Assembly: GCA_050250895.1 (NCBI GenBank)
Contig: JBFWNU010000001.1
Coordinates: forward strand, 616,008-680,007
Source of the DNA: Vulcanimicrobiota bacterium
GTDB taxonomy: Bacteria > Vulcanimicrobiota > Xenobia > Xenobiales > JADMJV01
DNA: 64,000 nt
Direction: 5' to 3'
How positions within the stretch are numbered: the first letter of the stretch is position 1; each line of letters starts with the position of its first letter. Below the pieces are notes generated by a model. It ran no database searches. It worked only from the letters and a program-made list of their open reading frames with translations, and had not been told where the DNA came from. Position numbers and translations under genes: made by a program. Positions 1 to 64,000 of the stretch are shown here, piece after piece.

Positions 1-790
1 GACCCAGCATGAAACCGATGCCCAGACCGGGATAGGAATGGAAGGCATCGTTCGTTTTGAAATCTTTCCCGAAAGCCCTGACGACTTCGTCCTTATGGGA
101 GCCGATCTTGACGCCCTGCTTGGTGATGAAATCGCCGGTGGTCAACATGATGGCGTCGATGCGACCGCCGATGACCACGAAGCGCACGCCGTGCTGGCGA
201 TAAGCGATGATCTCCCCGCTGTGGTTGGAAAGGTCGGAGCGATGGTCCGGCTTGCCCCAGGCCTTTTCTACAGCCGCAAAGGGCGAGCCCAACTGAAGAT
301 CGCCGACCCGTTTGCCGGGCACGACCAGACGGTCGCCCAAAAGCGGCCGGTCCTTCTCGGGCTTGACCACATAAATGTGGGTCACCTTGCCGGCTTGGAA
401 GCTAAACGAGATGCCTCGCTCGGGATAGGAAACGTTGCCCGTCCCCCGGGCCAGGCCGGCGCCATAGAGCTTGCGCACGGTGGCTTCGGGCGTGCCCACC
501 CGGATCGACTCGGCGGTGGCATAGCTTGACGAGGTGACGGTGATTCCCAGGACGTTCTTGCTGGCATCGATGAGCAGAGCCATTCCGCGGGCGTCATAGA
601 ACTGCATAGAAGCCTTCTTGTCAGACTCGGCCTCGTTCACCCGTGAAGGTTTGCCGAGCACCTTCTGCGCCTCGCTGACGGGCTGACCGATACGAATGTC
701 CCCGGCGCGCTTGCCTCCCACGATGGTGGTGTCGGCGCAAACCGGCAGGACCAGAAAGGCGGATAGGACGATGGCTAGTAGAGTGCGCAT
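1..790 (-). CDS. Secreted hypothetical protein with a duplicated 'PGKRxGxxxxG...GKP' domain (3'-partial, runs off window)
   Basis: Read manually from ATG at 790: MRTLLAIVLSAFLVLPVCADTTIVGGKRAGDIRIGQ...; signal peptide; frame open to position 1; two internal repeats. Confidence 0.75.
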   Translation of the reverse strand, partial: MRTLLAIVLSAFLVLPVCADTTIVGGKRAGDIRIGQPVSEAQKVLGKPSRVNEAESDKKASMQFYDARGMALLIDASKNVLGITVTSSSYATAESIRVGTPEATVRKLYGAGLARGTGNVSYPERGISFSFQAGKVTHIYVVKPEKDRPLLGDRLVVPGKRVGDLQLGSPFAAVEKAWGKPDHRSDLSNHSGEIIAYRQHGVRFVVIGGRIDAIMLTTGDFITKQGVKIGSHKDEVVRAFGKDFKTNDAFHSYPGLGIGFMLG

Positions 791-816
791 GGCCCGCTGT
801 TTCGCGAACCGGCCGT

Positions 817-1302
817 TTACGGCCTCCAGGGTTCGACGTTGAACTCTACGGACAGTCGGTCTTTGCACTGGTGCGCGTAGATGCAAACCCGGCCGATCAG
901 ATCGACGGCCTCACCAGGATCCAGGTCCTTGAGCGGACGCAGGGCCACCACATAGACGTCTTCGCCGATGGTGGCCAGACTGGCCGTCACCATCTCGGCG
1001 TTGAAGTCGAGCAGGCGGCGATAGAAGCTCTCGAGCGCCCCTTCGGGAATCTTGACCAGTGGAGAACTGACCCTGATATAGCCCGTCTCGCCGGCTTGAA
1101 AGACGCTAATCACCAACATCTGATGGGGCGAAAACGGCAGCATCCACGAGCACGAGTCTTCTTCGTCGGTGAGCACGTGGCGGCCCGGATCCACGCCGTG
1201 AGAGCGCAGCAGATTCTCGACCAAAAGACGGGACTGAATCAGGGCACTACCTGGCCGAAAGATCTTGACGACCGAGGAGCCGTCTGACGAGGTTACCGAC
1301 AC
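817..1302 (-). CDS. YbjN/CesT-like (type III chaperone fold) protein
   Basis: 'SSPLVKIP...FYRRLLDFNAEM...ASLA..GEDV...RPLKDLD' pattern; start moved to GTG 1302 to avoid overlap with the divergent gene. Confidence 0.65.
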   Translation of the reverse strand: MSVTSSDGSSVVKIFRPGSALIQSRLLVENLLRSHGVDPGRHVLTDEEDSCSWMLPFSPHQMLVISVFQAGETGYIRVSSPLVKIPEGALESFYRRLLDFNAEMVTASLATIGEDVYVVALRPLKDLDPGEAVDLIGRVCIYAHQCKDRLSVEFNVEPWRP

Positions 1303-1388
1303 GCCATGAGAATTCGACAAATGGGGAGTTTCAGCCTTTGCCTCGAAGGATATGATAGTCTCCAGACCAAGGTTTGTAAGGAGAGGAC

Positions 1389-3179
1389 ATGACCATCGCC
1401 CAGGACAACGCAACACAATACGCGGGGGGAAGCTTTTTGCTGGAGGACTTTCCTCCGGCAGAACTGTTCACGCCCGACGAGCTGTCGGAAGAACACCGAA
1501 TGATTCGGGCCACCGCCGAGCGTTTCATGCTCGAAGAGGTCATGCCCAATGTCGATCGGATCGAGAGCAAAGACCTCGACTTCATGCGCAGCGTGCTGAG
1601 AAAGGCCGCCGACCTTGGTCTGTTGGGAGCCGAAATTCCCGAACGTTACGGCGGTCTTGCCCTCGACCTGCTGTCGCTGATGCTGATCGGGGAACAGATC
1701 TCGCGCCTGGCCTCTTTCTCGGTCTCGTTTGGCGCCCACGCCGGGATCGGCACGGCCCCCGTGCTCTACTTCGGCAACGAGCAGCAAAAGAGCAAGTACC
1801 TGCCCCTGCTGGCCAGCGGCGAGTTGCTCTCGTCGTATGCCCTGACCGAGCCCCATTCGGGCTCGGATGCTCTGGCCGCCCGGACTAAGGCCGTGCTCTC
1901 GGAAGACGGCACCCACTACATTCTCAACGGCAACAAAATGTGGATCACCAACGGCGGCTTCGCCGACCTGTCGATGGTCTTTGCCAAGGTCGACGGCGAC
2001 AAGTTCACCTGCTTCATCGTCGAGACCGCCTGGGAGGGCTTCGCCCCCGCCTCGGAAGAGAAAAAGATGGGCCTCAACGGCTCCTCGACCACGGGTCTGG
2101 TGCTCGAGAACGTCAAAGTGCCCGTCGAGAATGTCGTCGGCGAGATCGGCAAAGGTCATAAAGTGGCCCTCAACGTGCTCAACATCGGCCGCTTCAAACT
2201 GGGAGCCTGGTGCATCGCTGGCGCCAAGTTCGCCATCAACGACGCGATCAGCTACGCCCGCGAGCGCACTCAGTTCGGCAAGCACCTCCACGAGTTCGGC
2301 GCCATCAAGCAAAAGTTTGGGCAGATGCTGGTCTACACCTGGATCGGCGACGCCATGAACTATCGCACCGCTGGCCTCATCGACCGCAGTCTCAAGGCCC
2401 TCGACCCCGAAGACTACTCTGGTATCCTCAAGGGCATCGAAGAGTACGTCATCGAATGCGCCGTGCTCAAGGTCAAATGCAGTGAATTCCTCGACTTCGT
2501 GGTCGACGAGTGTGTCCAGATCTTCGGCGGCTACGGCTACTCTCGCGAGTATCCGGCCGAGCGCGCCTATCGCGACTCGCGCATCAACCGCATCTTCGAA
2601 GGCACCAACGAGATCAACCGCCTGACCATCACCGGCATGCTCTTGAAGCGCGCCATGGCCGGCCGCCTGATGCTGATGGACAGCCTGATGGAGATCCAGA
2701 CCGAACTCGAGCAAGGCGTCACCGAAGAGGCCGCCGCGGGCCCCATCGGCGCCGAGCGCGCCCTGGTCAAGGCCAGCAAGAAGGCCACCCTGTTGGCCGC
2801 CGGACTGGCCATCAACACCGTGGGCTTCGACCAGCCCGAAGAGAAACACCAGGAAGTGCTGATGCGCATCGCCGACCTGGTCATGGAAGTCTTCGCCCAG
2901 GACAGCGGCTGGCTGCGGTGCCAGAAGCTCGTCGACCAGCGGGGCGAGGCCGACAACGCCCTGCAGATCGATATCACTCGTGTCTTCATCCACCAGTCGG
3001 TTGCGCGCGTTCATCAGCTGGCCCGCCAGTTGCTGGCCGACGTGGTCGCCGACCCGGCCGAACTGAAGATGCACCTGGGCGCCATCGACCGCCTGATGGC
3101 TCACACCCCCATCAACACCGTCGAACCGCTGCGCCGCCTGGCCGACCGCGCCATCGAACTGGGACGCTATCCGTTCTAG
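1389..3179 (+). CDS. Long-form acyl-CoA dehydrogenase (FadE/YusJ-like)
   Basis: YALTEPHSGSDA, KMWITNGG, RTQFGK, QIFGGYGY, RIFEGTNEINR motifs; 596 aa; GAGAGGA upstream. Confidence 0.92.
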   Translation: MTIAQDNATQYAGGSFLLEDFPPAELFTPDELSEEHRMIRATAERFMLEEVMPNVDRIESKDLDFMRSVLRKAADLGLLGAEIPERYGGLALDLLSLMLIGEQISRLASFSVSFGAHAGIGTAPVLYFGNEQQKSKYLPLLASGELLSSYALTEPHSGSDALAARTKAVLSEDGTHYILNGNKMWITNGGFADLSMVFAKVDGDKFTCFIVETAWEGFAPASEEKKMGLNGSSTTGLVLENVKVPVENVVGEIGKGHKVALNVLNIGRFKLGAWCIAGAKFAINDAISYARERTQFGKHLHEFGAIKQKFGQMLVYTWIGDAMNYRTAGLIDRSLKALDPEDYSGILKGIEEYVIECAVLKVKCSEFLDFVVDECVQIFGGYGYSREYPAERAYRDSRINRIFEGTNEINRLTITGMLLKRAMAGRLMLMDSLMEIQTELEQGVTEEAAAGPIGAERALVKASKKATLLAAGLAINTVGFDQPEEKHQEVLMRIADLVMEVFAQDSGWLRCQKLVDQRGEADNALQIDITRVFIHQSVARVHQLARQLLADVVADPAELKMHLGAIDRLMAHTPINTVEPLRRLADRAIELGRYPF

Positions 3180-3182
3180 TTT

Positions 3183-3335
3183 GACGGTAGTCGTCAGACG
3201 GTAGAGCCCCGGCAACGCCGGGAATAGGGAGCCTCGGAGATCCGTCTCGAAGCGAGCGACAGCGAGCTTCGCTCCTCTTTCCCGGCAAGGCCGGGCTCCT
3301 CTCTCGGCCGAAGGCCGCTCCCCTCTCGCTGGCCC
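3183..3335. repeat. Intergenic multi-hairpin repeat (REP-like family) preceded by GACGGTA motifs
   Basis: Hairpins CCGGCAAGGCCGG and GGCCGAAGGCC separated by GCTCCTCTCTC/GCTCCCCTCTC spacers, the same vocabulary as 47562-47996. Confidence 0.6.
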
Positions 3336-3343
3336 AGCCAGCG

Positions 3344-4354
3344 TCAGGTTTGGCGCCAGGGTCGGTAGTCGTCGGGATGGTCGAAGCCGAAGGTCCAGGC
3401 CACCGCCTGGTGACAGTTCTTCATGTCGGGGGGAACGCGCAGCTGCGTCGTCTTGCCCGTAGAGGGGCAGGTCACCAGCACCAACATCAAGGGTTCATCC
3501 TCCATGGGCACTTCGACCAGACGGCGCGGGTAGCCTGAGGGCTCGAGGTCGAAATCGACCAGGCGACACGGTAGTTCTGCCAGGATGCGCTCGTAGCCGA
3601 TCAGCTCGATCAGCAAGTCGCGCCAGCCATCGCGAGCGTCAAGCAGGGCTGAGGCCGGAATCTGGGCCGGGTCTTTCAGGTGGGCGGGCAGAGCCTGGCC
3701 GTGGTTGGCCCAGAAGCCTGTGCCATCAGTCCATTGTAGCGCCGGTCGCCCGCGCGAATGAAGACGTCCTTCGGGGTCAAGATGAATGGCTCGAGGCGGC
3801 CGCAGGGCGATGACCTCGCCGGGCAACAACCAGGCACACCAGACGCCGGCTTCGATGACCCGACCGGCCAATTGCTCGAGCAGGCTGCCGGTGCCCGAGC
3901 GGCTGTGGTAGACCAGCCTCGGGGCCGTGGGCGTGGTCAGTCCAAGGGTCTGTGACCACAAGGCCAGGGCCACGTGTGCTTGAGCGGCCCGGGGCAGCAA
4001 CCAGGTGAGAGCCAGACGTTCTTTCCATCCAGCCACGGCCGCCGCCATGGTGGCTTGTTCCTGGTGCAACCCCGCGAGCCGAGCCGAAGCCAGCAGCGGC
4101 AACCGTCCGAAAGGCTCGAAGGTCCGGGCCGCCGCCTCGAGGGATTCTACCTCGATGACGGCTGGGGCGGGTTGGCGCAGGCCGCGCTGATAAAAGTCGA
4201 CCAGAGTGGCCTTGACCTGGTCGGTAGCCGCAAAACGGCCCCGCGCGAACTCCTGGCTGACGGCGGCCTCGTGCCGGCCGTGGTCCCGCCAACGGTCCAG
4301 ATAGGCACCGGCCTCGCGCCCCAATCGGCGGACTTTGCGGGCAAGGTCAATCAT
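3344..4354 (-). CDS. DUF6745-domain protein
   Basis: C-terminal 'LDPEGRLHSRGRPALQWTDG..HG', 'LVTCPSTGK..LRVPP...CHQAVAWTFG' signature; ATG 4354 overlaps the stop of the upstream partner gene. Confidence 0.75.
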   Translation of the reverse strand: MIDLARKVRRLGREAGAYLDRWRDHGRHEAAVSQEFARGRFAATDQVKATLVDFYQRGLRQPAPAVIEVESLEAAARTFEPFGRLPLLASARLAGLHQEQATMAAAVAGWKERLALTWLLPRAAQAHVALALWSQTLGLTTPTAPRLVYHSRSGTGSLLEQLAGRVIEAGVWCAWLLPGEVIALRPPRAIHLDPEGRLHSRGRPALQWTDGTGFWANHGQALPAHLKDPAQIPASALLDARDGWRDLLIELIGYERILAELPCRLVDFDLEPSGYPRRLVEVPMEDEPLMLVLVTCPSTGKTTQLRVPPDMKNCHQAVAWTFGFDHPDDYRPWRQT

Positions 4355-4625
4355 AGGCGGGCCGGGGCCTCTGGGGAGCGTACTCTCGTTGGCGCCGCAC
4401 GGCGTAGCTGCCCGGCTCGAGTTCCAGGGCGCGGTGCTCGTCATGGAGCAGGGCGGTGGCGCGGGCGACGGTGACGAAGAGTTGTCCGGCCTGGTCCTCG
4501 CACAGGCGCCCTTCGGCCAGACGGTGGTCATGTTCGCCAGCCAACACCACCAGTCCATCGACGGGTCGGGAATACTCGGAAAGCTGATCCACGGGGATGA
4601 GAAGGAGATCTCCCTGACGTTGCAT
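4347..4625 (-). CDS. Small conserved partner of DUF6745 (RQGD...HxH...HxEH...RQREY)
   Basis: MQRQGDLLLIP, GEHDHRL, LLHDEH, YAVRRQREY motifs; 92 aa. Confidence 0.8.
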   Translation of the reverse strand: MQRQGDLLLIPVDQLSEYSRPVDGLVVLAGEHDHRLAEGRLCEDQAGQLFVTVARATALLHDEHRALELEPGSYAVRRQREYAPQRPRPAYD

Positions 4626-4709
4626 GGCTCAAGTATAGCACCCGCTTGGCCCGAGCGCCGGTAGCGGAGGTCACAGAAGGTCGGCTGCGCTCGCAAACCG
4701 AAGCATCTC

Positions 4710-5261
4710 TTGGGTGGCAGGATTTTGAGAATTCCAATCGCGATTTTTCTGGGTCTCGTTGCAGTCTTGTTGGCCATCCTGGGCCTCCACGAGATCGGTA
4801 CTCCCACCGCCACCCGCCCTGGCGATTTCGATGGCACCGTGGGCATCGAAGTCCTGATCGATTGGGCTCCCGACCTGCAACGGATCGAAGAGGATCGCAC
4901 GGCCTGGTGGTGGCCTGGATGTCGCCAAGCCAGGCACTTTTACTATGGCAAGACCGGCGAACAGTTGGTCTGGCTCGATGTGATGCGGACCACCTACTCT
5001 GACAAACGTGCTCTCGACCGCGAGTTCACGCGCCAGAGCCAGGGCACAAAACTGTCCCAAATGAGCGTTAACGGCCAGACCTATCGCCTCGAATCCTCGG
5101 CCGACAGCGACCCCGATTCGGCGCTCTTGCTATTTAGCTACAATGACGAGCCCGTCGGGCTGCGCATCCTCCAGCGGAGGGGGTTCGAACTGGTCAGCAC
5201 CACCTTGATCGGGCTTTTCCCCGTGAGTGCCGAAGCGCGCGCGCGACTGGTGGCCCAATGA
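4710..5261 (+). CDS. Hypothetical membrane-anchored protein
   Basis: N-terminal hydrophobic helix; ATGA coupling to the next gene; start uncertain. Confidence 0.55.
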   Translation: MGGRILRIPIAIFLGLVAVLLAILGLHEIGTPTATRPGDFDGTVGIEVLIDWAPDLQRIEEDRTAWWWPGCRQARHFYYGKTGEQLVWLDVMRTTYSDKRALDREFTRQSQGTKLSQMSVNGQTYRLESSADSDPDSALLLFSYNDEPVGLRILQRRGFELVSTTLIGLFPVSAEARARLVAQ

Positions 5262-6328
5262 GCTGGGACGAGCCCTGCCCCGACTGCACGATCCAGGACG
5301 GAAGTGTCGTCTGGTGCGAAAAGTGCCTGGCCGACAACCCCTACCGAACGAACCTGATAGACCAGCCGAAAATTGGTCGCGAGACCAACATCATGGAAAG
5401 TCCCTTCGCCACCGGCTGTCCTAACTGCGAAATCGTGCTGGGCTCGTTGGTGCCCTGCCAGCAATGCCTGGCCAAAGGCGTCCAGCCCGGTCCGGCCAGC
5501 GAAGAGAATCGCACCAGAACGGTGCCCGTTCAACTGGAAGACTTCGAGGTGCCCGAGAGCGGGCCGGCCCCCTGGACCATCAGCGCACCGGATCGCTGGC
5601 TGGGCGGAATCATGATCACCGTCAGCGCAATGTTCGTCCTCTATCTGCTTCTTGCCCTAACAGTGCAGCCCGCCACGACCAGGCCCATGCCGTTGCAGGC
5701 CCTTAAAGTAGGTGGAGTTGCCGCTCAAGCGGGCCCGCCCCGGGGGCCTGATAGCAAAGGCAAGCAACTGTTGCGCGAAGGGGCGCGACTCATCAATGAG
5801 GGCCGCATTGCCGACGGAGAAAGTCTTGTCCATCAGTCGATCGATGCCCTCCAACGGGAAGGAGCGCCCGACCAGACCCTGGCGGCTTCACATTTTTGGC
5901 TGGCCGTAGCCTATGAGCGTCAGGGTGACTCAGAGAAGGCTCGCCGGTCTCTACAGACGGCAACGTCCCTCGATCCAGACAATCCCAGTTACCAGTTGGC
6001 CCGAATCACCAGCCATCGCAAGGCAGCCGAACAAAGCCGAGAACAGAGCATCAAAGACGTCCACGCCGTGGCCGAGCAAGCCATTCAGGCCATTGGGCAA
6101 GGCCATCATGCCGAGGGAGAGGCGGCCTTGCGCGCCGTCTTACAGGATTATGAGACCCTGGAAGCCCCGCCCCAACTCAAGGCGCAAGCACATGCCTTTC
6201 TGGGAGCGGCTTTGGCCGCCCAGGAGAAAAAGGCCGAGGCCCGCCGCGAGTTGGAAGCGGCCATGCGGCTCGACCCCCAACCCCGCTACCAGCAGGGCCT
6301 CGACGCCCTAAACCCAGATGATGCATAG
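5258..6328 (+). CDS. Double zinc-ribbon, TM helix and TPR protein
   Basis: CPDC/CEKC/CPNC/CQQC, one TM segment, TPR-like helices ending LDP. Confidence 0.7.
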   Translation: MSWDEPCPDCTIQDGSVVWCEKCLADNPYRTNLIDQPKIGRETNIMESPFATGCPNCEIVLGSLVPCQQCLAKGVQPGPASEENRTRTVPVQLEDFEVPESGPAPWTISAPDRWLGGIMITVSAMFVLYLLLALTVQPATTRPMPLQALKVGGVAAQAGPPRGPDSKGKQLLREGARLINEGRIADGESLVHQSIDALQREGAPDQTLAASHFWLAVAYERQGDSEKARRSLQTATSLDPDNPSYQLARITSHRKAAEQSREQSIKDVHAVAEQAIQAIGQGHHAEGEAALRAVLQDYETLEAPPQLKAQAHAFLGAALAAQEKKAEARRELEAAMRLDPQPRYQQGLDALNPDDA

Positions 6329-6401
6329 CCGGGCCGCCGGATTGCGGCGCTAGCCCGCTCAAATGCAAGGAGCCGGCGCCGCGGTGGCGCACTTTCTGGG
6401 T

Positions 6402-6911
6402 TTACACTAACTGACGATAGCGAGCCGCCTTCTCGACATAGTGCGCGGCCCCATAGCGCACTCGCTCGAGTTCTTCAGGCTTGAGTGGCCGCACCGCCCG
6501 GGCGGGAGACCCCATGTAGAGTTGACCCGACTCGAGCCGGGCTCGCTCGGGCACCAGCGCCCCCGCGGCCACAATCACGTCATCGGGAATGTGAGCATGA
6601 TTGAGCACGGTCGCTCGAATACCCACCAGCACCCGGTTACCTACAGTGCAGCCGTGCAGGATGGCTCCGTGTCCGATGACACAGTCCTCCCCGACGGTCA
6701 CCGGTAGCCCGGGGTCGACATGCACGATACAGCCCTCTTGCAGGTTCGAGCGGGCTCCGATGGTGATCCGATCGTTGTCGCCTCGCAGCACCGCCCCAAA
6801 CCAGACCGAACTCTCGGCTTCGAGCACGACCTGACCAATCAAGGTTGCATTGGGAGCCACGAAAACACCCGCACCCAGGGAAGGGGAATTTTTTTCATAT
6901 TCGAGCAGCAT
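6402..6911 (-). CDS. Gamma carbonic anhydrase family (YrdA/PaaY-like)
   Basis: SVWFGAVLRGD, IGARSNLQEG, IGHGAILHGC hexapeptide repeats. Confidence 0.92.
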   Translation of the reverse strand: MLLEYEKNSPSLGAGVFVAPNATLIGQVVLEAESSVWFGAVLRGDNDRITIGARSNLQEGCIVHVDPGLPVTVGEDCVIGHGAILHGCTVGNRVLVGIRATVLNHAHIPDDVIVAAGALVPERARLESGQLYMGSPARAVRPLKPEELERVRYGAAHYVEKAARYRQLV

Positions 6912-6983
6912 GGTTACGGGCGTTCTCGAGGCCGAACATCAGTCCTGCAGGTGCCTCGCGCGGCCGAATAGAAAGGCGGGCTG

Positions 6984-7544
6984 ATGTCAAACCAGCCCCA
7001 CAAATACGCCATTCTCGCTCTCTTGTTCGCACTCTTGATGGGATGTGGAGAGAAGGGACCGCCTTCTCAACCTCCGGCTACGTTCACCATCTTCAAGCAG
7101 AAAGTTGAGTTTTCTCCTCCGCCAGCCGACTGGAAGAAGCACACGCAGGCGATCGCAGAAAACGACAACGATATCATGGCGGTCGTCTTTGAGCCTGCCA
7201 GCGGTAAAGGTCATATCGCCGTCACCAACGAGCCCCTGGCCCCTGATGCCAAAGGCAACGTCGTCGAACTCGAAAACGATCAGGACACCCTCAACAAGAT
7301 CGCCATGGCCGTGATCAAGCGCGAGGGAGAGATCAGCAATCAGACCTACATCAAGGTCGATGGGCGCGACGCCTACCGCATGGAGTTCACCTACGGCAAC
7401 GGTAAACTCGAAATGCGAGGCATCGAGGTCCACTTCTCCAAGAACGGCTATCACTACGCCCTGGCCGTACACGCGCCAAAGGATGAATTCAAGTCCTACC
7501 AGCCCTACTTCGAGCAGGTGGTCAAGACCTTCAAAGTGCTGTAA
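6984..7544 (+). CDS. Lipoprotein, PsbP/DcrB-like fold
   Basis: Lipobox LMGC; PxxW, VDGRDAY, FEQVVKTFK pattern. Confidence 0.65.
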   Translation: MSNQPHKYAILALLFALLMGCGEKGPPSQPPATFTIFKQKVEFSPPPADWKKHTQAIAENDNDIMAVVFEPASGKGHIAVTNEPLAPDAKGNVVELENDQDTLNKIAMAVIKREGEISNQTYIKVDGRDAYRMEFTYGNGKLEMRGIEVHFSKNGYHYALAVHAPKDEFKSYQPYFEQVVKTFKVL

Positions 7545-7998
7545 GAGCCAACTCCAGGGCCGCCTGACAGGCTTGCCGGCGAACTTCTGAGCGAGAGCCA
7601 CCAAATTGGTGGCTCTCCGCTTTTTGGCCTCCGGGCCAAACCAGCGCCACATAGACCAGGCCCACCGGCTTGGTGAAGGTGGCCCCACCGGGGCCGGCAA
7701 TGCCGGTCAGTCCGAGGCCGACCTCGGCGCCCAGTCGCTCACAGGCTCCCTGAGCCATGGCCAGGGCCGTCTCGGGAGCAACGGCTCCAGTCTTTCTCAA
7801 GTGGGCTTCGTCAAGGCCGAGCACGCGACACTTGACCTCGTTCTCGTAAGCCACCACACCGCCCACAAACCAGGCTGAACAGCCGGGCTGTTCGGTCAGC
7901 GTGGCGCTCACCAGGCCGCCGGTGCACGACTCGGCCACGGCCACTCGCCAGCCGTGGCTCGCCAAGCGCTGACTCAGTTGTGCGACCAGTTCATCCAT
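7531..7998 (-). CDS. pncC: CinA C-terminal family / NMN amidohydrolase (PncC)
   Basis: VAESCTGG, PGCSAWF, TGIAGPGG, KPVGLV motifs. Confidence 0.88.
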   Translation of the reverse strand: MDELVAQLSQRLASHGWRVAVAESCTGGLVSATLTEQPGCSAWFVGGVVAYENEVKCRVLGLDEAHLRKTGAVAPETALAMAQGACERLGAEVGLGLTGIAGPGGATFTKPVGLVYVALVWPGGQKAESHQFGGSRSEVRRQACQAALELALTAL

Positions 7999-8007
7999 CT
8001 CATAGGC

Positions 8008-8041
8008 AAAAGGCCGGGAGCGTTGCGCCGCCGGCCTTTTT
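8008..8041 (-). terminator. Rho-independent terminator after acpP (bidirectional-type)
   Basis: AAAAGGCCGG...CCGGCCTTTTT inverted repeat. Confidence 0.7.
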
Positions 8042-8060
8042 CGCGATTGCGCGCTAAGGT

Positions 8061-8303
8061 CTAAGCTTCGACTTTGCGCTTTTCGATGTACTCGACCGCC
8101 TCTTTGACGCAGGTAATCTTCTCGGTATGGTCATCAGGAATCTCGAGGTCAAATTCGGTCTCGAAAGCCATCACCATCTCTACCGTATCAAGAGAATCCG
8201 CGCCGAGGTCTTCAACGAAGTGAGCGGTAGGAGTGACCTGCTCTGCCTCGACGCCGAGTTGTTCAATTACAATCTTTGTCACGCGTTCCTGAACGCTAGC
8301 CAT
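8061..8303 (-). CDS. acpP: Acyl carrier protein
   Basis: [11 protein letters not shown] motif; GGAGG RBS. Confidence 0.97.
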
Positions 8304-8321
8304 ACTAACACCTCCGTTAGG

Positions 8322-9062
8322 TCACATCACCATTCCACCGTCAACATTAAAAACCTGCCCGGTAATGTAGGCACTCGTAGGGCTGACCAGAAAACTGACC
8401 AGGCGAGCGACCTCTTCGGCCTGGCCCATTCTGCCCATCGGAATCTGAGCCAGAATCTGCTGCTGCACCTTCTCGGGAAGACCACTGGTCATCTCGGTTT
8501 CGATGTAGCCGGGCGCAACGGCGTTTACGGTGATGTTTCTCGAAGCTAATTCCCTGGCAACGGACTGAGTAAACCCGATCAGACCCGCTTTCGAAGCGGC
8601 ATAATTGGACTGGCCGGCGTTGCCGATCTGGCCGATGACCGAGGTGATATTGACGATGCGACCGTAGCGTTTCTTGAGCATGGTTTTGGAAGCCGCGCGG
8701 GTGCAGAGAAAGGCCGACTTGAGATTGACGTTGAGCACCGTGTCCCAGTCGGAGTCCTTCATCCGAAGCAAGACCGTATCCCGGGTCACTCCCGCGTTGT
8801 TGACCAGGATGTCCAGTTGCGAAAACTCTTCGAGGGTGCGGGCAATGAGGGCATCGACCTGCTCGGAGTCGCTCACGTCGGTGGCCACGCACAGGGCGGT
8901 GCCGCCAGCCTGGGTGATCTGCCCGGCCACCTCTTCAAGCTGGTCCTGACTGCGCGACGCCAGGACGACTTTGGCGCCGCGGGCAGCCAATTCGAGGGCG
9001 ATGGCCCGCCCGATGCCGCGACCCGCGCCGGTGACGACCGCTACTTGATCTTGAAGCTCCAT
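8322..9062 (-). CDS. fabG: 3-oxoacyl-ACP reductase
   Basis: TGAGRGIG, NNAG, YAASKAG; fab context. Confidence 0.95.
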   Translation of the reverse strand: MELQDQVAVVTGAGRGIGRAIALELAARGAKVVLASRSQDQLEEVAGQITQAGGTALCVATDVSDSEQVDALIARTLEEFSQLDILVNNAGVTRDTVLLRMKDSDWDTVLNVNLKSAFLCTRAASKTMLKKRYGRIVNITSVIGQIGNAGQSNYAASKAGLIGFTQSVARELASRNITVNAVAPGYIETEMTSGLPEKVQQQILAQIPMGRMGQAEEVARLVSFLVSPTSAYITGQVFNVDGGMVM

Positions 9063-9074
9063 GAAACCTCCTTG

Positions 9075-10097
9075 TTAGCCTCGGGCCCCGCCCGTCCAGC
9101 GAAGGGCCACGGCCCCCCAGGCCAGGCCTCCTCCGAAACCGACCAGCACGACCAGGTCACCGGGTTTGAGCCGACCCTGATCGCGAGCCTCGGAAAGTGC
9201 CAACGGGATCGAAGCACACGAGGTGTTTCCGTATTTCTCGAGATTGATGAAGACTCGCTCATCGGGCACTCCCAGGCGCTTGGCGGCCGAGCGAATGATC
9301 CGCATGTTGGCCTGGTGCGGGATAAACAGGTCGACATCCTCTGAGGTCAGGCCCGCCTTTTCGACGGCCGCCACCGCCGCCTCGCCCAGGGCCGACACGG
9401 CAAAACGATAGACCTCCTTGCCGTTCATCTGCAAGCTGTAATCTGCCTTGGTGAGACCTTCGGTCCCACCCGGCTGGGCTCCACCGCCGGCAGGGATGCG
9501 AAGGTGCGGCCCTCCGCTGCCGTCAGCCCCCAGGTGGTAAGAGAGAATGCCCTGGCCCTCGTCCACCCGGCCCAACACTACCGCTCCGGCACCGTCGCCG
9601 AAGAGCACGCAGGTGGAGCGGTCCTTCCAGTTCATTACCCGGGTCATGGTGTCGGCCCCAACCACCAGCACGTAGCGCAGAGCCCCGGTGGAAATAAACT
9701 GGGCGCCGACTGCCAGGCTGTAGGCAAACCCCGAGCAGGCGACCGAAACATCGAAGGCGCCGGCGTTGGTGGCCCCAAGCTTGTGCGAAATCAGACAGGC
9801 CGTGGCCGGCATCGGAGTATCCGGAGTCATGGTGCCTACCACCACCAGGTCGAGTTGCTCGGCGGTAATGCCGGCGTCTTCTAAAGCCAGACGAGCCGCT
9901 CGCACGCCCAGGTCGGAAGAGCACTCCTCGGCAGCCGCCATACGGCGCTCGTGAATGCCGGTGCGAGCGCGAATCCACTCGTCGGTGGTGTCGACCGTCT
10001 TCTCCAACTCTTTGTTGGTGACGATTTTTTCCGGTACATAGTGACCAAGACCCACTACCCCGACGGGTTGGGTCTTGATGGCGTTAGGGCTGGCCAC
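9075..10097 (-). CDS. fabH: 3-oxoacyl-ACP synthase III
   Basis: ACSGF, PHQAN, YGNTS, GFGGGL. Confidence 0.96.
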   Translation of the reverse strand: MASPNAIKTQPVGVVGLGHYVPEKIVTNKELEKTVDTTDEWIRARTGIHERRMAAAEECSSDLGVRAARLALEDAGITAEQLDLVVVGTMTPDTPMPATACLISHKLGATNAGAFDVSVACSGFAYSLAVGAQFISTGALRYVLVVGADTMTRVMNWKDRSTCVLFGDGAGAVVLGRVDEGQGILSYHLGADGSGGPHLRIPAGGGAQPGGTEGLTKADYSLQMNGKEVYRFAVSALGEAAVAAVEKAGLTSEDVDLFIPHQANMRIIRSAAKRLGVPDERVFINLEKYGNTSCASIPLALSEARDQGRLKPGDLVVLVGFGGGLAWGAVALRWTGGARG

Positions 10098-10108
10098 AGC
10101 GCTCGGGA

Positions 10109-10300
10109 TTATTCTTCGTCGTCTACTTCAAACGCAATGACCTGACGACCCTTGTAGGTGCCACAGGTCAGACAAAGCCGATGAGGCAGCGTCGGGCTTC
10201 CGCAGTTCCGGCACTTGATCGCGTTCGGAGCGCTGAGAGCTTGGTGGGAGCGGCGCTTGCGCGTGCGCGCGCGGGACAGTTTATATTTCGGTTGAGCCAT
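10109..10300 (-). CDS. rpmF: 50S ribosomal protein L32 (Zn-binding type)
   Basis: MAQPKYKLSRAR..RRSH, CRNC, HRLCLTCGTYKG. Confidence 0.95.
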   Translation of the reverse strand: MAQPKYKLSRARTRKRRSHQALSAPNAIKCRNCGSPTLPHRLCLTCGTYKGRQVIAFEVDDEE

Positions 10301-10315
10301 CGCTCTTGAAGCCTC

Positions 10316-10846
10316 CTATGAAATGCTTTCCTTCTTGCCATTAGCGCCTTTGAGCTTCATCAAAGGTGCCCAGCGGGGGTCGAACCCTTCGGGCTCGCAG
10401 GTACATCTACCTTTGTTCAGGTCGGCCCCACATTGGTCGCACAAGCCCTTGCAGTCTTCTTTGCAGACCGGCTGCATCGGCTCGGCGGCCACCACTTCTT
10501 GTCGAATCAACTCGTCAAAGACGACCCGGTCGTCGACGAAGGTGAGGATGTTGAGCACATCCACGCCCTCCGCCATCGCCTCGGGGCTGCCTTCGGGCAC
10601 GAAGCTATCATCGATGTCGAGTTCTAGCGGCTGCGGGAAGCTCTCGGCACACCGAGAACAGCTGAGCAGAGCCGTCAGACCGATCGTTCCCTGCACCACA
10701 ATGCGGCTGCCCGCATTGCTCAGGCGCAGGTGGACATCCACCGGTCCGTCAAGTTCTGCCCCCTCGATCTCTAAAGGACCTTCGTAGTCGAAGTCCTTCC
10801 ACAACCCGGGGCTTTTTAATATCTCCTTGATACTGACGTATAGCAT
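10316..10846 (-). CDS. yceD: DUF177/YceD family protein
   Basis: CSRC, CKEDCKGLCDQCG, DPRWAPL; upstream of rpmF. Confidence 0.9.
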   Translation of the reverse strand: MLYVSIKEILKSPGLWKDFDYEGPLEIEGAELDGPVDVHLRLSNAGSRIVVQGTIGLTALLSCSRCAESFPQPLELDIDDSFVPEGSPEAMAEGVDVLNILTFVDDRVVFDELIRQEVVAAEPMQPVCKEDCKGLCDQCGADLNKGRCTCEPEGFDPRWAPLMKLKGANGKKESIS

Positions 10847-10890
10847 CTGGTCCTCGGGCCACGGTTGACGGGAGTCTCGCGCAGGCGAAT

Positions 10891-10919
10891 AGTATAACGA
10901 CCAGCCTTGCCGGTGTCAA
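10891..10919 (-). promoter_or_regulatory. Sigma70-type promoter of yceD-rpmF-fab operon
   Basis: TTGACA-17 nt-TATACT on the minus strand. Confidence 0.8.
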
Positions 10920-11746
10920 TCGACCGAGAAGGTCCAGTCGTAATGAACCTGGTTGCCGGCGGCGTCTTTTAGCCAAACTCGCGCCTGATGTAGCCCCGGA
11001 GCCAGTGCTAGCCCCCGCCCCAGCACCACTTCGGAGGTAGCCTGGGAGGGCAGCTCGACCCCATCAACGGACAGGCTGGCACCGGTCACCAGGGTGCCGA
11101 GGGAACGATAGCGGGCAAAGACCGTGGTGCGCCCGCCGCCGGTCTCGAGTAGCACAGGAGGCGTCGCGGCCAGGCTCACTCGCGGGCCGAGCCTCACCGG
11201 ATAGCTGAGCCCGGCTCGCTCGTAACGGCCCAGCACATAGGTCTGACGGGCATCCATGCCGGGCTTGACGGTGAGGCGACCACGGTAGATTCCGGGCTTG
11301 ACCTCGATCGCCTCGACCCCCCAGGCCAGTCCCACCACGTCAAAGCTGGCCCGCCCACCAGCCGAGGCGCGCATTTCGACCTCGAGCACCTGACCCTGAC
11401 GAAAAGGCCCTCCTGAGGTTAGACCGACCTGCCAGAGGTCGGCAGCACCGTCGACGGACTCGCGCTCGGCGGCCGCGTCGACCACGTCGATACGCAGCAC
11501 CCGACCTGTCTTGTCATCCCAGCGAACAAAGGCCGCCCGCTGGCGCGGCAACTGCTCGAGCGGCACCACCCGGCCATTGAGAAAGCCCGACGAGACCCCG
11601 CTGGCATCGAGATTGAGTCCTTCGTCGATCGTGTCGAGCAAAAGGTCTCCGTAGCGGATGTCAACCAGGGCTCCCCCGGTCAGCACCGGCTCGGCCCAAC
11701 CATGAGCCCACAACAGCAGGCATAGGGCCAGCCGGCGCCAGGTCAC
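10916..11746 (-). CDS. Secreted hypothetical protein
   Basis: Signal peptide; beta-rich Ig-like segments (PGIYRG, PGLHQARV..DAAGN); coupled to pyrG. Confidence 0.65.
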   Translation of the reverse strand: MTWRRLALCLLLWAHGWAEPVLTGGALVDIRYGDLLLDTIDEGLNLDASGVSSGFLNGRVVPLEQLPRQRAAFVRWDDKTGRVLRIDVVDAAAERESVDGAADLWQVGLTSGGPFRQGQVLEVEMRASAGGRASFDVVGLAWGVEAIEVKPGIYRGRLTVKPGMDARQTYVLGRYERAGLSYPVRLGPRVSLAATPPVLLETGGGRTTVFARYRSLGTLVTGASLSVDGVELPSQATSEVVLGRGLALAPGLHQARVWLKDAAGNQVHYDWTFSVD

Positions 11747-13389
11747 GATACGGCGGCAGGGGTGGCGATGGGGGCGCGCGTTTTGTGGAACTCTACGGCC
11801 GCGGCCACAAAATCTCGGAAGAGCGGATGAGATCGGTAGGGCCTGGAGAGGAACTCGGGATGGAACTGGCAGGCCAAAAACCAGGGATGGTCTGGCAGTT
11901 CAACCATCTCCACCAGATTGCGTTCGGGGTTGATCCCGCTAAAGACCAGTCCGTGCTCGGCCAACTTGTCACGATACTGATTGTTGACCTCGAAGCGGTG
12001 TCGATGCCGCTCGGAAATCTCTTCGTTGCCATAGGCCGCAAAGGCTTTGGTGCCGGGCTTGACCTGGCAGGCGAACTCGCCGAGTCGCATGGAAGCACCC
12101 ATCTGCTCGATGTGGCGCTGGTCAGGCATATGCGTAATCACGGGCTGAGCGGTGCCCGGTTCGACTTCAGTCGAGTGGGCTTTCTCCATCCCGCACACGT
12201 GGCGGGCGAACTCGACTACGGCCCACTGCAAACCATAGCAGATACCGAAGTAGGGAACCTTATTCTCACGGGCATACTGAATAGCCCGCAGCTTTCCCTC
12301 GACTCCGCGAGCGCCAAAGCCGCCGGGCACCAGCACCCCGTCGGCCTGCTGCAAGATGTCGAAACCCTCACCCTCGAATAGGCGCGAAGCGTCGAGGCGG
12401 TCGATTTCGACGCGAGTATCATTGGCGATGCCGGCGTGAGTCAGGGCCTCGGCGATGGACAGATAGGCATCCTTGATCTCGACGTACTTACCCACCAGGG
12501 CAATGCGAATGGCTTCGGTGGGCTTTTTGAGCTTGCGCACCATCTCGTGCCAATCCTCGAGTTCGGGCTCACGCTTTTCGAGGCCCAACTTATCGGTGAT
12601 GAAATCGCCCAGGCCTTGCTTCTCGAGGCGCAGCGGCACCTCGTAGATGGTGGGCACGTCGCGGCAAGCAAACACCGCGTTGGGAGAAACATCACCATAA
12701 AGGGCGATCTTCTTGATGTGCTCGTCGGCCAGACTGCGGCCGGTTCGACACACGATCACATCGGGCTGAATCCCGATGGCGCGCAATTCTTTGACCGAGT
12801 GCTGGGTCGGCTTGGTCTTGAGCTCGCCGGCCGCCCCAATGTGCGGAACCAGCGTGACATGCACATACATGACCCGCCCTGGCTCGAAATCGTTCTTCAC
12901 CTGGCGAATAGCCTCGAGAAAAGGTAATCCCTCGATGTCACCAACCGTTCCGCCGACCTCGACGATCGAAACATCGGCGTTACTCTCGTTAGAGACCTGG
13001 CGAATCATCAGCTTGATCTGGTCGGTGATGTGAGGAATCACACGCACCGTATCACCCAGATAGTCGCCCTTGCGCTCTTTCTCGATCACGGCGCCATAGA
13101 CTTTGCCGGTGGTGACGTTGTTCTCGGCCTTGAGCTGGCAATCGACGTAACGCTCGTAGTGACCCAGGTCGAGGTCGGTTTCAGCCCCGTCGGTAGTGAC
13201 GTAGACCTCGCCGTGCTGATAAGGATTCATGGTCCCGGCATCGACATTAATGTAAGGGTCGAGCTTTTGGATGGTGACCGAGTAGCCCCGACTCTTGAGC
13301 AGGCAGCCGATGGACGAGGCGACGATGCCCTTACCAAGCGACGAGACGACGCCCCCGGTGACGAAAATGTAGCGAACTGGTTTATGCAT
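11743..13389 (-). CDS. pyrG: CTP synthase
   Basis: TGGVVSSLGKG, KLDPYINVD, GICYG, QFHPEF. Confidence 0.98.
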   Translation of the reverse strand: MHKPVRYIFVTGGVVSSLGKGIVASSIGCLLKSRGYSVTIQKLDPYINVDAGTMNPYQHGEVYVTTDGAETDLDLGHYERYVDCQLKAENNVTTGKVYGAVIEKERKGDYLGDTVRVIPHITDQIKLMIRQVSNESNADVSIVEVGGTVGDIEGLPFLEAIRQVKNDFEPGRVMYVHVTLVPHIGAAGELKTKPTQHSVKELRAIGIQPDVIVCRTGRSLADEHIKKIALYGDVSPNAVFACRDVPTIYEVPLRLEKQGLGDFITDKLGLEKREPELEDWHEMVRKLKKPTEAIRIALVGKYVEIKDAYLSIAEALTHAGIANDTRVEIDRLDASRLFEGEGFDILQQADGVLVPGGFGARGVEGKLRAIQYARENKVPYFGICYGLQWAVVEFARHVCGMEKAHSTEVEPGTAQPVITHMPDQRHIEQMGASMRLGEFACQVKPGTKAFAAYGNEEISERHRHRFEVNNQYRDKLAEHGLVFSGINPERNLVEMVELPDHPWFLACQFHPEFLSRPYRSHPLFRDFVAAAVEFHKTRAPIATPAAVS

Positions 13390-14059
13390 GCCTTAAAATG
13401 ATGACCTTCGTGTCGGATGGCAAACGGGCGAGTTCGACATCGGTGGCCATGGTGGCCGCGTCCTCGACGTTGCTCATCTTGCTGGTGAAATCTTCAATCT
13501 TGAAGTCACAGAGGTCGTGATTTTCGACCTGCGGAGTCTTGTAGTGCATGGGGAAGACGATCTTTGGCTCGAGCTGGTTGATGACCAACACCGCCTCGGT
13601 CGGGTCGATGGTCTCCTTGCCGCCAACAGGTAGAAAGACGACGTCCACCTTGCCGATGATCTTCTGTTGCATGTCGGTCAGGATGTGCCCCAGGTCGCCC
13701 AGGTGAGCGAAGTGGATACCTTCCCAGAACCAGTGCCAAACAGTGTTCGGCCCTCGCTTGCGGCCCTGATAGTTGTCGTGGTGCGTGGGAATGCCATGAA
13801 AGGTGAGGGTCTCGCCGGTGCGAGGAATCGTCAACTCATTCTCGCACTGGAACTCGTGGGTGCGCTTGATGATCATCGGGTTGCCGTTGACCCGAAAGTC
13901 GGCGTTGTGGTCGCGGTGCTCGTGAGAGATGACGACGACGTCCGCGTCCAAGGGTGGGAACTCATAGGGAATGTGAGTGCCGTAGGGGTCGAGCACTACC
14001 ACCGTGCCTTTGGTGGAGGCGACCCGAAAACTGGCATGACCAAGATAGCGAACGTTCAT
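13382..14059 (-). CDS. Metallo-beta-lactamase fold hydrolase
   Basis: YLGHASF, SHEHRDH, HLGDLGH, PMHY. Confidence 0.9.
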   Translation of the reverse strand: MNVRYLGHASFRVASTKGTVVVLDPYGTHIPYEFPPLDADVVVISHEHRDHNADFRVNGNPMIIKRTHEFQCENELTIPRTGETLTFHGIPTHHDNYQGRKRGPNTVWHWFWEGIHFAHLGDLGHILTDMQQKIIGKVDVVFLPVGGKETIDPTEAVLVINQLEPKIVFPMHYKTPQVENHDLCDFKIEDFTSKMSNVEDAATMATDVELARLPSDTKVIILRHA

Positions 14060-14071
14060 CTCTTCCTCCGG

Positions 14072-14323
14072 TTAGTATCCTCGGCTGGCTGGTGCCACCA
14101 TGACGACCTGAGATTTATTGACCGCGATGAACTCGAGCGAGTCGAGCGGAGTGCTACCCGTGACTTCATAGATGTCGGCACGAGTCAGGGGAATGAACCC
14201 CCGGTCTTTGTTGATCTCATCGAGCAGGCGCCCCCCCGGCACGACGTGGACATCGCCTTCGAGGCGATAGGTGTTCGTCAGCAGAATCACTCGGATCGCT
14301 TCCTTGACCGCCCTGGCACACAT
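14072..14323 (-). CDS. Small conserved protein (DUF6812-like)
   Basis: GDVHV..GGRLLDEIN..FIPLT.A, FIAVNKSQV pattern; TAGAGG upstream. Confidence 0.6.
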   Translation of the reverse strand: MCARAVKEAIRVILLTNTYRLEGDVHVVPGGRLLDEINKDRGFIPLTRADIYEVTGSTPLDSLEFIAVNKSQVVMVAPASRGY

Positions 14324-14386
14324 CCTCTAAGCCTCCGCTCGTTTCGTCGGGCCCGCTTTTGACACGGCCGTTGCGAATCCTTTCCT

Positions 14387-14415
14387 TTGACACTCTGTAG
14401 GGCAGGTGATATACT
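14387..14415 (+). promoter_or_regulatory. Sigma70-type promoter of the helicase-like gene
   Basis: TTGACA-17 nt-TATACT. Confidence 0.8.
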
Positions 14416-14426
14416 CCCGCTGACCT

Positions 14427-15677
14427 ATGAACAAGAAAAAAATATGGACAACTATCGACGAAAATAGCCAGAGGGTAGCCGAAGCCAACGAGCTGGTCCT
14501 GCCCGGCGACCCCTTTCGTCTCACCAACGACCAGAGCAAGGCGGTAGAGACCATCAACAAGATGGTGGCTGACGGCAAGAAACGCATCCTGCTCAAAGCG
14601 CCCACCGGGGCTGGAAAGACCGAGGTCTTTCTACGCGTGAGCGTCACCCAGGCCCTCGAACAAGGCGGCCACGTGGTGTTGCTGATCCCTACCCGCGACC
14701 TGGCTCGCCAGCAACACCAGTATTTCAGCGACCGGTTGGCCGACACCGGCCTGGCCGCCGACCAGATGCACGGAGGGGTTCCTCCTCGCACTCGTCGCTC
14801 GATCATCGAAGATGTGACCAAGCGCGAGACCCAGTTCGTGGTCGGTAGCGCCATGCTCTTGCAGCACCGCAAGTATCGTGACCTGCTCGAGACTGCCGCG
14901 CTCATCGTGGTCGACGACGTGAACGCCTTCGACGAAGACGAAGACCTGGCTCACCTGCGCGGACTGCCGACCCCCGTCCTGTTCGCCACGGCCACTCCCG
15001 ACGCGGTGGCGCGCTTCTTGCGCCAGGAAAAGGCCTTCGACAACATGTTCGAGATGAGCCAGATGCCGTTCGACTCGCCTCCTACCGAGATCCACAAGAT
15101 CGACGCCAGTTGGAACGAGAACATCTTCTCTCAGATCGACATGGGGATGGAGGTGCTCAAGCACCACATCGACGAGGGCAGCCGCATCTACATCATCAGC
15201 CGCACCCGCGCCCGGGTGCCGGTCATCGGCCAGTATGTACGCGATCGCCTGGGCGTGCCCGTTTCGATCTTGCACGGCGAGATGGCCGACACCAGCGAGC
15301 ACCGTCGGCGCATGCGTGGGCGTAGCAAGGGTCCGACCGAAGACCGCGTGACCATGATGAAGACCTTCCGCGAGAATAAGCCCGCCATTTTGGTGGCTAC
15401 CAATCTGGTGGGCTCGGGCCTCGACATTCCCATGGCCGACATGGTGCTGGTGACCGACTCGGACCACTTCGGCGAAGCCGAGATCGAGCAGTTGCTCGGT
15501 CGCGTCGGCCGCCGGGAGCGGGCCTCGGACGCCGTCTTGATCCGGGGCACCACGGCTTCACCCCGAGCGGGTGATGTCCGGGTCAAGGCCAACACCCGGG
15601 TGCGAAAAGGCAAGGTGATTCACACCTATCAGGCCATTCCGGTGGGACGCCGCCGCCCCTCACGCCGGCTCGTTTAG
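14427..15677 (+). CDS. Minimal RecG/Mfd-like SF2 helicase
   Basis: PFRLTNDQ, APTGAGKT, LIPTRDLARQ, ATATP, LHGEM, ILVATN..GLDIP, QLLGRVGR; Walker B reads DDVN. Confidence 0.8.
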   Translation: MNKKKIWTTIDENSQRVAEANELVLPGDPFRLTNDQSKAVETINKMVADGKKRILLKAPTGAGKTEVFLRVSVTQALEQGGHVVLLIPTRDLARQQHQYFSDRLADTGLAADQMHGGVPPRTRRSIIEDVTKRETQFVVGSAMLLQHRKYRDLLETAALIVVDDVNAFDEDEDLAHLRGLPTPVLFATATPDAVARFLRQEKAFDNMFEMSQMPFDSPPTEIHKIDASWNENIFSQIDMGMEVLKHHIDEGSRIYIISRTRARVPVIGQYVRDRLGVPVSILHGEMADTSEHRRRMRGRSKGPTEDRVTMMKTFRENKPAILVATNLVGSGLDIPMADMVLVTDSDHFGEAEIEQLLGRVGRRERASDAVLIRGTTASPRAGDVRVKANTRVRKGKVIHTYQAIPVGRRRPSRRLV

Positions 15678-15694
15678 TCGTCAGACGGTAGAGC
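15675..15694 (+). repeat. 20-bp element TAGTCGTCAGACGGTAGAGC, identical to 3188-3207
   Basis: Exact match; both copies lie at the 3' end of a gene. Confidence 0.75.
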
Positions 15695-15845
15695 TGGCCG
15701 GGGGTTAGCGTGATTCGGCGGTGGGGGCTGCCGAAGGGCCGGCCGGGACCCGCCGAGGCGAGGCGCCAGCAAGCCTTAACAAGCTGTTTACTTGAGGCCG
15801 AGTTTCTACAAACTCGGCCTCAGGTGTGTTTTCTACGATGTCAGA

Positions 15846-16820
15846 GTGAAAACCAACAACCTCACCTCGAAGGCTGCCCCGACCACCGCCCCCCGTCCGC
15901 GCCAAGCCGCACCTAAGCCCAAGCCGGCTAGCCGAGGCCCGGATGTAGTGGCGCTTAGTGGTGACCGGGGCAGGCCCAGCCCGAACTTTGAAGACTTCGC
16001 CAGCAAATGGCTTGGCCAGGGCGAGGCGGCCGGTAAGCCCAGGCCGACCGTCCAGCCAGCGGCCTCGCCACCCACTCCGCGCCCGGCCCCAACCCCATCG
16101 CCGGACCCGACCCGCCGCTTGACACCAGAGCTACAGAAGGCCTACGACCGGGCCCAGCAGCGCTTTGGACACATCCCCGGGGCCCAGATCGAGGTGGTGG
16201 CCAGTCCCGGCAATGGCGGCAAGCCGGTGGTGATGCTGCGCCATGCCGATGGTAAGAAGGATGGCTACAACGCCCAGATGCACTTCCACGGTGACCAGTT
16301 GTTCGACCAGCGAGTCGGCTATGACAAAGAGCTCGGCCAGGCGGTCGAGCGAGCCTGGCAAAAGAGCAAAGATACCGTCTTTATCCTGCCCGAGGCTCAG
16401 AACGAAGACAGGGCTCCCCGCAGCGACTGGAATAACGCGTCTAACCTGGGTCGCATCATGAACGACGGACTCCGAGGACTGGGCCTGGATCCCGCGGCGG
16501 CGGGCAGTCGCACCGTGAGTGGCCATTCGGCCGGTGGCTCGGTCATCGCCAAGGCCCTGGCCCGAGGAGAGTTGCGCGACTTTGACCGCATCGAACTGCA
16601 TGACGCGGCGGTAGGCAGCACCCACAACCATGTGTCGCCCGCCGAACGGGCTCGCGTGGCCGCCTATGCCCGCAGCCATCCCCACCAGTTCGTGGTCATG
16701 CCTGGCATCATGACCAACAGCGCCTGGAATCAGTACGTCGACCGCTCCCGCTTTTTGCCCCGCGCCAGCGATCACTGGACCCCTCTCTGGAACTCGCTCG
16801 GTCAGTTTCGCGAACCTTAA
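15846..16820 (+). CDS. Alpha/beta-hydrolase-like protein with Pro/Ala/Lys-rich N-terminus
   Basis: HFHG, SGHSAGG nucleophile elbow, late D and H; GTG start 6 nt after TACGAT. Confidence 0.7.
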   Translation: MKTNNLTSKAAPTTAPRPRQAAPKPKPASRGPDVVALSGDRGRPSPNFEDFASKWLGQGEAAGKPRPTVQPAASPPTPRPAPTPSPDPTRRLTPELQKAYDRAQQRFGHIPGAQIEVVASPGNGGKPVVMLRHADGKKDGYNAQMHFHGDQLFDQRVGYDKELGQAVERAWQKSKDTVFILPEAQNEDRAPRSDWNNASNLGRIMNDGLRGLGLDPAAAGSRTVSGHSAGGSVIAKALARGELRDFDRIELHDAAVGSTHNHVSPAERARVAAYARSHPHQFVVMPGIMTNSAWNQYVDRSRFLPRASDHWTPLWNSLGQFREP

Positions 16821-16923
16821 CAATCTCGTTTACAAAAAGTTAACCTGATCCGGATTTTTTCCAAGAACCTGAGCAAGGTTGGACCTCTACCATAGAATCA
16901 AGATCCTGCACTCGGAGAGGCCT

Positions 16924-18192
16924 GTGAAAACGCAAAGCAAACCAGCCCCCAAAGCGCCGGCTAGCAAACCCGCTGCCAAACCGGCTCCCACCCCAACCCC
17001 CAGACCCGCCCAGGGTCAAACCCAGAAACCGTCCGGCGACACCAGACAACTCACGCCCGAAGCCGCCAAGCCCGAAGAGAAATCGAAGTTCAGCCTGTCG
17101 TCTTTCGCCAGCAATTGGCTTGGAATGGGCGGTGATCAGCCGGCCAAGTCCGAGACAGGCCAGCCCAAGGCCGACACGGGCCAGCCTAAGGCCGAGACAG
17201 GCCAAACGCAGACCTCTCAAGCCGAGGAGCAACGGGCCAAACTGGGGGAAGCGCTCGGAGACAAAACCATGCGTCGAGGCCAGAAGGACGACCCTCACGT
17301 CGAGGCCCTACAAAAGGCTCTCAACGAGAAGATGGGCACCGAATTGACTCTCGACGGCGACTATGGTCGAAACACCCAGAAGGCGGTCGAGGATTTCCAG
17401 CGTCAGAACGGCTTGAACCCTGACGGCATCTTTGGCCCCGACACCCGGGACAAACTGCTGGGCCCCTCGGCCAATCAGCCCGAGCCAAAGAAGGACGAGC
17501 CAGCTCCGGCGCCAGCCAACAATGAAGAACTGGCCAAGGCTCTGGGCGACCAGACGCTGCGCCAGGGAATGAAGGACAACCCCCAGGTCGAGGCACTGCA
17601 GAAAGCCCTAAACGATAAGCTGGGGCTCGAGCTGACCACGGATGGCGACTATGGTCGCAACACCCGCCAGGCGGTCGAGGATTTCCAGCGCCAGAACGGC
17701 TTGAACCCTGACGGCATCTTCGGTAGCGACACTCGCAACAAGTTGTTGGGCCGCGAAGGCGACCCCAAGACCGGCCAGGCCGGGCCCACTGGCCCGGTGG
17801 CCGACAAGTACGCCAAATACGCCCAGCACCAGGAACTGCTGGCCCGGGCCATCGCGGCCGAAGCGCGCGGGGAGCCGTTCGACACCCAGGTCGGCGTGGC
17901 TCAGACCATCATGAACTACGCCGATAAGTTCGGCAAAAACCTGCCCAAGCTGATCAACAGTCCCTATCTCTCGTCGAGTCGCGACGGCAACAAGAAGTTC
18001 TACACCATGCCGACCAGCAAGATCGCCGGCTGGGACAAGTTCTACAAAGCCGCTGGCGACGCCCTGGCGGGCAAGTCGAAGGTCGGTGCCAATCGCATCT
18101 ACTTCCACGATGACAGCATCGGGGCCCCGCGGTGGGTCAACAAGAGCAGCGCCCTGAAATTGGGCAGCATGATCTTCTACACCGGCAAGTAG
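16924..18192 (+). CDS. Cell-wall hydrolase (SleB/Hydrolase_2) with two peptidoglycan-binding domains
   Basis: Two repeats VEALQKALN...DGDYGRNT..AVEDFQRQNGLNPDGIFG; LARAIAAEARGE, IYFH, IFY; GGAGAGG RBS. Confidence 0.85.
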   Translation: MKTQSKPAPKAPASKPAAKPAPTPTPRPAQGQTQKPSGDTRQLTPEAAKPEEKSKFSLSSFASNWLGMGGDQPAKSETGQPKADTGQPKAETGQTQTSQAEEQRAKLGEALGDKTMRRGQKDDPHVEALQKALNEKMGTELTLDGDYGRNTQKAVEDFQRQNGLNPDGIFGPDTRDKLLGPSANQPEPKKDEPAPAPANNEELAKALGDQTLRQGMKDNPQVEALQKALNDKLGLELTTDGDYGRNTRQAVEDFQRQNGLNPDGIFGSDTRNKLLGREGDPKTGQAGPTGPVADKYAKYAQHQELLARAIAAEARGEPFDTQVGVAQTIMNYADKFGKNLPKLINSPYLSSSRDGNKKFYTMPTSKIAGWDKFYKAAGDALAGKSKVGANRIYFHDDSIGAPRWVNKSSALKLGSMIFYTGK

Positions 18193-18226
18193 GTTCTTTT
18201 AAGGCTGGCGGACTAGTCTGTTGGGA

Positions 18227-19147
18227 GTGAACAAGCTCTCTCTGGTCAAGATTCGCGATCTCTTGCTCGAGCGTCCGATGACGCCCGGGCTCCCCTCGCA
18301 TGTGTCGGCCGCCAGCGGATTGGTGACAGAGGGTGACACGGCCTATGTGGCTCCCGATGATTCGCTGCACCTGGGCGTCTTTTGCGGTCCGGGGCCCGGC
18401 CACGGGCTCAGACTCTTCGACCGGCCAGACTTGCCGGCCGACGAGAAAGAGCGCAAGGCGGTCAAGCCCGACCTCGAGAGCCTGGCCCGATTCCAGGCTC
18501 CCAACGGACCTTTGCTGGTCAGCTTTGGGTCTGGGTCCAGGCCAAATCGACGGGAAGGAGTGGCCGTTCGACTCGATCAGCAGGGGCGCCCCACGGGAGA
18601 GGTCCAAACGATCGACCTCAGCCCGCTCTATCTGCATCTGGAAGAGACCTTTCCTCGCCTCAACATCGAGGGCATCGCGCCCTGCGGCGAGCGCTTTCGC
18701 CTGGTCCAGCGCGGCAACGGTGAAGACCGTCAAAACGCCGTCATCGACCTGGACCTCCAGGCCACCCTCACGGCTATCGTCGAGGGCAGGCCCCTGGGGC
18801 CGGAACTGCTGGTGAGTCAGCGCCGGGTCGACCTTGGCCAGACCCTGGCCGACGTGCCCTGGACCTTTACCGACGTGACCAGTTTCGATCACGGCAGGAC
18901 CCTCTTCGCGGCCGCCGCCGAGGCCACCGCCAGCACCTACGAAGACGGCCAGATTTTGGGCTCTCTGGTCGGTGTGCTCGAGGCCGATGGCAGTCTCGGC
19001 CCGACCTGGCAACTCGACCTTCCCGTCAAGGTCGAGGGGCTCGATGCGCGGGAGACCGCCACCGGCTGGAACCTGCGGATGGTGACCGACCCCGACGACC
19101 CCGAACGCGCCGCCGAGATGTTTTCGGCCGACCTGGGCCCGGTATAA
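18227..19147 (+). CDS. Conserved hypothetical beta-propeller-like protein (DUF6910/DUF6929-like)
   Basis: HVSAASGL, KPDLESL, FGSGS, LNIEG, QRGN, KVEG, TDPDDP. Confidence 0.7.
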   Translation: MNKLSLVKIRDLLLERPMTPGLPSHVSAASGLVTEGDTAYVAPDDSLHLGVFCGPGPGHGLRLFDRPDLPADEKERKAVKPDLESLARFQAPNGPLLVSFGSGSRPNRREGVAVRLDQQGRPTGEVQTIDLSPLYLHLEETFPRLNIEGIAPCGERFRLVQRGNGEDRQNAVIDLDLQATLTAIVEGRPLGPELLVSQRRVDLGQTLADVPWTFTDVTSFDHGRTLFAAAAEATASTYEDGQILGSLVGVLEADGSLGPTWQLDLPVKVEGLDARETATGWNLRMVTDPDDPERAAEMFSADLGPV

Positions 19148-19154
19148 CAATTAG

Positions 19155-20123
19155 GTGGCCTATCGCACGATTCTTGCCCTGCTGCTGGCGTTGCTGAGCC
19201 TGCCCGGGCTGGCTCAAACACCTGCCAGTGGCTATGACACCGAGCGACGCGAACGAGAAGACCGCCTGCTGGTTCCGACGGAGCAGGCCGAAGCTGTGTG
19301 GAACTTCATGCGCGACCGATTTCTGGCCGACCACACCTTCATTCAGAGCCTGGATCCTCGCTTTACTTCGACGGCGGCCGAAGAGCTTTTCACCGACACC
19401 TACTATGACGTGCCCGAACTGAAGGCTCTGGCGATGCAAGCCGGCATTCGCCACCGTCGCCGCGTCAACCTCACCAACCCGGAGGACCGCAAGAGCGGGC
19501 GCGAACTCGTTCAGGTCAAGCTATCAGGAGAGGGAGGCGCCGGTCTCGAGCGGAGCGAGTTCAAATACGAAGTACGCAGCGGCCGCGGGACCGGCAAGCC
19601 CCTGGACAATCATCCTTTATTGGGCCTGATCAAGCGGCCGCAACGCGAGGAATTTATCAAGCGAGTTCGAGCGGCGGGTCTCGACCCTTTGGTGATGCGC
19701 CCCGTGCTCACCATTGTGGACCGGCGTCAGCGCATCTACCTACTGCGCGACGGTCAGCCCTACATCTCGATGACCCTCGACACGGCCACCACCCAACTCT
19801 ACGGAGTCGAGGCCCGCTTTGTCGAGTTCGAGCCCGAGCCCGGCGAGATCATCTTCACCGAGGCCAGCCCCGAAGAGCAGCAGGCGATGGTGGCGGTCAT
19901 CGACCGCATCATCAACGAAATGACCACCAATTTCCCCGACCTCAAGCGAGACCTGACCCCCAAATACAATAAGATGTTCCAACGGCTGGAAGCCAGGCAG
20001 CCGATGCTGCGGCAACTGGCTCCGATTACGCCTGACGAACTCTTCTCCATGGTACTGGCTGGCCTCAGCCTGTTGGCCGCAGCGGCCTACTTCCTCTATC
20101 GACTGACCCGCCAGAGAAACTGA
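19155..20123 (+). CDS. Exported CYTH/VTC-like protein with C-terminal TM anchor
   Basis: Signal peptide; REREDR, FTDTYYD, RHRRR, VEFE, KY motifs typical of the CYTH tunnel fold. Confidence 0.6.
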   Translation: MAYRTILALLLALLSLPGLAQTPASGYDTERREREDRLLVPTEQAEAVWNFMRDRFLADHTFIQSLDPRFTSTAAEELFTDTYYDVPELKALAMQAGIRHRRRVNLTNPEDRKSGRELVQVKLSGEGGAGLERSEFKYEVRSGRGTGKPLDNHPLLGLIKRPQREEFIKRVRAAGLDPLVMRPVLTIVDRRQRIYLLRDGQPYISMTLDTATTQLYGVEARFVEFEPEPGEIIFTEASPEEQQAMVAVIDRIINEMTTNFPDLKRDLTPKYNKMFQRLEARQPMLRQLAPITPDELFSMVLAGLSLLAAAAYFLYRLTRQRN

Positions 20124-20360
20124 TCGAGATCAAGTCTCTAGCGGCCATTTGGCGGTATGCTTTCTAAGTGGCGCCTGGGGGCTTGCGCCGCATCGTCGAA
20201 TTCGACCATCTACTCCTCTGGATCTTGTGCCGGACTCTCAGGTCCGGCCTCTTCTTTTGCTGCGGAACCACCCTAAAAACCTGTTTCATCCTCGCCTGCC
20301 CCGGGAAATGGTTAGACAGGGCAGCCACTGCCCTGATTTTCCACATGAAAGGGGTTTTCC

Positions 20361-21068
20361 GTGAACAAGGTATCGACGCTCGAGCGGGCGATGGAGCACC
20401 TGCGCGACGGGATGACCCTGATGATGGGCGGCTTCGGGCTGTGCGGTATTCCCGAAAACCTGATTCGCGCGCTGTTGGCTAACGGCGCCAAGGACCTGAC
20501 CATCATCAGCAACAACGCCGGAGTCGACGACGCCGGCATCGGCCTGCTCATCAAGAACGGCCAGGTAAAGAAGATGATCTCGAGCTACATCGGCGAGAAC
20601 AAAGCCCTCGAGACCCGCATCATCGAAGGCACCATCGAGGTCGAGCTCAATCCTCAAGGCACCCTGGCCGAGCGCGTGCGCGCTGGCGGCGCCGGAATTC
20701 CCGCTTTCTACACCCCCACCGGGGTGGGCACCAAGATCGCCGAGGGCAAAGAGACTCGCGAATTTAGCGGTCGCAAGTTCTTGCTCGAACAGGCCCTGCG
20801 CGCCGATGTGGCCTTCATCAAAGCTTACCACGCCGATACCCACGGCAACCTGACCTATCGCAAGACGGCCCGCAATTTCAATCCGGTCATGGCGACCGCG
20901 GCCGAGATCGTCATCGCCGAGGCCGAAGTGGTGGTCGAAGCCGGCCAACTCAACCCCGACACCATCGTCACCCCCGGTGTCTTCGTGGACATGGTCATCA
21001 AGGGAGAAAACTATGAAAAACGAATCGAACAAAGAACGAATCGCCCGAAGAGTCGCTCAGGAACTTAA
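20361..21068 (+). CDS. scoA: 3-oxoacid CoA-transferase subunit A
   Basis: GGFGLCGIPENL, SNNAG, PQGTLAER, RNFNP. Confidence 0.9.
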   Translation: MNKVSTLERAMEHLRDGMTLMMGGFGLCGIPENLIRALLANGAKDLTIISNNAGVDDAGIGLLIKNGQVKKMISSYIGENKALETRIIEGTIEVELNPQGTLAERVRAGGAGIPAFYTPTGVGTKIAEGKETREFSGRKFLLEQALRADVAFIKAYHADTHGNLTYRKTARNFNPVMATAAEIVIAEAEVVVEAGQLNPDTIVTPGVFVDMVIKGENYEKRIEQRTNRPKSRSGT

Positions 21069-21672
21069 AGACGGCTACTACGTCAACCTGGGCATCGGCA
21101 TCCCCACCCTGGTGGCCAACTACATCCCCGACGGGATGACGGTCGTGCTCCACTCCGAGAACGGCATGCTGGGGATTGGACCCTTTCCGTTTGAAGGCGA
21201 AGAAGACGCCGACCTCATCAATGCCGGCAAGCAAACCATCACCGAGATCGATGGCTCGTCCTATTTTCACTCGGCCGATTCCTTCGCCATGGTGCGGGGG
21301 GGTCACATCGACCTGACCGTCATCGGGGGCATGGAGGTGGACGAAAGGGGCAATCTGGCCAACTGGATGATTCCTGGCAAGAAAGTCAAGGGGATGGGCG
21401 GGGCCATGGACCTGGTAGCGGGCTCTAAGCGGGTCATCATCGCCATGCAGCACGCCGCCCCGGACGGCTCGCCGAAGCTGCTCAAAGAGTGCACTCTGCC
21501 GCTGACCGGCGAGGGCGTGGTCGACATGATCGTCACCGACATGGCCGTCATCGAGGTCACCCCGGAGGGATTCTTGCTCAAAGAGGTAATGGAGGGCTGC
21601 ACCGTCGAGGCCGTTCAGGCGGCCACCGGCGCCGACCTCAAAGTCGACTCTAGCCTCAAGGTGGTGTCGTAA
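21013..21672 (+). CDS. scoB: 3-oxoacid CoA-transferase subunit B
   Basis: NLGIGIPT, HSENG, KGMGGAMDL; ATG 21013 after AGGGAG. Confidence 0.9.
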   Translation: MKNESNKERIARRVAQELKDGYYVNLGIGIPTLVANYIPDGMTVVLHSENGMLGIGPFPFEGEEDADLINAGKQTITEIDGSSYFHSADSFAMVRGGHIDLTVIGGMEVDERGNLANWMIPGKKVKGMGGAMDLVAGSKRVIIAMQHAAPDGSPKLLKECTLPLTGEGVVDMIVTDMAVIEVTPEGFLLKEVMEGCTVEAVQAATGADLKVDSSLKVVS

Positions 21673-22854
21673 ATGGAGACCATGACCCGACCGAACGAAT
21701 TCATCAGCCAGAGCCATCTGCTCGAACCTCGTCACCTCGAATGGCGGTCGCGTTTGCGCTCGTTCATTCACGAGCATGTCGACCCCATCTCGGCCGAATA
21801 TGAGGCTAGCGAGAAGTTTCCTCGTGAACTGCTCAAACGAATGGGGCAGGAGGGCTTCCTGGGCGTTCCGTTCGCCAAGCATTACGGCGGCCAGGGCCTC
21901 GACTCGCTGTCGCTGGCGATGGCCGTGGAAGAATTCTCGCGAGCCTGGGGCTCTCTGGGCATCATCGTGGCTGCCCACATTGGCCTGGGTTCGAACCCGA
22001 TCAACATGTGGGGCAACGAAGAGCAGAAGGCCAAGTATCTGACCCCCCTGGCCAAAGGCGAGCGCCTGGGCGGCTACGGCCTGACCGAGCCTCAAGCCGG
22101 CTCGGACTCGGGAGCCACCAAGACGCGCGCCGTCCTCGAGGGTGATCACTGGGTCCTCAACGGCGGCAAAGCATGGTGTACTAACGCCACCGAAGCCTAC
22201 AGCTACGTGGTCAGCGCCGTCACCGACCCCGAGCAAGGTCACCACGGCATCTCGGCCTTCATCGTCGAGCGCGACTTTCCGGGCTTTTCTTTCGGCAAGA
22301 AAGAAGACAAGATGGGACTGCGAGCATCGGCCACCGGCACCCTGATCTTCGAAGACTGCCGCGTGCCCGTCGAAAACCTGCTGGGTGAGCGCGGTATGGG
22401 CTTCAAGTATTTCATGCAGACCCTCGACGGTGGCCGCATTACCATCGGCGCCATGTCGCTGGGTTTGGCCCAGTGCGTGCTCGACGAGATGATTGAAGCA
22501 CTGCGCGGTGAAGAGTTGCTCGACGACCTGTGGGACAACGAGTACCGGCTGGCCCCGCTGGCCGAGATCGCCACCGAGGTAGCGGCTGCCCGCCACATGA
22601 TCTACAACGCGGCCCTGCAGAAAGACAACCTGCCCCGCTGGACGCTGGATGGGGCTTACGCCAAGTTCTTCGCCTCCGAGGTGGCCATGCGGGCCACCGA
22701 CAAGGCCGTCGCTCATCTTGCCGACCTCGGCCTTTCGATGAACTCGAAAATCAGCCGCGCCTTCCGTGATGCCAAGTTGTGCACCATCGGTGAAGGCACC
22801 AACGAAATCCATCGGGTGGTCATCGCCCGCGAAATTCTGCGCAACTTGCACTAA
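21673..22854 (+). CDS. Acyl-CoA dehydrogenase (divergent C-terminal FAD contacts)
   Basis: LTEPQAGSD, KAWCTN, KMGLRAS, IGEGTNE; lacks the RxQFG and QxxGGxG motifs. Confidence 0.85.
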   Translation: METMTRPNEFISQSHLLEPRHLEWRSRLRSFIHEHVDPISAEYEASEKFPRELLKRMGQEGFLGVPFAKHYGGQGLDSLSLAMAVEEFSRAWGSLGIIVAAHIGLGSNPINMWGNEEQKAKYLTPLAKGERLGGYGLTEPQAGSDSGATKTRAVLEGDHWVLNGGKAWCTNATEAYSYVVSAVTDPEQGHHGISAFIVERDFPGFSFGKKEDKMGLRASATGTLIFEDCRVPVENLLGERGMGFKYFMQTLDGGRITIGAMSLGLAQCVLDEMIEALRGEELLDDLWDNEYRLAPLAEIATEVAAARHMIYNAALQKDNLPRWTLDGAYAKFFASEVAMRATDKAVAHLADLGLSMNSKISRAFRDAKLCTIGEGTNEIHRVVIAREILRNLH

Positions 22855-22866
22855 ATAGGAGATCGA

Positions 22867-24036
22867 ATGACATTGACCAAAGAAGCCGCCGGAATGTGTT
22901 TCGAACTGTCTGAGGACCATCGCATGGTCCAGGACATGGTTCGCAAAATGGCCAACGAGCATATCGCCCCGCGGGCGGCCGAGTACGACCGCACCCGGGA
23001 GTTCCCCTGGGAGAACGTCAAGAAGCTGGCGGAGTTAGGCCTGATGGGCGTGACCGTGCCCGAAGAGTTCGGCGGCTCGGGAATGGACTCGCTGGCTTAC
23101 GTGCTGGTGATCGAAGAACTGTCACGAGCCTGCGCCTCGACCGGCGTCATCACGGCCGTGCAGAACTCGCTCGGCGAATACCCGCTGATGGCCTTCGGCA
23201 CCGACGAGCAAAAGCGCAAGTATCTGCCCATGATGGCCAGCGGCGAGAAGATCGCCGCCTACGCCCTGACCGAGCCCGGCTCGGGCTCAGACGCAGCCGG
23301 CATGGCCACCACCTGCCGCCTGGAGGGCGACCACTGGGTGCTCAACGGCCAGAAGAACTGGATCACCAATTCGACCGCCGCCGAGTTGTTCATCGTCTAC
23401 GCCACCAAAGACCCGGCCTTGGGCCACAAGGGCGTGTGCTGCTTCATCGTCGAGAAGGACTTCGAGGGCTTCTCGATCGGCAAGCACGAAGAGACCATGG
23501 GCGTGCGCGCCTCGGGCACCTGTCCACTGGCCTTCGACAATGTCAAAGTGCCCAAGGAGAACCTGCTGGGCGAAGAGGGCAAAGGCTTCAACATCGCCAT
23601 GGCCGCCCTTGACACCGGCCGCGTGGGCATCGCCGCTCAGGCAGTGGGTATCGCCCAGGCAGCCCTGGATGAGGCCATTAAATACTCCAAGGAGCGCCAG
23701 CAATTCAAGCGCCCCATCTCGAGTTTTCAGCTGGTCCAAGAGATGCTGGTCCACATGGCTACTCACATCGAGGCCGCTCGCCTGATGGTCTATCGCGCCG
23801 CCATGAAGCGCGACAGCGGCGACAAGTTCACCAAAGAAGCCTCGATGGCTAAATGGTTCGCTTCGGAAGTGGCCGTGAAGGCCGCCCTGGATGCCATCCA
23901 GGTGCACGGAGGCTACGGCTACTCGAAAGAATATCCGGTGGAGCGCTTCTTGCGCGACGCCAAGGTGACCCAGATCTACGAGGGGACCTCGGAGGTCCAA
24001 AAACTGGTCATCGCCCGCCAATTGCTGGCCGATTAA
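22867..24036 (+). CDS. Short/branched-chain acyl-CoA dehydrogenase
   Basis: LTEPGSGSDA, QVHGGYGY, IYEGTSEVQ. Confidence 0.93.
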   Translation: MTLTKEAAGMCFELSEDHRMVQDMVRKMANEHIAPRAAEYDRTREFPWENVKKLAELGLMGVTVPEEFGGSGMDSLAYVLVIEELSRACASTGVITAVQNSLGEYPLMAFGTDEQKRKYLPMMASGEKIAAYALTEPGSGSDAAGMATTCRLEGDHWVLNGQKNWITNSTAAELFIVYATKDPALGHKGVCCFIVEKDFEGFSIGKHEETMGVRASGTCPLAFDNVKVPKENLLGEEGKGFNIAMAALDTGRVGIAAQAVGIAQAALDEAIKYSKERQQFKRPISSFQLVQEMLVHMATHIEAARLMVYRAAMKRDSGDKFTKEASMAKWFASEVAVKAALDAIQVHGGYGYSKEYPVERFLRDAKVTQIYEGTSEVQKLVIARQLLAD

Positions 24037-24063
24037 GTTTAAAAAGACAAAAGGAGAATATCG

Positions 24064-24849
24064 ATGAAGATCATCGCCTGTGTCCGTCAAACCCCGGACA
24101 CCGAGACACTCATCAAGATCGGTGGCGACGCCAAGTCGATCGACGCCAACGGCGTCAAGTACGTGCTTGGCCCTTACGACGAGTATGCTCTTGAAGCCGC
24201 CGTCCAGATCAAGGAAAAGAGCAGCGGTAACGTGACCGCCGTTTCGGTAGGCCCGGCCCGGGTTACCGAAACCCTGCGCCAGTGCCTGGCGGTGGGCGCC
24301 GATGCGGCCGTCCATATCAACACCGAGGGCAACGAAACCGACGATGCCCTGGTGCTGGCTAAAGCCCTGGCCGAGCAGATCAAGAAGATCGGCGACTACG
24401 ACATCGTCTTCACCAGCAACCGTGGTGCCGACAGTGATCGTGGCGCGGTCGGCCCGATGCTGGCCGAGTTGCTGGGCCTGCCCTATGTGGGTCTGGTAGG
24501 TTCGATCGAAATCGAAGGTGGAGCCGCTGTCTGCACCCGCGACATCGAAGGCGGAGCCCAGGAAAAGTTCAAGGTCAATCTTCCCGCCGTCGTCTGCGCC
24601 CAGAAAGGTATCCGGGGCGAGCCCCGCTACGCCTCGCTGATGCAGATTATGAAGGCCAAGAAGAAGCCCATCGAGACCACCACCCTGGCTGACCTGGGTG
24701 TGGACGCGGGCTCGCTGACCCATGTCACCATCGAGAAGATGGAATATCCGCCCGAGCGTCCCCCCGGACGCGTCATCGACGGCGCCGACCTCGACGCCAA
24801 GATCGATGAACTGGTTCGCCTGCTGCGCGACGAGGCGAAAGTTATCTAA
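24064..24849 (+). CDS. etfB: Electron transfer flavoprotein beta subunit
   Basis: PYDEYALE, GADAAVH, EPRYASL..IMKAKKKP. Confidence 0.93.
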   Translation: MKIIACVRQTPDTETLIKIGGDAKSIDANGVKYVLGPYDEYALEAAVQIKEKSSGNVTAVSVGPARVTETLRQCLAVGADAAVHINTEGNETDDALVLAKALAEQIKKIGDYDIVFTSNRGADSDRGAVGPMLAELLGLPYVGLVGSIEIEGGAAVCTRDIEGGAQEKFKVNLPAVVCAQKGIRGEPRYASLMQIMKAKKKPIETTTLADLGVDAGSLTHVTIEKMEYPPERPPGRVIDGADLDAKIDELVRLLRDEAKVI

Positions 24850-24864
24850 GGAGACACCAAGACC

Positions 24865-25848
24865 ATGGCTAACACTATCTGGATTGTAGGAGAACCCTCG
24901 GGCGACGGACTTTCCAAGCCCACTACCGAGTGCCTGGGCGAAGCTCGTCGGGCCGACTCGGGCGCCAAAGTGGTCTGCGTGCTCATCGGCAAAGGCGCCA
25001 AAGCCGCCGCCGCCAGCGCCGGTCACTATGGTGCCGACGAAGCGATGGCTTGCGACCAGGACAAATACGACCTGGCCGCCCAGGCCGAAACCCTGGCCAA
25101 AGCCATCGAAGGCAACACCCCCGACCTGATCCTCTTCCCGGCCACCACCCACGGCAAAGAGCTGAGCGCCCGCATCGCGGCCCGCTTCGGCACCGCCCTG
25201 GCGGCCGAGACCATCAACGTCACCTTCGGGGCCGACGGCGACCCTCGGGCCGTGCGTCCAATGTACGCCGGCAAGGTCCGCGCCACCGTCAAACTATCGG
25301 GTCCCAAGCCTCGCGTAGCTAGCCTGCGCCCCAACGTGGTCAACGCCCTCGAGGCCGACACCAGCAAGAGCGCCAGCGTCAGCGACCTGGCCGCGGCTGC
25401 TCCGGCCAAGCCGGGCGCCGAGCTGGTCGAGACCACCGTCAAGGGCGGAGCCAGCGGCCAGGTCGACCTGTCCGAGGCCTCCATCGTGGTTTCAGGTGGA
25501 CGTGGGCTCAAAGGCCCCGAGAACTTCCACCTCATCGACTCGCTGGCCAGCGCTGTTGGCGGTGCGGTCGGCGCCAGTCGCATGGTGGTCGATGCGGGTT
25601 GGAAAGAACATCGCTACCAGGTGGGTCAAACCGGTAAGGTGGTCACTCCCGACCTCTACATCGCCGTGGGTATCTCGGGCGCCATTCAGCACCTGGTCGG
25701 CATGCAGAACTCGGGTTGCATCGTGGCCATCAACAACAACCCCGAAGCGCCCATCTTCAAAGTGGCCGACTACGGCATCGTGGGCGACCTCTTCGAAGTC
25801 GTGCCCAAGTTGACCGAAAAGCTCAAGGGCGTGGCCGTCAACGCGTAA
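24865..25848 (+). CDS. etfA: Electron transfer flavoprotein alpha subunit
   Basis: VSGGRG, GASR, QVGQTGK, GISGAIQH. Confidence 0.95.
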   Translation: MANTIWIVGEPSGDGLSKPTTECLGEARRADSGAKVVCVLIGKGAKAAAASAGHYGADEAMACDQDKYDLAAQAETLAKAIEGNTPDLILFPATTHGKELSARIAARFGTALAAETINVTFGADGDPRAVRPMYAGKVRATVKLSGPKPRVASLRPNVVNALEADTSKSASVSDLAAAAPAKPGAELVETTVKGGASGQVDLSEASIVVSGGRGLKGPENFHLIDSLASAVGGAVGASRMVVDAGWKEHRYQVGQTGKVVTPDLYIAVGISGAIQHLVGMQNSGCIVAINNNPEAPIFKVADYGIVGDLFEVVPKLTEKLKGVAVNA

Positions 25849-25881
25849 CCAACCGGTAGCGGCAGATCGAAGACGGTAGGA

Positions 25882-25907
25882 GCGGAGGCCTGTGGGCCTC
25901 CGTTTTC
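25882..25907 (+). terminator. Rho-independent terminator after etfA
   Basis: GCGGAGGCC-TGTG-GGCCTCCGT followed by TTTC. Confidence 0.7.
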
Positions 25908-25989
25908 TGTTGCCAAACATGCAACAATCGAGACACACTTTCGGGGGCCGGAACGTGATACTCCATGGCTAGCAACAAAGGAGAACGCC

Positions 25990-27096
25990 ATGCATATCAG
26001 TCCTGCCCTACCGCGCCCCGCGGATGCTCCCAAGAAGTGGACCATCCTGCAGTATTCCGCCGCCGACAACGACCTTTACAACTGGATGGTCCAGGATATC
26101 GACGAGGCCGAGGTGGTGGGCTCGACCGATACCATGAACCTGGTGGCCCAGGTCGACCACGGCTCCCGCGGCGGCTGCCAGAGGATGCAGCTGATCAAAG
26201 ACCCGGCCCGCGGCATTCACTCGCCGGTCGTGCAGGACCTCGGCAGCACCAACATGTCGGATCCCCACACCCTGGCCGACTTCATCAAGTGGGGCGTCAA
26301 GAACTATCCCGCCGAAAACTACATGGTCATTATCTCCGACCACGGTGACGGCTGGAAAGGCGCCTGCCAGGACTGGAGCCACGATGGCTGGATGAGCCTG
26401 CCCCAGATTCGCCAGGGCCTGGAAGAAGCCCGCCAGGAGACCGGTCGCAAGATCGACGTGCTGGGCTTTGACGCCTGCCTGATGGCCTCGAGCGAAGTCG
26501 GCTATGAGCTGCGCAACGAAGCCAGCTATCTGGTCGCCTCAGAAGAGACCGAAGGCGCCTCGGGCTGGCCCTACACGCGCCTGCTCAACGGCAACATGCT
26601 GGCCACCTTCACCGATACCCTATCGACCCGCCTGAACCTCGACCCCAAAGAGCTGGCCAAGCTGGTCGTCGCCACGGCCGAGAAGGATCAAGACAACCTG
26701 CCCACCATGAGCGCCATCGACCTGTCCAAGATGGACAACCTGGCCGCCGCCGTCAGCAACTTCGGAGACAAACTCGGGACCACCTGGACCAGCAAGTCGA
26801 CCCTCAAAGGCATGGCCGACGAGACTCAGGAGTTCACCGGCTACAAAGACCTGACCGACTTCGCCGAAAAAGTCGGCAGCAACTGGCGCATCTGGGACTT
26901 CGGTCTGTGGAGCGCCGCCCGCAACGTGATTAGTGCCGCCAAAGACGCTGTCATTGCCGAGCAGCACGACAAGCAGGCCTATCCCAACGCCAAGGGGATC
27001 ACCATCGAACTCAGCAATGTCGGCGGCGAATACCAGAACACCCAATTCGCCAAAGACACCAAGTGGGACGAGGGCGTGGCTCGCCTATCCGAGTAA
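25990..27096 (+). CDS. Clostripain-family (C11) cysteine peptidase
   Basis: WT...Y.AADNDL, SDHGDGW, GFDACLM, ASEETE; AAAGGAGA RBS. Confidence 0.88.
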   Translation: MHISPALPRPADAPKKWTILQYSAADNDLYNWMVQDIDEAEVVGSTDTMNLVAQVDHGSRGGCQRMQLIKDPARGIHSPVVQDLGSTNMSDPHTLADFIKWGVKNYPAENYMVIISDHGDGWKGACQDWSHDGWMSLPQIRQGLEEARQETGRKIDVLGFDACLMASSEVGYELRNEASYLVASEETEGASGWPYTRLLNGNMLATFTDTLSTRLNLDPKELAKLVVATAEKDQDNLPTMSAIDLSKMDNLAAAVSNFGDKLGTTWTSKSTLKGMADETQEFTGYKDLTDFAEKVGSNWRIWDFGLWSAARNVISAAKDAVIAEQHDKQAYPNAKGITIELSNVGGEYQNTQFAKDTKWDEGVARLSE

Positions 27097-27199
27097 GCTC
27101 GCCGGGAGCGCCGGGGAGCGGCTAGCGCCGAGATTTCGCCCTGCGGGCGACAGGGAGCGGTGCTACGCAACCGGGATAAGGAGCCGAACGCTCCGCGCG

Positions 27200-27400
27200 G
27201 AGATGTTGGCCGCGAAGCGGCTCTCGAAGCTCGGCTGGCGGGCTGCGGCTGGCGATCGCCCACTCCGGCTGGGGGATTTCGCCCACTCCGGCTGGGGCCA
27301 GCTTGTCTGGCGGGCCCGGCTAGCGATCGCCCACTCCGGGTGGGGCCAACCTTGTCTGGCGGGCCGCGAAGCGAAGCGAAAGGCTCCCTTTCTCGAGGGG
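27200..27400. repeat. Intergenic repeat cluster: three GCCCACTCCGG(C)TGGGG units plus GCGAAGC hairpins
   Basis: Units at about 27258, 27281 and 27329, two followed by CTTGTCTGGCGGGCC; between convergent genes. Confidence 0.65.
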
Positions 27401-27424
27401 CTAGGCGCGGATGTTACAACCGGG

Positions 27425-27817
27425 TTACCAGGCTTCGAAGCAGTCGTAGTTGCGTTGGCGGTGGATGCGGTCGCCCACGAAATCGAGAAAGACCGCGAAA
27501 TGGGCCTTCATCACCTCGCCCTGAGCCAGCGGCCCGAGAGGCACTGCCAGGATACCGGTCCAGTCCACTTCGAGAATGACCGTGTCCTGATGTTCGTAGG
27601 CTCGCAAGACCTCGTAGGTCTGGGCCGATAGCAGGTTGCGGCCCTGATCGGCCCCCGCCATGATGGCGGCCAGATCGCGCGTGGCCCCCTGGGGTAGCAG
27701 GCGATTGGGCAACTCGGTCTGGATCGCGTCGTCGGTGAAGTAGAGACGAACCTCTTCGCCGGTGGCGCCCGCCTCGAGGGTGTGCAGATAGGCTCTGGCC
27801 AGGTCGATACGGCTCAC
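27425..27817 (-). CDS. SnoaL-like/NTF2-fold protein
   Basis: ELPNRLLPQGATRD, VILEVDWTG, QRNYDCF. Confidence 0.8.
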   Translation of the reverse strand: MSRIDLARAYLHTLEAGATGEEVRLYFTDDAIQTELPNRLLPQGATRDLAAIMAGADQGRNLLSAQTYEVLRAYEHQDTVILEVDWTGILAVPLGPLAQGEVMKAHFAVFLDFVGDRIHRQRNYDCFEAW

Positions 27818-27846
27818 CCCGGGCGGTTCGGGGTGAGCCTGTCGAG

Positions 27847-28443
27847 TTACTGCAGCCGCGCCGTGATACTGGCTACGTGTCTCCCTTGGAAGCGGGCCAG
27901 GCTGAACTCGGCCGGGCTGGGCTGGCGCGAGCCGTCTGCTCCGGCGATGGTGGCTGCCCCGTAGGGAGAGCCGCCGCGTACCTGGCTGATGTCGGACAAT
28001 TCGGGCGCGGCATAGGGCAGGCCCACGATGATCATTCCGTGGTGAGCCAGGGTCGGCCAGAAGGTGAGAATGGTCGACTCGTTACCACCGCCCGTGCCGG
28101 TCGACGTGAAGACGCTGGCCACCTTGCCAACCAGGGCGCCCTGAGCCCAGAGACCGCCGGTCTGATCCAGAAAGTTCCGCATCTGCGAGGCCATGTTGCC
28201 AAAGCGGGTGGGTGTGCCAAAGATGATCGCGTCATAATCGGCCAGCTCAGATGGCTGGGCCAGCGGCGCCTCTTGTTCGAGCTTGATGCCGGCGGCTTTG
28301 GCCCGTTCTTCGGGCACGAGCTCGGGCACCCGCTTCAGGGTCACCTCGACCCCCTCCACCTCGGCGGCGCCGTCGGCGACCTCGCGGGCCATGGTCTCGA
28401 TGTGGCCATAGCTGCTGTAGTAGAGAACCAGAATCTTCTTCAT
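27847..28443 (-). CDS. wrbA: NAD(P)H:quinone oxidoreductase WrbA
   Basis: [25 protein letters not shown]; GGAGGT RBS before ATG 28443. Confidence 0.95.
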
Positions 28444-28528
28444 CGTTACCTCCAAACTTATCTTGAAGTCAAGACTATCACTGTTTCCCAAGATTGACTA
28501 GATAGCAATTTTGGAACATATTGTTGCC

Positions 28529-29410
28529 ATGGCGACAACAATCCACGAGATGGAGATTCTGGTGGCCGTGGTCAAGGCCGGCAGCTTCACGGCCGCCGCC
28601 AAGACCCTGGGCTTGCCGAAGTCTAGCCTCAGCCGGCGCCTGACCGGGCTCGAGCAGAGGTTGGGGGTGCGCCTGCTCCACCGCTCCACCCGCTCGCTGC
28701 GTTTGACGACTGTGGGTGAAACCTACTTTGACCGGGCTCTGCGGGTGCTGGTCGACATCGAGGACCTCGAATCTCAGGTCTCCGGATTTGCCAAGACGCC
28801 CCGAGGGCTTTTGCGGGTCACCTGTCCGGCTGGCTTGCCGAACCAGACCAGGGCTCTCTTTGCGGCCTTTCTCGAGACTTATCCCGAGGTGCGCCTACAG
28901 CTCGAAGAGACCGACCGGGTGGTCGACCTGGTGGCCGAGGGGTTCGACCTCGCCCTGCGGGGGGGACGGCCTCCTGACCCGACCTTGCAGGGAATGAGAG
29001 TCGGCGGTTCCCCCTCGGTCCTGGTGGCCTCGCCGGCCTACCTCAAGCGTCGTTCGCGCCCCACCAACCTCAAGTCGCTGCACGAGCATGCGCTGCTCAG
29101 CCTTTCCCACCGGCCCTGGCGGCTCAAGTCGGCTCGACGCGAACTAGAAGTCGCCATCACGCCCCGTCTGGTCACCAACAATCTGGCCGGATTGACCTCC
29201 CTGACCGAAAAAGGATTGGGCGTGGCGCTCTTGCCCGGCGGCAACTGCCGGGAGCCCATAGCCCAGGGTCGTCTGGCCCGGGTGTTACCGGCCTGGAGTG
29301 GACCCCGGGCAGAATTCTGGGTGGTCTATCCGAGCCAGCGAGGGATGACCAGCGCCGTCAGGGCCTTTCTCGAACTAGTCAAGAGCTGGGACTTTGATGG
29401 TCCGCTTTGA
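28529..29410 (+). CDS. LysR-family regulator divergent from wrbA
   Basis: [31 protein letters not shown]; [12 protein letters not shown]. Confidence 0.93.
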
Positions 29411-30356
29411 CGGCCTCGAACTCGGCCGTCTTCTCGCTGGGCAGGCTCTGCTCGAACACATGCAAACCCAACCGAGCCGAGAGGTCCTGGCAGACGCGAA
29501 TGGCGCGCACGCTGTTGCCGCGAGCGTCTAGAGGCGGAGAGAAGACCCCGATCCCCATGCGGCCGGGAACCACTGCCAGCAAACCTCCGCCGACGCCGCT
29601 CTTGGCCGGCAGCCCGACCGAGTAGACCCATTCTCCGGTGTAGTCGTAGAGACCGCAAGTGAACATCACCGAGAGAATGTCGCGCACATAATCGCCTTCG
29701 ATGGCCCGCACGCCCGTGGTCGGGTTGACGCCGCCGTTGGCCAGGGTGGCCGCCATGACGGCCAGGTCGGTAGCGTTGATCAAGAGCGAGCATTGCTGGA
29801 AGTAGAGGTCGAGAATTTCCTCGACTTTCTCTTCGATCATGCCGAAGTTGAGCATGAGGTGGGCGATAGCTCGATTGCGATGGCCGCTGGTGCGCTCGGA
29901 CATGAACACCGACATGTCGGCCAGCACCTCGTGGCCGACATAGGCCCCAAAAGTGTCCAGCACGCGATTGAGCTTCTGGGTTGGGCCCTGCCCCGGCAGC
30001 AGCGCCGTGATGGCGATGGCGCCGGCATTGACCATGGGATTGTACGGCCGCTTGGATTTTTCATCCAGGCGAATGATCGAGTTGAAGGCGTCGCCGGTGG
30101 GCTCGACCCCAACCCGTTCCAGCACGGCCGCGCGGCCCTGGTGCTCCAGCGCCATGCCGTAAACGAACGGCTTGGAGACGCTTTGAATGGTGAAGTTGCG
30201 GCGGCTGTCACCCACCTCCGAGACCTGTCCGTCGACCCCGACCAGACTGATGCCAAACCAGCTGGGGTCGGCCTTGGCCAACTCGGGAATGTAGTTAGCC
30301 ACCACTCCTTCGTCGAGATCGCGATAGCGTTCGTACAGCTGGCTCAATAGCTCCAC
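29379..30356 (-). CDS. glsA: Glutaminase A
   Basis: [42 protein letters not shown]; start approximate. Confidence 0.93.
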
Positions 30357-30427
30357 AGGCGCGTTTTCGAGGGGGCCTCCCCGGAACCTACCAGCGCGGG
30401 CGTTGCAAAATCGGCCTGGCTGCCCTG

Positions 30428-30676
30428 TTGCCAGCTTGCACGCAGCCGACATCCCGGGCCAACCCGGCCACGCCCACGGCCGCCGCCACCCCGTTGACCA
30501 CCGAAGAGAAGGCCCGAGAAGTCGTCAAGAACTACTTCGAAGCCAAGATCAAGGGCGGGGCCGAAGGCAGCCAAATCTGCCGCTACCTGTTCTTGTCCGA
30601 ACAAGACCCCGACATGGTCTCGGGCAAAGAGAAGGCATGTGTTGAGCGCCTTGTGATCGAGCTAATTTTCGAGTAG
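30428..30676 (+). CDS. Possible small lipoprotein-like protein or gene remnant
   Basis: In-frame upstream [11 protein letters not shown] resembles a lipobox but no clear start codon; codon usage looks gene-like. Confidence 0.35.
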
Positions 30677-30719
30677 GCTAGTGTCGCGCCGGCCGACGGC
30701 GAATAGTATCAGCAAGACA

Positions 30720-32000
30720 ATGGCGTTACTTCTGGTTGGGTTGAACCACAAGACCGCTCCCATCGAACTGCGGGAGAAGGTCAGTATGTCTCCTGAGGAC
30801 GTGCCCGAACTGCTGGCAGCCTTTCGTCGCTGCGAAGGGGTCGGTGAGTGCGCCATTCTTTCCACCTGCAACCGCACCGAACTCTATGCGGTGACCGAGA
30901 CCGATCCGGCCAGCTGCGGCCACGGTATTCAGCGTTTTCTCGAGCAATCGCGCCACCTCAACGGGGCAACCCTCGAGACGCACCTCTACCAACACCAGGA
31001 CCAGATCGCCATCAATCACCTCTTCTCGGTGTCGAGCGGACTCGACTCGCTGATCCTGGGCGAAAACCAGATCCTCGGACAGGTGCGCAAGGCCTATATG
31101 GCCGCCAGGGAGGCCCGGGTCACCGGGCCTTTCCTCGACCGTCTTTTCCCCTGGGCCCTACGAGTCGGCAAGCGGGCTCGTTCGCAAACCCGCATCTGCC
31201 AGGGCGCCTCGAGCGTGAGCGCGGCTGCCGTCGAGTTGGCCCAGAAAATCTTCGGAGACCTCAAGGGCCGGCGGTTGATGCTGCTGGGGGCCGGCAAGAT
31301 GACCCGCAAATCGCTCAAGCTCTTGCTGGCGGCCGGGGTCGAGCGAGTCAAAGTCGTGAACCGCACTTTCTCGCGGGCCAGTGAGATGGCCGAGCAGTGT
31401 GGCGGAGAGGCGGTGCCTTTCGAAGACCTGGACAAGGCCTTAGCCGAAGTCGACGTGCTGATCTCTTCCACCGGAGCGCCTCACTACGTGGTGACCAAGG
31501 AGAGAATGGGTCAGGTGATGCGGGCCCGCCGCGGCCGCCCGATTTTTCTGGTGGACATCGCCGTGCCCCGCGACTTCGACCCCGCCTGCGGCGAGCTCGA
31601 CAACGTCTACCTCTATAACATCGACGACCTCCAATCGGCCGTCGACCAGAATCTGGCCCGCCGCCATGACGAGGTCAAGCAGGTGCTGGCCATCATCGAA
31701 AGCGAGACCGAAGAGTTCTTCCGCTATGTCGAAGGGCGCCAGGCCAGCTCGGCCATCGTCCATCTGCGCTCGGGTTTTGACAGCATCCGCGAGCGCGAAC
31801 TCGAGCGTTTTACCAAGAAACACAAGCTCACTCCCGAACAGGCCGCTCTGGTCGAGAGGTTCTCGCAATCTCTGGTCAACAAACTGCTGCACCAGCCGAC
31901 CCAACGACTCAAGCAACTAGGGGGCGGGGGTGCGTGTCCCGAAGAGCTGACCAGATCCCTGGAGATTCTGGGCCTCTCGGGACATGAGGAGCTTGAATGA
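30720..32000 (+). CDS. hemA: Glutamyl-tRNA reductase
   Basis: GLNHKTAP..LRE, STCNRTE, GENQILGQ, GAGKM, DIAVPRD. Confidence 0.96.
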   Translation: MALLLVGLNHKTAPIELREKVSMSPEDVPELLAAFRRCEGVGECAILSTCNRTELYAVTETDPASCGHGIQRFLEQSRHLNGATLETHLYQHQDQIAINHLFSVSSGLDSLILGENQILGQVRKAYMAAREARVTGPFLDRLFPWALRVGKRARSQTRICQGASSVSAAAVELAQKIFGDLKGRRLMLLGAGKMTRKSLKLLLAAGVERVKVVNRTFSRASEMAEQCGGEAVPFEDLDKALAEVDVLISSTGAPHYVVTKERMGQVMRARRGRPIFLVDIAVPRDFDPACGELDNVYLYNIDDLQSAVDQNLARRHDEVKQVLAIIESETEEFFRYVEGRQASSAIVHLRSGFDSIRERELERFTKKHKLTPEQAALVERFSQSLVNKLLHQPTQRLKQLGGGGACPEELTRSLEILGLSGHEELE

Positions 32001-32779
32001 AACCCGCCCTGGTGGTCCTGGGGATCTCGTCCCTGGGATACTTACTGGCTACTGTTGGCATTCAGCGCCAGACCTTCATCCAGAATCGCGGTGATCTGGC
32101 GGGGTGGCGCAAATTGTTGTGGGGTGCGCTGGCACTGCACACCCTTGGCCTGTTCCTCTTCATCCTGTCGGTGGGGCGGTTGCCTATCGGCCATATCGAA
32201 GAGACCATCGCCCCCCTGGGTTGGGTCGTCATGGCCCTCTACCTGATCTTTGGAGAACGTTGGCGGGTCGAGGTCGTGGGCACTGTGGCCGCCCCCGCCG
32301 CCTTTGCGATGACCGCTTTCTCGGCCTTTGCCCTGTGGGGACAGCAGGCTCAAGCTCCCCATAACAGCTGGATCACCGTGCATGTATTGTCGATCATCGC
32401 CGGCTATGCCGCCTTCTCATTGGCCGCCTTTTGTGCCCTGCTCTATTTCATCCAGTCGCGATTGCTCAAGCAAAAGAAACTGGGCGGCGTGCTGGGAGTA
32501 CTGCCCCCACTAGAAACCCTCGATCAGGTCTCTTATCGACTGATTCGCGGTGGCTTTCCTTTCATGGTGCTGGGAATCGTCACCGGCCTGTTGCTCAACC
32601 ACTGGCACTGGGACTGGGATTTTCAGCAGACTCTGGTGGCCGCCACCGGCGCCGTCTACACGCTTTACCTGCACGCCCGTATCGCCGGCTGGCACGGTCG
32701 TCAAGTCAACATGATGCTACTGGTCGCCTTCGGCTGTGTGCTGGTCAGCTTCATCGTCCCCGGAGGAGTGCACCGATGA
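31997..32779 (+). CDS. ccsA: Cytochrome c assembly / HemX-CcsA family membrane protein
   Basis: Multiple TM helices, WITVH, LPPLETLD, Trp-rich WHWDWD, terminal H; between hemA and hemC. Confidence 0.8.
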   Translation: MKPALVVLGISSLGYLLATVGIQRQTFIQNRGDLAGWRKLLWGALALHTLGLFLFILSVGRLPIGHIEETIAPLGWVVMALYLIFGERWRVEVVGTVAAPAAFAMTAFSAFALWGQQAQAPHNSWITVHVLSIIAGYAAFSLAAFCALLYFIQSRLLKQKKLGGVLGVLPPLETLDQVSYRLIRGGFPFMVLGIVTGLLLNHWHWDWDFQQTLVAATGAVYTLYLHARIAGWHGRQVNMMLLVAFGCVLVSFIVPGGVHR

Positions 32780-33669
32780 AACTGCGCCTGGGAACAAGAG
32801 GTAGCAAGCTAGCGCTGACCCAGTCCAGAGGGGTGGCTGCCGACCTCGAGGCCGCCTGTTCAGGCCTGGAAGTCGAGGTGATCATTATCAAGACCCACGG
32901 TGATCGCGACCAGAATTCGGCTCTGTCGAGCTTTCCGGGCAAGGGTATCTTCACCAAGGAAATCGAGGATGAACTGCTCGCCGGGGGCATCGACTTCGCC
33001 GTGCACAGCCTCAAGGATCTGCCCACCGAATTGCCGGAGGGACTGTGCCTGGCGCCCTCGCCGCCCCGGGCCGACCCGCGCGACGTACTCATCTCCGCGA
33101 CGGCTCTAAACGACCTGCCCCTTGGGGCCGTGGTGGGGACTGGTAGCGCCCGCCGCCGATGTCAACTGCAGGCGGCCCGACCAGACCTCGAATTTCGCGA
33201 GATTCGGGGCAACGTGCCCACCCGGGTACGCAAGTGGCGAGAGGGTTCCTACGACGCGGTGGTGCTGGCCATGGCCGGGGTGCGGCGGCTGGGACTCGAG
33301 GCAGCCGGACTGCTCGAATCCGAAATCCATCCCCTCTCACCCCGACTATGCCTGCCCGCCCCGGGTCAGGGCATTCTCGGTCTCGAGATTCGCCAGGGCG
33401 ATCAGGCCACGCTCGAGTTCCTGGGCCGTCTCTGTTCACCCGAGGCCGAAACCGCCAGCCAGGCTGAGCGCTCTTTCCTTCGCACCCTGGGCGGCGGCTG
33501 CCATATTCCGGCGGGAGCCCTGGCCCGGCTCGAGTCCGACGTATTAGTGGCCGATGGGTTCCTGGGCACCGAGAGCGGCCACATCCATCGCCATCGAGTC
33601 GAGGGCCGGCCCGACCAGGCCGAGGCTCTGGGACAAAGTCTGGCGGCCTACCTGATGGAGCGGGCTTGA
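32776..33669 (+). CDS. hemC: Hydroxymethylbilane synthase
   Basis: GTRGSKLALTQ, KGIFTKE, VHSLKD, IRGNV, LGGGC. Confidence 0.96.
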   Translation: MKLRLGTRGSKLALTQSRGVAADLEAACSGLEVEVIIIKTHGDRDQNSALSSFPGKGIFTKEIEDELLAGGIDFAVHSLKDLPTELPEGLCLAPSPPRADPRDVLISATALNDLPLGAVVGTGSARRRCQLQAARPDLEFREIRGNVPTRVRKWREGSYDAVVLAMAGVRRLGLEAAGLLESEIHPLSPRLCLPAPGQGILGLEIRQGDQATLEFLGRLCSPEAETASQAERSFLRTLGGGCHIPAGALARLESDVLVADGFLGTESGHIHRHRVEGRPDQAEALGQSLAAYLMERA

Positions 33670-34700
33670 CCAACGAGCCGTTGCTGGCTCAAGCTCGCTT
33701 TCTGGGGCTCGATCCGACCGCTCGGGTGGCTCTCGTCAATCAGCCCGTCGAGGTCTGGGACAGCTGGCTTGACCTACCTGCCCACCTGCTGATCGGTCCG
33801 GGTTGCGGCTCGCTGACCGAGGTGGTGGCGGGCCTCGAGCTGGCCGGCCTGGGGCCCCATCACCAGTTGACCGCCTGCGACGCCCGCGGCCGCCTCTTCG
33901 AGCCGGCCCAGGAGGAGCCCCCCAACTGGCTGTTGCTGGTGGGCCCGCGTCCCGCCCAGGCGGGCTGGGCCGAGCGGCTACCCCTCTTCGGCAAACACCT
34001 GGTGGTGACCCGAGCCCCTGAGCAATCGGGACGGCTGGTCGAGGCGCTCGAACAACTGGGAGCCATCGTCCATCGTTTTCCGGTGTTGCGCTTCGTGGAG
34101 CCTCCCGATCTCGACGAGGTCTATGCGACCTTGCGACGCCCGTTTGACTGGATCGTCTTGACCAGCCCCAACGGAGTCGACTTTCTGGTCCGTCATCTCG
34201 ACCACGCCGGGCTCGACCTGCGTAGTCTGGGCGGAGCCAGGCTGGCAGCCATCGGCACCGGCACGGCCGGCCGCCTGGAGCGGTACCATCTGCGCGCCGA
34301 TCTCATCCCCCAACGCTTCGTGGCTGAGGGGCTCGTCGAAGCCCTGAGCGACCACGACCTGAAAGGCCAGCGCATCCTGTTGCCCCGGGCAGCCGTGGCT
34401 CGCGACACGCTGCCGGGCGAGTTGACGGCCCGAGGAGCCGAGGTCCAGGTGCTGGCCACCTATGTGACCTTGCCTCCCGATCCAGCCCCCGAACTGCCGC
34501 CGCACATCGACCTGGTGCTTTTCACCTCCTCCTCGACGGTCACCAACTTTCATCGCCTCTCAGGCAGCAGCGGGCTCGACTGCGCAGCCATCGGTCCGGT
34601 CACGGCGGCCACCGCCCGCGAGCTAGGCTATCAGGTGGTGGTTGAAGCCGACCCTCACACCATCGACGGGTTGGTGGCGGCCGTTTCTACTTTTTTTTAG
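33666..34700 (+). CDS. hemD: Uroporphyrinogen-III synthase with ~105-aa N-terminal extension
   Basis: PLFGKHLVVTR, TSPNGV, AAIG..T, FTSSSTV, IGPVT. Confidence 0.85.
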   Translation: MTNEPLLAQARFLGLDPTARVALVNQPVEVWDSWLDLPAHLLIGPGCGSLTEVVAGLELAGLGPHHQLTACDARGRLFEPAQEEPPNWLLLVGPRPAQAGWAERLPLFGKHLVVTRAPEQSGRLVEALEQLGAIVHRFPVLRFVEPPDLDEVYATLRRPFDWIVLTSPNGVDFLVRHLDHAGLDLRSLGGARLAAIGTGTAGRLERYHLRADLIPQRFVAEGLVEALSDHDLKGQRILLPRAAVARDTLPGELTARGAEVQVLATYVTLPPDPAPELPPHIDLVLFTSSSTVTNFHRLSGSSGLDCAAIGPVTAATARELGYQVVVEADPHTIDGLVAAVSTFF

Positions 34701-34725
34701 GCATCGCGGCTAAGCTGGAAGAACT

Positions 34726-35445
34726 ATGATGATCCACGCCGCCTCCCTTGTTCCTGTACGCCGGGCTGCCCCTCTTTCGACCCGGCAGGTCGCCTCGATG
34801 ATCGACCACACCAACCTCAAGCCCGAGGCCACCCGCGACGACATTCTGGCCGCTTGCGAAGTGGCCAAGAAGCACAAGACCGCCTCGGTCTGCGTCAATC
34901 CGTACCGGGTCAAGTTGGCTGCCGACGCCCTCATCGGAAGCGGCGTGGCCGTGTGCAGCGTGATCGGATTTCCGCTGGGGGCCACCACTACCGCCCAGAA
35001 AGCCTTCGAGACTCGCAGCGCTATCGCCGACGGAGCTGACGAGATCGACATGGTCATGAATATCGGAGCCTTCAAAGACGGCGACTACGACACCGTCCGT
35101 TCAGACATCGCGGCGGTGGTAGAAGCGGCCGGCGGTCACACCGTAAAAGTCATTCTCGAGAATCACTACCTGCAGCCGGACGAGATCGTCCAGGCCTGCC
35201 ATTTGGTCGAAGAAGGCGGCGCCCACTTCGTCAAAACCTCGACCGGCTTTGCGGGCAGCGGGGCTAAGCTAGAGGATGTCGCCCTGATGCGAGCGTCGGT
35301 CTCGCCCCACATCAAGGTCAAGGCGGCCGGCGGAGTCGGTAGCCTGGAAGACGCTCGCCAGATGGCCGACGCCGGAGCCGACCGTTTCGGCGCCAGCCGG
35401 ACCGAGAAGATCCTGGCCGGAGAAGAGGCCGGCGCGGGGTATTAA
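34726..35445 (+). CDS. deoC: Deoxyribose-phosphate aldolase
   Basis: IDHTNLK, VIGFPLG, EIDMV, VKVILE, FVKTSTGF, VKAAGG. Confidence 0.95.
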   Translation: MMIHAASLVPVRRAAPLSTRQVASMIDHTNLKPEATRDDILAACEVAKKHKTASVCVNPYRVKLAADALIGSGVAVCSVIGFPLGATTTAQKAFETRSAIADGADEIDMVMNIGAFKDGDYDTVRSDIAAVVEAAGGHTVKVILENHYLQPDEIVQACHLVEEGGAHFVKTSTGFAGSGAKLEDVALMRASVSPHIKVKAAGGVGSLEDARQMADAGADRFGASRTEKILAGEEAGAGY

Positions 35446-35486
35446 TCAGGGGGTCGTCCCCAGGCCGACAGGCTGAGGCGGGAGCT

Positions 35487-36287
35487 CTATTGGTGGCGAA
35501 GATACCATTCGGGCAAGAAGCCCTGAGTTCCGAGGATCTCTTCCATGGTGAGTTCTTCAAAGCCCGCCTGAGATAGGCGCTGGACTTCTCCGCTGATGCA
35601 GGCCAGGACCGTCTCGCGGTCGAGGGGCTTGCCGTGAGCGGTTTCGACGGGCACGCCCTTCTCGAGGGCGTCGCGCACTTCGTAAACACAACCTTTGCTG
35701 ACTTCCCAGCCAGGAGCAACCACTACCCGATCGGCCAACTGGTGAACCACGTCCAGCCAGTGCTCGAGATACATCTGCTGGGTCCAGCCAGGCATGCTGA
35801 TCTCGGAGGGGTCCATGACCAGTCCCAGTTCGGGCACGTCACGCAGGCATTCGGCGATACTGAACGCCTGGTCGGTATTGCCCCCAATGACGTCGCGGGC
35901 GAAGTCTGCCTGCTCTTGCTCGGCTAACTGCGACTTGCTCCTCTTGCCACGATCAGCCAAAAAATCGTACTTCCGAGTGCCCCCCGTGACCGGGGTGCTC
36001 ATGTACGTGATGGGCCGGCCGTTGGCGAATTCGCGACAAGCGCCGATAAACTGTTGGGTGAACTCTTCGCGGGTGAGGCTCAAAGGCGAGGAGATCTCGG
36101 CGAACTCTTCGGGCACGTCATCGCGCCCGGCCAGAGTCTGTAGCGCGGCCAGTTCGACTTTGCTGGGCACCCGGCTGGGACTGAATCGGTCCACGGGAAT
36201 CCCGTTCTTGAGAGCGGCCTGACCCACCACGGAGAGCATGCGAGCCAAAGACTTGAAGTTGACTGACGGCAGACCGTTGACTTGCAT
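35487..36287 (-). CDS. Hypothetical protein with DUF4406/DUF1937-like (N-deoxyribosyltransferase fold) C-terminal domain
   Basis: YMSTPVTG ... PGWEVSKGCVYEV..A...GVPV pattern; GGAGG upstream of ATG 36287. Confidence 0.6.
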   Translation of the reverse strand: MQVNGLPSVNFKSLARMLSVVGQAALKNGIPVDRFSPSRVPSKVELAALQTLAGRDDVPEEFAEISSPLSLTREEFTQQFIGACREFANGRPITYMSTPVTGGTRKYDFLADRGKRSKSQLAEQEQADFARDVIGGNTDQAFSIAECLRDVPELGLVMDPSEISMPGWTQQMYLEHWLDVVHQLADRVVVAPGWEVSKGCVYEVRDALEKGVPVETAHGKPLDRETVLACISGEVQRLSQAGFEELTMEEILGTQGFLPEWYLRHQ

Positions 36288-36383
36288 GGTGGCGTGTTCC
36301 TCCCTGCACAGGGTATCCGGGCGGCCTAAAATTTCCATGAAAGCGGGGTTGCCAGCCGTCTCGAACATCTGTATGATAGCAAG

Positions 36384-36833
36384 GTGAGCTTGAAAAATAA
36401 TCAAGAAACCCGCAGGTCATCCCCGGGCTTTGAAAAAGGGATGCGCACTGGTCTTGACTCGCGTCAGACCCTGGCCTCCCTGGTAGAACAAGAGGGATTT
36501 CCTGTGCCACCAGGTCTCGAGTCGCCCGGTCGACTGCTGCAAGGTCCTCACGTCTGTGGCGGAGACCTCTGCGATCTCTTGCCGGGCTGGGAAGCCATCG
36601 CACTGGTCTCGCCCCACGGCGAGAAAATCGTCCTGCAAGCGGATGGCCGCGTGACCTTTCACGTGCCTCCCGGCTGGCGTCTGATGGTGAGTTCGCTACC
36701 GATTCGCACCGAGCAGGTGGTCACTCAGACCGTCGACTTCGACGGCCAACTGCAGCAGTGTGAGCAATGCCGCACGGTGACGCGCCTGGATCACATTCCG
36801 CTGATCTATCAAGAGGCCGAAGGACTCGGTTAG
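36384..36833 (+). CDS. Hypothetical protein
   Basis: 149-aa ORF filling the gap; TATGAT 6 nt before GTG; CEQC. Confidence 0.55.
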   Translation: MSLKNNQETRRSSPGFEKGMRTGLDSRQTLASLVEQEGFPVPPGLESPGRLLQGPHVCGGDLCDLLPGWEAIALVSPHGEKIVLQADGRVTFHVPPGWRLMVSSLPIRTEQVVTQTVDFDGQLQQCEQCRTVTRLDHIPLIYQEAEGLG

Positions 36834-36875
36834 AGTCGCGGAGGCCTGGGCCGCCCCTTGCAGAATGGGGCAAGC

Positions 36876-38618
36876 ATGAGACCGTTTCTGACCTGCCTGC
36901 TGCTACTGACGCTGCCCTGCTGGGCGACCCCTCCCCTGGTCTCGAAGGCCCAGCTGTTCAAAGGCTCGGAAGGCCCGACCGAGATCGGCTTCGACAAAGC
37001 CGGTCGGGCCTACGTGCTCTATGGGCGCCAGGGCTACATCGATGTCTACAACAGCGACGGACATCGCCTGGAACGGCGGGGCAGCAAGGCCACCGATCGC
37101 GAGGCTCCCGACGAAATTCGGGTAGTCTCGCAGTGGGTCGGCCGGATGGCCAAGAGCCTGCTACTGGCCGAGGACCCCCGGCAAGGCCAGCTGGAGTGGG
37201 TACTCATTCCAGAAGACGATCGCATCGACGTTCTTCGTCTCACCGACTGCCCCACCGAGCTGAGCGGATTGGGCGCTATCGCCAGAGATCTGGCCGGCCG
37301 CATCTTCGTGTATCATGAACAGACTCATACCATCTATGTCTTTGGTGGCACCACTGGCAAGTTTCAGTCCAAACTCTCGTTGGCTGGCAATGGTCGTCGG
37401 GTCCTGCAATTTGCTGTCGATAGTCGCCACAACTACTACCTGCTCGGCCTCAACGGGCTGGATGTCTTCGGTCCCGACGGCTCCCCTGCCTACAACTTCC
37501 CAGGAGTCCAAGCCTTTTACCTGACTGGAGCCGACCGCCTGGCCGCCGGGGGGGACGGATGGATCCGTCGCTATCGACCCGGCGGCAGTCTCGAGCTTGA
37601 CCTCGACGCGCCTCGCGAAGGCAAGGGCAAAACCGTCAGTGCCATCTCGCTTGACGACGAAGAGAACATCACCATCTATTACCGCGACCCGGTCGAGGGC
37701 TCAGGCAGTATCGTGCTGCTCAAGCCTGACGGCACCTTCAAGCAAGACTTTGTCCAACCGATTCGCATCCCGTCCTCCCCCGACCCCGGCTTTCGTCTCG
37801 ACTACCAGAGCCGTCTCCACGTCTGGAACCAGCAGCGCCACAAGTCACTGAAGTTTCACCCCGGCGGCAAGGTCGAGCGCAACCTGAGCTATGTGCCCAC
37901 CCCAGACCCCAAAGGATTGATGGTCGCCGCCACCGACATGGCCGTCAGTCCCGACGGGACCGTCTGGATCGCCGATCCGTCCAACTTCCGCCTGCAGCGC
38001 TTCGACTACGATCAGGGTGGCTGGCTCAAGCCCATCACGGTGGGAATCCGCGACGGCGCCAAGCGCGCTCACCCACGCCATCTGGCGGTGGACGGCAAAG
38101 GCTACCTTCTTTGCGTGGTCTATCCTCCCGACAATCGGGGTCAGATCGTGCTCCATCGGCGCGATCCATCCGGCAAACTGCTGGGACAGCAAGATCTGGG
38201 CCCGGCCAGCCAGGACTCGGTGGTCAAGGTGGCTGTGAGCCCCAACGGAGACTTCTTCGTCTACAACTCGTCGGGCGACAGCGGCGCCCCACAACTCAAA
38301 CGTTTCACCGCCCGAGGGGGCGAGATCGCCACGGTGGGCGGCTCGGACAAGAATTTCCATCTGCCCAACAAGTTCACCAGCCGGGTGGCCCTGAGCGTCG
38401 ACCAGGATCTTCTGCCCTGGCACGGCGGGTTGCTCATTCCCTACTACGGACAGTTCCTGGTCCTGAGCGATCGGCTGCAGGTCCGCGAACTGATCGATTT
38501 TAAGGCCCCCCGAGAGTTCGTAACCCCCGAATTTGGCGGCTCGACCATCTACAAAAACACGCTCTATCTCACCGACATCTCGAATCGCTGCGTCCACAAG
38601 ATCCCGCTACCCCAGTGA
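36876..38618 (+). CDS. Secreted NHL-repeat beta-propeller protein
   Basis: Signal peptide; repeats such as MAVSPDGTVWIADPSNFRLQRF, LAVDGKG, LTDISNRCVHK. Confidence 0.8.
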   Translation: MRPFLTCLLLLTLPCWATPPLVSKAQLFKGSEGPTEIGFDKAGRAYVLYGRQGYIDVYNSDGHRLERRGSKATDREAPDEIRVVSQWVGRMAKSLLLAEDPRQGQLEWVLIPEDDRIDVLRLTDCPTELSGLGAIARDLAGRIFVYHEQTHTIYVFGGTTGKFQSKLSLAGNGRRVLQFAVDSRHNYYLLGLNGLDVFGPDGSPAYNFPGVQAFYLTGADRLAAGGDGWIRRYRPGGSLELDLDAPREGKGKTVSAISLDDEENITIYYRDPVEGSGSIVLLKPDGTFKQDFVQPIRIPSSPDPGFRLDYQSRLHVWNQQRHKSLKFHPGGKVERNLSYVPTPDPKGLMVAATDMAVSPDGTVWIADPSNFRLQRFDYDQGGWLKPITVGIRDGAKRAHPRHLAVDGKGYLLCVVYPPDNRGQIVLHRRDPSGKLLGQQDLGPASQDSVVKVAVSPNGDFFVYNSSGDSGAPQLKRFTARGGEIATVGGSDKNFHLPNKFTSRVALSVDQDLLPWHGGLLIPYYGQFLVLSDRLQVRELIDFKAPREFVTPEFGGSTIYKNTLYLTDISNRCVHKIPLPQ

Positions 38619-38652
38619 AGGCTCCCGAAGGCGTCTGTCGAACCGTACCCTC

Positions 38653-39123
38653 ATGCTGCCCAATGAACGACAAGCCCGCATCCATCGCGACCGCGCTCAC
38701 CGACTGGCCAACGATTGCCGGATGGCCGAGGCCATCGACGAGTTACGTCTGGCGGTAGGCCACGATACTCGCGACGGACGTACGTGGCAGCTGCTGGGTC
38801 AACTCTACGGCGCAGCGGGTTACCACGAGCAAGCGGTCTCTTATATCCAACTGGCGCTAGCCGAAGACTTCAACAACATGGCGGCCTGGATCGTATTGAT
38901 CAATCTCTACGCTCAGATCGGCGGCCCCTACTTCGAGCTAGCTCTCGAGCAGGTCGATCTGGCCAAAGAGGTCAACGATCGCATTCCGGATTTACACTAT
39001 CTCGAGGGCAACATTCTGGCTCAACGTGGCGAGATGGATGCGGCCAGGCGAGCCCTGCAAAAGGCTCTCGAACTCAACCCGGGCCATCAGCACGCGGCCA
39101 ACGATCTGGCCGCTATCAGCTAA
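38653..39123 (+). CDS. TPR protein
   Basis: TWQLLGQLY, LHYLEGNIL..RG....A...LQKALELNP. Confidence 0.75.
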   Translation: MLPNERQARIHRDRAHRLANDCRMAEAIDELRLAVGHDTRDGRTWQLLGQLYGAAGYHEQAVSYIQLALAEDFNNMAAWIVLINLYAQIGGPYFELALEQVDLAKEVNDRIPDLHYLEGNILAQRGEMDAARRALQKALELNPGHQHAANDLAAIS

Positions 39124-39721
39124 GCCAGCGCAAGGGATAGGCAGTCAGGGTGTAGCCCAGAAAAGCCCCGGTCACCCCCTGGACCGGGTGATGACGTTTG
39201 CGAGCAGCCCGGGCCCAGATCAGCGGCAGCTGCAGCAAGATCCACCACGAACTCCAGCCCATCAACTGAATGCCCCCCGCCAGGCAAACGCCGAGCGAAC
39301 CGGTGTGGACACTGATTTTCCAGTGGCGGGAGATCTTGGCGAAGAGGATCGAGTTCATGAACACCACGCCCACGAGATGGGTTAAAGCCGATGGGGCCCC
39401 CAGCACCATCAGCGCCAGAGTAAGACTGCCCAAACCTACAACCCCGGCCAGGAAGGGGCCGTCGCGCTGCTCGAGCAGGCTGACATGGATGTCGGTAATC
39501 AATCCATGACGCACGTGCCAACCGATGTAGAGAAACGGCACACCGGTCGATAGAGCCACGCACAGGAGGTACCAACCGAAGAAGGCGGACCAGGTCTCGG
39601 TTACCGACCCGACCAGAAAAGCGGTGAAGATGGGCACTACCACAAATGGGCTCAAGGCCCCCGACAGCAACAGGGCCAACTTGTCGCTCAAAGTCGACTC
39701 AGGAGTCAGACCAAATCTCAC
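39116..39721 (-). CDS. Membrane protein, PAP2-like
   Basis: About 6 TM helices; R..PF, WKISVH, WAR....HH..Q...G motifs. Confidence 0.7.
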   Translation of the reverse strand: MRFGLTPESTLSDKLALLLSGALSPFVVVPIFTAFLVGSVTETWSAFFGWYLLCVALSTGVPFLYIGWHVRHGLITDIHVSLLEQRDGPFLAGVVGLGSLTLALMVLGAPSALTHLVGVVFMNSILFAKISRHWKISVHTGSLGVCLAGGIQLMGWSSWWILLQLPLIWARAARKRHHPVQGVTGAFLGYTLTAYPLRWLS

Positions 39722-40320
39722 CTTGACTCCTTTGGCAAGAATGCTTCGAGGGCCTTTCGCTCAAGCACCTCAACTCGCCCCCTCGAGAGCTTGAGCCAAC
39801 CAGCCCGATTCATCGCTCCCAGGGCCTTGGTCACACTCTCTCGGGTGGCGGCCACCTGGGCGGCCATCTCTTGATGAGTCAGCGCCAGAGGGTTCTCCGA
39901 GACGCTCCTGTCCAACAGCAAACGCGCCACCCGGTGCTTCACGCTTTCAAAGCCGAGCTGGGCTATCTGACGGGACAGGCGCCGCACCCGCTGGTTTTGA
40001 CGAAGCAACAGATCCTCTAGCAGAGCTGGTTGACCGCGGGCGATGCGTCGAAACTCTTCGGCGGCCAGACGGCGAACCGAACAGTCGGTTCTGGCCCTGA
40101 CCGTCGCCGAGTGAGGTCCCTCGTCAAAACTCGACATCTCGCCCAAAAGAGCGCCGGGCCCGACCGTCTTGAACACCACGACCTCACCGTCCGGGCTCTC
40201 TTCAAGCACCTCCAATTCGCCCTCCACCACAATCACGACCCCGCAGCAGGGGTCTTCTTGGTACCAAAGATAGGTCCCCGCCTCGATGTAAGCGGGATGA
40301 CCCATTTCTAGCCACTGCAA
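39718..40320 (-). CDS. Crp/Fnr family regulator
   Basis: GEMSSFD..PHSATV; LTHQEMAAQVAATRESVTKAL HTH. Confidence 0.9.
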   Translation of the reverse strand: MQWLEMGHPAYIEAGTYLWYQEDPCCGVVIVVEGELEVLEESPDGEVVVFKTVGPGALLGEMSSFDEGPHSATVRARTDCSVRRLAAEEFRRIARGQPALLEDLLLRQNQRVRRLSRQIAQLGFESVKHRVARLLLDRSVSENPLALTHQEMAAQVAATRESVTKALGAMNRAGWLKLSRGRVEVLERKALEAFLPKESR

Positions 40321-41210
40321 GGGTATCGCTCCTCCAATTCACGCCGCTGGATGGGGCTGAGATAACGAGCTGCGAAGCCGTCGCGACTAATACCCACCTC
40401 ACCTTGCATCACCCTGGAGGCGACCGCCGCCATGGCGTCACGATAGGCCAGGTTGGGCCAGTCAGGATAGCGCGGCCCTAACAGGGCGGGCAGGCCGGTG
40501 GCGATGGTTCGGCTGCCATTTTGGCTGCCGTCACCTTCGATATAGTGGTCCAGCACGGTCGCTTGGGCCACCCTATCGATGGCCTCAAAGAATCGCTCGG
40601 GAGCCTCCAGCGGCAACAGTGGCGAGACCGTCACCACTACCCTGAGCCCGCAGTCCCGCAACTGGCCGGCCGCCTCGAATCGAGCCGCCACCGGGCTGGC
40701 GTGAGCAGGCAGCCCTTCAAAGCGCTCGCGGTCGGTTTCGATACTCAGATGCACCCGCAACTGGCAACGTTGGGCCAGGCGAGCCAGCAGCTCGGCCTGC
40801 TCGGCCACGGCGGCCGAGTGGGTCTGCACCACCAGGGCGTCCGGAGGTTCGTCGAGCATAGCCTCGAGAACGCTCCGAGTAACGCCAAACTGGCGTTCTT
40901 GAGGTAGGAAAGGCTCGGTCGAGGAGGCCATGAAGATGGAAAAATCTCGACCCTGACGGCGGGCCCAGCGTCGCTCGGCCGGGGCCCGCTCAAGATACGA
41001 TTCGGCGGCGTTAAGACGAGCTTCCAGAAAGCTACCCCAGGGCTCGCCGCGAGTCAAGAAACGGTTGTGCGCCACATAGCAGCTCTGGCCGCACAGACTC
41101 TTGCCGAAAGAACAACCGCGATAGGGCTGGAGTGAATGCGAGGTCACCTCGCTGAGGTAACCGCTGGTACGGGTGAGAATCCGCGCCACACGGCCCTGGG
41201 CAACCCTCAT
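40308..41210 (-). CDS. Radical SAM protein, spore-photoproduct-lyase-like family
   Basis: SLQPYRGCSFGKSLCGQSCY, IFMASSTEPFLPQE, TRSVLE, SIETD, VSPLLP. Confidence 0.8.
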   Translation of the reverse strand: MRVAQGRVARILTRTSGYLSEVTSHSLQPYRGCSFGKSLCGQSCYVAHNRFLTRGEPWGSFLEARLNAAESYLERAPAERRWARRQGRDFSIFMASSTEPFLPQERQFGVTRSVLEAMLDEPPDALVVQTHSAAVAEQAELLARLAQRCQLRVHLSIETDRERFEGLPAHASPVAARFEAAGQLRDCGLRVVVTVSPLLPLEAPERFFEAIDRVAQATVLDHYIEGDGSQNGSRTIATGLPALLGPRYPDWPNLAYRDAMAAVASRVMQGEVGISRDGFAARYLSPIQRRELEERYPCSG

Positions 41211-41304
41211 CTTTCCGCCGTTTCCAAGGAAATGGTTAGCTGATTCTGGAACACTATAGTACTCGGTTCCCTCCTTGATCAGAGGAACCTGCTTGAGGTT
41301 CGAA

Positions 41305-42459
41305 GTGGACTGGATTTCCCTTTTGTCACGCCGCCCCCGCCTCCAAGACTGCCTGGAGGAAGTCCTCTCTGTCTCGCCCCCCCGGGGCCGGCCAGATCTG
41401 GCCATCGTCTTTGCCACCTCGGCCTTTCGGGATGACTTTGCCCTGATCGGCCAGGTGCAAGACCGACTGGGAGCGCCGGTCATGATCGGCTGCTCGGCCG
41501 ACGGTGTCATCGGCGCCGGACTCGAAATCGAGGGTGGCCCGGCTCTGAGCTTGAACCTGGGCTGGTTGCCCGGTGCCGAAGTGCGTAGCTTCCGGGTGGC
41601 CGACGGCAGCAACCTTCCCGGTCCCGACGATCCCCCCGAAGCCTGGCAAGACATGATCGGATTCGACCGCTCCGCCTCTCAAATCTTGTTGGTCGACCCC
41701 TTCTCGGACTTCATCTCCCATCTCTTATCGGGCCTCGACTTTGCCTTTCCCCGGGCGGTTCGCATCGGCGGCCTGGCCAGTGGAGCCCGCCAACCCGACG
41801 AAGTGGCCCTCTTCCTTGACGGCGACATCTGTCGCAACGGGGCCATCGGAGTGTCTCTGTCGGGACTGTCCATCAACTCGCTGGTAGCCCAGGGTTGCCG
41901 CCCCGTGGGCGCGCCCATGGTGATCACCGGATGCCAGGATACCAACGTCTATGAACTCGACCATCGCCCCGCCCTGCAACTACTGGCCTCGACCGTCGCA
42001 GCCCTTTCGCCCGATGACCGACTTTTGGCTCGCCACTCTCTCTTCGTGGGCCTGGCTACCGAGAGCCTGAGTTCGATCACGCCCGAAGACTTCCTCATTC
42101 GCAACATTCTCGGGGTTCATGCGCCCAGCGAGAGCATCGGCATTGCCGCCCCGACCCGACGCGGACAGATCCTGCAATTCCATCTCCGCGATGCCCGGGC
42201 CTCGACCCTCGATCTCGAGCGCGCTTTCTCGGGGCTGCAGCCCGAGAGCCTCAGCCAGGCCCGAGGGGCGCTGCTCTTTTCCTGTCTTGGTCGCGGTCAA
42301 GGTCTGTACGGACTGGCCAACCACGAATCCAACCTCTTCACCAGAATCATGCCCGATGTCCCGCTGGGTGGCTTTTTCTGCAACGGCGAGATCGGCCAGA
42401 TCGGCGGCTCGACCTACGTCCACGGATACACTTCATGTTTCGGTATCTTGTCCAACTGA
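41305..42459 (+). CDS. FIST N/C domain signal-transduction protein
   Basis: IGCS..GVIG, LVDPF, GGLASG, QGCRPVG, FSCLGRG, GFFCNGEIG, HGYT. Confidence 0.9.
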   Translation: MDWISLLSRRPRLQDCLEEVLSVSPPRGRPDLAIVFATSAFRDDFALIGQVQDRLGAPVMIGCSADGVIGAGLEIEGGPALSLNLGWLPGAEVRSFRVADGSNLPGPDDPPEAWQDMIGFDRSASQILLVDPFSDFISHLLSGLDFAFPRAVRIGGLASGARQPDEVALFLDGDICRNGAIGVSLSGLSINSLVAQGCRPVGAPMVITGCQDTNVYELDHRPALQLLASTVAALSPDDRLLARHSLFVGLATESLSSITPEDFLIRNILGVHAPSESIGIAAPTRRGQILQFHLRDARASTLDLERAFSGLQPESLSQARGALLFSCLGRGQGLYGLANHESNLFTRIMPDVPLGGFFCNGEIGQIGGSTYVHGYTSCFGILSN

Positions 42460-43439
42460 GTCTGCTGGCCTTGTTGGCCTGCTCGTCCCCACCCCATCCC
42501 ACGCCGTCAGCGGTGGCCACCACGCCCGTCAGGCCCGACCCTACTCCCCAGGCCACCCTGGCCCCGCCCGGCTTGAAGGTCGAGGTTCAGGGACCAGGGC
42601 AGGTCCTGGTCGAGTATTCCGGGGGACGTCTGGTCCGCAGCCTGACGCCGCTCGACTTTCCCAATCCACCCGCCACCGAACTCGAAGGCCCCAGCCCCTA
42701 TCTCGACCGGGAGGTCGCCTCGGGGGTGACCTATCAATATTCGCTCATCGACGGCGACCGGGTGCTCGAGAGTAGTCAGGTCCAGGTCCCGGCCACGTCC
42801 CTTCCGGCCTTGACCCACCCCCGGCTGGTGGTCGACAAAATCCACTACACGCTCTCGGTCTTCGACGGTCCCCAGCGGGTCAAACGCTATCCCTTCGTCA
42901 TGGGCGGAAAACCCCGCCAGCGCAAGCTCTGTCGCGACAATGCCTCCACGCCCGAGGGCATCTACACCATCTACAATCTGCAGCCTCAGGCCACCTTCTA
43001 TCGGGCCTACGACATCGACTATCCCAACCGGATCGACCACTTCCGTTACGGCTTTGCTCGGCGACACCTCGGCCTGGACGACCCCGGCATCGGTGGCGAG
43101 ATCCAGATCCACGGCTGTGGCCTCAACGGCAACTGGACGGCCGGCTGTATGGCCCTGCGCAACGCCGATATGGACGAGTTGTTCGCTCAGCCAGCTCTGG
43201 CCGCCGGCACCAGAGTCTGGATTACAGGCCACGAACTATCGCTGGCCGATCTCGAGGGCCTTTCCCAGGAGCAAAATCCCCAGCTGGTGCGCCAGCTGCA
43301 GAAAAAACTCGGACTCGAGCCCGACGGCCAGATGGGCCGGGCCACCCGCGAGGCCCTGGGACTCTATCAAAAGAAAGAGGGCTGGCCGGTCACGTGTCAG
43401 CTCGACCGCCGCAGCGCCGAGCGCTTGCTCAACCCCTAG
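42435..43439 (+). CDS. L,D-transpeptidase (YkuD) lipoprotein with C-terminal PG-binding domain
   Basis: Lipobox LLAC; VDK, TPEG.Y, IQIHG...WTAGC, LQKKLGLEPDGQMG. Confidence 0.85.
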   Translation: MFRYLVQLSLLALLACSSPPHPTPSAVATTPVRPDPTPQATLAPPGLKVEVQGPGQVLVEYSGGRLVRSLTPLDFPNPPATELEGPSPYLDREVASGVTYQYSLIDGDRVLESSQVQVPATSLPALTHPRLVVDKIHYTLSVFDGPQRVKRYPFVMGGKPRQRKLCRDNASTPEGIYTIYNLQPQATFYRAYDIDYPNRIDHFRYGFARRHLGLDDPGIGGEIQIHGCGLNGNWTAGCMALRNADMDELFAQPALAAGTRVWITGHELSLADLEGLSQEQNPQLVRQLQKKLGLEPDGQMGRATREALGLYQKKEGWPVTCQLDRRSAERLLNP

Positions 43440-44686
43440 ACCGTAACGTCCCAGCGCACCAGCTCGTGGTCGCTGCCCCCACCCTCGACCCTGTGCCGTC
43501 CCGAGGCCTGACTGCCGTGGCTGGTGTAAATCCGGTCGATCGAGTTGTCCGCATCGGGGTCGCTCCATCCCAGCGAGTCGGCTGAAGGATAGTGATGAAC
43601 GGGATTGTCCGGCAGCAGACCGCGCCAGCGAAAGTCGAGGTACCTTCCACCCGCCTTCGAATTGAAGTCACCCGCCACGATCGTGTGGTCGCCATAACCT
43701 TCGACGATATCTCCCAGGGTTTGATACTGGGTCACCCGGGCCTGTTGGTCGGCTTCGTCGCCGCCCGAGGTGAAGTGCGTACTGACGAAAGTCGCCTCTT
43801 GCCCACCGGCCTCGAAGCCCACCGCCAGAGCGGTGCGGTTCTCGTTGTCGGGGTCGTTGGCGCCGAGGTCGTGGCGACGCAGGCTGCCGGGCTCGATCTC
43901 GCCCTGGGCGTCGCGGCGCAACTGCGCCTCGGGACCCAGCAGCACGGCGTTGCCATAGGTGCCTGCGCCCGAATGGGCCAGGGACGAGCCAAAGACCACG
44001 GTGTAGTCGGTCTGCGCCCCGTCTTTTTCGATTTCGGCCGAGTAGACGGTGATGGGAGTGTCATTGCTGTCGTCAAAGGCTCGCCGGCCATTCTCGAGAT
44101 AGGGTTGACCGTGCTCGTCGTAACTCTCTTTGCTAACCACCAGGCTGGCACCGTTACTCTCATAGACGACGTGATCCGCGCCCTGGGCGACCCGCTCCAC
44201 CACCTGCTGCTCGCGGTGGTCGCCGAAGTCGGCCTCATACTGGGTGCGGTCATAGCGGACCGGGTCGTAGACGCGGTGGCCCTGCTCATCGACCACGGGT
44301 TGGCCGTGCTCGTCGAGACTGAACTTATCCACCGACTCAGCTTCGCTCCAGTTTGGCCCACTCTCGGCCCGAAAGACGTCCTTGAGGACCTCTTCATTGT
44401 AGTCCTGGCGGCCCGTGCGTTCCGCCCCCACGTCGACCTCTTGAAAAGCCACGACATCGAGACCCCCGCCGGTCACCTGCTCGGACACCTGCCGGGTAGT
44501 CTCGTCAAAGTGTTGGCGAGCCCCGGCGTTGCCGGCGCCCAGGTTGTAGGTGCCCACCTGGAGCCGGGCCGGCGGCGAGACCTCGGCCCGGTCGGCCGCA
44601 ACGGCTGCAGCGGGCCCCGGCGCCGGCTTGGGGTGTTTAGCCAGTCTGGTTTCGGCCCGGACCGGGCCAGCCTCTCGAATCAACAC
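43436..44686 (-). CDS. Endonuclease/exonuclease/phosphatase family protein with large insertion
   Basis: TYN, FQEVD, YGNAVL, STHF, AGDFN, IDRIY, SDH. Confidence 0.85.
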   Translation of the reverse strand: MLIREAGPVRAETRLAKHPKPAPGPAAAVAADRAEVSPPARLQVGTYNLGAGNAGARQHFDETTRQVSEQVTGGGLDVVAFQEVDVGAERTGRQDYNEEVLKDVFRAESGPNWSEAESVDKFSLDEHGQPVVDEQGHRVYDPVRYDRTQYEADFGDHREQQVVERVAQGADHVVYESNGASLVVSKESYDEHGQPYLENGRRAFDDSNDTPITVYSAEIEKDGAQTDYTVVFGSSLAHSGAGTYGNAVLLGPEAQLRRDAQGEIEPGSLRRHDLGANDPDNENRTALAVGFEAGGQEATFVSTHFTSGGDEADQQARVTQYQTLGDIVEGYGDHTIVAGDFNSKAGGRYLDFRWRGLLPDNPVHHYPSADSLGWSDPDADNSIDRIYTSHGSQASGRHRVEGGGSDHELVRWDVTV

Positions 44687-44857
44687 GCTTGCATTCTAAA
44701 GGCTCTGACCTGCCCAACGGCTGCCCAGATGGTGTCGACGTGAACAGCTCATTGCCGAAGCGTTAACTGGGGCGGGAAGAAGAGTGGGCGAGGGCGAAGG
44801 AATAAGATGTACGACTTGACGACGGGACTAGCCAAGTGATTCACAGGGGAGGTAGTT

Positions 44858-45886
44858 TTGAAGGTCTGCCTGGTTCTCACCCACCAATGCAATCTCGGTT
44901 GTAGCTACTGTTACGCGGGCGAAAAGTTCAAACGCACGATGAGCTACGAGTCGGGCCTCAAGAGTCTCGCTCTGGCTTTCTCGAAGGAAGGGCCTGTCGA
45001 AGTCTCGTTTTTTGGCGGCGAACCGATGATCGCCTTCGCTCAGATGGCCGCCCTCACCCGGGTGGCCCGCCGCTGGGCCGACCGCGCCGGTCGCCAACTG
45101 CGCTTCGCGGTCACCACCAATGCCACGATCCTCAACGAAAAGCACCTCAATTTCTTGCGCGACTACAACTTCTTTGTCGGCATTTCGGTGGACGGCGTCG
45201 AGGAAGAGCATGATCGCCATCGCCCCTTCGTGGGGGGACGAGGCTCCGGCGACCTGGTCTGGCGCAATCTCGAACGGGCCGCCCACTATCTCGACGATTT
45301 TCGGGTCTTGATGGTGGTCCGCCCCGACACCGTGGCCCGCCTGCCCGAAGCCATCGAGCGAATGTACCGCCTGGGCGTCTCGAAGGTTTCGCTCTTGCCC
45401 GAAACCGAAGCCGATTGGAGCGAGTCGCGCCATCTTCTCTCGGACGTCTACCAGCAACTGGCCCGTGTCTGCTACTTCTCGATGATGACCGACGAGCCCA
45501 TGTATATCAGCCCCTTCGCCGAACTGCATCCTCACCTTCGCAGCAACGGCAACGGCGGCGGTCGTGGTGGCTGCAACTTCGGCCGCGACGAGGTGGCCGT
45601 CTCGCCCGCCGGCAACTTCTACCCCTGCGCCCGTCTGGTCGGCCCCGATACTCGCCCCGAGGTGCGCATCGGCAATCTGGAGAACGGCTTTGACCTGGCC
45701 CGCATCGAAGAGCTCAACAGCTGTTCTGAGGCCAGCCTCTCCAAGTGCGGCAGCGGAGGCTGCAAGTGCCTGGCCCTGATGCCGGGCGATGTCGACTATC
45801 AGCTGGTCAACGTCAAGATGTTCACGGACGTCACCGGTGAGGCGTGCCGCGCCGCCGCAGCCTGCCTCGAAGAGGTGGCCGCGTGA
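44858..45886 (+). CDS. Radical SAM protein with SPASM/twitch-like C-terminal domain (putative peptide/protein maturase)
   Basis: CNLGCSYC, FFGGEP, TTNAT, ISVDG, GC..G...YPC, IGNL, CGSGGCKC; GGAGGT RBS. Confidence 0.9.
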   Translation: MKVCLVLTHQCNLGCSYCYAGEKFKRTMSYESGLKSLALAFSKEGPVEVSFFGGEPMIAFAQMAALTRVARRWADRAGRQLRFAVTTNATILNEKHLNFLRDYNFFVGISVDGVEEEHDRHRPFVGGRGSGDLVWRNLERAAHYLDDFRVLMVVRPDTVARLPEAIERMYRLGVSKVSLLPETEADWSESRHLLSDVYQQLARVCYFSMMTDEPMYISPFAELHPHLRSNGNGGGRGGCNFGRDEVAVSPAGNFYPCARLVGPDTRPEVRIGNLENGFDLARIEELNSCSEASLSKCGSGGCKCLALMPGDVDYQLVNVKMFTDVTGEACRAAAACLEEVAA

Positions 45887-46209
45887 GCGAAGACAAAATC
45901 AAAAGGCGCCGCTTCCTGGCTGACGTGCTATTCGCTGGCGGCGGGCTGACCGCGGCTGCTTTCCTGGCCAAGGCCGGCTTTGACCGCGACCAACCCGACC
46001 AACTGCCCGGAGCGGTGGCCGTGCCCAACGACGGCCAAACGCCGACCTGCGAAGAGACCCCGAGCTGTGCGCCCACCCCCGACGATCCCAGCCTGGGCGG
46101 CGAACCGATGCCCCCCGAGCCCCCCATGCCCGGCCAAATGGCCCTGCCCCAGCAACCGCCCGAGGTCATCCCCGATGGTGACGTAGCCGCCCCCAGGGAG
46201 TGCAAATGA
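45883..46209 (+). CDS. Putative rSAM substrate 1 (twin-arginine leader plus G-centred repeats)
   Basis: GTGA overlap with rSAM; SEDKIKRRRFLADVLFAGGGLTAAAFLAKA; LPGAVAVP, LGGEPMPP, MPGQMALP, PDGDVAAP. Confidence 0.85.
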   Translation: MSEDKIKRRRFLADVLFAGGGLTAAAFLAKAGFDRDQPDQLPGAVAVPNDGQTPTCEETPSCAPTPDDPSLGGEPMPPEPPMPGQMALPQQPPEVIPDGDVAAPRECK

Positions 46210-46559
46210 GCGACGACAAGATCAAGAGACGCCGATTTCTAGCAGATGTGCTCTTCGCTGGCGGCGGACTGACGGCAGCGGCTTTTCTGGCCAAAGCCGG
46301 CCTGGACCGTCACGAGCCCAACCCCGGCGTAGCCGGCGACATGAAAATGCCCCAACCCGCCAACACTCCGGTGGCCTCGCCCACCTGCGAAGACCCCGAG
46401 ATCGAGGGCGACGTAGCCCTGCCCGAACCCGAGCAGACCCCCTGCGAAAAGCCGCCCCTCACGCCCCAAGACGAGCCCAACGTGGCCGGCGGCATGCGCC
46501 CGCCCCAACCCCCACCCGAGGCACTGCCCGGCCGAGTCGCCGTGCCCCGTGACCAATGA
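46206..46559 (+). CDS. Putative rSAM substrate 2
   Basis: ATGA overlap; same leader; VAGDMKMP, IEGDVALP, VAGGMRPP, LPGRVAVP. Confidence 0.85.
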   Translation: MSDDKIKRRRFLADVLFAGGGLTAAAFLAKAGLDRHEPNPGVAGDMKMPQPANTPVASPTCEDPEIEGDVALPEPEQTPCEKPPLTPQDEPNVAGGMRPPQPPPEALPGRVAVPRDQ

Positions 46560-46891
46560 TGAGCAAAGGCAAGACTCGGCGCCGACGCTTTCTCGCCGAT
46601 CTGCTCTTTGCCGGCGGGACACTCACTGCCGTGGCCTTTCTGGCCAAGGTCGGGGGGACCGTCGACCCACCCACCCCGGCGGGACTGGCCGCAAAGCCCG
46701 CCGCCTCGCCGTCCTTCCAAGAGTGCCCCGAGACTCCAGCCCTGGAGACGCGGGAACCCATCCCGGGCCCCGGAGACCAGGGCACCATCAAAGTTGGCGG
46801 CATGGTCAAGCTGCCGCGCCAAACTGGCAAGGAAGTTCTTCCTGCTAATATCACAAGCAAGCCGGTGACAAGAAGCTATGAGCGAAGATAA
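46556..46891 (+). CDS. Putative rSAM substrate 3 (divergent)
   Basis: ATGA overlap; KTRRRRFLADLLFAGGTLTAVAFLAKV; ECPETP, VGGMVKLP. Confidence 0.8.
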   Translation: MMSKGKTRRRRFLADLLFAGGTLTAVAFLAKVGGTVDPPTPAGLAAKPAASPSFQECPETPALETREPIPGPGDQGTIKVGGMVKLPRQTGKEVLPANITSKPVTRSYERR

Positions 46892-47207
46892 GATCAAAAG
46901 GCGCAGATTTCTGGCCGACGTGCTGTTCGCGGGCGGTGGCCTGACGGCCGCAGCCTTTCTGGCCAAAGCCCAGTTCGGCCAACCCGACCCGCCCCTCGTC
47001 AAGCCATCGCCGCGGGAAACCCCCACTTGCGCCCACCCCCCCGAGCCAGACCTCCGGGTCAAAGGCGAGGTGGCGCCACCCCAACCAGCACCGCCAACCC
47101 AGCCCGAGCCGGCTGTGCCCGGCAAAATGAAAGCCCCCAACCCCAGGCCGATCGAGCTTCAGCTCGAGGGCGAGGTAGAGATGCCTGAACCGAGGGAGTG
47201 CAAATGA
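46878..47207 (+). CDS. Putative rSAM substrate 4
   Basis: Same leader; VKGEVAPP, VPGKMKAP, LEGEVEMP; ends PRECK. Confidence 0.85.
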   Translation: MSEDKIKRRRFLADVLFAGGGLTAAAFLAKAQFGQPDPPLVKPSPRETPTCAHPPEPDLRVKGEVAPPQPAPPTQPEPAVPGKMKAPNPRPIELQLEGEVEMPEPRECK

Positions 47208-47527
47208 GCGAAGACAAGATCAAACGCCGCCGATTTCTAGCCGACATCCTGTTCGCCGGTGGAGGCCTGACGGCCGCGGCCTTTCTGGCCAAAGCCCAGT
47301 TCGGCCAAACCTCGCCGACCGACGTGCCTCAAACCTGCGAGACTCCCACCAGCTGCCAATCGCCCGACATCGACGGCAACGCCGTCCCCCCCGTCGAACC
47401 CCACCCCGCCGGCGCCGTCGCGCCCCCTCAGCCCGAAGAGCCCCAACTCGAGGGCAAGGTCGCCCAACCCGTCCAGATCAAAGGCGACGTGGCCGTGCCC
47501 GATGACAGGCTAGAGGGACGACGGTAG
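47204..47527 (+). CDS. Putative rSAM substrate 5
   Basis: ATGA overlap; same leader; IDGNAVPP, PAGAVAPP, LEGKVAQP, IKGDVAVP. Confidence 0.85.
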   Translation: MSEDKIKRRRFLADILFAGGGLTAAAFLAKAQFGQTSPTDVPQTCETPTSCQSPDIDGNAVPPVEPHPAGAVAPPQPEEPQLEGKVAQPVQIKGDVAVPDDRLEGRR

Positions 47528-47561
47528 ACGGTAGACGGTAGACGGTAGACGGTAGACGGTA
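47520..47561 (+). repeat. Tandem heptamer (GACGGTA)x6
   Basis: Six perfect copies; the first supplies the TAG stop of substrate 5. Confidence 0.95.
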
Positions 47562-47694
47562 GAGAGCCGCATCTCGCTGCCGGCTCGCTGCCGGCTCTCT
47601 CCTGTTTCCCTGACGGCGCCCGGGCCCGCCCACTCGAAGCTGGTGAGTTCCCCTCTCGACGGCGAAGCCGCCCAGAATGACGACGCGAAGCGTC

Positions 47695-47996
47695 GAGTAC
47701 CTCAAAACTCGAGGTGAGCCCAGCGAACCTCGCTCCCCTCTCGCTGGCGAGCGCAAGCGAAGCCAGCGCTCCCCTCTCCGGGCGCAGCCCGGCTCCTCTC
47801 TCGCGAGCAAAGCGAGCGCTCCCTTCTCGACGGCGAAGCCGTCGCGAGTACCTCAAAACTCGAGGTGAGCCCAGCGAACCTCGCTCCCTTCTCGCTGGCG
47901 AGCGCAAGCGAAGCCAGCGCTCCCCTCTCCGGGCGCAGCCCGGCTCCTCTCTCGCGAGCAAAGCGAGCGCTCCCTTCTCGACGGCGAAGCCGTCGC
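47695..47996. repeat. 151-bp direct tandem duplication of a multi-hairpin element
   Basis: 47695-47845 vs 47846-47996, one mismatch seen; hairpins separated by GCTCCCCTCTC-type spacers. Confidence 0.9.
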
Positions 47997-47999
47997 CCG

Positions 48000-48977
48000 C
48001 TAGGCGGTGGCTACGAAGGAGGGAGCGCGGCCGAAGCTCTTGCGATAGCGATCGGCGAACTCATCACGGGTGTAGCTGTGATTCTGGGTGCCGTACTTCT
48101 CCACCACGTAAGCGGCGGCCACGCTGCCCATGCGTCCACATTCGGCCAACTCGCAGCCCGCGACCAGGCCAGCTACGAATCCGCCGCGATAGGCGTCGCC
48201 CGCGCCGGTGGGGTCGACCGCTTTCGAGATCACGCAGGGCGGGACCTCGATGGCCGTCTCGCCTTTGCGCAGAATGCGACTGCCTTTCTCGCCCAGGGTC
48301 ACCACCAGCATGTCCATCTGGTCGAGCAATTGCTCGGTGGTGCGACCGGTCTTCTCTTGGAAGACCGAGAACTCGTAGTCGTTGAGAATCATAGCGTGGG
48401 CGCCCAGAGCGCCTTCGAGCAAGGGTCCGCCCTCCATGGCCGTGACCTGGAAGGAGGGGTCGTAAATCAGCGGGATGCCGGCCTCTTTCGCCTCGCGGCA
48501 GTGACGCAGCATGGCTTCAGGATCGTCAGGGGCGACGATCAGCAGGGCCGGCGAGGGGCCGGCCGAGGCTTTGACACTGATGTTCTTGGAGTGGGGCATG
48601 GCGCCCACATAGAAGCCGGTAATCTGGTTGTTGGCCCGGTCGGTGGTGATGTAGCAGGTGGCCGTGATCTCGTCTTCGACTCGCAGGATGGCCGAGGTGT
48701 CGACCCCGTTCTTCTCGAGGAAGTCGGCGTAGGTGTCGAAATCGTTGCCGGCCGCCGCGATAATGCGGGGGTGGCGACCCAGAAGGGACAGGGTGTAGGC
48801 GATGTTGGCTGCACAGCCGCCCCGCTGCTTGGTGACCTTGTCCACCAGAAAAGAGATGTTGATCATGTGCAGCTTCTCGGGCAGGATGTGCTCCTTGAAG
48901 TAGCCGGGAAAGGACATGATGTTGTCAAAGGCCAGCGAGCCTGCTACCAGGATCTGGCCCTCCATCGTTTTGGCCAC
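48000..48977 (-). CDS. PfkB-family nucleoside/carbohydrate kinase (adenosine kinase-like)
   Basis: GSLAFD, GGCAANIA, DPSFQ, NDYE, VDPTGAGDAYRGG; AGGAGG before GTG 48977. Confidence 0.9.
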   Translation of the reverse strand: MAKTMEGQILVAGSLAFDNIMSFPGYFKEHILPEKLHMINISFLVDKVTKQRGGCAANIAYTLSLLGRHPRIIAAAGNDFDTYADFLEKNGVDTSAILRVEDEITATCYITTDRANNQITGFYVGAMPHSKNISVKASAGPSPALLIVAPDDPEAMLRHCREAKEAGIPLIYDPSFQVTAMEGGPLLEGALGAHAMILNDYEFSVFQEKTGRTTEQLLDQMDMLVVTLGEKGSRILRKGETAIEVPPCVISKAVDPTGAGDAYRGGFVAGLVAGCELAECGRMGSVAAAYVVEKYGTQNHSYTRDEFADRYRKSFGRAPSFVATA

Positions 48978-48990
48978 GGTATTGCCTCCT

Positions 48991-50397
48991 TCAGGGCGTC
49001 GCCGCCGCAGTGGGACTCGCGGCCGGCGTCTCGTTCTTGGAGTAGAGCGGCGCGACGATTCCGCGCCACTCTTCCAGGGGATTGCCCGACGCATTGTAGA
49101 CAGGCTTGGCGCCGTTGTCAACTTGAGTGCTTCCATCCCGGAAAGCTCCCAGGCGAACGTGGCCCAGACTCTTGCCCGACTTGTCGAAAAACTCCAGGTC
49201 GGCGACAGGCTCCTTCAGTTCCGCCGTTTGAGGCAAAGATTCCTCCCAACGAAGGTCCTTGATCTTCCAGAGCAGATCGGTCACTTCGGCGCCGTTATCG
49301 GAGTGGGCCGGCTCGCTGACCTTCCAGCCACCGCTGGTGCGTTTGGCTTCGAGCTTGTAGTCGCCGAGATGCCCGGTGACTTTCTCGACGTTTTCGACCT
49401 CGAAGTCGACCAGGTGGCGCTCTTGGAACTCGTGCACTTCGGGGTGCAGCAATTTGGCCGCTTTGTCACCGAGCTCGACCACCATGGCTTCTTCAGGGTC
49501 GAGTCGGCGGACATAGTACATTCCCGGTTTGACGGCCACCTCCGGACCGATTTCCATCACGAAGGGGCGGGGGTTGTCCTCGAGGGTGGCCTCGACTCGC
49601 AGCCACGGATGGTCCCATTTGACCTTCTCGTCGGGGCCGAGAAAACGTCCACCGGAGAGAGACTTGAGTGCCCAGATGTAATCGTTGACCTGCTGGCGAT
49701 CGGCGGGTGCTTTGATGGGCTCGACCAGCGAGAACTCGACCAGCGGTTCCGGCTCGTCTTCATCCTTCTTCTCGTCTTTGGTTTCGGGCTTTTTGCCGTC
49801 AATCACCAGGGTGTTTGTCGGAGTCACCAGCTTGAGCTTTCTCACCTGGGCCGGAATCACCGGCATCGGACTCTTTTCGCGCAGCGCTTCGATGTCTTGC
49901 TCGAGAGTCTGGCCGAAGGCGCCAGCCACCATATAGATAGGTCCGCTGCCGCCCACCTGAGCATAAAAATTCTGGCCGTCAGGCGTGCGCGAGCCCAGCA
50001 CCAGGTCGTATTCGGCTCCGTCTTCGACATGCAACTTGAGACGATAGCTGGGCTGGTCGAGCCCAAACTCGGCCAAATCCTCGGGCTTGGGGGTCTCGAT
50101 GATCACCTTCTCGTGAGAGAGTTGGCCCAGGTCGTTGGCCAACTGATCCAGCTGGGCTGCGCTGAGCAGCTGCTGACCGAAGAGCCAGCGACCGTCATGA
50201 CGTTCGAAGACCAGCTTCTTGTCGGCTTCTTTAGCTTCGACTTCGAGACGGTCCACCTGGTTCTCTTCGACTTTGGCGAACAGGCGCTTGGCTAGAGCCT
50301 CTTTCTCGGCCTCGTCGGCCTTGTGCTTGGTCGACCAGACATAGAAGCCGGCCAGCCCGATGACCAGCACCAGCATAATCACAGTTGAACGGTTCAT
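48991..50397 (-). CDS. DUF4340 domain protein
   Basis: N-terminal TM; LAEFGLDQP, LGSRTP...YA repeats; downstream of GldG-like gene. Confidence 0.8.
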   Translation of the reverse strand: MNRSTVIMLVLVIGLAGFYVWSTKHKADEAEKEALAKRLFAKVEENQVDRLEVEAKEADKKLVFERHDGRWLFGQQLLSAAQLDQLANDLGQLSHEKVIIETPKPEDLAEFGLDQPSYRLKLHVEDGAEYDLVLGSRTPDGQNFYAQVGGSGPIYMVAGAFGQTLEQDIEALREKSPMPVIPAQVRKLKLVTPTNTLVIDGKKPETKDEKKDEDEPEPLVEFSLVEPIKAPADRQQVNDYIWALKSLSGGRFLGPDEKVKWDHPWLRVEATLEDNPRPFVMEIGPEVAVKPGMYYVRRLDPEEAMVVELGDKAAKLLHPEVHEFQERHLVDFEVENVEKVTGHLGDYKLEAKRTSGGWKVSEPAHSDNGAEVTDLLWKIKDLRWEESLPQTAELKEPVADLEFFDKSGKSLGHVRLGAFRDGSTQVDNGAKPVYNASGNPLEEWRGIVAPLYSKNETPAASPTAAATP

Positions 50398-50406
50398 GAG
50401 CGGCCC

Positions 50407-51816
50407 CTAGCGAGAATTGTTGCGACCCGAGGCGGTCACGAAGCCGGTCACGGCTACCAGTAAAGGCACCAGGACCATACTCACCAAACGGATCCAGGCC
50501 AGCTGGTTATTCTCGAGCACCAGGGGCTTTGACTTGGACTCGTCATCCCGGATGGTAATCTGGTCGTCGGCCTCGGCCAGCCAGTTGACGGCATTAAGAG
50601 CCAGGTCGCGATTGCCGTTGAGGGCCAGCATATTGTTAGAAAAGCAGTCGATGTCGCCGAAGACCAGCAGCCGCTGCTCTTTAGGCTTGGCCTCGGGCTG
50701 GTCAGGCGCCGGGGTCTCGGTCGGTTTTGGCTGGTCGATCGTTCGGGTCACCGCTACTGCCAGTCCCAGCGAAACCGCCTTCTCGGCATCGGGGGTAAAG
50801 GCGAACTGGGTCTTGCCCACCACCTCGGAGAGGGGCACCGGGTAAGCGCTGGGAGGCGTCTTGATCAGCGGGTCGACGCGGAAGCCTTCCTTCTCGGTCC
50901 CCTTCTCGACGGGGCGGGCCAGGCGGAACAGGGTATTGGTCTTGAAATCGCGGGTGACGGGGCTGTTGGGCGAATAGACGGCGCCCACAGCGAAGACCGG
51001 CTCGGCGTTGACCAGAGCCGAAGCCTCGTCGATGATGACCTCGTCTTTCAGGTCGACTCCGTATTCGGCCACCAGTTCCTGATACTGCTTGGGAGTTTCC
51101 ATCTCGGCCGCCAGCATCAGGTGCCCACCGGCCTCGAGAAAGTCCTTCACCTTCTTGAGTTCGCCTTCGAGCATGGCGCTGGTGGGGCCGGCTAGAATCA
51201 AAGCGGCGGCATCCTTGGGTACTTCCTTTTCAGAGACCAGACTCAACGGCTCGGAAACGAAGCCCTCGGTAGCCAGAGCGGCCTTCCATTCCGAAACCGA
51301 GCCCTGGTCCTTCTGCTCGAGACCACGCTCGCCGTGACCCTGGACAAAATAGACCTTGCGCTCTTTAGAGTGCGAGAGCTTGAGCAAAGCCGAGGTGATG
51401 GCCGCCTCCTCCAAATTGGTGGCGCGCTCGCGCCGCTGGCCCGCTTCTTCGCCTTTGAATTCGAGCACGGCCTGACTATTGGTGCGCACCTCGAGTTCTT
51501 GAGCCAGCGTGGGCCGGCGCTCGACATCGTTAATCTCGTATTCGAACTTCCCGGGGTTGACCTTCTGATAGCGCTCCATCAGCGACTCGACCTCTTTGCG
51601 GCCCCGCCCGTCGGCCTCGAAGACCCAGGCTTTGACGGGCTTGTCCAACCGCCTGAGCAGGTCGAGGCTCTGTTGCGTGAGAGTGTTGCGCTGATTCTTG
51701 GTCAAGTCAAAGGTGTGCTGGTTCTGCTTGGAGATGGCCAGCACCAAAAAGTAGATGGACAAAGCCAGGGCGGCCGAGAAAACGGTAGAGAGAAAAAGCT
51801 TGCTGCGCCGATTCAC
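50407..51816 (-). CDS. GldG-family ABC auxiliary protein
   Basis: FDLT....TL, VYFVQGHGE, LILAGP, VFGD..F, N.DL.LNAVNWL; TM at both ends. Confidence 0.85.
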   Translation of the reverse strand: MNRRSKLFLSTVFSAALALSIYFLVLAISKQNQHTFDLTKNQRNTLTQQSLDLLRRLDKPVKAWVFEADGRGRKEVESLMERYQKVNPGKFEYEINDVERRPTLAQELEVRTNSQAVLEFKGEEAGQRRERATNLEEAAITSALLKLSHSKERKVYFVQGHGERGLEQKDQGSVSEWKAALATEGFVSEPLSLVSEKEVPKDAAALILAGPTSAMLEGELKKVKDFLEAGGHLMLAAEMETPKQYQELVAEYGVDLKDEVIIDEASALVNAEPVFAVGAVYSPNSPVTRDFKTNTLFRLARPVEKGTEKEGFRVDPLIKTPPSAYPVPLSEVVGKTQFAFTPDAEKAVSLGLAVAVTRTIDQPKPTETPAPDQPEAKPKEQRLLVFGDIDCFSNNMLALNGNRDLALNAVNWLAEADDQITIRDDESKSKPLVLENNQLAWIRLVSMVLVPLLVAVTGFVTASGRNNSR

Positions 51817-51818
51817 GA

Positions 51819-52577
51819 TTAGAGCCTCCACTTCCGGCTCTCGAGGATGCGCACTGTCAAAAACAGGAATAGCGCTGTCCAGGCCAGGTAGTAGACGATG
51901 TTATGGGTCGAGACATTGCCTCTGGCCATGGCCTCGACGTGCGACATCATCGACAGGTCACCGAAGGTCTCTTTGACGGCCGTGATCTGGTCGTCGAGAA
52001 TCATGATCAACCAGCTGGCCATCAGCCCGCCATAGCTCACCACGGCCGCGATCATCTGACTCGACGTGGTGCTCGAGGCCCACAGGCCAAAGGCCGTGAA
52101 GGCGGCTCCCAGCAGCAGCAGGCCGAGATAGCCCGACCCGATGAGCTTCCACTCGATGTCGGTGAGGCGACTGAGCATCACCACCGACACCGAACTGAAA
52201 GCCAACATGGTGGCCACCACCGTCTGCGCGGCAAAAAACTTGCCGCCCACGATCTGCCACTCGGTCAGAGGATAGGTGAACAGCATCTCGAGGGTGCCCG
52301 AGCGACTCTCTTCGGCGATGAGGCGCATCGTCAAGAGCGGCAGGATGAACAACATGAGAAAGCCCATCCACCATTGCACCGGCACCACCAGATCGTCCAT
52401 GACGTTGACGCTGCGCGCCATGAACGGATTCATACCGGCGCTCATGGAGTACTGCGAATAGCTGTTGACCATGCCGGTGAAGATCAGGCCCAGCACGAAC
52501 AGGTAGATGGCCATCAGCACCCAGGCCAGGCTCGAGTTGAAATAGGCGGCCAGTTCGCGCCGATAGATTGCCAGCAT
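51819..52577 (-). CDS. ABC-2 permease (GldF-like)
   Basis: RRELAAYFNS, PLLTMRLIAEE..SGTLEMLFTYP, IVGGKF. Confidence 0.88.
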   Translation of the reverse strand: MLAIYRRELAAYFNSSLAWVLMAIYLFVLGLIFTGMVNSYSQYSMSAGMNPFMARSVNVMDDLVVPVQWWMGFLMLFILPLLTMRLIAEESRSGTLEMLFTYPLTEWQIVGGKFFAAQTVVATMLAFSSVSVVMLSRLTDIEWKLIGSGYLGLLLLGAAFTAFGLWASSTTSSQMIAAVVSYGGLMASWLIMILDDQITAVKETFGDLSMMSHVEAMARGNVSTHNIVYYLAWTALFLFLTVRILESRKWRL

Positions 52578-53503
52578 CAGTTGGCCTCCTTGCGCACGAT
52601 TTTGAGAAAGATGTCTTCGAGGCTCAAACTCTGGGGAGTCAGCTCGAGCAGGTCCCACTCTTGAGCGATCACGGTGCGAGCCAATTCGGCCCGCACATCC
52701 ACCCCGGTGTCGGATTCGACCTCGTAGAGGTTGCCCTCGACCTTGCGCACCTCATTAATGCCTTCCACGGTCCCTAGCACACTGGAAACCTTGTCGCTGT
52801 CGGTCCCCACCCGCACCAGGATGCGGGCCATGCCCTGCAGACTCGAGGTCAGGTTGCGAGGAGTGTCGATGGCCTTGATCTTGCCTTCGGCGATGATGAT
52901 GACCCGGCTACACGTGGCCGAGACCTCGGGCAGAATGTGAGTCGAGAGGATGACCGTGGACGATTCGGCCAGTTCCCGAATCAATTCGCGGATATCGCGG
53001 ATCTGGGCCGGGTCGAGCCCCACGGTGGGCTCGTCGAGGATCAAGACCTTGGGATTGTTGACGATGGCCTGAGCCAATCCCACCCGCTGCTTGTAGCCTC
53101 GGGAGATGGTGCCGATCAACTGGTTCTCGACCGAGCCCAGGTTGCAGCGGCCCATGGCCAGCTTGACGGCCTTCTCCCGCTCGCTGCCGGGAATGCCCTT
53201 GGCGGCGGCGGCAAAGGTCAAGAATTCTCGAGTGGTCATCTCGTGATAGAGCGGCACATGTTCGGGCAGGTATCCAACGCTGCGGCGCACCTCGATGGAC
53301 TCATCCGAGACGTCATGACCGGCGATGCTGGCTGTTCCCGAAGTCGGCGGGAAATAACCCGTCAGCATACGCATTGTAGTGGTCTTGCCGGCGGCGTTGG
53401 GGCCGAGGAAACCGAGGATCTCCCCCTTGTGGACCTCGAAAGTCAACCCGTCGACAGCCACTTTATCTCCGAAAACCTTCGTGAGCTTGTTAGCGGCAAT
53501 CAC
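52577..53503 (-). CDS. ABC transporter ATP-binding protein (GldA-like)
   Basis: GPNAAGKTT, ISRGYKQRVGLAQA, LDEPT, STHIL. Confidence 0.92.
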   Translation of the reverse strand: MIAANKLTKVFGDKVAVDGLTFEVHKGEILGFLGPNAAGKTTTMRMLTGYFPPTSGTASIAGHDVSDESIEVRRSVGYLPEHVPLYHEMTTREFLTFAAAAKGIPGSEREKAVKLAMGRCNLGSVENQLIGTISRGYKQRVGLAQAIVNNPKVLILDEPTVGLDPAQIRDIRELIRELAESSTVILSTHILPEVSATCSRVIIIAEGKIKAIDTPRNLTSSLQGMARILVRVGTDSDKVSSVLGTVEGINEVRKVEGNLYEVESDTGVDVRAELARTVIAQEWDLLELTPQSLSLEDIFLKIVRKEAN

Positions 53504-53576
53504 ACCAGGTCCCTCCTACTAGCGGCGAGGTTGTTCTGCGATGCAGATCACATTCCTCCCTTAACCGCTAGAGGCC

Positions 53577-55070
53577 CTAAAGGTTTCGCTGGTCGTCCAC
53601 CAGTCGACCCACCACAGCCTGAATCTCATCGAGGTCGAACGGCTTGGTCAACCAGGCAGCCACTCCGGGCAGATCAGCCTGCTGCTCGCCGCCGCTAAAG
53701 ACCACCACCGGGATGCCCGAGGTCGCCTCCTGGCTGGCCAGTTCGGCGATCAGCTCAAGCCCGGTCATGCCAGGCATGGTGATGTCGGTGATGATCAGCT
53801 TGGGAAACAATTGGCGAGCGGTGTCGAGGCCGGCCTCGGCCGTATTGGCCACGTGGACGGTGAAGCCGCGCACGCTCAAGAGTCCGCGCAAGACCTCGAG
53901 GGTCGGCACCTCGTCATCGATCACCAGCAGGTCGGGGCCTTCTCCGAGAGGGGGCAGCTCGATACGCTCGAGCAGCGAGCTTCGGGCCAGCGACAGGCGA
54001 AACAGAGCGCCTCCCTCGGGGCGATTGAAAGCCGCGAGGCTACCACCGAGCACCTCGGCGTGGCGGCGGGCCAGGCTCAGCCCCAGCCCACTGCCCTCGG
54101 AACTCTGGTCTTTGCTAAACGGCTCGAAGACGGCCTCAGGGTCGGTCAGCCCCGGCCCCTGGTCGACCACCTCGAACCGCACTTCCTCTGGCTCGTGGGC
54201 GGGGTAGCGATAGCAGCGCACCACTACCTCGTTGTGGCCACCAAAACGCAAGGCGTTGGACACCAACTGGTCGAGGATCTGGCGCAGGCGCTCGGGATCG
54301 CTGCGCAGACAGAGTGGTGACGCCACCACCTCGGTGAACAATCTCGTTCCCTGCTGCGAGGCCTCAAGAGCAAAACGCCGCTCCAGGGCGTCGAAAAGTT
54401 CAGCACAATCCAGGGGAGCCAACCGAGTAAGCGAGTGGTGGCCAGAGCCGCCTTCGTGCTCCTTGAGTTCCTCAAGCATGGCCTGCAATTGGCGCGCCGA
54501 GGCTTCGATCTGGTCGAGATTGGCCAGCTGCTTGTCGGCCAGGACATCTTCGGCCTTACGCCGCACCAGGCGAGCAAAGCCGACAATAGCATTGAGGGGA
54601 TTGCGCAAGTCGTGCAGCGTCTGGCGGAAGGTCAGGTCGCGGCGCTCGCGCTCCTTGGCCAGGGCTGCCGAGACCAATTCATATTCTACGTGAAGGTGGC
54701 GCAACTGAGCCATCAGACTTCGGCTGGTCTCGAGGGCCCGACCTTTCTCGCCGTCGGTCCTGCCACAGGCCAACAGACTGCCCACTCTGGCCAGCACCTC
54801 CCAGCCCGCCAGCGGTTGGCGGATGAACTCGTCAGCGCGCGGATCGGGCTGGTTCGAGGCCACGATCAATAGGACCGGCGGCCGGTCGGTCTGGGCCAGG
54901 ATGGTCGACGACTGACCGCTCGCCTGGTCGAGCAGAATCAAATCGGGAAGATCCTCGTCGGGCAGGCACCAGCCGATCTCGAGACGGTAGTCTGCTTGAA
55001 GAAATTCTCTGAGATTGGCCCCGAGTTCGGCCCTCTCCGTGATCAGAAGCAGGCGTGGGGGGTCGACCAT
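53577..55070 (-). CDS. Hybrid sensor histidine kinase (degenerate REC, HisKA, HATPase, REC)
   Basis: HDLRNPLN, NALRF, DQGPG, GSGLGL, C-terminal DD..D..K receiver. Confidence 0.88.
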   Translation of the reverse strand: MVDPPRLLLITERAELGANLREFLQADYRLEIGWCLPDEDLPDLILLDQASGQSSTILAQTDRPPVLLIVASNQPDPRADEFIRQPLAGWEVLARVGSLLACGRTDGEKGRALETSRSLMAQLRHLHVEYELVSAALAKERERRDLTFRQTLHDLRNPLNAIVGFARLVRRKAEDVLADKQLANLDQIEASARQLQAMLEELKEHEGGSGHHSLTRLAPLDCAELFDALERRFALEASQQGTRLFTEVVASPLCLRSDPERLRQILDQLVSNALRFGGHNEVVVRCYRYPAHEPEEVRFEVVDQGPGLTDPEAVFEPFSKDQSSEGSGLGLSLARRHAEVLGGSLAAFNRPEGGALFRLSLARSSLLERIELPPLGEGPDLLVIDDEVPTLEVLRGLLSVRGFTVHVANTAEAGLDTARQLFPKLIITDITMPGMTGLELIAELASQEATSGIPVVVFSGGEQQADLPGVAAWLTKPFDLDEIQAVVGRLVDDQRNL

Positions 55071-55122
55071 TCCTGCAGTGTTCCAAGGAGGGTAGGGGCC
55101 CTCCTCTTTTGAACCTGCCGAT

Positions 55123-55485
55123 ATGCGTATCCTGGTGGTCGAAGACAACCCCGTCAACCTCGACCTCGTCGTCCAGCTCCTCGAAGACGACCATGACATC
55201 CTTACCGCCGAAGACGGGCAAACAGGCATTGACCTCGCCCTCGAATCTCGACCCGACTTGATCCTGATGGACCTGTCGCTGCCCCGCAAGAATGGTTGGG
55301 AGGCCTGTCAGGCGCTGCGCGAGAGCGGCAAACTCGAGGGGGTCCCGATCGTGGCCCTGACCGCCCATGCCATCAAGGGTGACCGGGAGAAGGCGCTAGC
55401 CGCCGGCTTTGACGACTATGTCACCAAGCCCATCGACGAAGACCAGTTGTTCTCGGTCCTCGAGCGCTACGACCCCCAGAAATGA
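55123..55485 (+). CDS. Single-domain response regulator (DivK/CheY-like)
   Basis: VEDN, LMDLSLP, ALTAHA, TKP. Confidence 0.92.
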   Translation: MRILVVEDNPVNLDLVVQLLEDDHDILTAEDGQTGIDLALESRPDLILMDLSLPRKNGWEACQALRESGKLEGVPIVALTAHAIKGDREKALAAGFDDYVTKPIDEDQLFSVLERYDPQK

Positions 55486-55488
55486 CGA

Positions 55489-55515
55489 GCCCCCCGAACC
55501 TTTGTGTCGGAGGGC
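55489..55515. terminator. Hairpin between the response regulator and the small ORF
   Basis: GCCCCCCGA...TCGGAGGGC; no clear U-tract. Confidence 0.45.
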
Positions 55516-55540
55516 CAGGATGATTCAGATTCCATAGGAG

Positions 55541-55630
55541 TCATTTGGTCGCAGGAGCGGACTTCTTCTTCTGAGCAATCAGAAGCAGAATCGTTTCGCG
55601 TACTTTGGAGAGATCTTTGGTAGCGCTCAT
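55541..55630 (-). CDS. Small basic 29-aa protein MSATKDLSKVRETILLLIAQKKKSAPATK
   Basis: AAAGGAGGT RBS 7 nt before ATG; TGcTAATAT upstream; downstream hairpin. Confidence 0.65.
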   Translation of the reverse strand: MSATKDLSKVRETILLLIAQKKKSAPATK

Positions 55631-55801
55631 GCTAGACACCTCCTTTCGTGTGACGATATTAGCACACCAGCAGTGCAGTTTGGCAACCCCTTGAAGCACA
55701 TTTTTTTTGGCTGCTGTCGAATTTACATTTCCGTCACTTTTGCGAGCGAAATGAGCCCTCCTAATGACGGATTTGTTACCTTCTGTTCAGAACATTGAAG
55801 A

Positions 55802-57034
55802 ATGCGAGAGAGCCTCGGAAGGGCCGACCTGGTTTGCCTCGGACTCAACTGTGTGGTGGGTTCAGGCATTTTTCTGGCACCCGGCAGCATCGCCAAGAAT
55901 CTGGGACCGGCTTCGGTGCCGGCCATCGCCCTGGCCGCCGCTTTGTGTTTGATGATCGCACTTTGCTTTGCCGAGATGGCGGCCACCATCGAAGGCACCG
56001 GGGGAGCCTTTCTCTACTGCACCGAGGCCTTCGGACCCAGGCCCGGCTTTATGGTCGGCTGGGTGATGTGGCTCTCGGGCCTGATCGGCGGCGCCAGCGT
56101 GGCCGTGGGCCTGGGCCAGTATGTCCACGAACTATGGAGGGCGATTCCAGCCACTGCGGTGGCCCTTGTGACGGTCGGCCTGCTGGCGCTGCTCAACTAT
56201 TTCGGGGCCCGGGCCGGAGCTTTGAGCAACGATATCCTGGCCCTGCTCAAGTTCGTGCCGCTGGTCTTGTTCGCCGCCTGGGCGTTAAGCCGTGTGGCCC
56301 CCTCCCGGGTGGTTGGACTGCCCCAGGGCGAGGATCACCTGCTGGGCTTTCTGCTCATCCTTTATGCCTTTAGCGGCTTCGAATGGCTGGCCGTGCCGGC
56401 CGGTGAGGTCAGCGAGCCCCAGAAGAGCGTCCCGTTCGCGTTGACCACGGTGTTGGCTCTGGCTGCGGTGCTCTACATGGCCATCCAGGCAGGAGTGGTC
56501 TCGCTCGGACTGCATGGCTCGGATGCTCCCCTGGCCGAGGCGGCCAAAGGCACCTGGCTGGCCGGACTGGTCACCTTCGGGGGGCTGGCCAGCATCGCCA
56601 GTGTCAATGCCGCCATCGCCTTCACGGGTCCGCGCAGTCTGTGGGCTCTGGCCCATCAGGGCTGGCTGCCCGAGTGGCTGGCCCGGCGACACCCGAGCCT
56701 GGACAGCCCGGCCCACGCCGTCCTGGCCACTTCAGCGGCCACGGCCGCTCTAGTGGTGATCGGCAACTTCGAGTTGCTGGCTCGCTGCACCGTGCTGGTT
56801 AGCCTGCTGCAATACGTGGCCACCATCGGAGCCGTCATCCGTCTGCGCTTCACCCAGCCCGCCCGACCTCGACCCTACCGCCTGCCCGGCGGCCTGACCA
56901 TTCCCATCCTGGCCCTCTCCGTGTGCGTGTTGCTGTTGGCTACCTCCCAATTGCAGTACATCGTCGGGATGGCCGTTGCCCTGGCCGCCGGCTGGGTTCT
57001 TTCGTTCTTTGGCAAGGCTCGCCGAGCCAGCTAG
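55802..57034 (+). CDS. APC-family amino acid permease
   Basis: VGSGIF, FAEMA....GTGG, YAFSGFE, AGEVSEP; about 12 TM helices. Confidence 0.9.
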   Translation: MRESLGRADLVCLGLNCVVGSGIFLAPGSIAKNLGPASVPAIALAAALCLMIALCFAEMAATIEGTGGAFLYCTEAFGPRPGFMVGWVMWLSGLIGGASVAVGLGQYVHELWRAIPATAVALVTVGLLALLNYFGARAGALSNDILALLKFVPLVLFAAWALSRVAPSRVVGLPQGEDHLLGFLLILYAFSGFEWLAVPAGEVSEPQKSVPFALTTVLALAAVLYMAIQAGVVSLGLHGSDAPLAEAAKGTWLAGLVTFGGLASIASVNAAIAFTGPRSLWALAHQGWLPEWLARRHPSLDSPAHAVLATSAATAALVVIGNFELLARCTVLVSLLQYVATIGAVIRLRFTQPARPRPYRLPGGLTIPILALSVCVLLLATSQLQYIVGMAVALAAGWVLSFFGKARRAS

Positions 57035-57132
57035 GCGTCGGTTTCAACCCCCCTGATTCTGACGAAATTTGAGCGAGTCGAAGGGACTTTGGGTCGACTT
57101 CTGAATTCTCCTGAACGGAGGACCCCGGGTAT

Positions 57133-58344
57133 ATGATCAGAGGACTGGAATTGATGGGAGCCGAGGAACTATCGGCTGTGGCCGCCTTGACCGGCATCGA
57201 GGAAGGCGCCACCCCCGACGAAACTCGCAAGAAGGCCGTGGCCTGGATGGGCAAATCGGTGGGGTGCGAGAATTCCTCGAAGGACATTGTAGAACGACTG
57301 GTGTTGGAGTGGACCGCTCGGCGCCTGGACGTTGCCTTCGACAAGTCGATCTCGACCGACGATCTCGAGCGCAAACTGCGCCTGCACATTGCCGCCTCCG
57401 CCTCCGAGTTCCTGACTCCGGGGTGGCGACTGGTGTGCGCCTTGATGTCGGCCGGCCCGGCCAACACCCTGCCCACCAAGCTGGCTATGCTCGAGCAGGC
57501 AGCCGCCCTGGCGGTTCCCTCGCGCACGGCCCTGCGCGAGCGTAGAGCCGAGTGGTCTGAGCTGTGCAAACGCTGGACCGGGGGCGATCCGCGGCCAGAG
57601 CTCGAACCCGAACTCGAGCAGCTCAAACAAGCCGGCGATCGGGGCCGCGACTGTCTGACAGTAGGAGTGATCATCTGCCTGGTGGACGGCCGCATCTCGG
57701 TCGACGAAGAACGCCTGTTCCGCCACTGCACCGAGCAGATCGGCATCTCTCGCGAACAGACCAACGACATTCTGGCCCGAGTCAACGACCTCTTCTGGCG
57801 CCACCAGAACGAGCTGACCCCCACTTCGGCCCGCCAGGGCAGCAAGGTTCGCCTGGCCGAAGAGGCAGCCCGCCGCACCATGTTCGAATCGGGAGCCCTG
57901 GAAGGGCTGGCCACCGAAGCCCGCCTGGACCTGCTGGCTCACGCCGTGCCCGAAGAAGACGACCAGAAGACCGGATGGTCCCGCCTGATGGGGCGCTTTT
58001 CGGGCCTGGGCGGCTTCTTCTCGAGCAAGCTCAAAGACGAACGCGACGCCACGATGGCTCGCATCGTCTACCACACGATTCTCAAGCAGCACGAAGAAGT
58101 GGCGGTAGCCGAAGCGGCCAGGTCGGCCGAGAATCGTCAGGCTGTCAAAGCGGCCGAACTCATTCCCTCGGTCAACAGCGCCCCCGCTCCCGTGGCTCCG
58201 CCGTCCGAACCAGAATCCAAGCCAGAACCTGAGCCAGAACCCGTCCCCGCCCCCGCTCAAGCGCCGGCCGTGCCGGCGCCATTCTCCGAGCTGTCGCAAA
58301 CCGTAGCCCCTCCGCCCCCGAAGCGCATCATCAAACTCGACTAG
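57133..58344 (+). CDS. Hypothetical protein with TerB-like segment and Pro/Glu-rich tail
   Basis: CLVDGRISVDEERLF....QIGIS pattern; PEPEPEP tail. Confidence 0.65.
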   Translation: MIRGLELMGAEELSAVAALTGIEEGATPDETRKKAVAWMGKSVGCENSSKDIVERLVLEWTARRLDVAFDKSISTDDLERKLRLHIAASASEFLTPGWRLVCALMSAGPANTLPTKLAMLEQAAALAVPSRTALRERRAEWSELCKRWTGGDPRPELEPELEQLKQAGDRGRDCLTVGVIICLVDGRISVDEERLFRHCTEQIGISREQTNDILARVNDLFWRHQNELTPTSARQGSKVRLAEEAARRTMFESGALEGLATEARLDLLAHAVPEEDDQKTGWSRLMGRFSGLGGFFSSKLKDERDATMARIVYHTILKQHEEVAVAEAARSAENRQAVKAAELIPSVNSAPAPVAPPSEPESKPEPEPEPVPAPAQAPAVPAPFSELSQTVAPPPPKRIIKLD

Positions 58345-58408
58345 CTTGGGGTGCTTTCGCCGGGGTTCGCCAGGGAGGATTTACACCATCAATGAAGAAT
58401 TCTTCATT

Positions 58409-58675
58409 GTGGCTCTGAACATCAAGAACGAGGAAGTCGAAAGACTTGCTAGCGAGGTGGCCGCCCTCACCGGCGAGACCAAGACCGAGGCGGTCCGCAA
58501 GGCGCTTGAAGAGCGAAGGCGCAGACTGACACTGCATAGGTCCACGTCTGAGCGGAATATTCTGCAGACTCTCGAAGCCGAGATTTGGAGCGCTTTGCCG
58601 CCCGAGGCTCTCGGTCAGGGATTAGCCTACGAGGCTATCGACGGCATTCTTGGATTCGGCCCAGAAGGCTACTAG
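58409..58675 (+). CDS. vapB: VapB antitoxin (Rv0623/VapB30-like)
   Basis: MALNIKNEEVERLA.EVA.LTGETKTEAVR.AL.ER; abuts PIN toxin. Confidence 0.88.
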   Translation: MALNIKNEEVERLASEVAALTGETKTEAVRKALEERRRRLTLHRSTSERNILQTLEAEIWSALPPEALGQGLAYEAIDGILGFGPEGY

Positions 58676-59086
58676 TTGATCCTGGATTCTTCGTCAATCC
58701 TGGCCATTCTTCTGAAAGAAGCAGAGGCGCCTGCTCTGGTGGCAGCGGTCCGTGACGCCCCGTTGCTAGGAGTAGGCGCCCCCACCCTCTCGAAGACGGG
58801 GGTCGTGCTCGGCAGTCGCCTGGGATTTCAACACCTGCCGATCCTTCATCGTTTCCTGCAACTGTTCGATGTCAACATAATATCATTCGAAACCGGCCAT
58901 TGGCTCGAGGCTATGGAAGCCTACCGGCGTTTTGGAAAGGGCCGGCATCCTGCAGGCCTCAACTTTGGAGACTGTCTAACTTATGCCGTGGCCCGAATCG
59001 CCGCACTCCCGCTACTGTGCGTGGGAGATGACTTCCCGCAGACGGATCTACCACTGGTCGCGTGGAAACTCGACGAGGCTGATTAG
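58676..59086 (+). CDS. vapC: VapC PIN-domain toxin (VapC30-like)
   Basis: ILDSS, FGKGRHPAGLNFGDC, LLCVGDDFPQTD. Confidence 0.9.
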   Translation: MILDSSSILAILLKEAEAPALVAAVRDAPLLGVGAPTLSKTGVVLGSRLGFQHLPILHRFLQLFDVNIISFETGHWLEAMEAYRRFGKGRHPAGLNFGDCLTYAVARIAALPLLCVGDDFPQTDLPLVAWKLDEAD

Positions 59087-59108
59087 GAACCCCGCACCCG
59101 CCAGCGGG

Positions 59109-59747
59109 CTACTTTTCGGCCTTGAGCCCGTCGATCTGTTTGCGGATGGCGGGGCCGTTGCGGTAGCCTAGCTTTACTGCCTGCTCGAGGGCCTCTTCGG
59201 CCTCTTCGAAGCGGTCAGCCATGGCGTAGGCTAACGAGATATTGGCATAAGCCACCGGCAGCTTGGGATCGAGTTCGATCGCTTTCTCGAGGCTCGCGAT
59301 GGCCTTCTTGGGCTGCTCGCGATAGATGTAGAGAGCTCCGAGGCTGGCATGCAACTCGGCGTAGTCAGGCTTGATCTCGAGTGCCTTCTGATAGGCCTTT
59401 TCGGCCGCATCATAGTCGCCGACATGGCGATAAGCCACCCCCAGGTTGGTCCATCCCTGATAGAGCTTGGGATTCTCGCGCAAGGCCTGCTTGTGGGAAG
59501 CGATGGCCTGGTCATAGTCTTCGAGCTCATCGTAGGCATTGCCCAGGATGGTCAAGATGAGCGGGCGCTCTTTCACACCCAGGTCGAGAGCCGACTTGAG
59601 CAGCTGGACCGACTCTTGAAAACGCCTCGCCTGATAGGCTTTGACACCGTCGCGGGCCTTGTCTTCGCCTTTGTAGTCGGTTTTGTCGGCCCAGCCGGCC
59701 GCGGTCAGGAGCAGGGCCAGGAAAATGGCCACCCAAGGTCTTTGCAT
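59109..59747 (-). CDS. Secreted TPR protein
   Basis: Signal peptide; four to five canonical TPRs. Confidence 0.88.
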   Translation of the reverse strand: MQRPWVAIFLALLLTAAGWADKTDYKGEDKARDGVKAYQARRFQESVQLLKSALDLGVKERPLILTILGNAYDELEDYDQAIASHKQALRENPKLYQGWTNLGVAYRHVGDYDAAEKAYQKALEIKPDYAELHASLGALYIYREQPKKAIASLEKAIELDPKLPVAYANISLAYAMADRFEEAEEALEQAVKLGYRNGPAIRKQIDGLKAEK

Positions 59748-59756
59748 GGCGGGTTC

Positions 59757-61571
59757 TTAACGCTCGGCGGTCGATTCTCCTGGCGGCACCACATCTAGCC
59801 AACCGAACCAGAGCGGGTGGCGCTGCCGATACCACTGCAAGAGTTCGAGCAAACGCTTCTGTTTTTGGGCCGGAATCACCGAGGTGGGGATTCGGTCAAA
59901 ATGCAGTACCATCCGCTCGTTGCCGGGAAACTCGAGGGCCTCGGCGCAGAGCGTTTGCAGCTCGTTGCGGATGCGGCCCGAGTCGGAAATCTTGACCGGT
60001 CGCGCTTGATAGTCCTCACCCCCCAGGAAACGGTTCAAGAGCGGGTTGAAAATGAGCCGACTCTTGTCCTGGCCTTCCATCAGTCGAAAAGTCAGGATGC
60101 TGTGCTTGTCGGTCCGCTCCGACACCAACCGGACGGTGACCTTATAGGTGTCGGGCCCGACCTTCTCGACACCGGGTAAGCCAGTGTAGGGCTCGGGACC
60201 CATGTACCCCGAGATGGCCAGGACCTCCCAACGTTTCTCGGGGAAGAAGTCATCGGCGGCCAGGACCGCCTTGTGAAGGGGCAAGCCGGCTCCGCTGGCC
60301 TCTTCGATCATCTCGCGATAGTGGTTGGCGTCGAGCTCGGTGCCGGCCACCTCATGGAGACGAGCCTCAAAGTCGTCTGCTTCGGGATCGAGGTGCATGA
60401 TCTTGCGCTCGCGCTCGTAGGGCAGCTCGAAGGCCGAGGTGAAGACCGAGAGTGAAGCGTGCAGCCCCAGGATGGGGGCCAGACTGGCCGCCTGCAAAGC
60501 CTCGGCCGAGGCGGCATAGCCATCGCATAGAAACAGGTGAGTATTGCCCTGCTCGTCGGACCAACTGCCCACCCGATAGGTGGGCGAATAGGTGCCCGAC
60601 TCGGTGAAAGCCTCGCCACCCGTGGGCATCACCCAGCCGTCTTCGACCAGATGGACGCCCAGGGCTTTCCAGTCGTTCCACAGTCCGGACAGACGCTTTT
60701 CCCGGCTCTTGCCGGCCAGCGTCCAGACATGGACATGTTCGGGTTTGATGCCGGGATAGGTGGCCTCGATAGCCTTGAGCACCAGCCTGCGCGGAGTGCG
60801 ATAATCGATCAGGATGGCTCGCTCGGCGGCTGCGTCGACCACCTGCCTGGGCAGGGTCAAGGTGCCCATGTAGCCCTCATAAGGTCGCAACACATGCAGC
60901 GGCTGATTGAAGACGTGCAGGATCGTCATGGTGCCGGGAGCCCTGCCCAGAGCGAAACGAGAAGTGTTCTCTAAAGTATCGATAGCGGCTCCCCAGACGG
61001 TGATGCCCGAGGCTTTGATCTCGCCGTAAAACTCGCTCCAGCCATAGCTGCTGTCATTGAGCAGGCGCAGCACCCGAGCGTCGAGCCAGCGGGCGATCTC
61101 GGGGCGGGCATAGACCCGACCGAAGCCTAGTTGAGGGTTAGAGCCCATCTCGGGGGTCTCGCCGGCCTTCGGCATCAGGCCCTCACCCAGGCAAACCATG
61201 ATAGCGTGATTCTCGGGTAGGTGGCGGGTCAGATACCAGAGGCTCTCGCTCATAGCGTAGGCCGAGATGGCGTCGGCCTCTTTCTTGACCTGGTTGAGCC
61301 CAGCTTTGTCCAAGCCGGCGCCCTCGCCGAATCGACCGTAAATCTTGGTACCCAGGGCGGTGACGGCGGCGGTCACCGCCAGTTGGCGCTCGATCTGCCC
61401 GCTCACGAACGACATGGGCTGGGGCGTCGGGGCCGGCGGCTTGCCGCGGGTCCAGCGCGTCTCGACATCCTCTAGCCAGAGGTGGAAGCGTCCCAAAATC
61501 GGTCGGGTGTCAAAAGCCCACTGGGCCAGGACATCCCGTTTGTCCTGGCTGGTTTCGGTGATGGTTTGCAT
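59757..61571 (-). CDS. Large GlpX (FBPase class II)-like protein
   Basis: KEADAISAYAM, VCLGEG...E.P.M, AIDTLENT, YM, GYAASAE.L.AA resemble GlpX motifs. Confidence 0.55.
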   Translation of the reverse strand: MQTITETSQDKRDVLAQWAFDTRPILGRFHLWLEDVETRWTRGKPPAPTPQPMSFVSGQIERQLAVTAAVTALGTKIYGRFGEGAGLDKAGLNQVKKEADAISAYAMSESLWYLTRHLPENHAIMVCLGEGLMPKAGETPEMGSNPQLGFGRVYARPEIARWLDARVLRLLNDSSYGWSEFYGEIKASGITVWGAAIDTLENTSRFALGRAPGTMTILHVFNQPLHVLRPYEGYMGTLTLPRQVVDAAAERAILIDYRTPRRLVLKAIEATYPGIKPEHVHVWTLAGKSREKRLSGLWNDWKALGVHLVEDGWVMPTGGEAFTESGTYSPTYRVGSWSDEQGNTHLFLCDGYAASAEALQAASLAPILGLHASLSVFTSAFELPYERERKIMHLDPEADDFEARLHEVAGTELDANHYREMIEEASGAGLPLHKAVLAADDFFPEKRWEVLAISGYMGPEPYTGLPGVEKVGPDTYKVTVRLVSERTDKHSILTFRLMEGQDKSRLIFNPLLNRFLGGEDYQARPVKISDSGRIRNELQTLCAEALEFPGNERMVLHFDRIPTSVIPAQKQKRLLELLQWYRQRHPLWFGWLDVVPPGESTAER

Positions 61572-61618
61572 CGCTGCAGATTAGACCTCGCGGCCCCGGG
61601 CCCTGCCTGCTATGACGT

Positions 61619-63121
61619 CTAGTAGACGCGCATCTCGACGAGTCGTTGCTGCTTGAGCACGAACTGAATCCCGGGCAGCTTGTAGACGGTGGTGGAGAAA
61701 TCCTCAGACAGACCTTCCTTGGCGTCGGGATAAGCCCGCGTGAGCTTGGCCTGGGAGCTGCCCAAAAAGACTTTGCGTTCGGTAATGGCGCGAACACCCT
61801 GGACCGTAATCGAGGTCACCGCGTCGGGGGCACGACCGTTGTGGGTGGTCACCTCGACCATGTGTCCGGGTGTCCCCCAGCGCACCAGCCCGCTGTTGGC
61901 CTGGCCTCGTTCGGGGGGACGAGTGTAGGTTGGCTCGCCGAGCAGTTGGTAGGCTTCGGCCGAAACCTTCTCGCCCAGTTTGATGGGCCCGACACCCAGG
62001 CCTGGCTCCACCACCAGCTTCTCGAAACGCCAACCCTCCCGGTTGGGAGGTTCGATAATCATCTCGTCGAGCTGGCGAGCCCGCACGCGCAGAACCAGGC
62101 CGGGGGTCAGAAAATCGCTGCTGTTCGAATCGGGGCCGGCTTCTTTCTGAGCCTCGGGCGCCAGTTCCTTGAGCTTGTCCACGGGCACTCCCAGGTAAAG
62201 GCCTTCGGATGTGGTCGCGCGCAGACCACGAAGGACCACTCGCGTCACGCGCAGATTCTCTTTGTCGCGCTCGATTTTGAGCATCTTCGCGCCGCCGCCC
62301 CAGACCAGCGAGGCCGGCGTCTCGGAAGCGGGGGGACCCAGCAGCGTGAAGGCCTCGCCCGACATCGGTTCCCCCAGGCTGGCCAACTCTTTTAGCCCCT
62401 CACCAGGCAGGACCACCAAACGCATCTTGTCCCAGCCCCGCACCTCGACCTCAGGCGTGGGGGTGGCGGTGGGTGCGGGGGTACTCACTGGGACGGGGCT
62501 GGGGCTGGGAGTCGAGGTGACTTCGGGAGCAGGTTCGGTGGTAGCCACCGGCTCGGGGGTTTCAGGGGGGGCGGCCTCTCTGGCCTCGACCAGATGGCTC
62601 TCGGGCAACTCCACCACCGGCGGTTCGCCCTGGATTTTGAGGTCGCTGTGAGAAATGGGAGCGTAGCCTTCGGCTCCGACCGTGACCGAACAAAGTCTAG
62701 GAGGGTCGTTCCCCGGATAGGCGACGGCCGCCTTGAAGGACCCGTCAGCAGCGACCCGGACCGTGTCGAGACCGACTTGCCGGCCGGACTCAGGAAGAGT
62801 CACCATCAATCGAATCTGGTCCTGGCCGGTGGTCAGGCCGCGGACGCTCCCGCGGACTTCAAAAGTGGGCAACTCGACCGGCTGGGTAAACATGAGTCGA
62901 TGGGCCACCGGCAGGGCCACCAACAGCAACAGCACTCCGATGCCGAGCGCGGTCAGAGCCGGCATGAAGGGTCGCATCCCCTGGGTCAAACGGCTCAGGT
63001 GGAGAATTCGGTAGCCACGCCCTGCCAGCGTCTCACGAGCATGTTGTTCATCATCAGCGACTAGGCGAAAGGTCCTGACAGCGCCGGTGTCGTCGATAAT
63101 TTTGCAAAGATACTTGGGCAT
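61619..63121 (-). CDS. Membrane-anchored hypothetical protein (PilC/GspF-like N-terminus, Pro/Thr linker, duplicated C-terminal domain)
   Basis: MPKYLCKIIDDTG....LVADDEQHARETLAGRGY; TM; repeats VLPGEG/VEPGLGVG. Confidence 0.7.
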   Translation of the reverse strand: MPKYLCKIIDDTGAVRTFRLVADDEQHARETLAGRGYRILHLSRLTQGMRPFMPALTALGIGVLLLLVALPVAHRLMFTQPVELPTFEVRGSVRGLTTGQDQIRLMVTLPESGRQVGLDTVRVAADGSFKAAVAYPGNDPPRLCSVTVGAEGYAPISHSDLKIQGEPPVVELPESHLVEAREAAPPETPEPVATTEPAPEVTSTPSPSPVPVSTPAPTATPTPEVEVRGWDKMRLVVLPGEGLKELASLGEPMSGEAFTLLGPPASETPASLVWGGGAKMLKIERDKENLRVTRVVLRGLRATTSEGLYLGVPVDKLKELAPEAQKEAGPDSNSSDFLTPGLVLRVRARQLDEMIIEPPNREGWRFEKLVVEPGLGVGPIKLGEKVSAEAYQLLGEPTYTRPPERGQANSGLVRWGTPGHMVEVTTHNGRAPDAVTSITVQGVRAITERKVFLGSSQAKLTRAYPDAKEGLSEDFSTTVYKLPGIQFVLKQQRLVEMRVY

Positions 63122-63168
63122 GAACTACCAGGGCAGGGATTCCACGATTCCTAGACAATATCTACACA

Positions 63169-64000
63169 ATGATTCCAACAGGCGTCCCTACCACCAGACT
63201 TCGAGACCTCAACGGGGGCTCCATCCATCCAGAAGGAGAATTTGTTCTCTATTGGATGATTGCCAACCGGCGTTCCTGCTGGAACTTTTCCCTAGATCGT
63301 GCCCTTGATTACGCGCGCGCGCTGGCCAAACCGTTACTGGTCCTCGAAGCCCTGAGGCTTGACTACAAGTGGGCCAGTCAGCGCCTTCACCAATTCGTCA
63401 TCGATGGCATGCGCGCCAACCAGGCTGCGTTTGCGGATTCTCCCATCACCTATTTTCCCTATCTCGAGACCAGGTCCGGCGAAGGAAGCGGCCTGCTCGA
63501 GTGGCTGGCCGAGCGGGCGGCCGTGGTGGTCACCGACGACTTTCCGTGTTTCTTCCTGCCTCGCATGCTAACGGCGGCAGCGCGACGAATCCAACCAAAA
63601 CTCGAAGCCGTAGACTCCAACGGTCTCTTTCCTATGCGAGCCACCGACCGAACCTTTGCTCGGGCTGTCGACTTTCGTCGCTATCTCCAGAAGCACCTGG
63701 AACGCCATCTGGACCACTTTCCTCAGGCCTCCCCCCTGGCCCGACTCGAACTCAAAAGACTCTCGTCTCTGCCTCAGGGCCGCTGGCGGCCCAGCGACCT
63801 GAGCCAGCTGCGCCTCGAGGACCTGCCGGTACCGGCGCTGCCCGGCCCCGTCCGCTTTCAAGGCGGTTCGGCGGCAGCCACCGAGCTGCTGGACCATTTT
63901 CTGCACCAACGGTTGGCTGGCTATGACGAACGCAACGACCCGGAACGCAAGGCCACCAGCGGCTTCTCTCCTTACCTGCACTTCGGCCACCTCTCGAGCC
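63169..64000 (+). CDS. Deoxyribodipyrimidine photolyase, class II-like (3'-partial)
   Basis: Read manually: VLYWMIANRR..WNFSL, VVTDDFP, VDSNG, ATSGFSPYLHFGH. Confidence 0.85.
   Translation, partial: MIPTGVPTTRLRDLNGGSIHPEGEFVLYWMIANRRSCWNFSLDRALDYARALAKPLLVLEALRLDYKWASQRLHQFVIDGMRANQAAFADSPITYFPYLETRSGEGSGLLEWLAERAAVVVTDDFPCFFLPRMLTAAARRIQPKLEAVDSNGLFPMRATDRTFARAVDFRRYLQKHLERHLDHFPQASPLARLELKRLSSLPQGRWRPSDLSQLRLEDLPVPALPGPVRFQGGSAAATELLDHFLHQRLAGYDERNDPERKATSGFSPYLHFGHLSS

What the first reader, a model, noticed from the sequence alone, without database searches (positions are those of the whole stretch)
44858..47527. Candidate undescribed RiPP-like system: radical SAM/SPASM enzyme plus five twin-arginine-leader, multi-core precursors
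Seen: the rSAM gene (CNLGCSYC, Cys-rich C-terminus) is followed by five 107-117 aa paralogues joined by GTGA/ATGA overlaps (14-nt overlap between 3 and 4). Each has a conserved ~31-aa leader and a divergent Pro-rich body containing about 16 copies in total of hydrophobic-x-G-x-hydrophobic-x-x-P (LPGAVAVP, IEGDVALP, VKGEVAPP, LEGKVAQP, IKGDVAVP...). Known: SPASM rSAM enzymes modify adjacently encoded peptides (sactipeptides, ranthipeptides, spliceases, epimerases), and conserved leader plus variable core is the precursor hallmark. Inference: the enzyme modifies the invariant Gly or a neighbour in each repeat before export. No protease, dedicated transporter or aromatic core residues are present, so it fits no class I recognise.
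Basis: partly seen in the sequence, partly recalled or inferred. Interest (0 to 1): 0.92.

Follow-up and report, generated by a model that had tools for sequence, protein, structure and literature searches.

The report
Radical-SAM enzyme with export-tagged repeat proteins
One iron-sulfur "radical SAM" enzyme gene is followed by five copies of a small, proline-rich protein that carries an export-signal-like head and a repeated glycine-centred motif; this enzyme-substrate pair recurs in related uncultured bacteria and appears to be undescribed.

Summary
One operon (44858-47527, + strand) encodes a 342-aa radical SAM enzyme and five overlapping 107-117-aa paralogues. Each has a near-invariant RRRFLADxLFAGG head. 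Each also has a Pro-rich body, with 17-18 copies in all of (E)P-x-h-x-G-[DE]-[VM]-A-x-P.

The pairing is conserved. A leader-bearing gene follows the enzyme gene in 10 of 10 close public loci and in 17 of 20 phylum loci. Enzyme and small protein share 17 of 18 positive genomes among 401.

A complex model passes its controls (0.85 against 0.00). It docks the head on the enzyme surface and one Gly motif in the active site.

The enzyme has no RRE domain and a cut-down SPASM domain. Its nearest curated family is PapB, 186.6 bits against a cut-off of 340.

The chemistry is open: a Cys-independent change at each motif (about 40%) or one thioether (about 30%). Export by Tat is inferred.

I found no family model and no paper for it. 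The scan has noted Tat-leader radical-SAM systems with Cys-repeat substrates on other DNA, but none listed with this body.

The parts
44846..44852 (+). Shine-Dalgarno-like GGGGAGG, 5 nt before the TTG start of the enzyme gene
   Evidence: read from the sequence
44858..45886 (+). Radical SAM maturase, 342 aa. It has no RRE domain; CxxxCxxC lies at residues 11-18. Its SPASM domain is reduced, with invariant C239, C257, C297, C302 and C304.
   Evidence: Pfam Radical_SAM scores 68.5 bits (cut-off 29.5) and SPASM 15.2 (cut-off 21.5). The best NCBIfam family is PapB, 186.6 bits against a cut-off of 340. The invariant Cys come from a 23-sequence alignment. The deletion relative to full-SPASM relatives shows. 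The AF2 model has pLDDT 87.8. Foldseek ranks CteB first (TMq 0.78), then anSME (0.74).
45883..46209 (+). Small protein g1, 108 aa, GTG start overlapping the enzyme's stop (GTGA). Leader in codons 1-31, 4 Gly motifs, Cys 56, 62 and 107.
46206..46559 (+). Small protein g2, 117 aa, ATGA overlap. 4 Gly motifs, Cys 61 and 80.
46556..46891 (+). Small protein g3, 111 aa, ATGA overlap (an alternative ATG lies at 46559). It is the most divergent copy, with 3 motifs by the loose rule and Cys 57.
46878..47207 (+). Small protein g4, 109 aa, 14-nt overlap with g3. 3 Gly motifs, Cys 51 and 108. It was the partner chain in the complex model.
47204..47527 (+). Small protein g5, 107 aa, ATGA overlap. 4 Gly motifs, Cys 45 and 51.
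46878..46970 (+). Leader of g4 (MSEDKIKRRRFLADVLFAGGGLTAAAFLAKA), given as the example of the five leaders. The others are 45883-45975, 46206-46298, 46559-46651 and 47204-47296. It is Tat-like (RRxFL, hydrophobic stretch, AKA). The model docks it on enzyme residues 163-173 and 200-223.
   Evidence: In 163 cluster representatives the RRxFLADxLFxGG positions are 93-100% conserved.
47154..47195 (+). g4 residues 93-106 (ELQLEGEVEMPEPR), the last Gly motif. In the complex model it touches the top of the enzyme barrel and the region of C239, C257 and C297-C304.
   Evidence: interface list. This is a model, not a measurement.

Best explanation
The six genes are one operon for a protein-modification system.

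The enzyme is a radical SAM maturase of the peptide-cross-linking lineage. It has lost the usual leader-binding RRE domain and part of its SPASM domain. The five small proteins are its substrates.

Each substrate has two parts.
1. A near-invariant N-terminal segment, RRxFLADxLFxGG plus a hydrophobic stretch. I read it as having two jobs: it is the leader by which the enzyme holds the substrate, and it is a twin-arginine-type export signal or signal-anchor.
2. A disordered Pro-rich body carrying three or four copies of (E)P-x-h-x-G-[DE]-[VM]-A-x-P and, usually, one Cys.

Proposed course. In the cytoplasm the leader helix docks on two outer helices of the enzyme. The Gly motifs are threaded one at a time over the SAM cluster. 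A hydrogen atom is abstracted within the G-[DE]-[VM] segment. The modified protein then leaves by the Tat pathway. General signal peptidase or membrane retention deals with the leader. That would explain why no protease or transporter gene is present.

Chemistry, my commitment. Most likely (about 40%) every motif is modified without a partner residue, and epimerisation of the +1/+2 residue is the simplest case. Next (about 30%) is a single thioether from the lone Cys to a motif residue.

Shown: gene structure, family-wide conservation, pairing, motif statistics and enzyme family.
Predicted by a model: leader docking and the motif in the active site.
Inferred: order of events, Tat export, fate of the leader, chemistry.
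For: Pairing:
- A leader-bearing small gene directly follows the enzyme gene in 10 of 10 genome-contig loci with at least 45% identical enzyme, in 1 to 7 copies.
- The same holds in 17 of 20 phylum loci that keep downstream DNA.
- Among 401 genomes of the phylum, 18 have the enzyme (E <= 1e-40) and 18 have the small-protein profile (E <= 1e-5); 17 are the same genomes.
- 40 of 66 small-protein matches lie next to an enzyme match.

Binding:
- The complex model scores 0.85 (runs 0.87, 0.85, 0.84) against 0.00 for the best of 3 controls. That mark was reached by 58 of 80 solved complexes and 2 of 110 mismatched pairs. The runs share at least 64% of contacts, and partner pLDDT is at least 50.
- Leader residues 1-28 touch enzyme residues 163-173 and 200-223. 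Residues 93-106, a Gly motif, touch the barrel top and the auxiliary-cluster Cys region.

Leader under selection:
- 132 synonymous against 42 non-synonymous codon differences among the paralogues.
- RRxFLADxLFxGG is 93-100% conserved in 163 cluster representatives, while the bodies diverge.

Motif as the functional unit:
- 327 observed against 56 +/- 7 expected.
- 439 of 741 body Gly sit in the motif.
- 32 of 163 members have no Cys at all. These include Cys-free copies inside enzyme-adjacent arrays that are kept between genomes.
- Aromatic residues make up about 1.3% of the bodies.

Enzyme:
- It starts directly with the radical SAM core, so it has no RRE.
- It keeps five invariant C-terminal Cys.
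- Relative to more distant homologues with the full CX2CX5CX3C motif it has an 8-residue deletion.

Export:
- TatC is present in the genome at 213.9 bits, over the cut-off.
- The neighbouring genes are unrelated and include no protease or transporter.
- More distant enzyme relatives (30-36% identity) sit beside proteins with canonical RRxF[LM]K signals and lipoboxes, and two of these carry the same motif above chance: L039 has 5 against 1.69 expected (9 of 1000 shuffles reach it), and L041 has 4 against 1.08 (20 of 1000).
Against: - No modification has been measured. The site and the chemistry rest on one structure prediction and on sequence statistics.
- The enzyme's closest curated families are all Cys-thioether synthases (PapB, QhpD, SCIFF maturase, CcpM), and its best solved relative is CteB. 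This favours the thioether rival.
- Cys is not random. Exactly one Cys occurs in 102 of 163 bodies, with mean 1.02 and variance 0.50.
- The Pfam TAT_signal model scores only 7.6-7.8 bits against a cut-off of 22.7. That model finds just one site in the whole 9.5-Mb genome, so its failure is weak evidence.
- An AxA-type cleavage site is not conserved in all family members. The seven L015 copies have [STA]R[YFW] after the hydrophobic stretch. Some or all copies may therefore stay membrane-anchored.
- 26 of 66 family matches are not next to the enzyme gene.
- Three enzyme loci (L124, L128, L129) have no recognisable small gene beside them.
- Of the four distant systems tested, L045 is not above chance (296 of 1000 shuffles reach it), and L036 shares only an L-x-G-D-I core.
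- The complex calibration held no riding ligands and did not use user alignments, so its counts apply only roughly.
Confidence: 0.55

Rival explanations
1. Ranthipeptide- or sactipeptide-like reading. The enzyme makes one thioether per protein, from the single conserved Cys to a carbon of a nearby residue, for instance the Asp/Glu after the motif Gly. Its relatives PapB, QhpD and CteB work this way. The other Gly motifs are docking elements or functional parts of the mature protein, not modification sites.
For: - PapB is the best NCBIfam family for this enzyme and for five relatives (153-221 bits). It is followed by QhpD, the SCIFF maturase, CcpM and the CXXX-repeat family.
- CteB is the best solved relative by sequence (E 2.6e-24) and by fold (TMq 0.78).
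- 131 of 163 bodies have at least one Cys and 102 have exactly one.
- Cys lies more often than expected at -6/-7 (14 and 10 against 4.7 and 4.2) and at +7 to +9 from a motif Gly.
- D or E takes the +1 position in 39-43% of motifs, against about 12% background.
- Passages read in PMC12715619 say that PapB needs little beyond a Cys-Xn-Asp/Glu motif and can act without a leader.
- Earlier scan notes describe Tat-leader systems with Cys-Asp repeats and PapB-like enzymes in other genomes (not tested here).
Against: - 32 of 163 family members have no Cys. Some of these are conserved inside enzyme-adjacent arrays.
- One Cys cannot account for three to five conserved motifs per protein.
- The Cys offset enrichment is partly trivial, because Cys is excluded from the constrained motif positions.
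- In the distant systems L039 and L036 the only Cys is at a lipobox-like position at the end of the signal. A lipoprotein would need that Cys free.
- This clade has lost two of the Cys that bind the second auxiliary cluster in the full-SPASM relatives.
- Cys51 and Cys108 of g4 are not in the confident interface of the model. The tool warns that unnamed residues are merely uncertain.
Confidence: 0.3
2. Same enzyme-substrate pair, but the N-terminal segment is an uncleaved signal-anchor. The products would be membrane-tethered, Pro-rich periplasmic or cell-surface proteins, that is structural or spacer proteins modified by the enzyme. They would not be released peptides. This rival concerns the fate of the product, not the pairing.
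For: - A 19-residue hydrophobic stretch follows the KRRR cluster.
- In many family members an Arg plus an aromatic residue follows it instead of an AxA site, for example the seven L015 copies.
- Distant relatives carry lipoboxes, so they too would be membrane-tethered.
- All 150 listed family representatives are small stand-alone proteins of 69-194 aa.
- No longer fused forms were found, which is weak evidence.
Against: - The window's own copies end the hydrophobic stretch with A-K-A or A-K-V, which fits signal peptidase I.
- The stretch is rich in Gly, Ala and Thr and holds an Asp, which is more like a Tat h-region than a stable transmembrane helix (reading from general knowledge).
- Nothing tested here tells cleavage from retention.
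Confidence: 0.35
3. The small proteins are not substrates. They are exported Pro-rich proteins that merely share an operon with a radical SAM enzyme acting on something else.
For: - 26 of 66 family matches lie away from the enzyme gene.
- Three such copies are in this genome: L008, L009 and L010.
- Three enzyme loci lack an adjacent small gene.
Against: - Translationally coupled overlaps link the enzyme gene to g1 and each small gene to the next.
- Adjacency holds in 10 of 10 and 17 of 20 loci.
- 17 genomes are shared between the 18 with the enzyme and the 18 with the small protein. The two exceptions are a gene cut at a contig end and a 65%-complete genome.
- The complex model scores 0.85 against 0.00.
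- All near families of the enzyme are peptide or protein maturases.
Confidence: 0.07
4. A classical secreted antimicrobial RiPP. The leader is removed by a dedicated protease and the core is exported by a dedicated transporter, both encoded elsewhere in the genome. The twin-arginine look of the leader is a coincidence.
For: - A conserved leader with variable multi-copy cores is the usual precursor pattern (general knowledge).
- The Pfam Tat model is not met.
Against: - No protease or transporter lies in the operon or among the neighbouring genes: Crp-type regulator, FIST, L,D-transpeptidase, EEP nuclease/phosphatase, PfkB kinase and DUF4340.
- None appeared among the ORFs printed for L039, L036 and L033 (whose output was cut). 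The ORFs of the close loci were screened only for leader-bearing small genes, so their other neighbours were not examined.
- Bodies of 70-90 Pro-rich residues are unlike known antimicrobial cores.
- RRxFL is invariant, and the nearest language-model neighbours are Tat-signal proteins (scores 0.83-0.85; a lead only).
- The distant relatives carry canonical Tat-plus-lipobox signals.
Confidence: 0.08

Closest known systems
PapB/PapA (freyrasin) ranthipeptide system; NCBIfam NF047865
   Same: PapB is the best-scoring curated family for the enzyme over its whole length (186.6 bits, profile positions 5-306 of 330). It is also the best for five relatives. Both have a multi-motif substrate encoded next to the enzyme. 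Passages read in PMC12715619 say that PapB needs little beyond its local motif.
   Different: The score is far below the family cut-off of 340. PapB has an N-terminal RRE at residues 1-86 (PMC12715619, passages read), whereas this enzyme starts at the radical SAM core. The substrate has no Cys-X3-Asp repeats: it has one Cys and three or four Gly-centred motifs. The leader looks like a Tat signal. The SPASM domain is reduced.
CteB/CteA (SCIFF, thermocellin), PDB 5WGG/5WHY
   Same: It is the closest solved structure by sequence (E 2.6e-24) and by fold (TMq 0.78). It is also a radical SAM core plus a C-terminal Fe-S domain acting on an adjacent small gene product.
   Different: CteB aligns from its residue 99, after an N-terminal domain that is absent here. 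The SCIFF family model scores 115.3 bits against a cut-off of 425. The substrates here are Cys-poor, Pro-rich and four to five times longer than a SCIFF peptide (the SCIFF length is recalled, not tested).
Anaerobic sulfatase-maturating enzyme (anSME) acting on exported sulfatases, PDB 4K36-4K39
   Same: It is the second-best fold match (TMq 0.74). Like this enzyme it has no RRE. By general knowledge, not tested here, it recognises a short local motif of a protein that is modified in the cytoplasm and then exported.
   Different: TIGR03942 scores 84.7 bits against a cut-off of 349. No C/S-x-P/A-x-R sulfatase motif or sulfatase domain is present, and the substrates here are small repeat proteins.
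Repeat-motif radical SAM/SPASM systems: ChlB and other three-residue cyclophane synthases, GrrM/OscB, and the TvgB/TigE cyclopropylglycine synthases
   Same: In these systems one enzyme processes several copies of a short motif in one precursor. ChlB (PDB 9GM3/9GMC) is among the top fold matches at TMq 0.71-0.72. PMC12912966 cites it as a multiple cyclophane synthase (passages read). The poly-cyclopropylglycine systems act on Val/Ile-Gly repeats (PMC9062424 and PMC10878394; titles and starts of abstracts seen in the listing only).
   Different: Cyclophane formation needs an aromatic residue in each motif, and here W+Y+F make up about 1.3% of the bodies. GrrM scores 60.3 bits against a cut-off of 310. 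TigE is a weak fold match (TMq 0.54). The +2 position is Val in only 37-65% of motifs and Met, Pro or Ala in the rest, which does not fit an obligatory Val cyclopropanation.
EpeE/YydG epipeptide epimerase, PDB 8AI1-8AI6
   Same: It is a radical SAM enzyme with a cut-down C-terminal Fe-S domain that changes aliphatic residues without a partner residue. This is the kind of chemistry I rank first. The statement about EpeE's domain and chemistry is from general knowledge plus the listing of PMC13012085.
   Different: It is only a distant fold match (TMq 0.49-0.51) and is not among the 25 best NCBIfam families. This is an analogy of mechanism, not of membership.
CrpC/CrpA protein thioether system of methanogens (PMC13692751)
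   Same: It is a precedent for a SPASM radical SAM enzyme modifying a protein-sized neighbour rather than a short peptide (abstract read).
   Different: CrpC has a predicted RRE and three clusters, and its substrate is Cys-rich (abstract and section titles). Here the enzyme has no RRE, the SPASM is reduced, and the substrate is Cys-poor with an export-signal-like leader.

Membership tests
Radical SAM superfamily (PF04055) | CxxxCxxC cluster motif and Pfam score over the gathering cut-off | tested here: met
   CNLGCSYC lies at residues 11-18. PF04055 scores 68.5 bits against a cut-off of 29.5.
SPASM domain (PF13186) | Seven-Cys motif CX9-15GX4C ... CX2CX5CX3C ... C for two auxiliary clusters, and Pfam score over the cut-off | tested here: not met
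   PF13186 scores 15.2 bits against a cut-off of 21.5. The first half (C239-x12-G-x4-C257) is present. The second half is reduced to C297-x4-C302-x-C304 by an 8-residue deletion relative to L039, L036 and L025, which keep CX2CX5CX3C.
PapB family ranthipeptide maturase (NF047865) | Whole-protein score at or above the curated cut-off (340 bits) | tested here: not met
   186.6 bits. Relatives score 153-221 bits.
PapB family ranthipeptide maturase (NF047865) | N-terminal RiPP recognition element (PapB residues 1-86, per PMC12715619) | tested here: not met
   The protein begins with the radical SAM core. Families that have an N-terminal domain align only from their positions 79-99.
PapB family ranthipeptide maturase (NF047865) | Substrate with repeated Cys-X3-Asp (Cys-Xn-Asp/Glu) units | tested here: not met
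   The window bodies hold 1-3 Cys each. Family-wide, 102 of 163 bodies have exactly one Cys and 32 have none.
Ranthipeptide / sactipeptide class (by product) | Cys sulfur-to-carbon thioether in the mature product | not testable with these tools
   This needs mass spectrometry of the modified protein.
SCIFF maturase (TIGR03974) | Score at or above 425 bits and a six-Cys-in-45 substrate | tested here: not met
   115.3 bits. The substrates are Cys-poor.
Anaerobic sulfatase maturase (TIGR03942) | Score at or above 349.45 bits and a sulfatase substrate with C/S-x-P/A-x-R | tested here: not met
   84.7 bits. No Pfam or NCBIfam family, sulfatase included, hit the small proteins at E <= 0.1.
Three-residue cyclophane (triceptide) systems | An aromatic residue in each repeated motif | tested here: not met
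   W+Y+F make up about 1.3% of the bodies. 21 of 50 bodies have no aromatic residue. GrrM scores 60.3 bits against 310, and FxsB 50.3 against 370.
Twin-arginine (Tat) signal peptide | RRxFL(K) motif, moderately hydrophobic h-region and a small-x-small cleavage site | tested here: met
   All five copies read K-R-R-R-F-L, then ADxLFAGGxLTAxAFLA, then A-K-A or A-K-V. RR and F are 100% conserved in 163 representatives. The cleavage site is not conserved in all family members.
Twin-arginine (Tat) signal peptide | Pfam TAT_signal (PF10518) score over the cut-off | tested here: not met
   7.6-7.8 bits against a cut-off of 22.7. The model finds only one site over its cut-off in the whole 9.5-Mb genome, so it is insensitive here.
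Twin-arginine (Tat) signal peptide | Tat machinery present in the organism | tested here: met
   TatC (PF00902) scores 213.9 bits, over its cut-off, at G000:C6:327186-327809.
Twin-arginine (Tat) signal peptide | Tat-dependent export of the protein | not testable with these tools
   This needs reporter fusions in tat-proficient and tat-deficient laboratory strains.
Bacterial lipoprotein | Lipobox [LVI][ASTVI][GAS]C at the end of the signal | tested here: not met
   In the window's five proteins the first Cys lies 14 to 30 residues after the hydrophobic stretch. Distant relatives L036 (LLGC), L041 (VAGC) and L025 (LAAC) do have one.

The most novel reading that the evidence does not exclude
This is a new class of radical-SAM-modified exported proteins. 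A twin-arginine export signal has been taken over as the enzyme-recognition leader, so general Tat export and signal peptidase replace the dedicated protease and transporter of classical RiPP pathways. An RRE-less enzyme with a single auxiliary cluster installs a Cys-independent, aromatic-independent modification at every Gly-centred decapeptide repeat. That modification could be epimerisation or another C-H functionalisation of the G-[DE]-[VM] segment.
Probability: 0.33. Interest if true: 0.85.

Novelty: new variant of a known kind. Interest (0 to 1): 0.72.

Why it matters
Radical SAM/SPASM maturases are a main source of new peptide chemistry, but almost all characterised ones act on Cys or aromatic residues and hold their substrate through an RRE domain. 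Here three things stand apart.

- The substrate family is defined by a Gly-centred, Pro-flanked repeat with at most one Cys.
- The enzyme has no RRE. It is predicted to hold a helix formed by what looks like a Tat signal.
- The pathway seems to need no dedicated protease or exporter.

If confirmed, it would give a compact two-gene system for modifying and exporting proteins. It would also be a defined test case for RRE-independent leader recognition, and possibly a new modification.

The family is also a marker of one lineage of large-genome Eremiobacterota. It was found in 18 of 401 sampled genomes of the phylum, all in four families. Looser counterparts occur beside Tat lipoproteins in Myxococcota and Kiritimatiellia. 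It therefore bears on how uncultured soil and sludge bacteria build their envelope or secretome.

Tried and rejected
These include the roughly 50%-identical group partly labelled Phycisphaerales. I used the search for related loci and the genome search instead, as the tool message advised.

The longer-forms search found no fused version of the small protein. The tool itself calls this weak evidence.

No Pfam, NCBIfam or other library family fits the small proteins. One weak NCBIfam hit to g3 (CU044_5270 family, 16.7 bits against a cut-off of 100) was disregarded.

The ESM Atlas gave only sub-0.9 neighbours (Tat-signal proteins at 0.83-0.85). Its structure rows are all below TM 0.5 on a model with pLDDT 0.56. 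I treat these as leads, not evidence.

The Cys-to-motif spacing test gave only modest enrichment, partly explained by the exclusion of Cys from constrained positions. I do not rest a ring size on it.

A simple promoter and terminator scan of 44500-48100 gave nothing useful. It found one promoter-like site inside g3/g4 and two minus-strand terminator-like sites, at or below shuffle expectation.

Sequencing runs:
- No run held half or more of the words of the stretch; the largest share was 0.09.
- Laid contigs of one RNA library (X3) cover 44822-45228 and 45518-45966. One 180-nt piece has 1 mismatch, and one 449-nt piece crosses the enzyme/g1 junction.
- These are contigs of an RNA library that may hold DNA, and they come partly from a 92-94% identical relative.
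- I therefore do not claim transcription, habitat or co-transcription from them. Uncovered parts mean nothing.

Four literature searches listed no paper that joins a twin-arginine or Tat signal with a radical SAM RiPP leader, and none on such a system in Eremiobacterota. In the listed rows the terms 'twin-arginine', 'Tat signal' and 'Eremiobacterota' had 0 occurrences. This covers the open-access library only. No supplementary file was opened.

A phylogenetic placement against characterised enzymes (an EFI-type network) was not done, because no sequences of characterised enzymes were available to me except as HMM and PDB scores.

The coordinates of the models were not available to scripts. I could not measure distances from motif atoms to SAM, or decide which Cys bind the auxiliary cluster.

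Full report
WHAT IS THERE

The + strand from 44858 to 47527 holds six tightly packed genes.

The first gene (44858-45886) starts at TTG, five bases after GGGGAGG. It encodes a 342-aa radical SAM protein with CNLGCSYC at residues 11-18.

Five small genes follow:
- g1, 45883-46209
- g2, 46206-46559
- g3, 46556-46891
- g4, 46878-47207
- g5, 47204-47527

They are joined by GTGA or ATGA overlaps and, between g3 and g4, by a 14-base overlap. Their products are 108, 117, 111, 109 and 107 aa.

All five begin MS(E/D)DKIKRRRFLAD(V/I/L)LFAGGxLTAxAFLAK(A/V). After residue 31 they are only 23-38% identical.

In the leader codons the ten paralogue pairs differ by 132 synonymous against 42 non-synonymous codon changes. 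The peptide itself is under selection; the likeness is not left over from a recent duplication.

The flanking genes are unrelated and include no protease or transporter. They encode:
- a Crp-type regulator
- a weak radical-SAM-like ORF
- a FIST protein
- an L,D-transpeptidase
- an EEP-family protein
- a PfkB kinase
- a DUF4340 protein

THE REPEAT IS REAL

The five bodies hold 17 (strict pattern) or 18 (looser rule) Gly-centred motifs.
- In 50 family members taken from loci, the strict pattern G.[VMILAYF]..P occurs 80 times, against 15.9 +/- 3.7 in shuffles (maximum 28 of 1000).
- In 163 cluster representatives it occurs 327 times, against 56 +/- 7 (maximum 79 of 300).
- A pair scan without any preset motif gives G-P(+5), G-M(+2), G-V(+2), L-G(+2), E-G(+5) and P-G(+4) as the strongest couplings.

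The unit is (E)P-x-[VLI]-x-G-[DEK]-[VM]-[AV]-x-P, and 439 of 741 body Gly lie in it. The bodies are 25% Pro and about 1.3% aromatic.

The window bodies hold 1-3 Cys each. Family-wide, 102 of 163 bodies have exactly one, 32 have none, 22 have two and 7 have three. The mean is 1.02 and the variance 0.50, which is more regular than chance.

THE PAIR IS CONSERVED

Homologues named by their sources come from Candidatus Eremiobacteraeota / Vulcanimicrobiota / Xenobia. The window lies in a 9.5-Mb genome of 17 contigs.

In all 10 genome-contig loci whose enzyme is at least 45% identical, 1 to 7 small genes with the same leader follow the enzyme gene directly.

In a sample of 401 genomes of the phylum:
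- 18 have the enzyme at E <= 1e-40.
- 18 match a profile of the small proteins at E <= 1e-5.
- 17 genomes are in both sets.
- The two exceptions are an enzyme gene cut at a contig end (G040) and a 65%-complete genome (G106).
- All positive genomes belong to four families of large genomes. None of the 297 sampled genomes of the largest family has either gene.

These genomes are kin, so the counts are not independent trials.

Of the 22 enzyme loci from that search, 20 keep DNA downstream of the enzyme gene, and 17 of those have a leader-bearing small gene. L124, L128 and L129 have none that I could recognise.

Of 66 small-protein matches, 40 lie next to an enzyme match and 26 lie elsewhere. Three of the latter are in this genome: L008, L009 and L010. 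Some orphans are conserved single genes in their own synteny, such as L140-L142.

It is met at the level of the locus but not of the genome.

The family has 252 clusters at E <= 1e-3 in 1.84 billion representatives. All 150 listed are 69-194 aa. No longer fused form was found, which is weak evidence.

THE ENZYME

Pfam sees the radical SAM core at 68.5 bits and a sub-threshold SPASM domain at 15.2 bits against a cut-off of 21.5.

Among NCBIfam models the best is the PapB ranthipeptide maturase family, at 186.6 bits over profile positions 5-306 of 330, against a cut-off of 340. Next come:
- the nif11-type maturase
- CcpM
- QhpD
- the SCIFF maturase

All are far below their cut-offs.

Families that carry an N-terminal recognition domain align only from their positions 79-99. 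This enzyme therefore has no RRE. PapB itself has one at residues 1-86 (PMC12715619, passages read).

The best solved relative is CteB, by sequence (E 2.6e-24) and by fold. The AF2 model has pLDDT 87.8. Foldseek gives TMq 0.78 for CteB, 0.74 for anSME, 0.71-0.72 for ChlB and about 0.50 for EpeE.

In 23 homologues the invariant Cys are C11, C15 and C18 plus C239, C257, C297, C302 and C304.

More distant relatives (L039, L036, L025; 30-36% identity) keep the full CX2CX5CX3C block. The window's clade has an 8-residue deletion that leaves C297-x4-C302-x-C304. I infer, but have not shown, that the second auxiliary cluster is lost or rebuilt.

DOES THE ENZYME HOLD THE SMALL PROTEIN?

I ran a complex prediction of the enzyme (alignment of 23), SAM, two 4Fe-4S clusters and g4 (alignment of 24).
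- The three runs scored 0.87, 0.85 and 0.84, median 0.85.
- The best of three controls scored 0.00.
- That mark was reached by 58 of 80 solved complexes and 2 of 110 mismatched pairs.
- The runs share at least 64% of contacts, and the partner's pLDDT is at least 50.
- The tool notes that its calibration had no riding ligands and did not use user alignments.

The confident interface has two parts.
- Leader residues 1, 5-6, 8-10, 12-13, 16-17, 19, 21 and 28 lie against enzyme residues 163-173 and 200-223, on two outer helices.
- Residues 93-106 (ELQLEGEVEMPEPR, the last Gly motif) lie against the ends of the barrel strands (2, 4, 48-52, 82-86, 106-108, 147-151, 178-181). They also lie against the region of C239, C257 and C297-C304.

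This supports a leader-plus-core reading with the Gly motif at the active site. It is the model's confidence, not a measurement.

IS THE LEADER A TAT SIGNAL?

For:
- RRxFL is followed by a Gly/Ala/Thr-rich hydrophobic stretch and by A-K-A.
- RR and F are invariant in 163 representatives.
- TatC is present.
- The nearest language-model neighbours are Tat-signal proteins, though below the score at which such hits count.
- Among 38 loci with more distant enzymes, 7 have a neighbour with an RRx[FLIVM] signal.
- Several of these neighbours have a lipobox: L036, L041 and L025.

Against:
- Pfam TAT_signal scores only 7.6-7.8 bits against a cut-off of 22.7. That model finds one site in the entire genome, so it is insensitive here.
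- The cleavage site is not conserved in all members.

The leader is conserved far beyond what export needs: ADxLFxGG is 93-99% conserved. That fits a second role as the enzyme's handle, as the model suggests.

DISTANT COUNTERPARTS

Four distant neighbours were tested.
- L039 (Kiritimatiellia): 5 motifs against 1.69 expected; 9 of 1000 shuffles reach that.
- L041 (Myxococcales): 4 against 1.08; 20 of 1000 shuffles reach it.
- L045: not above chance (296 of 1000).
- L036: repeats a different unit that shares only L-x-G-D-I.

L025, L035 and L048 have Tat lipoproteins of another, apparently globular kind. The wider link between this enzyme lineage and Tat-type proteins looks real. The wider reach of the Gly motif is only partly shown.

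MECHANISM

The pairing, the leader and the motif are well supported. The chemistry is not.

For a Cys-independent change at each motif:
- the dominance and multiplicity of the motif
- the Cys-free members kept inside arrays
- the lack of aromatic partners
- the lipobox-only Cys of L039 and L036
- the cut-down Fe-S domain
- the docking pose

For a single thioether:
- the enzyme's relatives are all Cys-directed
- the one-Cys regularity
- the acidic residue after the motif Gly
- a modest excess of Cys at -6/-7 and at +7 to +9 from motif Gly

I rank the first at about 40%, the second at about 30%, and anything else or nothing at about 30%. Each reading leaves one feature unexplained: the Cys in the first, the extra motifs in the second.

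COMPARISON AND NOVELTY

It works like a leader-guided radical SAM maturation of a multi-core precursor. It is not a member of the PapB, SCIFF, anSME, cyclophane or epipeptide families by their own criteria (see the membership table).

No library model fits the substrates. Four literature searches found no description.

Earlier notes of this scan describe Tat-leader radical-SAM systems with Cys-repeat substrates in other genomes (e1-4425621, e1-969956 and others). I did not test them. They suggest that this is one branch of a wider, still unnamed set of systems that modify a protein first and export it by Tat afterwards.

This branch is distinguished by its Cys-poor, Gly-centred repeats. I class it as a new variant of a known kind, with an interest of 0.72.

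Noticed in passing
window 47520-47563: A perfect tandem array of (GACGGTA) x 6.3 overlaps the stop codon of g5. In laid metagenome contigs the bin 47512-47615 reaches a summed depth of 805, against about 10 for the genes (run X1). Many contigs with loose ends start or stop there. The heptamer array therefore seems to be a multi-copy element in that community.
   Followed up: partly
window 47694-47996: A 151-bp unit is duplicated in tandem at 99% match. It contains 25-bp sub-repeats rich in GCGAAGC-type short hairpins, and it lies between the operon and the convergent PfkB kinase gene.
   Followed up: no
L008 1474-1851 (-), L009 1495-1785 (-), L010 1381-1851 (+) (own genome, contigs C4, C6, C1): Three divergent extra members of the small-protein family lie far from the enzyme gene. 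They have an RR[RE]FLA[DN]LLF leader, a Pro-rich body and Gly motifs such as VRGRVRMP and VDGGVSVP.
   Followed up: partly
L139 / L116 (G054:C85:15909-18043): In one relative the enzyme gene is followed by nine tandem small genes. This is the largest array seen.
   Followed up: no
L025 4359-4979 and 6023-6661; L035 264-1241; L048 4773-5327: Enzyme relatives at 34-39% identity in Myxococcota-type MAGs sit beside Tat-signal lipoproteins of about 150 aa. These appear to be globular, sharing a segment like (V/Y)RLPGEG...YL, and they lack the Pro-rich repeats. They may be a sister system.
   Followed up: no
window 40311-41180 (-): A second, weak radical-SAM-like ORF lies 3.7 kb upstream on the other strand (PF04055 at 20.1 bits, below the cut-off of 29.5). 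It sits next to a Crp-type regulator and a FIST protein.
   Followed up: no
L012, L014, L016 (records titled uncultured Burkholderiales) and L017 (titled Selenomonadaceae): Contigs carrying this cassette, with enzymes 49-77% identical to the window's, bear taxon labels far from Eremiobacterota. This may reflect binning or labelling problems in those MAGs, or transfer of the cassette.
   Followed up: no
window 44822-45228 and 45518-45966: Contigs of one wastewater RNA library cover parts of the enzyme gene and the enzyme/g1 junction. One piece is nearly identical (1 mismatch in 180 nt). The others come from a relative about 92-94% identical. This does not show transcription.
   Followed up: partly

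What the first reader, a model, noticed from the sequence alone, without database searches (positions are those of the whole stretch)
45883..47296. Leader looks like a Tat signal but is far more conserved than export requires
Seen: KIKRRRFLADVLFAGGGLTAAAFLAKA is nearly invariant in protein while codons differ heavily (copy 1 AAA AGG CGC CGC TTC CTG GCT GAC vs copy 2 AAG AGA CGC CGA TTT CTA GCA GAT), indicating purifying selection. Known: RRxFL + hydrophobic stretch + AxA is the Tat signal layout; an invariant Asp after FL is atypical. The rSAM has no N-terminal RRE domain (its CxxxCxxC starts at residue 11). Inference: one segment acts as both maturase-binding leader and Tat signal, with signal peptidase replacing a dedicated protease.
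Basis: partly seen in the sequence, partly recalled or inferred. Interest (0 to 1): 0.75.

Follow-up and report, generated by a model that had tools for sequence, protein, structure and literature searches.

The report
Tat-like leader on radical-SAM peptide precursors
Five small neighbouring genes share an almost unchanging start segment that looks like a cell-export tag and is also predicted to dock onto the peptide-modifying enzyme encoded just before them, so one short segment may do two jobs.

Summary
A 342-aa radical SAM enzyme (44858-45886) is followed by five translationally coupled 107-117-aa ORFs. Their first 31 residues are 22-30/31 identical, while synonymous sites are near saturation (pS 0.35-0.80; dN/dS 0.013-0.077 among copies 1, 2, 4, 5). 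The enzyme is a CteB/PapB-like core without an RRE. Enzyme plus precursors is the only conserved unit: 16 of 19 assessable loci, with no conserved protease, transporter or RRE. A complex model places the leader helix on the enzyme (ipSAE 0.68; best control 0.00). The leader has the Tat layout: invariant RR-x-F-L, a Gly/Ala-rich h-region, K/R before an AxA. TatC, TatA and signal peptidase I are present. However, generic Tat HMMs do not score it. The block RRxFLADxLFxGG also persists in orphan paralogues and in a second enzyme clade whose predicted interface differs. Docking to this enzyme therefore cannot be the only constraint. Export, cleavage and the chemistry are untested; the usual single Cys hints at a thioether. 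Verdict: an undescribed precursor/maturase family of a Vulcanimicrobiota class. The dual leader/Tat-signal reading is partly supported.

The parts
44858..45886 (+). Radical SAM enzyme, 342 aa, CteB/PapB-like core without RRE; C11/C15/C18 plus a reduced C-terminal Cys set (C239, C257, C297, C302, C304)
   Evidence: Pfam Radical_SAM 68.5 bits; SPASM only 15.2 bits, below the 21.5 cut-off. NCBIfam best hit is the PapB family, 186.6 bits, below the 340 cut-off. Invariant Cys in 62 homologues. AF2 pLDDT 92.2. Foldseek: CteB TMq 0.78, anSME 0.75.
45883..46209 (+). Precursor 1 (108 aa, GTG start overlapping the enzyme's TGA); leader codons 45883-45975
46206..46559 (+). Precursor 2 (117 aa, ATGA overlap with precursor 1); leader 46206-46298
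46556..46891 (+). Precursor 3 (111 aa, ATGA overlap; most diverged copy, AKV instead of AKA); leader 46556-46651
46878..47207 (+). Precursor 4 (109 aa; start lies 14 nt inside precursor 3); leader 46878-46970
   Evidence: AF2 model has a helix at residues 3-32 and coil for the rest
47204..47527 (+). Precursor 5 (107 aa, ATGA overlap); leader 47204-47296

Best explanation
The cassette is a minimal RiPP-like system: one RRE-less radical SAM maturase and five paralogous precursors. Each precursor has a ~31-residue N-terminal amphipathic helix (n-region, RRxFLADxLFxGG, Ala-rich tail, K/R, AxA) and a ~75-85-residue proline-rich, disordered body. The body usually holds one Cys and about three [LVI]xG[EDK][VM][AV]xPxP motifs. 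Proposed order of events follows. (1) In the cytoplasm the leader helix docks on a surface of the enzyme formed by helices 159-172 and 188-208, the 210-215 loop and the C-terminal helix; the twin arginines face E167/E213 (modelled). (2) The enzyme modifies the body, most likely making a thioether from the single Cys as its nearest relatives do (inferred). (3) The released precursor is taken by the Tat pathway through the same RRxFL segment and is cut by signal peptidase I after AxA, leaving a Pro-rich peptide in the envelope (inferred from layout only). The general export and cleavage machinery thus replaces a dedicated protease and transporter.
For: Anatomy and coupling. Purifying selection on the leader. 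Family: 29 hits and 213 cluster representatives at E<=1e-3, all small proteins. Of the 135 newly listed representatives, 135 keep RR, F11 and F17, 126 keep D14, and 108 fit RRxFLADx[LM]FxGG. Synteny: a leader-bearing ORF lies directly after the enzyme in 16 of 19 assessable loci including the window. No other neighbour is conserved. Enzyme: it aligns to CteB 99-399; Foldseek gives CteB 0.78 and anSME 0.75; no PqqD hit lies in the window. Docking: score 0.68 (runs 0.68, 0.70, 0.62), best of 3 controls 0.00. That mark was reached by 58 of 80 solved complexes and 2 of 110 mismatched pairs; these counts hold only roughly because my own alignments were used. The runs agree in at least 71% of contacts and the partner pLDDT is at least 60. 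Of the 21 interface residues, 6 are invariant in the 12 clade-1 enzymes, against 2 of 28 other residues of the same helices. Tat layout: RR-x-F-L; 15 uncharged residues after D14; K/R at position 30 in 43 of 53 members; A29 in 49 of 53; A31 in 31 of 53. Machinery: TatC 213.9 bits, three TatA/B/E hits, three signal peptidase I hits in the genome; TatC in 42 of 44 genomes of the class, including all enzyme holders. Control: in a bona fide Tat substrate of the same genome, the 13 residues from RR are 11, 5, 6, 8 and 8 of 13 identical in five relatives; the leader family shows 10-13 of 13 in the same genomes. Cys counts are under-dispersed: 0, 1, 2, 3 Cys in 27, 112, 26, 10 of 175 bodies.
Against: The generic Tat models do not recognise the leader. 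There is no hit at E<=1. The precursors are not among the 34 TIGR01409 or 25 PF10518 matches at E<=10 in the genome (for TIGR01409, 150 of 157 first-look candidates were scored). Asp at position 14 is atypical for a Tat signal (recalled consensus S/T-R-R-x-F-L-K). The segment could equally be an uncleaved membrane anchor: A31 occurs in only 31 of 53 members, and the three orphan copies of this genome have no AxA. The conserved block outlives the predicted interface. Clade-2 enzymes (41-45% identical) have other residues or gaps at 5 of the 6 clade-1-invariant interface positions, yet their precursors keep RRRF[LI]TDLLFxGG. Nine representatives with Asn for Asp, and the enzyme-less orphan copies of this genome, keep most of the block; nine members carry the orphan-type EGWxLP motif. 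F11 and D14 are invariant but are not among the modelled contacts. The invariance counts are partly circular, because loci were retrieved with the pattern FLADxLFAGG and the profile rewards the block. The complex is a model. A leader complex of another RRE-less enzyme is in the PDB (9gm3), so part of the pass may be memory. 27 of 175 bodies have no Cys, and the Cys context is weak, so the chemistry is open. There are no experimental data of any kind.
Confidence: 0.5

Rival explanations
1. The N-terminal segment is an uncleaved signal-anchor. The proteins are small bitopic membrane proteins with a Pro-rich periplasmic tail. The block RRxFLADxLFxGG is conserved for an intramembrane partner or self-association (Asp and Gly-Gly in the helix). 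The enzyme recognises the body, as anSME recognises a short motif in sulfatases.
For: The orphan paralogues keep the block without an adjacent enzyme, lack AxA and carry acidic residues right after the helix. The block survives in clade 2 although the modelled interface does not. A31 occurs in only 31 of 53 members. The Tat HMMs are silent. A continuous helix 3-32 is predicted. anSME is the second-best fold match.
Against: The complex model places the leader, without the body, on the enzyme with controls at 0.00. K/R at position 30 followed by a small residue is the common pattern. A small-x-small triplet lies 15-27 residues after the first Arg in 134 of 135 representatives. The h-region is short, 15 uncharged residues, and Gly-rich.
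Confidence: 0.2
2. The segment is only an export signal (Tat or Sec) and plays no part in enzyme recognition, as was found for the Sec signal peptide of bufferin BufA1. The extra conservation reflects lineage-specific demands of the export route.
For: Removal of the bufferin signal peptide did not stop modification (PMC11626156, passages). The block is kept in enzyme-less orphans and across enzyme clades with different surfaces. Language-model neighbours include Tat-signal clusters, but only at 0.83-0.85, below the tool's 0.9 mark.
Against: A true Tat substrate of the same genomes keeps only 5-11 of 13 residues after RR, against 10-13 of 13 here. The complex model gives 0.68 against 0.00. The interface patch is enriched in invariant residues in clade 1. 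An enzyme without RRE, and precursors without any other conserved part, leave no other handle. The body is hypervariable.
Confidence: 0.15
3. The segment is only a maturase-binding leader. The twin arginines serve an acidic patch of the enzyme, the likeness to a Tat signal is coincidental, and the product stays in the cytoplasm or leaves by an unlinked route.
For: The Tat HMMs do not score it. Asp14 is atypical. In the model R8-R10 contact residues 170-173 and 212-213.
Against: The full signal layout co-occurs in nearly all members: RR-x-F-L, an uncharged Gly/Ala stretch, a basic residue, and small-x-small in 134 of 135. The n-region varies in length as in signal peptides; RR starts at residue 3-30 in 134 of 135. 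No dedicated protease or exporter is conserved. Invariant F11 is not a modelled contact, yet it is the consensus Tat position (recalled).
Confidence: 0.1

Closest known systems
Bufferins (BufA with MNIO BufB and partner BufC; PMC11626156, passages read) and lipoprotein-pathway RiPPs (DybA; PMC13056109, passages read)
   Same: The precursors carry a general-secretion signal peptide instead of a classical leader. Modification happens in the cytoplasm. Export and cleavage are left to housekeeping machinery. The products are long (60-85 residues) and the clusters lack a dedicated protease or exporter.
   Different: Those use Sec or lipoprotein (SPII) signals and MNIO enzymes with a partner protein. 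The BufA1 signal peptide was dispensable for modification. Here the signal is twin-arginine-like, the enzyme is a radical SAM protein without a partner, and the signal segment itself is modelled as the docking site.
QhpC/QhpD/QhpE/QhpF of quinohemoprotein amine dehydrogenase (PMC7876137, passages; PMC13692751, passages)
   Same: A related radical SAM enzyme (TIGR03906, 115.9 bits) cross-links a small periplasm-bound polypeptide in the cytoplasm. It holds the substrate by a 28-residue N-terminal leader.
   Different: QhpD engages the leader with an RRE. A dedicated protease (QhpE) removes the leader and an ABC exporter (QhpF) moves the product. None of the three is present or conserved here.
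CteB (SCIFF maturase, PDB 5wgg/5why) and PapB ranthipeptide maturases
   Same: These are the best sequence and fold relatives: CteB E 9e-42 and TMq 0.78; PapB family model E 6.8e-55. The chemistry there is Cys thioether formation.
   Different: The first ~98 residues of CteB have no counterpart here. The PapB model score of 186.6 is far below its cut-off of 340. Only 5 conserved C-terminal Cys remain, instead of the seven of a full SPASM domain (recalled motif). The bodies carry one Cys as a rule, not a Cys-rich core.
ChlB, a triceptide cyclophane synthase solved with the leader of its precursor (PDB 9gm3; seen as PDB title, and as a reference entry in PMC12912966; the paper itself was not read)
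   Same: It is a ~375-aa radical SAM enzyme whose CxxxCxxC lies near the N-terminus (aligned 15-162) and which binds a leader directly. It is a precedent for RRE-independent leader recognition.
   Different: Fold match is TMq 0.70 at 17-18% identity. Its substrates have aromatic cyclophane motifs, whereas the bodies here are poor in aromatic residues. No signal-peptide character is known to me for ChlA (recalled, not checked).
Tat proofreading chaperones such as TorD, DmsD, NapD (recalled; no call)
   Same: A cytoplasmic protein binds the twin-arginine signal peptide of its own substrate until maturation is complete.
   Different: Those are dedicated chaperones for cofactor enzymes. Here the binding protein would be the modifying enzyme itself, and the substrate a disordered peptide.

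Membership tests
Twin-arginine (Tat) signal peptide (TIGR01409 / PF10518) | Model score over the curated cut-off | tested here: not met
   No hit at E<=1 for any of the five precursors. None of them is among the 34 (TIGR01409) or 25 (PF10518) matches at E<=10 in the whole genome.
Twin-arginine (Tat) signal peptide | Consensus S/T-R-R-x-F-L-K near the N-terminus (consensus recalled) | tested here: inconclusive
   R-R-x-F-L is invariant (53 of 53; RR and F in 135 of 135). The flanks differ: K/R/S/N instead of S/T before RR, Ala instead of Lys after L, then an invariant Asp.
Twin-arginine (Tat) signal peptide | Weakly hydrophobic uncharged h-region, basic residue in the c-region, AxA cleavage site | tested here: met
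   There are 15 uncharged Gly/Ala-rich residues after D14. K/R at position 30 in 43 of 53, A29 in 49 of 53, A31 in 31 of 53. Small-x-small within 15-27 residues after the first Arg in 134 of 135.
Twin-arginine (Tat) signal peptide | TatC-dependent export and cleavage | not testable with these tools
   Only presence of the machinery is shown: TatC, TatA/B/E, signal peptidase I. SignalP/TatP are not on hand.
Radical SAM superfamily (PF04055) | CxxxCxxC cluster motif and model score | tested here: met
   68.5 bits against a cut-off of 29.5. C11, C15, C18 are invariant in 62 sequences.
SPASM domain (PF13186) | Model score and seven-Cys motif for two auxiliary clusters (motif recalled) | tested here: not met
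   15.2 bits against a cut-off of 21.5. Only C239, C257, C302, C304 are invariant and C297 nearly so. The fold still matches the CteB/anSME C-terminal part. I call it a reduced SPASM/twitch-like domain.
PapB-family ranthipeptide maturase (NF047865) | Equivalog score of at least 340 bits; Cys-X3-Asp/Glu repeats in the substrate | tested here: not met
   186.6 bits. The bodies hold one Cys in 112 of 175, and the residues around it are weakly conserved.
RiPP precursor/maturase cassette | Conserved leader, variable core, gene adjacency with the modifying enzyme | tested here: met
   16 of 19 assessable enzyme loci have a leader-bearing ORF directly downstream.
RiPP precursor/maturase cassette | RRE (PqqD-like) domain for leader recognition, fused or discrete | tested here: not met
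   The enzyme starts at its radical SAM motif. None of the 21 PF05402 hits of the genome lies in the window. No conserved neighbour.
RiPP precursor/maturase cassette | A post-translational modification is actually made | not testable with these tools
   Needs co-expression and mass spectrometry.

The most novel reading that the evidence does not exclude
One 13-residue block, RRxFLADxLFxGG, is read twice in sequence. First it is read by an RRE-less radical SAM maturase, which grips the twin arginines and one face of the helix. Then it is read by the Tat translocase. The maturase would thus act as its own export-proofreading chaperone: it masks the Tat motif until the peptide is modified, and signal peptidase I finishes the job. 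This would be the first Tat-routed RiPP class, and a leader whose second reader explains why the block is kept even where the enzyme surface has changed.
Probability: 0.3. Interest if true: 0.85.

Novelty: new variant of a known kind. Interest (0 to 1): 0.66.

Why it matters
RiPP pathways normally need three dedicated parts: a leader-recognition domain, a leader protease and an exporter. Bufferins and the lipoprotein-type RiPPs showed that Sec or SPII signals can replace the last two. In bufferins, however, the signal peptide was not needed for modification. Here the layout is twin-arginine-like, the enzyme has no RRE, and the signal segment is the modelled docking site. If that holds, a two-gene unit (enzyme plus tagged peptide) would suffice to make, check and export a modified peptide. 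That is useful for genome mining: precursors with signal peptides are usually filtered out as 'secreted proteins'. It is also useful for engineering periplasmic display of cross-linked peptides. Finally, it gives a directly testable case of competition or hand-over between a maturase and the Tat receptor for the same motif. In the full-text searches made I found no paper describing a twin-arginine leader on a RiPP precursor; only titles and abstract starts of the listed papers were seen, and supplements were closed.

Tried and rejected
Gene conversion or recent duplication as the cause of leader identity is rejected: pS is 0.35-0.80.

A discrete RRE, protease or ABC exporter conserved beside the cassette was not found. 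An Exo_endo_phos gene lies divergently upstream in the window (33.2 bits) and in L001 (58.8 bits). The two did not cluster with each other, and no such gene was seen in the other loci examined.

Context of the three orphan paralogues showed nothing recurrent.

The promoter and terminator scan of 44300-48100 gave nothing useful: one weak promoter-like site inside precursor 3/4, and two minus-strand terminator-like sites against 3.6 expected.

A fixed distance or motif around the single Cys was not found, so I could not name the acceptor residue.

The reading that the clade-1 interface is family-wide is rejected.

My guess that the Cys-rich paralogues start with a PqqD domain failed for the one protein sent to Pfam (no family). 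It was met for other members in the genome-wide PF05402 scan.

The language-model atlas gave only sub-threshold Tat-like neighbours (0.83-0.85), which I treat as a lead only.

Contexts of metagenome-only homologues (for example P0013, P0017, P0028) could therefore not be seen. Contexts come from species-representative genomes instead, and L001-L012 and L026-L036 largely show the same genomes twice, so they are not independent.

Paper supplements were closed and not asked for. The ChlB paper (Ruel et al. 2025) was not readable here. SignalP/TatP/PRED-TAT are not on hand.

The metagenome-contig scan, the look-up of sequencing runs, read laying, the third homologous-protein search and the tenth paper search were not used.
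Full report
ANATOMY. On the + strand a 342-aa radical SAM protein (44858-45886, TTG start) is followed by five small ORFs: 45883-46209, 46206-46559, 46556-46891, 46878-47207 and 47204-47527. Every junction overlaps: GTGA after the enzyme, ATGA three times, and a 14-nt overlap between copies 3 and 4. The six genes therefore look translationally coupled. A (GACGGTA)x6.3 array and a 151-bp tandem duplication follow the last stop. The flanks are an L,D-transpeptidase, a divergent Exo_endo_phos gene, a PfkB-type kinase-like ORF and gliding/ABC-like genes. None of these is conserved beside the cassette elsewhere.

OBSERVATION. The quoted codons are exact. Over codons 1-31, copies 1, 2, 4 and 5 share 29-30 of 31 residues but only 72-82 of 93 bases. 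pS is 0.35-0.71, pN 0.014-0.051 and dN/dS 0.013-0.077. Copy 3 is more diverged (22-23 of 31). After residue 31 the proteins align poorly; whole-length identity is 42-63%.

THE FAMILY. A word-seeded search gave 29 small proteins. A full HMMER pass over 1.84 billion cluster representatives gave 213 at E<=1e-3 and 112 at E<=1e-10, and the 150 listed are 69-194 aa long. No Pfam or NCBIfam model covers them. Among the 135 newly listed representatives, RR, F11 and F17 are kept in 135, L16 in 133, G19 in 131, G20 in 130 and D14 in 126 (Asn in the other 9). 108 fit RRxFLADx[LM]FxGG. The n-region before RR varies in length, with RR starting at residue 3-30 in 134 of 135. These counts are partly circular: the loci were fetched with the pattern FLADxLFAGG, and the profile rewards the block. 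Named records that hold close relatives are titled Vulcanimicrobiota, Candidatus Eremiobacteraeota or Candidatus Xenobia. Three are titled Burkholderiales and one Puniceicoccaceae; at least one of these matches a genome that the genome collection places in the window's genus (L003 and L026 hold the same precursors).

SYNTENY. The enzyme was found in 21 of 401 genomes sampled from the phylum, and strong matches occur only in the window's class (families f1 12/15, f3 3/5, f4 1/3, f5 1/1; the largest family 0/297). Of the 19 loci with an enzyme at least 41% identical and a complete downstream flank (window included), 16 have one to seven leader-bearing ORFs directly after the enzyme. L039, L046 and L047 have none. 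Five further loci end at contig edges and could not be judged. An all-against-all comparison of ORFs of 100 aa or more from the window and 12 loci found only the enzyme shared across lineages. Pfam on ten neighbours gave unrelated functions. The window's genome has one cassette enzyme, the five cassette precursors, and three diverged orphan copies elsewhere in unrelated contexts.

THE ENZYME. Pfam gives Radical_SAM 68.5 bits and SPASM only 15.2 bits, under the cut-off. The best NCBIfam model is the PapB ranthipeptide maturase family (186.6 bits, cut-off 340). It is followed by the nif11-peptide and Cys-rich-peptide (CcpM) maturases, QhpD and the SCIFF maturase. A profile of 62 homologues hits CteB at E 9e-42 over CteB residues 99-399, that is, after its N-terminal domain. 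The AF2 model (pLDDT 92.2) superposes best on CteB (TMq 0.78), then anSME (0.75) and ChlB (0.70). Conserved cysteines are C11, C15, C18 and, in the C-terminal part, C239, C257, C302, C304 and nearly C297. That is fewer than a full SPASM domain needs (recalled motif). No PqqD hit lies in the window. The claim 'no RRE' is therefore right.

DOES THE LEADER DOCK ON THE ENZYME? One complex job was run: the enzyme alignment of 62 rows, plus residues 1-45 of the precursor alignment of 28 rows. It scored 0.68 (runs 0.68, 0.70, 0.62) against 0.00 for the best of three controls. That mark was reached by 58 of 80 solved complexes and 2 of 110 mismatched pairs; the counts hold only roughly because my own alignments were used. 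The runs agree in at least 71% of contacts and the partner pLDDT is at least 60. The model supports binding; it does not show it. Leader residues 1, 5-6, 8-10, 12-13, 16-17, 19, 21-25, 27-28 and 31 (one face of the helix predicted at 3-32) touch enzyme residues 142-143, 163, 167, 170-171, 173, 200, 203-204, 207-208, 210-213, 215 and 336-340. These lie on helices 159-172 and 188-208, the following loop and the C-terminal helix. In the 12 clade-1 enzymes, 6 of the 21 interface residues are invariant (E167, Y170, R171, G173, S208, T211), against 2 of 28 other residues of the same helices. Two cautions apply. A leader complex of an RRE-less relative (ChlB, 9gm3) is in the PDB, so memory may contribute. 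Also, the invariant F11 and D14 are not among the confident contacts.

A RESULT AGAINST A PURE DOCKING EXPLANATION. A second enzyme clade (41-45% identical) has other residues or gaps at five of those six positions; only G173 is kept. Yet its precursors still read RRRF[LI]TDLLFxGG. The orphan copies, which have no enzyme beside them, keep RR-x-FLA[DN]L[LI]F, and similar forms appear among the representatives. Something other than this enzyme surface must also constrain the block. The export or insertion machinery is the obvious candidate. A membrane partner is the alternative.

IS IT A TAT SIGNAL? For: R-R-x-F-L is invariant. It is followed by 15 uncharged Gly/Ala-rich residues, K/R at position 30 (43 of 53), and Ala at 29 (49 of 53) and 31 (31 of 53). 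The n-region varies in length. The enzyme must act in the cytoplasm before export. The genome has TatC (213.9 bits), three TatA/B/E hits and three signal peptidase I genes. TatC is in 42 of 44 genomes of the class, including every enzyme holder; because Tat is near-universal there, this only fails to refute. Against: neither TIGR01409 nor PF10518 scores the precursors, Asp14 is atypical, and cleavage is unproven. As a control I took a molybdopterin-oxidoreductase-like Tat substrate of the same genome and its counterparts in five cassette-bearing genomes. The 13 residues from RR are 11, 5, 6, 8 and 8 of 13 identical there, against 10-13 of 13 for the leader family. Its signal (13-21 of 28) is no better conserved than its mature part (38-64%).

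THE BODY. 175 bodies are 24.7% Pro and poor in aromatic residues. They hold 533 GxxxxP windows with the consensus [LVI]-x-G-[EDK]-[VM]-[AV]-x-P-x-P, about three per protein. Cys counts are 0, 1, 2, 3 in 27, 112, 26 and 10 bodies. That distribution is far narrower than chance around a mean near one. The Cys has no fixed position, distance to a motif or strong context; Pro follows it in 42 of 112. Given the enzyme's relatives, one Cys-derived thioether is the best guess (my odds about 0.4). A change on the repeated motif, such as epimerisation, or something else remains open.

COMPARISON WITH WHAT IS KNOWN. Bufferins use Sec signal peptides, and their signal peptide was dispensable for modification (PMC11626156, passages). 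A 2025 survey calls this unusual and does not mention Tat (PMC12452194, 0 occurrences of 'Tat' or 'twin-arginine'). DybA-type RiPPs use the lipoprotein route (PMC13056109, passages). QhpC is cross-linked by QhpD through a leader, then cut by QhpE and exported by QhpF (PMC7876137), and QhpD uses an RRE (PMC13692751). Full-text searches for twin-arginine + RiPP + radical SAM + leader peptide, and for Tat signal peptide + precursor peptide + SPASM, found 0 papers. Twenty papers hold 'twin-arginine' and 'RiPPs' and 18 were listed; none describes such a precursor by title or abstract start.

VERDICT. This is a real, undescribed precursor/maturase family. The dual-use reading of its N-terminal segment is the best-supported one (0.5), but it rests on a model, on layout and on comparative data only. 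I rate it a new variant of a known kind: signal-peptide-bearing RiPP-like systems.

Noticed in passing
own genome outside the window, e.g. G000:C1:274768-275424(-), C1:897846-898277(+), C1:261707-262021(+), C2:518250-518510(-), C3:616241-616936(-), C2:781212-781952(-), C11:43088-43843(-): The best TIGR01409 (Tat signal) hits of this genome are internal, not N-terminal. A paralogous set of ~150-250-aa ORFs has an N-terminal domain, then [ST]RRxFLK plus an h-region plus AxA, then a Cys-rich (or Thr-rich) tail. PF05402 (PqqD/RRE) hits lie just upstream of the Tat-like segment in at least four of them (45.4, 38.1, 28.3 and 24.3 bits). One member sent to Pfam alone gave no family. This would be an RRE-like domain, an export-like segment and a Cys-rich core in one polypeptide.
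   Followed up: partly
own genome G000:C6:122033-122299(-), C1:3209426-3209767(+), C4:263299-263445(-); representatives P0251, P0258, P0260, P0268, P0272, P0273, P0278, P0283, P0284: An orphan subfamily of the same leader family has Asn or Asp at position 14, no AxA, acidic residues and an [ED]GW-x-[LF]-P motif right after the helix, then a Pro/Lys-rich tail. No radical SAM gene lies beside the three copies in this genome.
   Followed up: partly
window 47520-47563 and 47694-47996: (GACGGTA) x 6.3 overlaps the stop of precursor 5. It is followed by a 151-bp unit repeated 2.0 times at 99% identity, with an inner 25-bp period. This agrees with two first-reader notes of the scan.
   Followed up: partly
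window 43436-44686 (-) and L001:6815-7486 (-): An Endonuclease/Exonuclease/phosphatase-family gene is transcribed divergently just upstream of the radical SAM gene in the window (33.2 bits) and in one distant locus (58.8 bits). The two did not cluster with each other, and no such gene was seen in the other loci examined.
   Followed up: partly
own genome G000:C7:401401-401922 (+): A 174-aa ORF has an N-terminal MNRRDFTK Tat-type signal (21.2 bits, TIGR01409) and AQASEGW. It then continues with a long run of six-residue repeats of the type GKDGC[EK].
   Followed up: no
L039, L046, L047 (genomes G096, G110): Clade-2 copies of the radical SAM enzyme (43-45% identical) have no leader-bearing ORF beside them. 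In L046 the next gene is convergent. The same genus (g3) also holds clade-2 loci that do have a precursor.
   Followed up: partly
L031/L009 (genome G054): The largest array seen has seven leader-bearing ORFs in tandem after one enzyme (six within the shorter locus). Two of their bodies have no Cys.
   Followed up: no
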